Of a stretch of DNA of 32,000 nt, positions 1 through 32,000 are shown piece by piece (position 1 is the stretch's first letter; each line of letters starts with the position of its first letter). A model generated the notes under the pieces. The model worked only from the letters and a program-made list of their open reading frames with translations. It was not told the origin of the DNA and ran no database searches. Source of the stretch: Trichodesmium erythraeum IMS101 (GTDB taxonomy: Bacteria > Cyanobacteriota > Cyanobacteriia > Cyanobacteriales > Microcoleaceae); contig NC_008312.1 in the NCBI RefSeq assembly GCF_000014265.1, forward strand, positions 5,400,001 through 5,432,000, read 5' to 3'. The position numbers were made by a program, and so were the translations under genes.

Positions 1-188
1 GATAGTTCATCAGGATCTAATTGACCATTATTATTTTGATCTAAATATATAGTAATTCCTGGTAAGCCTGGTTCTAAGGCGTCCCGAAGGCCATCACGAT
101 TAAAGTCATTGTACTTGATACCAGAAATATTACCCAGGACAGAATTTAAAGGAACTGTCTGTCCACCTATGTTGTTGTCTATACTCAC
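1..188 (-). CDS. N-terminal fragment of a repeat-domain surface/secreted protein (SdrD B-like / Cna-B-like), continues past the left edge
   Basis: The reverse frame is open from GTG (188-186) to position 1, with GGAGG about 8 nt upstream and an in-frame TAG just before the start. The translation [61 protein letters not shown] has the G-x-x-x-x-D-x-N-x-D-G-x-x-D-x-x-E-x-G-L-x-G pattern of SdrD B-like repeats. It is absent from the ORF track because the window truncates it. Confidence 0.45.
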
Positions 189-780
189 GTTCTAACTCCT
201 CCACCAAAAAATCTATACTTAATAGTGATTTGTATTTAACTAATGGCTAAAAGCCACTGAATTCAATAAAATAATATACATTTTATCAATATGATCCTTA
301 TCATCCATGACGATTCAAGGGAAAGCGCAGACGCTGAGGATTATACCAGGTTGACTTGAATATGACAATTAGATTAGAAAATATATTGGAACAATTTACT
401 CTTAAAACCATAAGCAAAAATTTTAAGTATTAGGTCTAGTGTAACCAGGTAAAAAAACCACCAGTTATAAAATACTCAAAGCTTTAAGAATCATTTTGAA
501 TTTGGGATTTTTCAGTTGTGTTAACTAGTAATAGTAAGCACCCCCCCTTTTTTTTTGGGTGGGTGCTATCTGGTGTCGGGACGTTACTTATTCCTGACAA
601 GTTCCAATTTCAGAGAAAATTTATTATCTCAACTCAAAATGCGGCAAAATTGCTAGACGGCAAATAAATATAAGCTTTTGGTATTTCCAAAACAATAAGA
701 TATCGTACCTGAGCTGAGCTCTTGGCCAGAACTTCCTTAATAGCTTTTTGAGCCTGGACCAATTTTTTTTGACCTAAATT

Positions 781-1284
781 TTAATAGGCATCTTGTAATT
801 CGTAAAATTCAGGAGAAATATAATCCTTACGTAATGGCCAACCTACCCAGTCTTCCGGCATCAAAATTCGTTTGAGATTAGGATGTCCTTCGTAGATAAT
901 GCCATACATATCATAAGATTCTCGCTCTTGGAAATCCGCTGACTTCCAAATCCAGTAAACGGAAGGAAGTCTAGGATCATCTCTGGGTACGAATACCTTT
1001 AAGCGTATTTCTTCTGGCTGTTCTACATCGTCACTGACTTTGACCAAATGATACATACTTACCAAGTCTTCTCCAGGTCCAGCATCATAAGCACATTGAC
1101 ATTGTAAATAGTTAAACCCATAAGCATATAAAGCTGTGGCTAGAGGAATTAAAAAATCCCTATTACCTTTGATAATTTCTATTCCCTGATGATCAGGTGC
1201 TAGAAATTCATGATCAAAGCCATTGTCTGTGAGCCATTTTGAAACTTTTCCGGCTTCAATAATTGGAGCTTCAGATTCAGCCAA
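781..1284 (-). CDS. ndhJ: NAD(P)H-quinone oxidoreductase (NDH-1) subunit J
   Basis: 167 aa. The motifs [12 protein letters not shown] and [22 protein letters not shown], and the C-terminal FYELQDAY, are typical of cyanobacterial NdhJ. The TTG start (1284-1282) overlaps the ndhK stop by 8 nt. Confidence 0.95.
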
Positions 1285-1999
1285 GACTTACCTCCTCTTT
1301 TGGTATAGCTTGCAGTGCAGGTGATACTGGCATACCTATTGCTTCAGCTAGCTCTTTTGGCACTGCTTTACGGTCAGATGTTTGTAGATACTGACCTGTT
1401 AGTATTGGTTCAACAACTTTCATATTGTGCTTAACACAATAGTAACGATGTGTTTGCTGTAGTTGACCCCTTTCTTGCAAGGAATCATTAGCAATTTTTT
1501 TCCTCAGCTTAATGACAGCATCAATAATTGCTTCTGGACGTGGTGGGCAGCCAGGAATGTAAACATCCACTGGAATTAATTTGTCTACCCCACGAACTGC
1601 TGTTGGTGAGTCCATGCTGAACATTCCACCTGTAATTGTACAAGCACCCATGGCAATGACATATTTAGGTTCTGGCATTTGTTCATAAAGACGTACTAGG
1701 GTAGGAGTGTACTTCATGGTGATTGTACCAGCAGTAATTAGTAAGTCCGCTTGCCTAGGGCTAGACCGTGGAACTAAGCCAAAGCGGTCAAAGTCAAATC
1801 TGGAACCGATGAGAGCTGCAAATTCAATAAAGCAACAGGCTGTACCATATAATAAAGGCCATAAACTAGATAGTTTGGCCCAGTTATAAAGATCGTCAAC
1901 TGTAGTTAAAACTATATTCTCTGAAAGTTCTTGAGTAACTGTCGGAGATTCCTCAATAGGATTAATAATTTTTTGGTTTTGATTAGGACTTAAGACCAT
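1277..1999 (-). CDS. ndhK: NDH-1 subunit K (NuoB-like, Fe-S)
   Basis: The translation contains [25 protein letters not shown] and [11 protein letters not shown], the NuoB/NdhK cluster-binding cysteines. I prefer the ATG at 1999 (MVLSPNQ...) to the upstream ATG at 2020. The preferred start overlaps the ndhC stop by 10 nt. Confidence 0.93.
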
Positions 2000-2352
2000 T
2001 CTAAAGCTCCTTTGCGCCATGCGTATACTAGAGCAACCACTAAGATTGCGATGAAAATCAGTGCTTCTATAAAGGCTAACAGTCCCAACTGATGAAAGGC
2101 CACTGCCCAGGGATATAGAAATACTGTCTCTACATCAAAGATGACAAATACAAGGGCAAACATATAATAACGGATATTGAACTGTATCCAAGCTCCACCA
2201 ATTGGTTCTACCCCTGATTCATAAGTAGTTCTTCGCTCTGGGCCACGAGTTTTTGGCCGCAGTAGCTTAGATGCAGTTAAGGCAATGATTGGTACTAGAC
2301 TACTAATCATTAGAAAGCCTAGAAAATACTCGTAACCACTAAGAAAAAACAC
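1990..2352 (-). CDS. ndhC: NDH-1 subunit C (NuoA-like membrane subunit)
   Basis: The translation (M)[24 protein letters not shown]...[40 protein letters not shown] is canonical NdhC. The GTG start at 2352 gives the usual 120 aa. The longer track ORF (to 2409) adds a non-conserved leader. Confidence 0.9.
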
Positions 2353-2578
2353 AATTAATCTATATTTCCTCAATAAATATGACTCTCTGTTGAACATTAT
2401 AGAGACCACAAGAGACCATAAAAGTTATTCTAATGTCAATCTAAGTATAAGTCACAAGTCAAAATTAACAAGTCAAAAGCAATAGCTATTTATTAGTGCT
2501 TATATCCTCGAATTGCACTAATTCTGTAATAATAATTTAAAGATATTTTCATAATCCCTGATTCAATCTTTTAGAACT

Positions 2579-2920
2579 ATGAGTGAGGAAACCACTGAGG
2601 CAAATACACAGGAACAGGATCGGTATGAATGCCGAGCTTGTGGCTACATATATGAACCGATCAAGGGAAGCTCTGCTAGTAATGTTCCTCCAGGAACTGC
2701 TTTTGCAGATTTGCCAGTGCGTTGGCGCTGCCCCGTTTGTGGAGTATCTACAGCCCAATTCGTGAATGTTGGACCTGTTGAAGGACCTTCGGGATTTAAA
2801 GAAAACCTTGGTTATGGTTTTGGTGTCAATACTCTCACACCCAGCCAGAAAAATATCCTCATTTTTGGTGGATTAGCCCTAGGATTTCTGTTCTTCCTGA
2901 GCTTATATGGTTTACGATAA
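2579..2920 (+). CDS. rubA: membrane-anchored rubredoxin RubA
   Basis: 113 aa. It has two CxxC pairs (CRACGY ... CPVCG) flanking a rubredoxin core and a C-terminal hydrophobic helix (ILIFGGLALGFLFFLSLYG). It sits upstream of ycf48-psbEFLJ, as in other cyanobacteria. Confidence 0.9.
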   Translation: MSEETTEANTQEQDRYECRACGYIYEPIKGSSASNVPPGTAFADLPVRWRCPVCGVSTAQFVNVGPVEGPSGFKENLGYGFGVNTLTPSQKNILIFGGLALGFLFFLSLYGLR

Positions 2921-2953
2921 GATGGCCTATTGGCTAATTACTGATTAAATGTG

Positions 2954-3967
2954 ATGTACTCAATATTAAAATTCTGGAAACAAATTTTCATAATACTGAC
3001 AGTGGTTATAGTTTGTAGCGGCTGCAAAAATGCTTTTTTACCAGCAATAACTTACAATCCCTGGGAGGTAGTTAAACTACCAACTGAGGCTACATTATTT
3101 GATATCGAATTTACTGATAATCTTGAACATGGTTGGGTTGTTGGTTCTGATGCGACTCTCCTTGAAACTAGTGATGGTGGTGAAACTTGGCAACCTAAAA
3201 CTATTGAGCTAGAAGAAAAAGCTCGCTTGACATCAGCAAGTTTTTATGGTAAAGAAGGATGGATTGTGGGGCAGCCCTCTATACTTTTACATACTGATGA
3301 TGAAGGACGCTCTTGGAATCGTATTGCTCTGAGTGCTAAACTGCCTGGTGCTCCTAATACTATTACTGCTCTGGGGCTAAATTCTGCGGAAATGACTACT
3401 GATGTAGGAGCTATCTATCGAACTGAAGATGGAGGCCAAAATTGGCATGCTCAGGTAGAGGATGCTGTGGGAGTAGTAAGAAATATTTCTCGTTCCCCTG
3501 ATGGTAAATATATTGCTGTTTCAGCAAAGGGTAATTTTTATTCTACCTGGGAACCAGGACAAAAGTCTTGGGTTCCTCATAACCGTCAAAATTCCCGTCG
3601 TTTGGAAAATATGGGCTTTACTGATGATGGTCGTTTGTGGTTATTAGCACGAGGTGGTCAACTGCGTTTTAGCGATCAAGAAAACCCACAAGAGTGGGGA
3701 GAAGCTATTAATCCTGAGTATGCTACAAGTTGGGGTCTTTTGGATTTGGCTTATAGGACTCCTGATGAAATTTGGGTTTCTGGTGGTAGTGGTAATTTAC
3801 TTCGTAGTACTGATGGTGGTGAGACTTGGGAAAAAGACCGTGAGGTAGAGAATGTTCCCGAAAATTTCTACAACATTGTATTTATGAACTCAGAAACAGG
3901 TTTTATTCTTGGTCAAAGAGGAAGTATGCTTAAATATAATAGTTCTCTGGTTTCAGAGGCTAGTTAA
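2954..3967 (+). CDS. ycf48: photosystem II assembly factor Ycf48/HCF136 (beta-propeller lipoprotein)
   Basis: It has a signal peptide with a lipobox-like VVCSGC. Repeated D-G-G-x-T-W / D-x-G-x-S-W propeller blades are present (SDGGETWQ, DDEGRSWN, EDGGQNWH, TDGGETWE). The ATG at 2954 lies one codon inside the track ORF, which starts at the GTG at 2951. Confidence 0.9.
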   Translation: MYSILKFWKQIFIILTVVIVCSGCKNAFLPAITYNPWEVVKLPTEATLFDIEFTDNLEHGWVVGSDATLLETSDGGETWQPKTIELEEKARLTSASFYGKEGWIVGQPSILLHTDDEGRSWNRIALSAKLPGAPNTITALGLNSAEMTTDVGAIYRTEDGGQNWHAQVEDAVGVVRNISRSPDGKYIAVSAKGNFYSTWEPGQKSWVPHNRQNSRRLENMGFTDDGRLWLLARGGQLRFSDQENPQEWGEAINPEYATSWGLLDLAYRTPDEIWVSGGSGNLLRSTDGGETWEKDREVENVPENFYNIVFMNSETGFILGQRGSMLKYNSSLVSEAS

Positions 3968-4291
3968 ACACATAATGTATACCACTATAATACTAGGGAA
4001 ATATCATTTTTCATAATTTAATTGAGTAGTATTACTCAGATTGTCAGATGTGATTTCTCTACATTTGTTATTGTTTAATTTTGTAAAAATTAGACTGAAT
4101 GTGTTAAGATTGATCCCGTCTGACTTAAATATTAAAATGACAATTTTAAAGAAGACAAAAAGTTAGTCGATCTTTACTGTTAATAAAAACAAAAAAACCT
4201 CATATCATTAACAACTATGGCATGAGTATTCAGAAAGGTTTTAGGACTATCTCAAAATGATGGTTTAAGATTATTTGGAGGAGAAGATAAG

Positions 4292-4540
4292 ATGGCTGGT
4301 GGCAGTACAGGTGAGCGTCCATTTGGAGACATTATTACAAGTATTCGTTATTGGGTGATTCATAGTATCACTATTCCCGCTCTTTTTATTGCAGGCTGGC
4401 TATTTGTCAGTACTGGGTTAGCTTATGATGTTTTCGGTACACCTCGACCTAATGAGTATTACACTGAACAAAGACAAGAATTACCAATTTTGTCAGACCG
4501 TTTTGAGTCTAAACAACAAATTGATGATTTTATCAAATAG
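4292..4540 (+). CDS. psbE: cytochrome b559 alpha subunit
   Basis: 82 aa. The translation ...[50 protein letters not shown]... is canonical PsbE, including the heme-ligand His. A GGAGGAG Shine-Dalgarno sequence lies upstream. Confidence 0.97.
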
Positions 4541-4564
4541 ATAAAAAATAAGGAAATTAAAACA

Positions 4565-4699
4565 ATGACTAGCCAAAATCCAAATCAACCAATTAGCTAT
4601 CCAATTTTTACAGTAAGATGGTTAGCAGTTCATACCCTTGGTGTACCTACAGTTTTCTTTTTGGGCGCCATTGCAGCTATGCAGTTTATTCAAAGATAG
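4565..4699 (+). CDS. psbF: cytochrome b559 beta subunit
   Basis: I translated this by hand; it is below the track length cutoff. The product is [44 protein letters not shown] (44 aa), canonical PsbF. Confidence 0.95.
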
Positions 4700-4711
4700 G
4701 AGCATAGAATA

Positions 4712-4837
4712 ATGCCTTTAGACCGTAATAATAATCCTAATCAGCAACCAGTAGAATTAAACCGTACTTCACTTTACCTTGGTCTGCTGTTAGTCTTTGT
4801 TGTTGGTATTCTTTTTTCTAGTTATTTCTTTAACTAA
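4712..4837 (+). CDS. psbL: photosystem II protein L
   Basis: Hand translation gives [41 protein letters not shown] (41 aa), canonical PsbL. Confidence 0.95.
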
Positions 4838-4990
4838 TTCCGAAAGTAGAATAAGCAGGTTATTAGATATAAAAGTCACCCAAATAGGGTGACGTATAGA
4901 TAGTAAAATTAGATAGAAAGTTAATAGGCAAGTTGCTGAAAAATTATCTAAAAATAGTATTTAGTTTAGAAGTAATTGAGGTTAAGTATT

Positions 4991-5113
4991 ATGATGTCTG
5001 AACCAGGAAGGATTCCATTATGGTTGGTTGCTCTTGTAGCAGGAACTGGCGTACTTGTAGTTGTAGGTCTTTTCTTTTATGGCTCCTATGTTGGTGTAGG
5101 TTCTTCTTTATAA
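4991..5113 (+). CDS. psbJ: photosystem II protein J
   Basis: Hand translation gives [40 protein letters not shown] (40 aa), canonical PsbJ. Confidence 0.95.
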
Positions 5114-5171
5114 GAAAAGGTTGAAAAATATTAGGTTTGAGTTAGTTAAGGCTCAGATTTTTTTGAATAAT

Positions 5172-5210
5172 CTCATCTCACTCTTTTTAGGGATGAGGTT
5201 ATTTTTATTT
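5172..5210 (+). terminator. possible intrinsic terminator after psbJ
   Basis: CTCATC (5172-5177) pairs with GATGAG (5192-5197) around a 14-nt loop and is followed by a T-rich run (gttatttttattt). The stem is short and AT-poor only in its core, so this is weak. Confidence 0.3.
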
Positions 5211-5704
5211 ATGGGTATATAAAAGCAATTACAGTGGTTTTGAGAATGCTTTGACACAAACCTTAAAGGGTTTCAGGATATGTAACTTTTGTTTTTCAAT
5301 TCAAATCTCAGTATTTTAGGTTAATGGATTAATGGAAATTGCTATACTAAAAAACAAACTACCGCAAAACATAGCCTGATCATATTAAACACATAAGTCA
5401 GTAGAAACATTTTTTATATCTAACATATAGGCAGTTTTTCAGATACTCTTCTAAATAATCTGCCGAAAAAAAATAAATAATCTGTCAAATAAATCTGAAG
5501 ATTATTCTCAAATAACTAGTATTTGGATTTGTTACGCAACTTATTTATTACGGAGGCCAAAAAAATATTATATTATTTTATTTTATGAGATTATTTCCTT
5601 TTTTTTATTTTATTTTAGCAAAATCAGCGTGATATAACTGTATGAATTATGACACAAAATCAGTATAATATTGTTTATAAAATCAATTTCTACAATTAAG
5701 GCCA

Positions 5705-6397
5705 ATGTCAGAAGAAAAATTATCCCCTAGTCAAGAGATAAAATATGCAGTTGACTTAGTAATATGTATTGATGCTACAGGTTCAATGACCCCTGTTATT
5801 GATTTAGTAAAATCAAGTGCTCTTAGCTTTTACAAAGATATAGAATCTAGGATGAAGGAGAGGCAAAAAAATGTAGATCAACTTAGGGCAAAAGTAATTG
5901 TTTTTCGAGATTATTGGGCAGATAAACCTGAGGAGGTAATGGTCAATTCTGAATTTTTTGATTTGAAGCAAAAATCTTCTGAATATGCTAGATTTGTATC
6001 TTCAATTTATGCGAAAGGTGGAGGTGATGAGCCAGAAAATGGTCTAGAAGCTTTGGCAATAGCTTTAAAGTCAGAATGGGAAAATGGGCCTAACTTTGCT
6101 AAACAGCGTCATCTTATAGTTTTTTATACTGATGCTAGTGCTCACTCTTTAGAGAAAGAACCAAAACCTAGTTATTATCCTAATGATATTCCTAAAAATT
6201 TTGATGAATTAACAGATTTATGGGGAGAAATGTCAGATTCAGCAAAAAGATTACTCTTATTTGCGCCAGATGCTACACCTTGGACAATGATTTCTAGCTC
6301 TTGGGAACAAACTATCCATTATCCCTCTAAAGCTGGAGAAGGTCTGAAAGAATTTGAAAATGAAGAAATTATAGCAGCAATTATTAATAGTATCTAA
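5705..6397 (+). CDS. small cytoplasmic von Willebrand factor A (vWA) domain protein, TerY-like position in a vWA/PP2C/kinase triad
   Basis: 230 aa. It has a MIDAS-like first motif, DLVICIDATGSM (D-x-T-G-S), a later GGGDEPENGLEAL, and hydrophobic-strand + Asp (LIVFYTDAS), giving vWA Rossmann-like strand/helix periodicity. There is no signal peptide or TM segment. AAGG lies 5 nt upstream of the ATG. Confidence 0.75.
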   Translation: MSEEKLSPSQEIKYAVDLVICIDATGSMTPVIDLVKSSALSFYKDIESRMKERQKNVDQLRAKVIVFRDYWADKPEEVMVNSEFFDLKQKSSEYARFVSSIYAKGGGDEPENGLEALAIALKSEWENGPNFAKQRHLIVFYTDASAHSLEKEPKPSYYPNDIPKNFDELTDLWGEMSDSAKRLLLFAPDATPWTMISSSWEQTIHYPSKAGEGLKEFENEEIIAAIINSI

Positions 6398-6522
6398 AAA
6401 GTTTCTGTTGATTAAAGCAAGAGTTATGATGGTAGTAACTTAGTATTACTACCAAGTTATTCTCCAATTTATAAGTATCTAATAACAACGTAAAAATATA
6501 TATAGTTTCGTGCATAAAAATA

Positions 6523-8379
6523 ATGAATAAAGAACAAGTTTTAGTTATCAGCTTAGAGAATAAATTAGGTCAAGGTGAAGATTTTCAGATTGCAGAAGAC
6601 TATGAACAAGCAATTGTCATAGGAGTTTTTGATGGTTTAGGGGGAAGAATTTTAGGTACTGCGAAAGAAACAGGAGGAAGAATTGCTTCTAGAAAAGTTG
6701 CTGAAATTACTAAGGATATTTTAGCAGAATCACAAGGTAATTTAGATCAAGACCGAGCTTCAGAAATTAAAGGCAAGAGTTGTCAAATACTTAAAGAGTT
6801 TGCTGACAAAAATCTTCCTACTTCCAGAATTAGAGGGAAATTAGCTTCTAAAAGATTATGTTCTACTATAGGGGTTGCGAGTCTTTTTAAGAGATTAACT
6901 GACGAGCAAAAATATTTGGTTCAAATAGCTTGGATGGGGGATTCTCGTATTTATTATTTGCACCCTCATCAAGGGTTACAGCAGTTAACTAAAGATGACT
7001 TCAAGGAAAATAAGAATGCTCTAGAAGTTATTTATCAAGATCTACCTATGTCTAAGTTTTTAACAGCAGATCCAGACGCTGATTGGGAAATTAATTACAA
7101 AGAATTTGAGTTTTCAGAAGAAGGGTTTATTTTTGCTTGTACTGATGGATGTTTTCAGTATTTACCTGCTCCGTGGGAGTTTGAAAAACTTTTACTAAAA
7201 ACTTTAATAGAATCTAATTCTATGGAAGAATGGCAAAATTTACTAACTAATTTTTATAAATATAATAAGTATGATGATGTTACTCTTTTGCTTTATCCAT
7301 TAGGAAAGAATGAGCTAAATTTTCAAGATTTTCATAGTGCTTACCAATCACGTTTAGAGCATCTAAATAAAAATTATAATATTCACAGTAAAAGTAATCC
7401 TGATGAGTTAAAAAAAATGTGGGAGCAATATCAAAATGATTATGAAAATAGGTTAGAAAAAGTAAAGGTTAAAGACTCTTTAGATGCTGAAAAGGTAAAA
7501 ACTAATGATTTATATTTATCTAATCTAGATAAAGAAACTGAGGCTGATGAAACTACGGAGGAAATATCTGCTGGTGCTTTAACAGAGGAAAAAACTGAGG
7601 CTGATGAAACTACGGAGGAAATATCTGCTGGTGCTTTAACAGAGGAAAAAACTGAGGCTGATGAAACTACGGAGGAAATATCTGCTGGTGCTTTAACAGA
7701 GGAAAACACTGAGGCTGATGAAACTACGGAGGAAATATCTGCTGGTGCTTTAACAGAGGAAAACACTGAGGCTGATGAAACTACGGAGGAAATATCTGCT
7801 GGTGCTTTAACAGAGGAAAACACTGAGGCTGATGAAACTACGGAGGAAATATCTGCCGGTGCTTTAACAGAGGAAAACACTGAGGCTGATGAAACTACGG
7901 AGGAAATATCTGCCGGTGCTTTAACAGAGGAAAAAACTGAGGCTGATGAAACTACGGAGGAAATATCTGCCGGTGCTTTAACAGAGGAAAAAACTGAGGC
8001 TGATGAAACTACGGAGGAAATATCTGCCGGTGCTTTAACAGAGGAAAAAACTGAGGCTGATGAAACTACGGAGGAAATATCTGCCGGTGCTTTAACAGAG
8101 GAAAAAACTGAGGCTGATGAAACTACGGAGGAAATATCTGCCGGTGCTTTAACAGAGGAAAAAACTGAGGCTGATGAAACTACGGAGGAAATATCTGCCG
8201 GTGCTTTAACAGAGGAAAAAACTGAGGCTGATGAAACTACGGAGGAAATATCTGCCGGTGCTTTAACAGAGGAAAAAACTGAGGCTGATGAAACTACGGA
8301 GGAAATATCTGCCGGTGCTTTAACAGAGGAAAAAACTGAGGCTGATGAAACTACGGAGGAAATATCTGCTGTTTTTTGA
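6523..8379 (+). CDS. PP2C-family Ser/Thr phosphatase with a C-terminal acidic 19-aa tandem-repeat tail
   Basis: The N-terminal approx. 260 aa carry the bacterial PP2C motif series: GVFDGLGG (DGxGG), AWMGDSRIYYL (GDSR), ACTDGCF (xDG) and YDDVTLLL (DDxT). Residues from about 339 onward are 14.6 copies of TEADETTEEISAGALTEE(K/N). Confidence 0.8.
   Translation: MNKEQVLVISLENKLGQGEDFQIAEDYEQAIVIGVFDGLGGRILGTAKETGGRIASRKVAEITKDILAESQGNLDQDRASEIKGKSCQILKEFADKNLPTSRIRGKLASKRLCSTIGVASLFKRLTDEQKYLVQIAWMGDSRIYYLHPHQGLQQLTKDDFKENKNALEVIYQDLPMSKFLTADPDADWEINYKEFEFSEEGFIFACTDGCFQYLPAPWEFEKLLLKTLIESNSMEEWQNLLTNFYKYNKYDDVTLLLYPLGKNELNFQDFHSAYQSRLEHLNKNYNIHSKSNPDELKKMWEQYQNDYENRLEKVKVKDSLDAEKVKTNDLYLSNLDKETEADETTEEISAGALTEEKTEADETTEEISAGALTEEKTEADETTEEISAGALTEENTEADETTEEISAGALTEENTEADETTEEISAGALTEENTEADETTEEISAGALTEENTEADETTEEISAGALTEEKTEADETTEEISAGALTEEKTEADETTEEISAGALTEEKTEADETTEEISAGALTEEKTEADETTEEISAGALTEEKTEADETTEEISAGALTEEKTEADETTEEISAGALTEEKTEADETTEEISAGALTEEKTEADETTEEISAVF
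7537..8370 (+). repeat. 57-bp coding tandem repeat, 14 full units plus a 36-bp partial unit
   Basis: The unit is actgaggctgatgaaactacggaggaaatatctgc(t/c)ggtgctttaacagaggaaaa(a/c). Only two positions vary across about 800 bp. Unit pattern: (gct,K) x2, (gct,N) x3, (gcc,N) x1, (gcc,K) x8. Confidence 0.98.
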
Positions 8380-8696
8380 ACAGATGAAGACAATAAACAT
8401 GAGCAAATTTTTCAGTAAGTATCTAGTAGTTTGGAATAAAAAATACTTTCAAACAACAGAAGGTTGGAAATAAATTTTTAGTCAAAATGAAATCAAAAAA
8501 TATGATATTCAATTAGGTTTATTAGAGTATATTTTTGTCGAGATGAGGAGATGAGATATAGGGAAGATTGAGAAAGGCTTAAACTCAGATCAGCAATAGG
8601 TTTAATCTGACTAGTTTTAATTGTGGGAAAAATGCATACAATTCACTTATCAGAATCCAATAATAGTTAAAAAAATTCATTACTAGGGGGCAAAAA

Positions 8697-9788
8697 ATGG
8701 CTTATAAGAAAGGTGAAAAAATTGGTAAATATATTATTACTCGTGATTTTGATAGCACTAATGGTGGTCAAGGTCAATGGGGTTTTGCTGAATACAATGG
8801 AGAAGAATATTTTATCAAAAAATTTCTCAATCCTGTATATCCCGAAGTAAAAGCACCAGGAAGTGAGAAAGGAAAACAAAAGAAGAAAGACAGATGTAAA
8901 GAATTTGAAAGAAAACATTTAGGGATGATGAAAGCCCTAAATTCTTGTGGTGATGGTGGTTTAGTTGTAAAAACTACGGATTTTTTTAAGCATGGTAATG
9001 AATTTGGCAGTCATTATTTTAAGGTATCCCAAAAAGTTGATACTAGCAATTTGTCTAATGAAGTTTATAATCTTGATTGGAAAAATAGATTATTTATAAT
9101 GCTAACCTCAGCTGGTGCCTTAAAAATGTTACATAGAAATGGCATTATTCATTTAGATTTAAAACCGGATAATATTTTAATTCAAGAGTGGCAAGGAAAA
9201 TTAATTGCCAAGATAATTGACTTCGATAGTAGTCTTATTGAAGGTGATGTAACACCTTCTGAAGAATTAGTAGGAGATCCACTTTATTTATCTCCAGAGT
9301 TTGCGAAACATATTGGCACATATGGTGAAGAATTACCACCTACTAATCAATCTGATGTGTTTTCTTTAGGATTAGTATTTTGTCATTATTGTACGGGAAA
9401 ATTACCTACTTTTTCTCGTAAGTACAATTATCCCTATGAGGCCTTAATTAATGAGGGAAAACTGGAACTACCAATCAGTTCTTTGATGAAAACAAAAGAG
9501 GAAAAACTAGTAGGAAAGGCTGTTTTTGAGTTAATAAAAAAAATGCTAATTCTAGATCAAAATAAGCGAATATCAATAGATGAAGTTCATGAGGCTTTAA
9601 AAGCTATTTGTAAAGAAAAATTACCTAAAAATTCTCCAAGAACTTCTCCATTAGAAAAGAAAAAAAAATTATCTGAAGGTAGTGGAATCAAAATAGGTTC
9701 AGATACAACAAACTCAAAAAAATCAAAAGAAAAAGAAGATTACCCAAAATCTGGTAGGATTAAATTTAATTTTCCCAAAAAGAGTTAA
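8697..9788 (+). CDS. Hanks-type Ser/Thr protein kinase (non-RD, DFD variant) with a Lys/Ser-rich basic C-terminal tail
   Basis: It has a Gly loop GQGQWG, the lysine in EEYFIKKF, the catalytic loop HLDLKPDNILI, IIDFDSS in place of DFG, and LYLSPEF in place of APE. The C-terminal approx. 60 aa are KKKKLSEGSGIKIGSDTTNSKKSKEKEDYPKSGRIKFNFPKKS-like. A strong Shine-Dalgarno sequence (AGGGGG) lies 7 nt upstream. Confidence 0.85.
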   Translation: MAYKKGEKIGKYIITRDFDSTNGGQGQWGFAEYNGEEYFIKKFLNPVYPEVKAPGSEKGKQKKKDRCKEFERKHLGMMKALNSCGDGGLVVKTTDFFKHGNEFGSHYFKVSQKVDTSNLSNEVYNLDWKNRLFIMLTSAGALKMLHRNGIIHLDLKPDNILIQEWQGKLIAKIIDFDSSLIEGDVTPSEELVGDPLYLSPEFAKHIGTYGEELPPTNQSDVFSLGLVFCHYCTGKLPTFSRKYNYPYEALINEGKLELPISSLMKTKEEKLVGKAVFELIKKMLILDQNKRISIDEVHEALKAICKEKLPKNSPRTSPLEKKKKLSEGSGIKIGSDTTNSKKSKEKEDYPKSGRIKFNFPKKS

Positions 9789-9860
9789 GGATGTGTAATT
9801 AAATCTAGTTACTTAATAGAAATACCTAATATAAAATTCAAGCTAGTCATATTGTACTAA

Positions 9861-10586
9861 ATGCCTATTTACAAGTGTAACGAATGTAGTCACGAATACA
9901 GTCAATTATCAAAACCTAGTGATTGCGAGGTTTGTGGTGCAAATAATTTTAAAATTGTAGAAGAAAAGAAGGACTTAGAATCTGAAAAAGTTAAAATATT
10001 AATTCCTTCCTTTATTGAGAAAACTATACTTAATGAAAATATAGTTAAGCAATCAGTATATTGGTCTCCAATTAGTAGATTTGCCAGGTTTAAAGATGGC
10101 TGTTTATTTCAGGAGGTTTCAAAACCTAACTGGGGTGAATGGAGTGTTTTGAATGCCAATTATTTACCTGATAATATTCAAAAAACTGATTACTCTATAG
10201 ATGTAAAAAAGGTAGATGGCCCTAAGGATTGTCTTTACGGAATACTTACTACAATTAAAGAAAGTAAATTCTATTATTTATTGATTACAAGTAATGGCTA
10301 TTTTTCTATGGGAAAACACTCAAAATCAAAGTGGAATCATTACATAGACAGAGAGAAGCATAGTTCTATCAATCAAGGTAATAGTATTAATAAATTAAGG
10401 GTAGTTACTGAAGGAAATTTAATTACAGGATTTATTAATGGTAAGAAGGTGGAGAGTTTTAGAGATGATTTATCACCCTACAAATCTACCAATATAGGGG
10501 TATACTCAGCAAGCAGTATACAAGGAAATGGAGTGGCTGTGTACTTTAATAAAGTTAAAGTTACAACTACTGTTTTGAAATACTAA
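9861..10586 (+). CDS. hypothetical protein: N-terminal CxxC-x12-CxxC zinc ribbon plus a C-terminal beta-rich (LamG/DUF1080-like jelly-roll?) domain
   Basis: 241 aa. The N-terminus is MPIYKCNECSHEYSQLSKPSDCEVCG. The C-terminal approx. 170 aa show alternating beta-strand patterning (DYSIDVKK, YGILTTI, YYLLITSNGYFSMGK, LRVVTEGNLITGFINGKKV, IGVYSAS, VAVYFNKVKV) that resembles concanavalin-like modules. The domain assignment is inferred by eye only. Confidence 0.6.
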   Translation: MPIYKCNECSHEYSQLSKPSDCEVCGANNFKIVEEKKDLESEKVKILIPSFIEKTILNENIVKQSVYWSPISRFARFKDGCLFQEVSKPNWGEWSVLNANYLPDNIQKTDYSIDVKKVDGPKDCLYGILTTIKESKFYYLLITSNGYFSMGKHSKSKWNHYIDREKHSSINQGNSINKLRVVTEGNLITGFINGKKVESFRDDLSPYKSTNIGVYSASSIQGNGVAVYFNKVKVTTTVLKY

Positions 10587-10637
10587 AAACAGTTCTGATA
10601 AAACAGAAAATATATATTAGAATTTACCATTAACTTA

Positions 10638-10874
10638 GTAACAATTCTAGGATTACTAGCAGCCACTCTCATAACTATTTCATTTTTACCTGAAGTTATT
10701 AATACTTCGTATACTTAGTTCTATAAAAGATATCTCCTTATAAACTTTTGGTCTTTTTTACTCAAGTTTATTGCTTTGGATAATTTACCCTATCCTTATT
10801 CAATATTTACCAGTAATGTTTTGATTTTGATTTCATTCTTACTAATTTGGTTGTTTAAGTTTAAGTGCAAATAG
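10638..10874 (+). pseudogene. decayed SemiSWEET / PQ-loop family transporter gene
   Basis: Three frame-shifted segments are visible: VTILGLLAATLITISFLPEVINTSYT*, then KDISL*TFGLFYSSLLLWIIYPILIQYLPVMF*, then SNVLILISFLLIWLFKFKCK*. Together they follow the SemiSWEET pattern (G-x-x-A-x-x-L-T-x-x-S-F-x-P-Q ... S-L ... L-W-x-x-Y ... N). The conserved PQ is PE here, there is no start codon, and there are at least 2 stops and 2 frameshifts. Confidence 0.6.
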
Positions 10875-11284
10875 CTAATATTGTTAACTAATGAACTAGA
10901 AAAAAATTAATCATTAAAATATAGTTTTGTTCCTTCAGAAATAGGTTAAAAAGAAGCTAAAGGAATGATGATATACGCTGATCTATTCTTAGCAATATCA
11001 ACTGCTCACTGCCGTTATTGAGATTATTTTACTACACTCCCTTGTAGCGAAAAAATGAACTGGAATGTAATGTTTTATCCAACTTAAGTTTCAGAATAAC
11101 AAGTAAACTAATTTATGGAAATTTATCAATTTAATGCCCGTTCAGTACAACTAATTAATAATAAGAAGATTGAAGTTCATTAATAGGTATTTCGGGGTTC
11201 TCAAAAAATTGGGTTTAAAGCCTTGAGTACCGATATTGTGACTTATTTTATTGATTAATATATAACTGGGTAGTTTCAGACAGA

Positions 11285-11840
11285 AACAAGGGCGCACTAG
11301 GCAAGCTTAACTTACTCTTCTTGCTCCTTTTCCGGGAGGGAATGGGTCACTATGTCAAAAAATTTAGATTATCTGGAGGGAAATTATCCTGTTCTTGGCC
11401 CAATACTTATACTGGGCTTGCATGGAGATACAGGTACTTTGGTGAGTTTGGCTTCTCAAAAAAACAAATTATTAACAATGGCCATGTGAAAAATCTCAAA
11501 ACCTCACAGGTTAGTAGAGGACATCATTAGTAAAAACTAAACCCATCATGAGGAGAGAACTAACGGAGTTTTTAGGCAGCTTCTAGGTAGGTGGCATTGC
11601 TGACATGGGAAAAGTTGGTAAGGCCTGGCCACGGAGATAGATAAAGGTGAGGTTGGCTCACCCTTGCTTAAGTTGAATTTTGATTCATACTCGTAAAGAT
11701 AATACAGGAGCAGGAGCACAAAGGGTAGAATAAGCGATCGCACCCTGGAGTTCGAAGGACTTACTAACTCATCCCAAACTTTGCCCTCTGCATTAAACAT
11801 AAATATATAAGTTCTCTCTTTGGCGCAGAGTGTTTTCATT
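11285..11840. other. G+C-rich island without a credible ORF (candidate structured RNA or relic of a mobile/foreign element)
   Basis: Individual 60-nt lines reach about 50% G+C (e.g. 11581-11640), against under 20% in the flanking desert (e.g. 12001-12060). Local hairpins include GGTGAG-gttgg-CTCACC (about 11647-11663) and GCCCA-N10-TGGGC (about 11397-11416). The two track ORFs (11321..11530 +, 11546..11839 -) resemble no family I recognise. Confidence 0.3.
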
Positions 11841-13206
11841 ATTCACAATTAAAAAAAATCAAAAAAAATAAAAGTGCTCTTTTTATTGGTTCAGATCAAA
11901 AAGAAAACTTGATTTTTATTATAAAGGTATTATAATTAATAGTTTTATTCATAACCTGAAAATAATCAAAGATTTTAGCAAAAATAGGAGTAAAAAAAAT
12001 TAAATTTGGGTAGTATTAAGTATAATATTATTAAGTGTTTTAAGATAAAATAGTAGTTATTAATCAATCATTTATTTAGTTAAATTAATTAACTATAAAC
12101 TGATAAATATGTTAAATATACTCTTAAAAAAGTTGCCTTGATACAGCAAAATTAGGAGAGTAATAATAATACTATAATAGCAATATATACAATTAATTTA
12201 TTTCAAGAACTAGATTGGCACTTACTCCTAATACTATCTTTTTAGGAGGGGATAGAGGTAAGTTGAAGATGGGATAGGAATTAATGGTAAAAGTTTCAAA
12301 ACACTTGAAAAAATTTATGAATAAAATAGACAAAATATATTAATAAATAGTGTGCGGGTTGAGTCAGCAAAAAAAGCTAATTATTAAATCGAAAGTATCT
12401 AAGAATAAAAAAAATCAGAAATAAAGCAAGTGCAAGAGCTGATAAGAGATTGGGTTTAACAGATAAATGCACTGTATGGTAGTAAAAGCCAATCGAAATA
12501 TATATACCTTTAAATACTTAGCATTAGCAAAAGTACAAAAACTAATTAACAGATATAAGGAAATAGATTAAAGTTATAGATGCCAAATTAGGAGAATAAT
12601 TACTGTTCTGTATGAGATAAGTAATGTCACTTAAGTTGATGAAATTGGTATACTGATCATATCAGTGATTAATAAAGAGTAGAAGCAAAAATAGATAGTG
12701 AGTTAAGAAAAATAAATTTAATTTTTACTTTGATAAAATTTATATTATTATTGAAAGTAATTTTTTAGAAATAGTCAGGTAAGCATTCAGCATTCAGCTA
12801 GACTCTTAGAAAGAAACTGCGTTTTAAATTATCAGCTATTACTTTTAGTTTAGATAAAAAATAAAAGCTGTATTAATTGAGCCATAACTAAATATTATTC
12901 AACGGCATTATATCTCTAGCTAATTGAGAAAATTGGTATTACTATAAAACCAGAGTCTTATTGATGAGAGATGAATGCTTACACAGCCATAATTAATTAG
13001 TTAAGGTTTTAAATACCCTAACTATACCTCTGATAAATTATACCAAAGTTGAAAATATTTTATATTACAGGGTAGGTTATAGGGAATATTCCAGCTCTTT
13101 ATTTGATTTTTATGCCTGGCAAAATTTAGGTATGATATAACTATAAAAAAGGTTGGTTTAGTATGTTTTAAATTTGTATAAACTCATAAATAATAACTAT
13201 TTAAAT

Positions 13207-14829
13207 ATGTCTAATAATCTATTTAATACTGAAAGTTTACTCTTTACTCCGGCTATCCCTGAATATAATGCTATACCAATTATTTTTGCTTTTCCAAATG
13301 AATATAGTGTAGGAATAACTAGCCTTGGTTATCAGGTTGTTTGGGCAACTTTAGCTATGCGTTCCGATATACAAGTTAGTCGTTTATTTACTGATATTAA
13401 TGAACCTCTCCCAAAACAAGCAGAATTATTCGGTTTTTCTCTTTCCTGGGAACTTGATTATGTTAATATTTTCAATATTCTGGAGTATTTTGAAATTCCT
13501 ATTAGAGCTAAAAATCGTTGGGCAAGAAATTATCCAATAATATTTGGTGGGGGACCAGTTTTAACAGCTAATCCTGAACCTTTTGCTGATTTTTTTGATG
13601 TAATTTTACTGGGGGATGGGGAAAATTTATTGGGATATTTTATTGAAGCTTATAAGGAAGTTAGAGGTGCTGAAAAACAAGTACAATTAAAACATTTATC
13701 TCAAGTACCTGGGGTTTATATTCCTAGTCTTTATGAAGTAACTTATCAAAGTATGGATGGTAGTATTAAATCTATTGAACCTATAGATAAAGATATTCCT
13801 ACTGTGGTACAAAAACAAACTTACAGAGGTAATACTTTATCTGCTTCTACTGTTGTTACTGAAAAGGCAGCTTGGGAAAATATTTTTATGGTAGAAGTGG
13901 TAAGAAGTTGCCCCGAAATGTGCCGTTTTTGTTTGGCAAGTTATCTGACTTTGCCATTTAGAAGTGCTAGTTTAGAGGAGTCTTTAATCCCGGCGATCGC
14001 TAGGGGATTAAATGTGACAAAACGTTTAGGTTTATTGGGTGCTTCAGTAACTCAACATCCTGAATTTGAAAGTTTATTAGATTATTTATCCCAATCAAAA
14101 TATGATGATATTCGGTTGAGTATTGCATCGGTAAGAACAAATACAGTGACAGAAAAGTTGGCAAAAATTTTAGCTAATAGAGATACAAAGTCGATTACAA
14201 TTGCTATAGAAAGTGGTAGCGATCGCCTCCGAAAAATTATCAATAAAAAGTTAGAAAATGAAGAAATTATTCAAGCTGCTATTAATGCTAAGGCTGGTGG
14301 TCTAAAAGGTATTAAGTTTTATGGAATGGTGGGTTTACCGGGAGAAGAAGAAGAAGATTTAGATGCTACTGTGGAGATGATATTAACTTTGAAAAAAGCT
14401 GTTCCTGGGTTAAGGTTAAGTTTAGGTTGTAGCACTTTTGTGCCGAAATCTCATACTCCTTTTCAATGGTTTGGGGTAAATTATCAGTCAGAAAAACGGT
14501 TAAGATTTCTGGAGAAAAAATTACGCTCAAAGGGAATAGATTTTCGACCAGAAAGTTATAAATGGTCGGTGATTCAAGGGTTGATTTCTAGAGGGGATAG
14601 AAGGTTATCTTTTTTGTTAGAATTGGTGAGAAATTATGGAGATTCTTTGGGTAGTTATAAGAGAGCTTTTAAGGAGTTGCGTGGTAAGTTACCAGATTTA
14701 GATTTTTATGTTTTTAATGATTGGGAATTAGAAGAAATTTTGCCTTGGAATCATATTCAAGGTCCTTTATCTGAGTCAACTTTGAAAAAGCATTTGGCTG
14801 AGGCGACTGTTTTGACAAGGAATAAGTAA
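13207..14829 (+). CDS. radical SAM protein with an N-terminal B12-binding-like domain (conserved cyanobacterial family)
   Basis: The CxxxCxxC radical-SAM cluster motif is present as VVRSCPEMCRFCLASY. A downstream GG-rich SAM-binding region is present (FYGMVGLPGEEEED). I prefer the ATG at 13207 (MSNNLF...) to the TTG at 13174 used in the track. Confidence 0.85.
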   Translation: MSNNLFNTESLLFTPAIPEYNAIPIIFAFPNEYSVGITSLGYQVVWATLAMRSDIQVSRLFTDINEPLPKQAELFGFSLSWELDYVNIFNILEYFEIPIRAKNRWARNYPIIFGGGPVLTANPEPFADFFDVILLGDGENLLGYFIEAYKEVRGAEKQVQLKHLSQVPGVYIPSLYEVTYQSMDGSIKSIEPIDKDIPTVVQKQTYRGNTLSASTVVTEKAAWENIFMVEVVRSCPEMCRFCLASYLTLPFRSASLEESLIPAIARGLNVTKRLGLLGASVTQHPEFESLLDYLSQSKYDDIRLSIASVRTNTVTEKLAKILANRDTKSITIAIESGSDRLRKIINKKLENEEIIQAAINAKAGGLKGIKFYGMVGLPGEEEEDLDATVEMILTLKKAVPGLRLSLGCSTFVPKSHTPFQWFGVNYQSEKRLRFLEKKLRSKGIDFRPESYKWSVIQGLISRGDRRLSFLLELVRNYGDSLGSYKRAFKELRGKLPDLDFYVFNDWELEEILPWNHIQGPLSESTLKKHLAEATVLTRNK

Positions 14830-15474
14830 GAAGCTAGAAGGTAGAAGGTAGAAAACTTTATTATTATAATTGCTCAATTTTTATCTGCTTAGGTTATATC
14901 AAGAAAACTTCTATGACCAAGATGGTTGATATTCATCGCCAATAAATCACTTTGGGTAACTGATATTCTTTGTGATCTTGAAGCACCCAATACTAGTATA
15001 AATATCATCAAAAGTAATTTTAGTGAGCTTAGTTGTGCTACTCTAAAAATTAGCTTCATTGAAAAACTCAAGTGTTGCAGAATATGTTGCCTTTGCAAAT
15101 TGACAATTACTTAATAACACAGTTAAAACTATTGCAACTAATTGTAATTTATTGTTAATATGTTTTTTTTATGGCTATAATTAAGTTGGTTTCTACAAGA
15201 TAGGATAAGCAAAAAATATTTTTATTTTAAATATATAATAAAGTATAATAATCCTATTTTAATAAAATGAAGATAATTACTTACAGTATTGCTTATCAGT
15301 CAATATTTAGAGTTAAGGAAAGATTTGAATAACATGAACTTTTAAGTTAGTTTTCATAAAAAAATATTTGTTAAGAGGAAGTAATTTTATGATTACTGTA
15401 CAACCAAATTTTATATTAATGGGCAAATAAAAATACAGCCTAAAAAAAAGATGAATTGAGTCAGAGGTTTAAAA

Positions 15475-15924
15475 ATGTTACACTTTCGCTATTCAACTTT
15501 AATTAATGCTCCAGTTGAGGTGGTTTGGAAATTCCACGAACGTTCCGATATTCTGCAAAGACTTACCCCACCTTGGCAACCAGTCCAAATTATTCGTCAT
15601 CAAGGTGGACTGGAAATAGGGGCTATATCAGAGTTTATTATTTGGCTTGGTCCAATTCCTGTTAAGTGGGTGGCCACACATACAGAATATGAAGAATATC
15701 GTCTATTTACTGATGAGCAAAAAGAAGGTCCAATGGCAAGTTGGACTCATCGTCACCAGTTTAGTGAGGAAAATGGGCAGACTAAGTTAACTGATGCGAT
15801 CGCATTTTCTTTACCTGGAGAATGGTTGGCAGAGTCTTTTTTGGGTTGGTGGGTAAACTCTCGACTAGAGAATATGTTTCAGTACAGACATGATGTCACA
15901 AAACGGGAATGTGAAGCAAATTAA
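15475..15924 (+). CDS. SRPBCC (START/cyclase-dehydrase-like) superfamily protein
   Basis: 149 aa. The pattern INAPVEVVWKFHERSDILQRLTPPW...TDEQKEGPMASWTHRHQF...GQTKLTD is typical of small SRPBCC ligand-binding proteins. Confidence 0.7.
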   Translation: MLHFRYSTLINAPVEVVWKFHERSDILQRLTPPWQPVQIIRHQGGLEIGAISEFIIWLGPIPVKWVATHTEYEEYRLFTDEQKEGPMASWTHRHQFSEENGQTKLTDAIAFSLPGEWLAESFLGWWVNSRLENMFQYRHDVTKRECEAN

Positions 15925-17020
15925 ATACCACTAAGTAGTCGAACACAAATAAACAGCTTTATTTGAAAATGGAATAATTTTTATATCAAAAATCACTCAA
16001 AAACTTTGACGATCAAAGGTACCTCAATAATCAATATTTTTCTAACATTTATTGAAATTAAGATTCACTTTATTGAGGATATCAATTTTTTCTTGGAGCA
16101 TTTATATTTTTAAATTATTATCTTTTTGCTTTGACAATCAAATATTTAAAGCTTCAATATAAACTTTCTCACTTGTTTATCTATTCTATAAATTCAAAAA
16201 ATATGTACTCTACTCTTTTCTACCTATAAATTAACTTGATTAAGTCATTACTTTTTTTAGATAAAGACATATACTTATGACTATTATTTTGAATATCTAC
16301 TATTATTTTAAATAATAAATACTGTCTTTTCTCAAGAGTTTGATGCATATTATGGAAGTCAAAAAATATGCTTGATAATAGCTTTTTTTACTTTCATATA
16401 TTGATGCAATAAATATACTACTTTTAAAAATTTATCTTCAATACTTTTGCATATAATTTGTTCGGGTTATTAAGTTCTAAATGATTATTATTTTATACTT
16501 TAGATGATATTAGTAATCTTTCACTATGCTTATACTTTTGTTCTTATAAATATTATGAATTTGTCTAAATTATCGAATATGAAAAACTAACTATTTTTGC
16601 TATAAAGTATTGACTATTGTAAATTAACTCCCAAGAATATTAAATATCCCTATACCTTTAAATTATATCATAATCATACTGAATTAGGATATATCAATCT
16701 TTCAATAAACCAACTTTTTTAAATTTTTTATCTGACGCGCCTTTAATTTTCCCTGGAAACAAAACTAGATAAAGTTAGATCCAATATTTTCTCCTATCTT
16801 TAGATGAAAATAGAGCTAATATTTATGAAAAATATTCTGTGCTACTATCTAATTCAAATTATCTTTATCACTACGCTTATACTTAGAATTAAAAGTATTG
16901 AGAAAATTAAATACAGTAAATAAATTAGTACCCTCATTACCGTCTTAAAAGGGTAATATAGATTCTTAACACTTATATTTATCAGCACAAATTAAAAACT
17001 TTATCCAATCAATTCCAGAT

Positions 17021-17306
17021 AATGTTAACTTAAATTTTTCCATAATTAAACCATTTATATACTGTCATCATTACCTTAAAAAACTATTTTAGGAGTTGTT
17101 ATTTAGATTTTTTTCTGTACATATAGTTCTAAAAACTCCCACACTTCTTGCCTCAAACCAATAAATGTTAATTTTAATTTTTCCATAATTAAATCATTTA
17201 GATACTGTCATCATTACCTTAAAAAACTATTTTAGGAGTTGTTATTTAGATTTTTTTCTGTACATATAGTTCTAAAAACTCCCACACTTCTTGCCTCAAA
17301 CCAATA
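17021..17306. repeat. tandem duplication, 2 x 143 bp
   Basis: Copy 1 is 17021-17163 and copy 2 is 17164-17306. There are 4 mismatches, all within the first approx. 40 nt; the last approx. 100 nt are identical. It lies inside an ORF-free AT-rich tract. Confidence 0.95.
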
Positions 17307-18120
17307 GCTGAAGTCAGAGTTAATTTTCTTTTATGTACTTCTTCACGGTGTCACTTTCCTATAAATTTTTCACCATTTTTAGCTCTCCCAACTTAAGAGC
17401 AGCGATATTCAAAACCTCCACTTTAAGTTCAGTTTGACCTTGGCTTTTAAATTCACCGATTTTTTTCTTTATAAAAAGTAACTTAGCGCTCTAATTCTGT
17501 CATTTTCACTAAAAAAGTTGATTAGTTTTTATTCGTACTTTCTAACTATTTTTTAATTTTGCTAATAAGCTAACTTAAATCAGTTTTTTCTTATAAATTA
17601 GACAAAATAAATATCCTTAATAAAATCAATTTTTTGTTTCTTATTACTTAAAAATTGTTAATTTATGACTCAATTCATATCTTAATATATAAAAGCTATC
17701 ATTTTAATAAATTGAAAGGCAAACAACAGCCAATTATAGGTTTATAAAGTTGTTGAAAAACGAGAAGGTGAATAAAATAAATACCGATAGGAACTAAAAT
17801 AAATTCGTAAGGATTTATTCTAGTTTCTTCTCCATTCGTAATTTCTGACTCTTTTATTAATTTGCAGTAGCTTTCTGTTAATCTGATACTGTAGAGATAT
17901 CTGTTAATAATAAAGGTGAACGAAAAGACAAATAAATTAACTGGCCTAAAAGAGGAACTAATGCTACCCAATACCAAAGATTTTTTTTAATTCCTCTTTT
18001 CTTTCTACCACTTTTATCGCTCCGGCAAATTCGCTAACTTCATCGGAATTTACAAAGGCTAGAGGCTCGTGCTATATCTAGTCATTAGCCAACATTAGAA
18101 AAACGATACGAAAGATATAA

Positions 18121-19038
18121 ATGGCACTATTTAAAATAGAAAATAACGAGCGACTTGCAAACATAAAGGAACAACCTTTTAAACTTGAAAAAGATATTCA
18201 ATCCCTTACAGAAAAAAACCTGAAATCAATTTTCGGACTTGACTTTGTGAAGTCTGAATTCAGCTTGAATAATTTTCGGATCGACACTTTAGCATTCGAC
18301 AAAGACGCAGGAACTTTTGTGATTATCGAATATAAACGAGACAAGAACTTTAGCCTAATTGACCAAGGATACGCCTATTTGTCTTTAATGCTGAACAACA
18401 AAGCGGACTTCATTCTTGAATACAATGAAAATTCAAAAGAGACTTTAAAACGAAATGACGTTGATTGGTCGCAGTCGAGAGTGATTTTTATTTCTCCTTC
18501 ATTTACGACTTATCAAAAAGAAGCAATCAATTTTAAAGACTTGCCGATTGAACTTTGGGAAATAAAGCGTTACGAAAATCAAACGGTTAACTACAAACAA
18601 ATAAAAACTTCAGGTGCTCAGGAAAGTGTAAAGACAATTAGCCGACAAGATGAAACGATTGAAAAAGTAGCCAAGGAAATCAAAGTTTACACAGAAGACG
18701 AGCATTTAGATAAAGGAACAGAAGAGACAAAGGAACTTTATGAGAAATTTAAAAGTGCCATTTTAAACCTTGACGAATTAGAAGTAAAACCAAAGAAAAA
18801 ATACATTGCTTTTGTATCAGGTTATAATGTAGTGGACATTCACATTCAAAAGAACGCTTTGAAAATGTGGTTGAATTTACAACAAGGCGACCTTAACGAC
18901 CCAAAAGAAATTGCAAGAGACGTTTCTTCGGTCGGACATTGGGGAAATGGCGACTATGAAATTGTAATGCGGACAGACGAAGAAATGGAATACATTTTAA
19001 GCCTGATAAACCAATCGTTGAAAAAGAATAAAAAATAA
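18121..19038 (+). CDS. PD-(D/E)xK (NucS/DUF91-like) nuclease-fold N-terminal domain protein with an uncharacterised C-terminal domain (DUF5655-like?)
   Basis: 305 aa. FRIDTLAFDKDAGTFVIIEYKRDKNFSLIDQGYAYLSLM matches the D...(D/E)xK...Q signature of NucS-like restriction-endonuclease-fold domains. Codon usage is atypical for the window: GAC strongly preferred over GAT, with many CGA/TCG/ACG codons. Confidence 0.6.
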   Translation: MALFKIENNERLANIKEQPFKLEKDIQSLTEKNLKSIFGLDFVKSEFSLNNFRIDTLAFDKDAGTFVIIEYKRDKNFSLIDQGYAYLSLMLNNKADFILEYNENSKETLKRNDVDWSQSRVIFISPSFTTYQKEAINFKDLPIELWEIKRYENQTVNYKQIKTSGAQESVKTISRQDETIEKVAKEIKVYTEDEHLDKGTEETKELYEKFKSAILNLDELEVKPKKKYIAFVSGYNVVDIHIQKNALKMWLNLQQGDLNDPKEIARDVSSVGHWGNGDYEIVMRTDEEMEYILSLINQSLKKNKK

Positions 19039-19130
19039 CGTGGGCTAACAATAGTAGCTGTGGTACAACTCAATCAGAAAAATAGTTCAGATGAGGTTTT
19101 ATGCTTTCGTTGTCTACTCATATCATCCTC

Positions 19131-19319
19131 TAAAATAGTTAGAAATAATAAGCACAACATACAAAAATCTAAACTCATTACATGAATAAATCTACTACTT
19201 TGCCACTGTCGAATAAAATCTGCTCATAAAATAGTTAGAAATAATAAGCACAACATACAAAAATCTAAACTCATTACATGAATAAATCTACTACTTTGCC
19301 ACTGTCGAATAAAATCTGC
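19131..19319. repeat. tandem duplication, 2 x 93 bp separated by 3 bp
   Basis: 19131-19223 and 19227-19319 are identical by eye. The spacer tca (19224-19226) is the reverse-strand TGA stop of the membrane-protein ORF. Copy 2 encodes that ORF's last 31 codons. Confidence 0.95.
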
Positions 19320-19640
19320 CCATTCACCACTTTTAAAACTGTATATTAGTAAAAAAATCGTACCTAACCCTAAAGCAATTCCTAAAATTAGAGAGTCTAA
19401 GATATTCAAAAATAAATTCTTTTTACCAGAAAAAATTGAATTAGGTTGACGCAATCCTAAATAGGGTAAAATAGCAAATTCTCCGACTCCAAATGATAAT
19501 GTAGAAAATAACCATGCTGGTACTTTTTGTCCTCTACCATCAGATAATAACAAACAACTATAAATTAGAGACCATATTCCTATAATATTGAATAGAGATA
19601 CAATCAAAGGATTAATATTTTCCCATTCACCTGTTGCCAA
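19224..19640 (-). CDS. small multi-pass membrane protein, possibly 5'-decayed (see findings)
   Basis: 138 aa with about 4 hydrophobic helices. The track start is a TTG. An in-frame TAA (19646-19644) separates it from a further upstream helix-coding stretch that lacks any start codon. Confidence 0.5.
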   Translation of the reverse strand: MATGEWENINPLIVSLFNIIGIWSLIYSCLLLSDGRGQKVPAWLFSTLSFGVGEFAILPYLGLRQPNSIFSGKKNLFLNILDSLILGIALGLGTIFLLIYSFKSGEWADFIRQWQSSRFIHVMSLDFCMLCLLFLTIL

Positions 19641-19867
19641 TTTTTAGATTAATTCTAAAGTATCCGGTTGAATAGGGAGTGCAAGAAGAAAAGCATAAAG
19701 ACTAAAACCTATCCAAAGTAACCAAAATGCTATTTTATTTAAGGTGATAATGCTTTTAATAAATTGTATTTTTTTATATATTTATCTAACTATAATTATT
19801 GATAAATTTAGTGATTAGTATTTATAAGTTATTCTAGAACTATGGATAGAATTTAAGTGAAAATAAT

Positions 19868-20236
19868 TTAGGGTAAAAATCTATCTAAAGCCGACTTTAA
19901 AGCAGCAATTTCAACATCAATATCTCCATCTTGATTTGCCCGAACAATACAATCAGATAAATGATTATCTAAAACTATACGAGCTACTCGGTCTAAAGCA
20001 CCACGAACTGCAGCTATTTGTATTAAAACATCAGGACAAGCCCGATGATCTTTGATCATAGTTTTAATCCCTCTAACGTGCCCTTCAATTCTCGATAATC
20101 TATTTATCAGACGTTTCAGAGATTCTTCACTGTGAACATGAGGATGAGCAGAAGAATGATGGTGATCTTCAGAAATTATATCTTTCTCAAGTGTATGACT
20201 ACCAATCTGTTTTTTTTGTTTGTTAGATATCACCAT
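19868..20236 (-). CDS. CsoR/RcnR/InrS-family metal-sensing transcriptional repressor with a His-rich N-terminal extension
   Basis: 122 aa. LINRLSRIEGHVRGIKTMIKDHRACPDVLIQIAAVRGALDRVARIVLDNHLSDCI is the DUF156/CsoR fold. The ligand fingerprint is H (EGHVRG) - C (ACPD) - H/C (NHLSDC). The N-terminus contains EDHHHSSAHPHVHSEE. Confidence 0.88.
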   Translation of the reverse strand: MVISNKQKKQIGSHTLEKDIISEDHHHSSAHPHVHSEESLKRLINRLSRIEGHVRGIKTMIKDHRACPDVLIQIAAVRGALDRVARIVLDNHLSDCIVRANQDGDIDVEIAALKSALDRFLP

Positions 20237-20312
20237 AAACTTATTTATATTATAATAATATATTGTTAACTATATTATAACACCAAACTTAACACATTCA
20301 AATGTGAATACT

Positions 20313-21527
20313 ATGAAATTGTTAAATTTTTGTCGAATAAGTACCAAAATTAAGGCTCAAATATTGTCCATTTTTATAGCTTTGAGTTTTATATTTGCTT
20401 GTTTCTCAGCAGTACCAGCAATGGCAGATTCTAAAGTATTTAACGGGTTATCAAATACTCAATTAGTAGCATTACAAACTATACCAGAAAATATCAAGAC
20501 TAGAAATAGTAATAGCTTTGTCACAGAAGCAGTAAATAAAGTTGATTTAGCTGTAGTTAGAATTGACACAGAAAGACTAGTTACCCGTCCCAATAATAAT
20601 TTTTTTGAAGACCCATTTTTTGATCGTTTCTTTGATGAAAACTTAAGGATTCAACCACCTTCAAAAGAATTGTTAAGAGGTCAAGGTTCCGGTTTTATTG
20701 TTGACTCGAAAGGCATAATTTTAACCAATGCTCATGTAGTCAATAAAGCTGACAAAGTTACTGTAACTTTAAATGATGGTAGACAATTTATTGGGGAAGT
20801 AAAAGGAACAGATGAAATTACAGATTTAGCAGTAGTTAAAGTTGATACAAAAGATGAGATTTTACCAGTAGCAATTTTAGGTGATTCTAATTTAATACAA
20901 GTAGGAGATTGGGCAATAGCAGTAGGAAATCCTCTAGGATTTAATAACACTGTTACTTTAGGAATTATTAGTACTTTAAAACGTCCTAGTTCAGCAATAG
21001 GAATTCCTGATAAGAGACTAGATTTTATTCAAACTGACGCAGCAATTAACCCAGGAAATTCCGGGGGTCCGTTGTTGAATGATAGGGGTGAAGTAATTGG
21101 AATTAATACTGCAATTAGAGCTGATGCTATGGGTATTGGTTTTGCTATTCCTATAAATAAAGCTAAAGAAATTAAAGATATATTAGTTCGTGGAGAACAA
21201 GTACCTCATCCTTTTATTGGCATTCAGATGATTACTCTAAATCCAGAAATTGCTAAAGAAAATAATAGTGACCCCAATTCTGTTTTAATTTTGCCAGAAG
21301 TAAAAGGAGTTTTAGTAACGAGAATATTGCCTGGTACTCCAGCGGAAAAATCAGGGATGCGCATAGGAGATGTAATTATAGAAATTGACAATCAATCAGT
21401 ATTTAGTGCTGAACAGTTACAGAGAAAAGTTGAAAATAGTGGTGTAGGTGAAAAATTGCTATTCAAAGTTATGCGAAATAACAGAGAAAAAGAACTATTT
21501 GTTGTTAGCGGACAAATGAATTATTAG
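20313..21527 (+). CDS. HtrA/DegP-family periplasmic serine protease (trypsin-like domain plus one PDZ)
   Basis: It has a signal/anchor segment and the catalytic triad contexts TNAHVV (His), DLAVVKV (Asp) and GNSGGPLL (Ser). A C-terminal PDZ is indicated (GVLVTRILPGTPAEKSGMRIGDVIIEIDNQ). The ATG at 20313 lies 3 codons inside the track ORF, which starts at the GTG at 20304. Confidence 0.9.
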   Translation: MKLLNFCRISTKIKAQILSIFIALSFIFACFSAVPAMADSKVFNGLSNTQLVALQTIPENIKTRNSNSFVTEAVNKVDLAVVRIDTERLVTRPNNNFFEDPFFDRFFDENLRIQPPSKELLRGQGSGFIVDSKGIILTNAHVVNKADKVTVTLNDGRQFIGEVKGTDEITDLAVVKVDTKDEILPVAILGDSNLIQVGDWAIAVGNPLGFNNTVTLGIISTLKRPSSAIGIPDKRLDFIQTDAAINPGNSGGPLLNDRGEVIGINTAIRADAMGIGFAIPINKAKEIKDILVRGEQVPHPFIGIQMITLNPEIAKENNSDPNSVLILPEVKGVLVTRILPGTPAEKSGMRIGDVIIEIDNQSVFSAEQLQRKVENSGVGEKLLFKVMRNNREKELFVVSGQMNY

Positions 21528-22332
21528 ACATTTTTAGAAAAGAGGGTGTAGGAACTGTAGGGATAAAATATGACCATATAGGTAGAATTCACTGTTTATA
21601 CTCCCTCACCGAACCACACCTCCCAAACTAACTCCCACGATAGGTTTTACTAGAATAAAATAGTATTTATTAGTAGTGGAAAATAATTGATTATTTCTGT
21701 ACGATAATTAATTTTATTTTTTATTCTTGGAGATATTTATTAACAGAATAAATGCTAATAAATAATTTAATCAATGGTAAGCATAGGGCATTTAGCTATT
21801 GCTTTTGGTTCGCCATCAATGCTTGATTATAAAGCTTTTCAGAATGACCTCATATATTATCAACAAAACATTGTAGAAACACTCCATCAAACTTACCTAC
21901 TTCAGAAAGAAATAGGGATAAAAACTATGAATAAAAATCCCACTATTGAAACCATCTACAAAGTCTGCTTATGTATTACTGAACCCTTCCTTGTCAACAA
22001 TTCAATATTGGCAACAATTTGGTGATTGTATTGGACAAATAGGTGAATTAACTTCTCCTATGGCTAACAATTTATATAGAGTAAATTCTAACTTAAGCTC
22101 TATTCGACTCTATCACCAATATGTCGAGAGCGCGGATCTTTTACCAATATTTAGATAAAATATTATTTGAACATAGTTAATAATTCAGCAGCAACAAAAA
22201 TTACAGACATTGTTGATAGTGAAAACTCATAAAGTCTGGAACCATTAGATGAACTTTTCAGATTAGAGAATGGCAAAAAAATCCTTAACTGAACTGAACT
22301 GTATTACCCTAAATTAGGAATTTTTATAAGTT

Positions 22333-23190
22333 TTATTGAACAGCAGATAATCTTAATTGATAACGATACAATGCTACAGGGTGATTTGCTACTAAAAAAT
22401 AATTAGGATCTTGAGGAGATAAATAAATTGCTGTTATCTGATTTGCCTCAATTATTTCTCCTTGATATTCATCAATAATATGATGATAATCTGTAGTTGT
22501 TTCTACCTCATTTAAATAAATCATTTTCTCCCCCTGAAATAACTGTTGAGTTATTTCACAGGTAATAAAATTATCTGGGTTTAATTGTTCGCTAGCGCGA
22601 CTAGTAATAATTGAAACTAACTCTAAATTATCTGCTAAAATAGTTGTCTGACGATTAGGATTATATTGGTTGATTTTAACAGATAAAATGGCATCATCAC
22701 CTAAAAATGCTTTGCCAATATTCAACCCATTAAATTCTCGGTCAGCGATAACTGCTTCTGGAGGTAAATCTAATTTTTCAATTTTGTTATTATTAATCAC
22801 AGAAGACCAAGATGTAGGAAAATTTATTAATTTTTGTTCCGATATTTCTTTGGTATTTAAGCTTGATTTAAGCTTAATAAATTTAACTTGAAAATTTACT
22901 GGTTGATACAAATATTGACGATTTTTTTCAAAACCTGGTGTAATAATTTTTGGAGCTAATGGAGCGACCATATCTATTAAAGTACTTTCTACATTCCAAT
23001 TTCCTGCCATCCAGTCTGGATAAATTAAATCTGTTTTAGGAGCACTAATTAATGGTTTATTTTCCCAGTTAGGAAAATTACCGATTCTCTCAGCAAGGTT
23101 TTCTGCTGCTGCATCATTAATCCAAAGTAAAACAATTGTAATTAAGCTCAAATTCAAGATTACTTGCCAAAAATTTTGGTTATTTTTCAT
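22333..23190 (-). CDS. exported hypothetical protein (conserved cyanobacterial type, function unknown)
   Basis: 285 aa. It has an N-terminal signal peptide (FWQVILNLSLITIVLLWINDAAA). I recognise no catalytic motif. Confidence 0.6.
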   Translation of the reverse strand: MKNNQNFWQVILNLSLITIVLLWINDAAAENLAERIGNFPNWENKPLISAPKTDLIYPDWMAGNWNVESTLIDMVAPLAPKIITPGFEKNRQYLYQPVNFQVKFIKLKSSLNTKEISEQKLINFPTSWSSVINNNKIEKLDLPPEAVIADREFNGLNIGKAFLGDDAILSVKINQYNPNRQTTILADNLELVSIITSRASEQLNPDNFITCEITQQLFQGEKMIYLNEVETTTDYHHIIDEYQGEIIEANQITAIYLSPQDPNYFLVANHPVALYRYQLRLSAVQ

Positions 23191-23267
23191 AATAGGGATT
23201 AGGGAGTAGGTAGTAGAGAGTAGTTAGGGAAGTTACATACAACGTCCCGATTAGTAATTATGTTCAA

Positions 23268-23298
23268 GTTTTAGGTTTTAGGTTTTAGGTTTTAGGTT
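23268..23298. repeat. heptanucleotide tandem repeat (GTTTTAG) x 4.4
   Basis: gttttag occurs at 23268, 23275, 23282 and 23289, plus a partial unit. This is the STRR-like short tandem repeat class common in filamentous cyanobacteria. Confidence 0.9.
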
Positions 23299-23504
23299 GA
23301 AAAATTAATTGATAAAATTTTACTGTAAAATTAATTTATTTTGCTCACACTTTTGAATCTCAATAACTTTTGAGTTCAATCATTTTTTTTTATCTTATAA
23401 TTTCTGCTGTTAACCTGAAAGCTTAAAGCACCAAACCTACTAAAATTTAATATATAAATGAGTGCTAATAGTCAGTTAATAACTCATAGCTGATAGCTAA
23501 ATTT

Positions 23505-24337
23505 TTACTCAAAATTAATTTTACTTATACTCCGGTACTTAATGGTTGCCAATTAATCTTTAAACATTTACTTTTCATAAAATATTTATTTTAACTATTA
23601 GTCAAGGAACTACTGCTGAGAGTAACAATGTTTTGGTAAAAATACAACAAAAAAATATCGAAGGTTGGAGAGAAGCTTCACCATTTTCAGTAGGAGAAAA
23701 ACTATCACCTACTACAACTATATAGCAAGCTATACAATAAGTTATCTATGCTCTAGAAAAGTTTAATTCTCTTGAGCAGAAACAAATTGAGCAAGTCTTA
23801 ACAGAATTACAAATACTATCAGCATCCTTAGCAGTTATTGATATTACCTTGCATGACTGGGTAGGAAAAAAATAGGGTGGCCTTTATGGCGACTTTGGAG
23901 ATTAGAAAGCGATCGCATTGTTCCCAGCCCAGTTACTATTGGTATCAGTATCCCCGAAATTGCTAAATAGGGAGTGCGAAACTGACTAAAATTTATTGAT
24001 GTGCGGATGTTAAAAGTTAAATTAGGCACTCCTGAAAGTATTGAAGCATATCAAGCAATGTTAATAGCACTTCAAGAGAAAGCAACCCTCATATACAGTA
24101 TTATACGTAGATGTAAATGGAGGCTGGAGTTTGGAAGATGCTGTAAAAATTTGTGACTGGTTGGCGACAGTTGAGGTTGTTTTGTGGAACAACCATTACC
24201 TGCTGTCTGCGCAATGAAAGATTTACTTTATCTGTCTCAGCGATCGCTATTAGCCATTTTTCTCAATGAAAGTTGTTTGACTACCAGAGATATTCGTCAT
24301 TTTGGAAAAAAATATTACGTGACAAGGTTTTTTTAAT
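23505..24337 (+). pseudogene. decayed L-Ala-D/L-Glu (dipeptide) epimerase, enolase superfamily
   Basis: Colinear segments lie in shifting frames: LTISQGTTAESNNVLVKIQQKNIEGWREASPF; SASLAVIDITLHDWVGKK; IGWPLWRLWRLESDRIVPSPVTIGISIPE; RMLKVKLGTPESIEAYQAML (KxK motif); YVDVNGGWSLEDAVKICDW (metal Asp); VEQPLPA (metal Glu); LLAIFLNESC (DES -> NES). There are at least 6 in-frame stops and at least 3 frameshifts, and the C-terminal third, including the second catalytic Lys, is missing. Confidence 0.8.
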
Positions 24338-24525
24338 TATAAAGCTACAATTCTATTTGATACTTAATTTAAGATTTAACCCTATCCCTATCTTCCCTGC
24401 ACCTCCTGCACCTTATCTCCCGAAAATGATATTTATTTCAAACAAATGCAGTAAAATAAACAGTCTAAGCACTGATGATATCACTTCTTACTTGAGAGCA
24501 CCTATTACAATTTAGATAGTCAATA

Positions 24526-24876
24526 CTAAACAGATACATAGGTTTTCTCAAATTTCGGAACAACTTCAGGAACAGACAAGTTACTTATACAGTGATTTAT
24601 TGTGCAGCAATTCCAGAAAGCTTGCGCCACTTCTAAGTATTCTCTTAAAACCTTAGAAACACTTATAACTGTGTTGATAACTGTTGGTAAACAAGGACTA
24701 GGTATAGATGTTGTGAAAAAGGTATTAACGATAGACCACAATATGATTGTCCAAAGAAATCCTAATACCGACAATAAAATTAAGTCCAGCGCAGCAAAGC
24801 AACATACAACTTCTTTAGGTATTGAAATAACTATAGCAAGCCTTGCAAAAAGGGAATTATTCAGTTTTTCTGCCAT
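24526..24876 (-). CDS. hypothetical small Cys-rich membrane protein (uncertain)
   Basis: 116 aa with two hydrophobic helices. A 119-aa ORF on the + strand (24602..24961) overlaps it over most of its length, so at most one is real. The minus-strand ORF looks more protein-like. Confidence 0.3.
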   Translation of the reverse strand: MAEKLNNSLFARLAIVISIPKEVVCCFAALDLILLSVLGFLWTIILWSIVNTFFTTSIPSPCLPTVINTVISVSKVLREYLEVAQAFWNCCTINHCISNLSVPEVVPKFEKTYVSV

Positions 24877-26488
24877 TTTTCTATATCGTCAGAGTCAATT
24901 TATTAAACGCAACCAATCAGACCTATACAAACTAAGGATTTTGAATCGACAATCTGTCTAATTGTTATAGAAAGTTGACTCTTCATTCTCCTCTCAATGC
25001 CTACGAAGTTAGCTGACGGGCTAGGGCTGAGAGATGCCCTTCTCTACATCTTTAAATTTATTAATCTTAGATAAAGACTTTTATTCAGAGATAAGCCCCT
25101 AATTTTTGGTTCCTCCGCTCTAGCAGCACCTTTGCTGTGCTTTTATGGCCAGATTAGGCTGACTGTTTTTATCTTAATATTATTTTAACTTCTTGAGCAC
25201 AACTTTGTCAACTTTTAACTTCCGAGAAAGGGTATAATAGATATTTTAAGTTGACTTCCATTACTAATTAAATTAGAATTATATACTAAGTCAAAAGTTA
25301 AATTATTGTCCTGACTAAGGAATAAGAATTTCAGAATCTCCTGAGAATTATGTATACTAGTAGTAGGACACAGCTTAATTTTGAGGGTTAGATTTTAGGG
25401 CTGGTTTATTTCCAGTAAGTAGACTTCTCCAAAAATGCAGATTTGGAGACGGCGAGGTAAGGGCTTAAAAACCTTTCGGAGGAGATATCTAATAGAGTCA
25501 TTGAGTGTGGGAAATTTTCAAATCCTCAAAAGCTTACTATATAAGAATTTCAGGATTTTATGATTTTAAATGTCGGTAAATCTTAATTGATAAGGTTTTT
25601 AGTCATTTTCTTCCTTAATTCCCAACAACAATTTAAACTAGAATTTGCTTCTGGTAAAAATGGTAAAACCTTGACATAAGTAATAATTATAGATATAAAA
25701 GAATTGCTCTGCATAGTTTGAGCTTTGTTAGTCAACTACTAAACCTGACAACCCTAAAAATGTAGGCTTTTATAGAAGGAAGTGAAGCCTAACACACCTC
25801 TCCCCCTAACTTGATTGTGCTGGGGTTACTCTAAGGGTATTTTGCTACATTTTAAGGCATATTATATATTAATCACACAATCTTATATGTTTCAGTCTAC
25901 TACTATACTATTTCCAAATAATATGCCACATCTATTTATGTAATATTTAGTCTATTAATTTATCTATTAATTTTAAGTTACAAGTTTGGGCGACCTGGTT
26001 ATTTTATGCTTTTGAGTGTAAATTGAGGTAATGCCGTAACCGATGAATTTTCTATAGCCTTGGATAAAATCTCATGATTATATGATTTATCGTGGTCTTT
26101 ATTTTTTGACTAGGGCTTACCAAAAAAGCAAGACCAAAGACCTTATTAAATATTTTGCTGACCCTCAAAATCAATAGTTAGGAATTATTAAATAGCAGAG
26201 CAGCGAAAACAAAATGTTAAATTAATTAACGCACCTTTTCTTGAGCTTCAACTAGGAGCTGACCAATTTTTTTTCAAGAATGTTCTCCAGCCCTATTTAC
26301 AAAAGACTTACAAGCTTAACTTGTCACTAATACTATCTAAGTCACTCTTTCTATTTAAAATCAAACAGTCATTGTGATTATGATCATTAAATATTGTAAT
26401 TATGATCCCTTATTGTTTTAAGTTTATATCACCATGTAATAATAAATTATCAATGATAATATAAATGTAGAATATAAAGATAATTGTT

Positions 26489-26722
26489 ATGTATATAGAA
26501 CCTCCTATTCATCTATTACCATTTGCATTAGGAGACCTTTTTGCTAATGCTAATTCCACAGGATATATTACTTTGGCTGACCGTTATGGATTAATGGCAG
26601 CTATATTTGATGATTCTTTGGCAGAAGACGAAAAGCTTTCAGTTAACCGGCTACTTCGATCTATTTGTAAAGGACGTATTAAAGTAATTGATGAAATTTC
26701 TGTGATTTCTTCTTTTACTTAG
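26489..26722 (+). CDS. small hypothetical protein
   Basis: 77 aa, ATG start, non-repetitive, with balanced composition (ITLADRYGLMAAIFDDSLAEDEKLSVNRLLRSICKGRIKVIDE). It resembles small conserved cyanobacterial proteins, but I cannot name a family. Confidence 0.5.
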   Translation: MYIEPPIHLLPFALGDLFANANSTGYITLADRYGLMAAIFDDSLAEDEKLSVNRLLRSICKGRIKVIDEISVISSFT

Positions 26723-26894
26723 AATTAAGCTGTTGAGTATTTCAATTATATATATTCAATTTTTGTCAAAGGGAATAAGCAATAGCCAAAAAACAACAGA
26801 AAATATAAAATAAACATGACTTTTAGCTTATACCTAAAAAATTAGTAAATTTTTACACTTTTACACTAATTAAGTTATTGAACATTGATTTTGA

Positions 26895-27401
26895 TTAACA
26901 ATTTTTGATTTTACCATTAGGTAAAGTAGCGTCACAAAAATCAGTCTGGTCTAATTTAGCTTCATTAAGATTTGCATTATATAAATTAGCTCCATTTAAC
27001 TTGGCCTGCTTAAGATATGCTTGGTATAAGTCAGCCCAAGATAAGTCAGCATCTCTGAGATTAGCCAGTCGCATAGTTGTACTGTGCATAATTGCACCTG
27101 ATAAATTAGCTCCTGCTAAATTTGCCTCAATTAAATTTGCACTGCTTAAAATTGCTCCTCGCAAGTTAGTATTTTTTAAGTTAGCTTTTTGTAAATTAGC
27201 TCCTAGTAAGTTTGCTTCACTTAAATCAGCTTCGCTTAAGTCAGCTTCCCTCAAATCACAACTAGGACATTCATAAGTAGATAATAAACGCTGAATAGTT
27301 TTGATCCGTTCCATAGAATTAGACTTAGACTGAGCAAATACTGGAATTGTTAACCAAAATACTGTTAATAATGTAGTTGTCAATGGATATACAAATCTCA
27401 T
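26895..27401 (-). CDS. secreted pentapeptide-repeat protein
   Basis: 168 aa. A signal peptide (LLTVFWLTIPVFAQS) is followed by about 20 A(D/N)LxX pentapeptides (ADLSEADLSEANLLGANLQKANLKNTNLRGA...). Confidence 0.9.
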   Translation of the reverse strand: MRFVYPLTTTLLTVFWLTIPVFAQSKSNSMERIKTIQRLLSTYECPSCDLREADLSEADLSEANLLGANLQKANLKNTNLRGAILSSANLIEANLAGANLSGAIMHSTTMRLANLRDADLSWADLYQAYLKQAKLNGANLYNANLNEAKLDQTDFCDATLPNGKIKNC

Positions 27402-27608
27402 ATTTTACTGTTGGGAAAATTAATAAAATTATAATTAGACCTTAAGATTCATTATCATATCATAAAATTTAGATCGAAAAAAAAATTTTTGGTGAAGAAA
27501 AATAATTTGATTCAATTTTTGGAAATTTACAACGGCAGAATATCACTTATACTTTAAAATCGTATTTCTCAGAGTCATTCTGTTAAATGGGACAAGTTAA
27601 GGGTATAG

Positions 27609-28895
<1,287 letters not shown>

Positions 28896-29385
28896 TTGTG
28901 GTTGAGTAGGGTGCGCTGCTGAAGTTAAAAGTTATAGCGAACTTCATCTCACTCAAGTACATTGTTAGGTATCTTCAGAAAAGGTTTTCTTGCCTCTTGC
29001 CTGGCTATTCTAAAATCGGTATTTTTGTAAAGGTCTCTTTGTGGGTAAGATACCTATACTGTAGATATGTTGATAGCAGGCAAGATGCCCGCAAAGAACG
29101 AGGTTTAAACTTTAACAGCTAATTAAAGCTGATTAAAAATATAGTACTATGTATTTAGAGGACGGGCATTGGTAAATCCTGTTGGCGGAGTATTTCCGTA
29201 GTCAAAATTCAGTTAGAGAAATACTTTTGACTTTTCTCCTTGGGGGTTAGTGGGGGTCTGGGGTAGTTGACTTTTCACTTTTGATTTGCATTTAGTGCTA
29301 TACTAAGTTAAATATTGAGATGCTAGCAACTATTTACCTCCTATCCTATCTACCACTTTTACAAAGTTTTGGTTAAGCTAGCTGA

Positions 29386-29550
29386 CTACAACAAAAGATT
29401 AAGTATCAACCAAAAAAAAGTAATGGTTGTGCTGCTTACAGGAATTGATAAATCCCAATAATTATTGTTCATATTGTTGATATAGAAAGCAAAGAAAGAA
29501 GAAATCATAGCACTGATTATTCCTATTTTTATACTTTTTTTTCTAAACAT
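29386..29550 (-). CDS. possible 54-aa membrane micro-ORF divergent from the FGE-domain gene
   Basis: Hand translation gives MFRKKSIKIGIISAMISSFFAFYINNMNNNYWDLSIPVSSTTITFFWLILNLLL. It is below the track cutoff and has no Shine-Dalgarno sequence. The AT-rich background makes chance ORFs of this size plausible. Confidence 0.2.
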   Translation of the reverse strand: MFRKKSIKIGIISAMISSFFAFYINNMNNNYWDLSIPVSSTTITFFWLILNLLL

Positions 29551-29726
29551 ATATTCCAAGTAAAAGCGACAAGAAAAAGCTCGTAAAAGTTACATTTAAA
29601 GTTACTTTACTTCATATTCTGGTTGGGTTAAGGATTATTAGCGGAGCTTATCTGTAGGAGCAACCCAATATTTCTTAAACTGTTTGAGCTTCAAAAAAAT
29701 TCATAATTATCAGAAGGAAAAAAATT

Positions 29727-32000
29727 ATGGCTGTACCTTTACTTCCATTTGTTACTACTACCGGAGCTGCCGTATGGAATAGCTGTGTTAATGCCTTTAA
29801 TTTGGCATTCGGTAGAACTATGCCAAAAAATTTAGAAGGACAACAACTAGCTCATCAAAAAGAATTACAAGAAAAACAAATAGTTGCTCAATTTGAGATT
29901 AAATATATGCGTACTATATCTCAGATTAAGTTACAACACAATCATCCAGAATTTCAACAAAGACTCGAAGTTGCTCGTAAAGAATTTCAAGCTAAAATTG
30001 CTGAGTACCAATACCAAAAAAATCGGCAACTTCAAGATTTTATTAAAATAGTAAATATGCAAATAGCTAATAGTAACAAAGAATTTAAAACCTGGCTATT
30101 TAAACAACAAAAAAAAGTCCAAATTGAACTATCTCAATATAATCGAGAAACCCAATATTTGAACGCAGCATATCAACGGGAAATTGCCCTAGAAATCAAA
30201 GAATTAGAAAACTGGCCGCTCAAAAATTATCCCTGGCAAATACTCCAATATCATCAAGACAGAAATCCTATTCCTATACAAATAATACTTGCACCTCCAG
30301 AGGTAAATTATGATCGTTTTCAGAGTATCAATTCAACTTCTAAACCAGAATTTCCTCAAGTAGAAAAACGTCTTTCTCAATACTTAAAAAACTTCCTACA
30401 AAAATATTATCCTGTAGAAAACCAACAAAGACCAACGGAGCTAATAGACCATGCTTGGGAGAGTAATCGTTTTGCTGGAGGTAGCGCGGTAAAAACTATA
30501 TTTAGTCGGTTAAAGTCGGAACCAATAGTATTAATAGAATCAGAAGTAGATGGAGGATTTATTAATATTCAACTTGCCTATTGGAGTGGTGGGCAAGAAG
30601 TTTCTCCTTTCTACAAAACTATAATTTCTCATTTGCATTATCCGAAAATTATCTATGCATTTGCTATTCAACGTGCCTTACATTGGGAAGCAAATGTTAA
30701 ACAGAAACTCCTGGCACAAGGGGTAAATGAACAAGAAATAGATCAAGAATATGGAGGAGATAATCTGTTAAATTTGCAGATTTACAGAAAATATGAACAA
30801 GACAAACTAGCTGGAATAGAGTTTGAACGTCAATACAAAACTAATCAGGAGGATTTTGACAAGTTATCAGCTTTGTTGGGAGCATATCATAATATTATTG
30901 TTGCTCTATTTACTGATATCCATTACTTAATTCATACTAATTTATCACCTAAATTGCCAGAGTTATTGGCAGAGCTAGAAACAGAGTTTTCGGTGGATAA
31001 ACGTCTGGGAGAAGACTTATTTAAAATGGTGGTTGAAAGTTATATTGGCAGTCTCAGAGCGATGGAACAAGACCGCTCTGAGTTAGTACCAGAATTTGCT
31101 GTTGATATTGCTCTTGGTTTGGCTCGTTTATCTAATCCTATTTGGGCAGAACAAATGTTAGATTTTGCTTTAGAGTCTTGGCTAAATTCCCGCTATCTTT
31201 TCCCTAAGAACGGCAAAGAAAAATTTGATCTAGTTACTGAAAATTTACTACCTCTGGATCAGGAATTTATGACTAAAGTTAATCGCTGCATGGTTGATTT
31301 GGCTGAAGATAAAAAGGAGAGCCTATCTGATAATGTTACTAACAGCATTACTGAAGTTCCTATTCTGGAAATTCCCCCGAAAGCCCTGGAACTTCCTAGC
31401 CAAAAAATTGAAGACTTGGGCAATGGTATTGAGTTGGAAATGATTTATGTTCCTGGGGGAAGTTTTCTAATGGGATCGCCGAAAGATGAAGAGGCAAGAA
31501 ATTCTAATGAAAGTCCACAACATGAAGTAATTCTTCAAGCCTTTTATATGAGTAAATATCCTATTACTCAAAATCAGTATCAAGCTATTATGGGAAATAA
31601 TCCTTCTAGTTTTGAAGGAGAAAGTCGTCCAGTAGAATATGTGAACTGGTATGATGCTACGGAGTTTTGTCAAAAACTATCATCAAAAACTGGGGACGTT
31701 TATGTGCTGCCGAGTGAGAGTCAGTGGGAATATGCCTGTCGTGCTGGTACAGTTACTCCTTTCTATTTTCAAGATACTATAACGTCTGAGTTAGTTAACT
31801 ATAATGCTAACCATCCTTATGGCGATGCTCCTAAAGGAGAATATCGGCAAGAAACAACTGATGTAGGAATTTTTCCACCTAATGCATTTGGTTTATACGA
31901 TATGCACGGCAATATCTCGGAATGGTGTCAGGATGTTTGGCATAATAGTTACAAGGGAGCGCCTATCGACGGAAGTGCTTGGGAAAGTGGGCGAAGCAAT
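29727..32000 (+). CDS. large multidomain protein: short hydrophobic N-terminus, long coiled-coil/unknown region (approx. 560 aa), C-terminal FGE-sulfatase (SUMF1 / C-type-lectin fold) domain; 3' end beyond the window
   Basis: Checked codon by codon, the frame is open from the ATG at 29727 to the window end (>757 aa), so it is absent from the track. The C-terminal part, GIELEMIYVPGGSFLMGSPKDEEARNSNESPQHEVILQAFYMSKYPITQNQY...VNWYDATEFCQKLS...LPSESQWEYACRAGT...GLYDMHGNISEWCQD, is a textbook FGE-sulfatase domain. Confidence 0.85.
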   Translation, partial: MAVPLLPFVTTTGAAVWNSCVNAFNLAFGRTMPKNLEGQQLAHQKELQEKQIVAQFEIKYMRTISQIKLQHNHPEFQQRLEVARKEFQAKIAEYQYQKNRQLQDFIKIVNMQIANSNKEFKTWLFKQQKKVQIELSQYNRETQYLNAAYQREIALEIKELENWPLKNYPWQILQYHQDRNPIPIQIILAPPEVNYDRFQSINSTSKPEFPQVEKRLSQYLKNFLQKYYPVENQQRPTELIDHAWESNRFAGGSAVKTIFSRLKSEPIVLIESEVDGGFINIQLAYWSGGQEVSPFYKTIISHLHYPKIIYAFAIQRALHWEANVKQKLLAQGVNEQEIDQEYGGDNLLNLQIYRKYEQDKLAGIEFERQYKTNQEDFDKLSALLGAYHNIIVALFTDIHYLIHTNLSPKLPELLAELETEFSVDKRLGEDLFKMVVESYIGSLRAMEQDRSELVPEFAVDIALGLARLSNPIWAEQMLDFALESWLNSRYLFPKNGKEKFDLVTENLLPLDQEFMTKVNRCMVDLAEDKKESLSDNVTNSITEVPILEIPPKALELPSQKIEDLGNGIELEMIYVPGGSFLMGSPKDEEARNSNESPQHEVILQAFYMSKYPITQNQYQAIMGNNPSSFEGESRPVEYVNWYDATEFCQKLSSKTGDVYVLPSESQWEYACRAGTVTPFYFQDTITSELVNYNANHPYGDAPKGEYRQETTDVGIFPPNAFGLYDMHGNISEWCQDVWHNSYKGAPIDGSAWESGRSN

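Follow-up and report, generated by a model that had tools for sequence, protein, structure and literature searches.

Why does a cytoplasmic signalling phosphatase of the marine, nitrogen-fixing cyanobacterium Trichodesmium erythraeum IMS101 end in more than fourteen near-identical copies of one 57-bp segment? Coding repeats are familiar from other bacterial proteins, such as the streptococcal alpha C/Rib proteins, the SD repeats of staphylococcal Clf proteins and the 33-residue repeats of cyanobacterial GvpC. In contingency loci, the phase-variable genes of Haemophilus, Neisseria and Campylobacter among them, the units are 1–7 nt long, and their gain or loss shifts the reading frame or the promoter spacing. 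Strain-variable intragenic tandem repeats have also been surveyed in Legionella pneumophila (PMC2639597). Here we analyse the array of the phosphatase gene Tery_3509 within a 32,000-nt stretch of the IMS101 genome (the window, to whose positions all coordinates refer), and conclude that it is probably an instance of an already known phenomenon, an ordinary coding minisatellite.

The array and its host protein

Tery_3509 is divided as follows.

6523–8379, + strand: Tery_3509, PP2C-family phosphatase of 618 residues (ORF list; ABG52599.1 / WP_011612941.1 by exact sequence look-up)
6523–7452, + strand: predicted PP2C/PPM catalytic domain with two C-terminal helices, residues 1–310 (pLDDT, Foldseek, Pfam PP2C_2, invariant residues)
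7453–7536, + strand: low-confidence linker into the array, residues 311–338, the last codons of which (GATAAAGAA) resemble the unit end
7537–8334, + strand: 14 full units of 57 bp each, encoding TEADETTEEISAGALTEE(K/N) in frame 0 of the ORF at 6523–8379 (direct listing)
8335–8379, + strand: edge unit 15, not homogenised, which departs from the consensus past base 38 and contains the TGA stop (8377–8379)

TRF places the array at 7535–8369, with a period of 57 bp, 14.6 copies, 99% matches, no indels and a score of 1607. This agrees with the unit-by-unit listing, and both bear out an earlier description made from the letters alone (hereafter the sequence-only reading) of 14.6 near-identical coding repeats at 7537–8370. 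Only two sites vary among the 14 full units: unit base 36 (7572+57n), at which GCT and GCC are synonymous Ala codons, and unit base 57 (7593+57n), at which AAA and AAC encode Lys and Asn. Along the array the haplotypes are ordered (T,A)×2, (T,C)×3, (C,C)×1 and (C,A)×8, exactly the blocks of 2, 3, 1 and 8 units described before, and an A6 run marks each K-type unit junction (n = 10). The unit length is 3 × 19 nt, and the units follow head to tail in frame with a genuine gene; +1 is the only frame that stays open across the homologous arrays of the five genomes compared. An antisense ORF of 317 residues (7440–8393, − strand) was rejected as a gene: this −2 frame is open in IMS101 and is interrupted by three stops in the clade 3 contig (L001) and six in R03 (L008), and the ORF is evidently a by-product of the repeats. 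Folding three units as single-stranded DNA yielded z = 0.0 relative to shuffled sequences, and a hairpin-type explanation of instability was therefore dropped.

The whole protein gave no match in Pfam, so the catalytic domain was searched separately, and the N-terminal 338 residues match PF13672 (PP2C_2) with E = 2.2e-6 and 27.8 bits, exceeding the gathering score of 24. A match of the whole protein to AIDA-I in NCBIfam is low-scoring and spurious, caused by the repeats. A PDB sequence search with the N-terminal domain returned nothing meaningful, and fold comparison alone succeeded: in the AlphaFold2 model, residues 1–310 have a mean pLDDT above 90 in most 10-residue blocks, and the top 50 Foldseek matches in the PDB are all PPM phosphatases, including tPphA (2j86; E = 2.4e-13, TM-score (target) 0.74). 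In a 58-sequence alignment, E19 and D20, D37 and G38, the GDSR motif (G139, D140, S141 and R142), D208 and G209, and D251 and D252 are invariant, and the metal-binding acidic residues of PPM motifs 1, 2, 8 and 11 are all conserved in Tery_3509. On the basis of the model we are confident that the N-terminal 310 residues form a PP2C/PPM fold, in line with the PP2C label assigned earlier, and Mn2+/Mg2+-dependent phosphatase activity is predicted. IMS101 proteomes contain the protein at 37–57 spectral counts; no paper turned up in a literature search for Tery_3509, and the supplements of an iron-transcriptome paper hold no entry for it or its cassette genes.

The repeat tail accounts for 280 of the 618 residues (45%), has a net charge of −93 and contains 74 Ser/Thr residues, many of them in acidic contexts (T-x-x-D/E). 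Residues 315–618 are modelled without secondary structure at a pLDDT of about 40 (below 50 from residue 315 onwards). The tail is thus predicted to be polyanionic, Ser/Thr-rich and intrinsically disordered, as had been suspected from its acidic repeat.

A vWA–phosphatase–kinase cassette

Three neighbouring genes belong to the same cassette.

5705–6397, + strand: Tery_3508, vWA-domain protein and first cassette gene (Pfam VWA_4, E = 1e-9; MIDAS-like DATGS motif)
8697–9788, + strand: Tery_3510, Ser/Thr protein kinase with a basic C-terminal tail of net charge +11 (Pfam Pkinase, E = 1.7e-26; synteny)
9861–10586, + strand: Tery_3511, fourth cassette gene, with an N-terminal CxxC..CxxC zinc ribbon and a 200-residue domain lacking a family assignment

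The vWA gene lies next to that of the PP2C homologue at 31 of the 35 homologous genome loci, and the co-oriented vWA–PP2C–Ser/Thr kinase cassette is conserved in cyanobacteria, Bacteroidota, Actinobacteria and Clostridia. The zinc ribbon of Tery_3511 has weak Zn_ribbon_8 and RCKP rubredoxin-like matches, and a Zn-ribbon ORF homologous to it comes after the kinase gene in L018, L026 and all Trichodesmium and Okeania loci. In IMS101 the cassette has psbEFLJ on one side and a radical-SAM gene on the other and is not part of a defence island, and a promoter and terminator scan of 5300–10900 gave nothing above shuffle expectation. Tery_3508 is detected at 49–66 spectral counts, and the Tery_3510 kinase is barely detected while Tery_3509 is moderately abundant in the proteomes.

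These components recall the TerY-P triad (Anantharaman et al. 2012; Gao et al. 2020; summarised in PMC11090510 and PMC7699616), in which a TerY-like vWA protein and a PP2C phosphatase accompany a Ser/Thr kinase whose C terminus is fused to a Zn ribbon or, in the defence version, to an OB fold. The same three components form the E. coli yegL–yegK(pphC)–yegI operon (10.1101/303594). As in the triad, vWA, PP2C and kinase genes share one co-oriented cassette with a Zn ribbon directly after the kinase; unlike in the triad, the ribbon is the N terminus of a separate fourth ORF (at 9861, and likewise in L018 and L026) rather than a kinase fusion, which looks like a split arrangement. Neither the vWA nor the PP2C protein matched a PADLOC defence model, only generic kinase models (mad6, PD-T4-6) being found, and membership of the TerY-P defence family is therefore unsupported at the sequence level; the vWA protein also matched no NCBIfam or PADLOC entry that would mark it as TerY-like. 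The Trichodesmium cassette resembles the TerY-P triad in its three components. Repeat tails do not characterise the TerY-P family, and the array occupies the site at which relatives carry a TPR domain.

Evolution of the array in Trichodesmium

Among 101 homologue cluster representatives, a tandem array occurs in Trichodesmium members only, and Okeania orthologues contain one 57-bp unit; the array is evidently specific to the genus Trichodesmium. We compared IMS101 with erythraeum metagenome-assembled genomes (MAGs; L003/L004), R01-type (L043), clade 3 (L001), thiebautii-type (L002/L007) and R03 (L008) loci, all of which share the start ACTGA[AG] and the 57-bp period. Every Trichodesmium clade has at least two units, which keep one common register but differ in sequence from clade to clade. 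Unit nucleotide identity is 92–98% inside one genome's array (thiebautii-type arrays are internally diverged, to 86–98%) and 55–68% between clades, as against 88–90% for the N-terminal catalytic domains. Even between IMS101 and the 98%-identical R01-type lineage, a GGT→GCT change (AGAL→AAAL) is fixed in every unit seen. The two sites that vary in IMS101 are polymorphic across further erythraeum-clade assemblies too, and the variants thus predate IMS101. This pattern points to concerted evolution of an old locus, not to purely recent expansion. The sequence-only reading had invoked very recent expansion and unequal recombination, as opposed to an ancient repeat: the near-identity of the IMS101 units does imply recent homogenisation, by unequal recombination or slippage, but the shared register and the divergence of units between clades show that the locus itself is old.

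The protein end downstream of the array has also changed.

8380–8525, + strand: decayed remnant of the coding sequence of the ancestral C-terminal tail (..NQENLAEKGLFNKKGGEEIFRQNEIKEDDTKPSL in clade 3; DNA alignment, tblastn)

This remnant, now untranslated, is broken by stops and a frameshift, and orthologue tails match it with tblastn E-values of 7e-6 and 3e-4, the space searched being small. In the DNA alignment, the IMS101 edge unit is the positional orthologue of the last unit in other clades (..RED E / ..TDED), and its TGA occupies the position of TTA (Leu) in the other IMS101 units. The tail was lost by three mutations, this TGA in IMS101, a 4-nt insertion in thiebautii-type genomes and a TAA in R03; the ancestral C terminus was evidently lost independently in three lineages, and the three different mutations indicate weak constraint at this end of the protein.

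Unit pN lies between 0.31 and 0.42 for five clade pairs out of six, the exception being L001 against L008 at 0.14, as against 0.05–0.10 for the domain, and dN/dS of the unit consensus is about 1. In the IMS101 comparisons, the units have diverged more than the synonymous sites of the adjacent domain (uncorrected p = 0.002–0.02), an excess that simple relaxed constraint does not predict. We infer that functional constraint is weak and bears at most on the composition of the tail, leaving its sequence and length free.

The array is probably a coding minisatellite (VNTR) with in-frame units, set in a tail under little constraint, that arose in the Trichodesmium lineage and turns over by slippage or recombination. 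A single 19-codon segment following the PP2C domain, in a disordered region, would have been tandemly duplicated in this lineage, with Okeania keeping the segment as one copy. Slipped-strand mispairing and/or unequal RecA-type recombination between units would then have kept units alike within a genome while driving fast divergence between clades, and would shift unit number in 57-bp steps with the reading frame intact. The IMS101 version, with about 14.6 units, would be a recently homogenised and expanded one, and changes in the array would alter the length of the tail rather than switch the gene on or off.

Each unit carries 5–6 Ser/Thr residues and a net charge of −5 to −7 in all Trichodesmium clades. 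The retention of this acidic, Ser/Thr-rich composition despite 35–45% nucleotide divergence, together with at least two units in every clade, could mean that the tail is selected rather than tolerated. It might be a length-tunable module, acting as a multi-site phospho-acceptor or pseudosubstrate (candidate peptides TEADETTEEISAGALTEEK) for the adjacent kinase and PP2C, or as a polyanionic partner of the basic kinase tail or of metal ions, with unit number setting a switch threshold or timing. Consistent with this are the many T-x-x-D/E sites and the charge of the IMS101 tail, the higher abundance of the phosphatase relative to the kinase, the basic, low-complexity kinase tail (+10 to +14 across the orthologues compared), and the E. 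coli phosphatase of the analogous triad, which dephosphorylates its cognate kinase (10.1101/303594). However, a dN/dS near 1, the threefold loss of the downstream tail and strain 21-75, which may cut the tail after one unit, argue against such a module, and we consider it unlikely. Okeania, with its single acidic unit, has the basic kinase tail just as Trichodesmium does, and the acidic and basic tails therefore do not co-vary; charge pairing between them was accordingly set aside as an explanation and kept as speculation. A narrower version, in which the tail is a selected 'tuning knob' (a phospho-acceptor or decoy, possibly pairing with the +11 kinase tail) and unit number varying in populations sets the sensitivity of a TerY-P-like switch, seems quite unlikely.

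Unit number, assembly collapse and reading frame

In assemblies that reach the stop codon, we counted 0.6, 1.6, 2.6 and 14.6 units in the erythraeum clade, 2, 4, 5, 6 and 12 in thiebautii-type genomes and 1 and 3 in clade 3, all from short reads except IMS101, for which one finished genome supplies the 14.6. The order of unit variants also differs between stop-reaching assemblies of the thiebautii type and of clade 3. Collapse in short-read assemblies, foreseen by the sequence-only reading, is apparent: the majority of MAG copies are marked 'partial' and stop within the array, a 100-N scaffold gap interrupts it in MAG_R03, and the Logan contig L005 has 0.6 units, yet its vWA, N-terminal PP2C and kinase proteins are 100% identical to those of IMS101. 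Assemblers with k of 31 to 141 would yield counts of 0.6–2.6, and these erythraeum-clade values are therefore unreliable as polymorphism. Of the strain-variable copy number expected earlier, what stands is that unit counts differ among assemblies, but these differences are confounded by k-mer collapse. The short-read assemblies in hand suggest copy-number polymorphism and do not prove it; on the minisatellite interpretation it would occur in nature.

Could the array, or its size, be an assembly artefact of the IMS101 reference? The short count in L005 would fit this, two metagenome-contig scans with erythraeum-type and thiebautii-type unit patterns gave 0 matches, and a genome-contig scan returned neither IMS101 itself nor any independent long-read Trichodesmium assembly. 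However, the same kind of tandem units occurs in more than 25 independent assemblies, with contigs typically ending inside the array; a 12-unit array was assembled in a thiebautii-type MAG; the ordered four-haplotype blocks of IMS101 are unlike a collapsed or inflated assembly; and collapse lowers counts rather than raising them. An artefact is extremely improbable.

A true contingency locus, as proposed earlier, would undergo frequent length change within cultures, producing heritable, reversible variants under selection. As in such loci, the repeat tract lies within a gene and its length is expected to be hypermutable; near-perfect 57-bp repeats readily support slippage and recombination, and unit counts differ among assemblies. 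The A6 runs at the ten K-type junctions could also give frameshift truncations, and strain 21-75 (L044) appears to have a +1 insertion at the unit 1/2 junction of its array. Unlike in contingency loci, however, the 57-nt unit is divisible by three, so unit changes always preserve the frame and do not switch the gene on and off, which leaves the claim of contingency-locus behaviour unsupported in its strict form. Moreover, A6 is short for high-rate slippage, the host protein belongs to the cytoplasmic signalling machinery rather than being a surface or restriction determinant, and the low erythraeum-clade counts are explained by assembly collapse. We therefore regard a contingency locus as very unlikely.

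The minisatellite interpretation places Tery_3509 among the intragenic VNTRs. Like them, it has long units in multiples of three, near-identity within a genome, an unstructured or spacer-like product, a probable origin by slippage or unequal recombination, and edge units that escape homogenisation, and its unit number may likewise differ between strains. Unlike them, its host is a cytoplasmic PP2C signalling phosphatase rather than a surface, adhesin or structural protein, and no phenotype is linked to its unit number.

In nearly all Trichodesmium MAGs the orthologue of Tery_3509 is assembled wrongly, cut short or labelled 'partial', so its length differences in databases should be taken for biology only where long reads back them. 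For Trichodesmium populations the locus could provide a strain marker of PCR size, read as a 57-bp ladder. If the tail is a phospho-acceptor or decoy, it would offer a handle on the regulation of TerY-P-like triads. The array is also a clean bacterial case of concerted evolution in a cytoplasmic signalling protein, in which one 19-codon segment has become an array re-homogenised separately in each clade.

The repeat array and its phosphatase host

By sequence look-up, the 618-residue product of the open reading frame (ORF) at 6523–8379 exactly matches Tery_3509 (ABG52599.1 / WP_011612941.1), carried by the 7.75-Mb chromosome of Trichodesmium erythraeum IMS101. TRF detected a 57-bp period with 14.6 copies, 99% matches and 0 indels at 7535–8369, and a unit listing resolved it into two parts.

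Units of the array
7537–8334: 14 full 57-bp units, in frame with the ORF at 6523–8379
8335–8379: 15th unit, consensus-like for 38 bases and then divergent, with a TGA stop where the other units have TTA

The full units vary solely at base 36 (GCT/GCC) and base 57 (AAA/AAC), and their haplotypes run (T,A)x2, (T,C)x3, (C,C)x1 and (C,A)x8, exactly the near-identical units, two variable sites and four blocks described in the sequence-only reading. Across the five genomes compared, the sense frame is the only one that stays open in every homologous array. An antisense ORF of 317 amino acids (7440–8393) exists in IMS101, but stop codons interrupt it in two other clades; it was therefore rejected as a gene and is a by-product of the repeat. 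Folding of three units as single-stranded DNA was not better than that of shuffled sequence.

A Pfam search with the entire protein gave no match; residues 1–338 searched alone passed the gathering score for PP2C_2. In an AlphaFold2 model computed from an alignment of 58 sequences, pLDDT exceeds 90 across most of residues 1–310, and a Foldseek comparison with the PDB put PPM phosphatases in every one of its top 50 places, led by cyanobacterial tPphA (E=2.4e-13, TM 0.74); a PDB search by sequence returned nothing meaningful. Across the family alignment, the acidic metal-binding residues and the GDSR motif do not vary. The tail makes up 280 of the 618 residues (88 Glu, 15 Asp, 10 Lys, 59 Thr and 15 Ser among them) and has a net charge of −93. 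Residues 315–618 have pLDDT values of ~40 and lack secondary structure in the model, consistent with disorder, which bears out the prediction of an acidic, probably disordered tail. More distant homologues have TPR repeats C-terminal to the catalytic domain; these have been lost from the Okeania and Trichodesmium proteins.

Tery_3509 goes without mention in the searchable literature. It accounts for 37–57 spectral counts per sample in IMS101 proteomes (PMC6411698 supplement), which rules out a pseudogene, although the count may be inflated by the ten identical tryptic peptides of the array.

Evolutionary history of the array and the protein end

Among 101 homologue cluster representatives, the tandem array is confined to Trichodesmium proteins. 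Okeania orthologues (domain 76–82% identical) have one 19-residue segment at the array position, followed by a ~35-residue tail, whereas tandem 57-bp units occur in every Trichodesmium clade examined, starting at the same codon after residue 338 and differing in sequence from clade to clade.

Repeat units of the Trichodesmium clades
TEADETTEEISAGALTEEK: IMS101 and close relatives
..ISAAALTEEK: R01-type lineage (domain 98% identical)
TEPIENFEEESSSYLREEK: third clade
IEPRETFEQESSSYSREEE: MAG_R03
TEVMASFEEESIGDSSESE: thiebautii-type genomes

Mean pairwise nucleotide identity of the units is 0.92–0.98 within an array but 0.55–0.68 between clades, while the catalytic domains of those genome pairs remain 0.88–0.90 identical, a pattern that, judged from the unit sequences, is one of concerted evolution. 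The last unit is not homogenised and aligns by position across clades, as expected under unequal exchange. The IMS101 array is the longest and most homogeneous of those seen; a thiebautii-type array of 12 units mixes variants with 86–98% identity to one another. Both IMS101 variant sites are present, in other orders, in other erythraeum-clade assemblies, and are therefore shared polymorphisms and not new IMS101 mutations. The claim that the expansion is recent and not ancient thus holds in one respect and fails in another: the homogeneity is continually renewed, but the array locus is old, dating from the base of the genus.

Unit-consensus pN is 0.31–0.42 in five of six clade pairs (0.14 for the clade-3 contig L001 versus the MAG_R03 contig L008), 3–6 times that of the catalytic domain (0.05–0.10), and in the IMS101 comparisons the units differ overall by more than the domain does at synonymous sites (pS ~0.2; uncorrected p 0.002–0.02). 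Calculated over 19 codons only, this fast divergence may reflect an array that mutates and fixes changes faster, the sorting of different ancestral units, or positive selection.

The tail beyond the repeats is kept in the L001 clade and Okeania (..NQENLAEKGLFNKKGGEEIFRQNEIKEDDTKPSL). In IMS101, orthologous tail DNA is recognisable behind the TGA at 8380–8525, with further stops and a frameshift; the thiebautii-type genomes have lost this tail through a 4-nt insertion and MAG_R03 through a TAA codon. These three independent truncations argue that this protein end is weakly constrained. Within this DNA, TTTTTAGTCAAAATGAAATCAAAAAATATGATATTCAA (8478–8512) is highly conserved in four Trichodesmium lineages in DNA alignment A1. 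Stop codons or frameshifts that arose independently have taken it out of translation in three of the four. The truncations may be recent; otherwise the segment would serve a second purpose, such as one in the 5′ region of the kinase.

The gene cassette and its surroundings

Genes accompanying the PP2C gene
5705–6397: vWA protein, flanking the PP2C gene
8697–9788: Ser/Thr kinase, flanking the PP2C gene
9861–10586: protein opening with a CxxC..CxxC zinc ribbon, after the kinase

Among 35 homologous loci of species-representative genomes, which take in Bacteroidota, Actinobacteria and Clostridia, the PP2C gene has the vWA gene as a neighbour in 31 and the kinase gene in 31. The gene composition is that of the TerY-P triad (PMC11090510, PMC7699616) and of the E. 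coli yegL-pphC-yegI operon. Unlike in TerY-P, however, the kinase lacks a fused zinc ribbon, which instead opens a separate fourth gene in IMS101 and other cyanobacteria, and the vWA and PP2C proteins matched none of the PADLOC defence models. Given these two differences, the cassette is by gene content TerY-P-like, short of assigned TerY-P membership. Its protein stoichiometry is strongly skewed, the vWA protein (49–66 spectral counts) and the PP2C protein lying far above the kinase (0–2) and the Zn-ribbon protein (0–8; PMC6411698 supplementary file 2).

The fourth gene begins straight after the kinase stop with a conserved zinc ribbon (M..YKC..CSHEF..CE.CG), both at 9861–10586 and in two loci of other cyanobacteria (L018 3498–4088 and L026 7813–8742). 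Its C-terminal domains are wholly different among cyanobacteria (a 200-residue unknown domain in IMS101, a coiled coil and beta domain in Iningainema), and it looks like a split form of the TerY-P kinase–Zn-ribbon fusion with a variable output or sensor module. The kinase C-terminus (9590–9788) is a basic tail of 60–65 residues, net +10 to +14, found also in L001, L002 (thiebautii-type), L008 and L009; opposite in charge to the phosphatase tail, it ends in a conserved R[IV][KR]FNF motif in Trichodesmium and Okeania alike.

The surroundings fit a cyanobacterium, with minus-strand ndhJ/K/C, then rubredoxin, ycf48 and psbE on the upstream side, and a radical-SAM gene, an HtrA-type protease and seryl-tRNA synthetase on the downstream side; G+C content is 32.6%. 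A promoter and terminator scan of 5300–10900 did no better than chance (shuffle expectation). Contig L001 carries a MICAH-domain gene (PF27546, 193 aa; 9607–10188) between the Zn-ribbon and radical-SAM genes, whereas the IMS101 counterpart (10600–13170) is 2.5 kb almost without ORFs of at least 80 aa, which suggests that the gene was lost or decayed. Farther away, a c-di-AMP riboswitch (24983–25170, minus strand; Rfam RF00379, 77 bits against a gathering score of 38, E=1.9e-16) lies upstream of a minus-strand ORF (24526–24876, 116 aa). Tandem duplication appears common in the IMS101 genome, which is ~40% non-coding (PMC4143802): ORF-poor DNA holds 143 bp x 2 (97%) at 17021–17306, GTTTTAG x 4.4 at 23268–23298 and, overlapping a minus-strand ORF of 138 aa that has no Pfam match, 96 bp x 2 (98%) at 19131–19323.

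Copy number and mechanism

Collapse of the array in assemblies had been predicted and was found. Most MAG versions, members of three Trichodesmium protein clusters, are 'partial' and end inside the array; MAG_R03 has a 100-N gap within it; MEGAHIT-style contigs (k119, k141) hold 1.6–2.6 units; and 0.6 units are present in a Logan contig that shares 100% identity with IMS101 in its vWA, PP2C N-terminal and kinase proteins. Small counts in the erythraeum clade are therefore no evidence of polymorphism. That the array exists only as an assembly artefact is nevertheless unlikely; the exact unit number, put at 14.6 in the IMS101 reference, is less certain. Thiebautii-type units differ enough to be assembled, and complete genes there have 2, 4, 5, 6 or 12 units in differing variant order, suggestive, though not proof, of real length polymorphism. 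Metagenome scans with erythraeum-type and thiebautii-type unit patterns gave 0 matches. The draft of strain 21-75 (L044 2515–2745; LADK02000224.1) has one extra base where units 1 and 2 meet (GAAAAC-A-ACTGAGG). The resulting frameshift would stop translation at 358 aa, after a single unit, and leave three further unit copies out of frame; this may be a genuine truncated allele, or else an error of sequencing or assembly.

The array is probably a coding minisatellite, kept up by slippage or unequal recombination in a tail that would be disordered and constrained in composition but otherwise tolerant. A functional tail, acting as a multi-site phospho-acceptor or decoy or pairing with the kinase tail, seems improbable. 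The kinase tail does carry a charge of +10 to +14, but this basic tail is present in Okeania too, which has one unit only, so that kinase tail and array do not co-vary. In a minisatellite, gain or loss of units would alter the length of the polyanionic tail and could not turn the gene off; contingency-locus behaviour in the strict sense, proposed earlier, is therefore unsupported. Truncation is possible solely by frameshift at the A6 junction runs, ten in the IMS101 array, and A6 is short for high-rate slippage.

Overall, the observation of the array stands and its first interpretation is partly supported: it is an intragenic VNTR with concerted evolution, of a known kind, in an unusual host protein, and its evolutionary history is clear. 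Its main practical consequence is for the assembly and annotation of Trichodesmium genomes.
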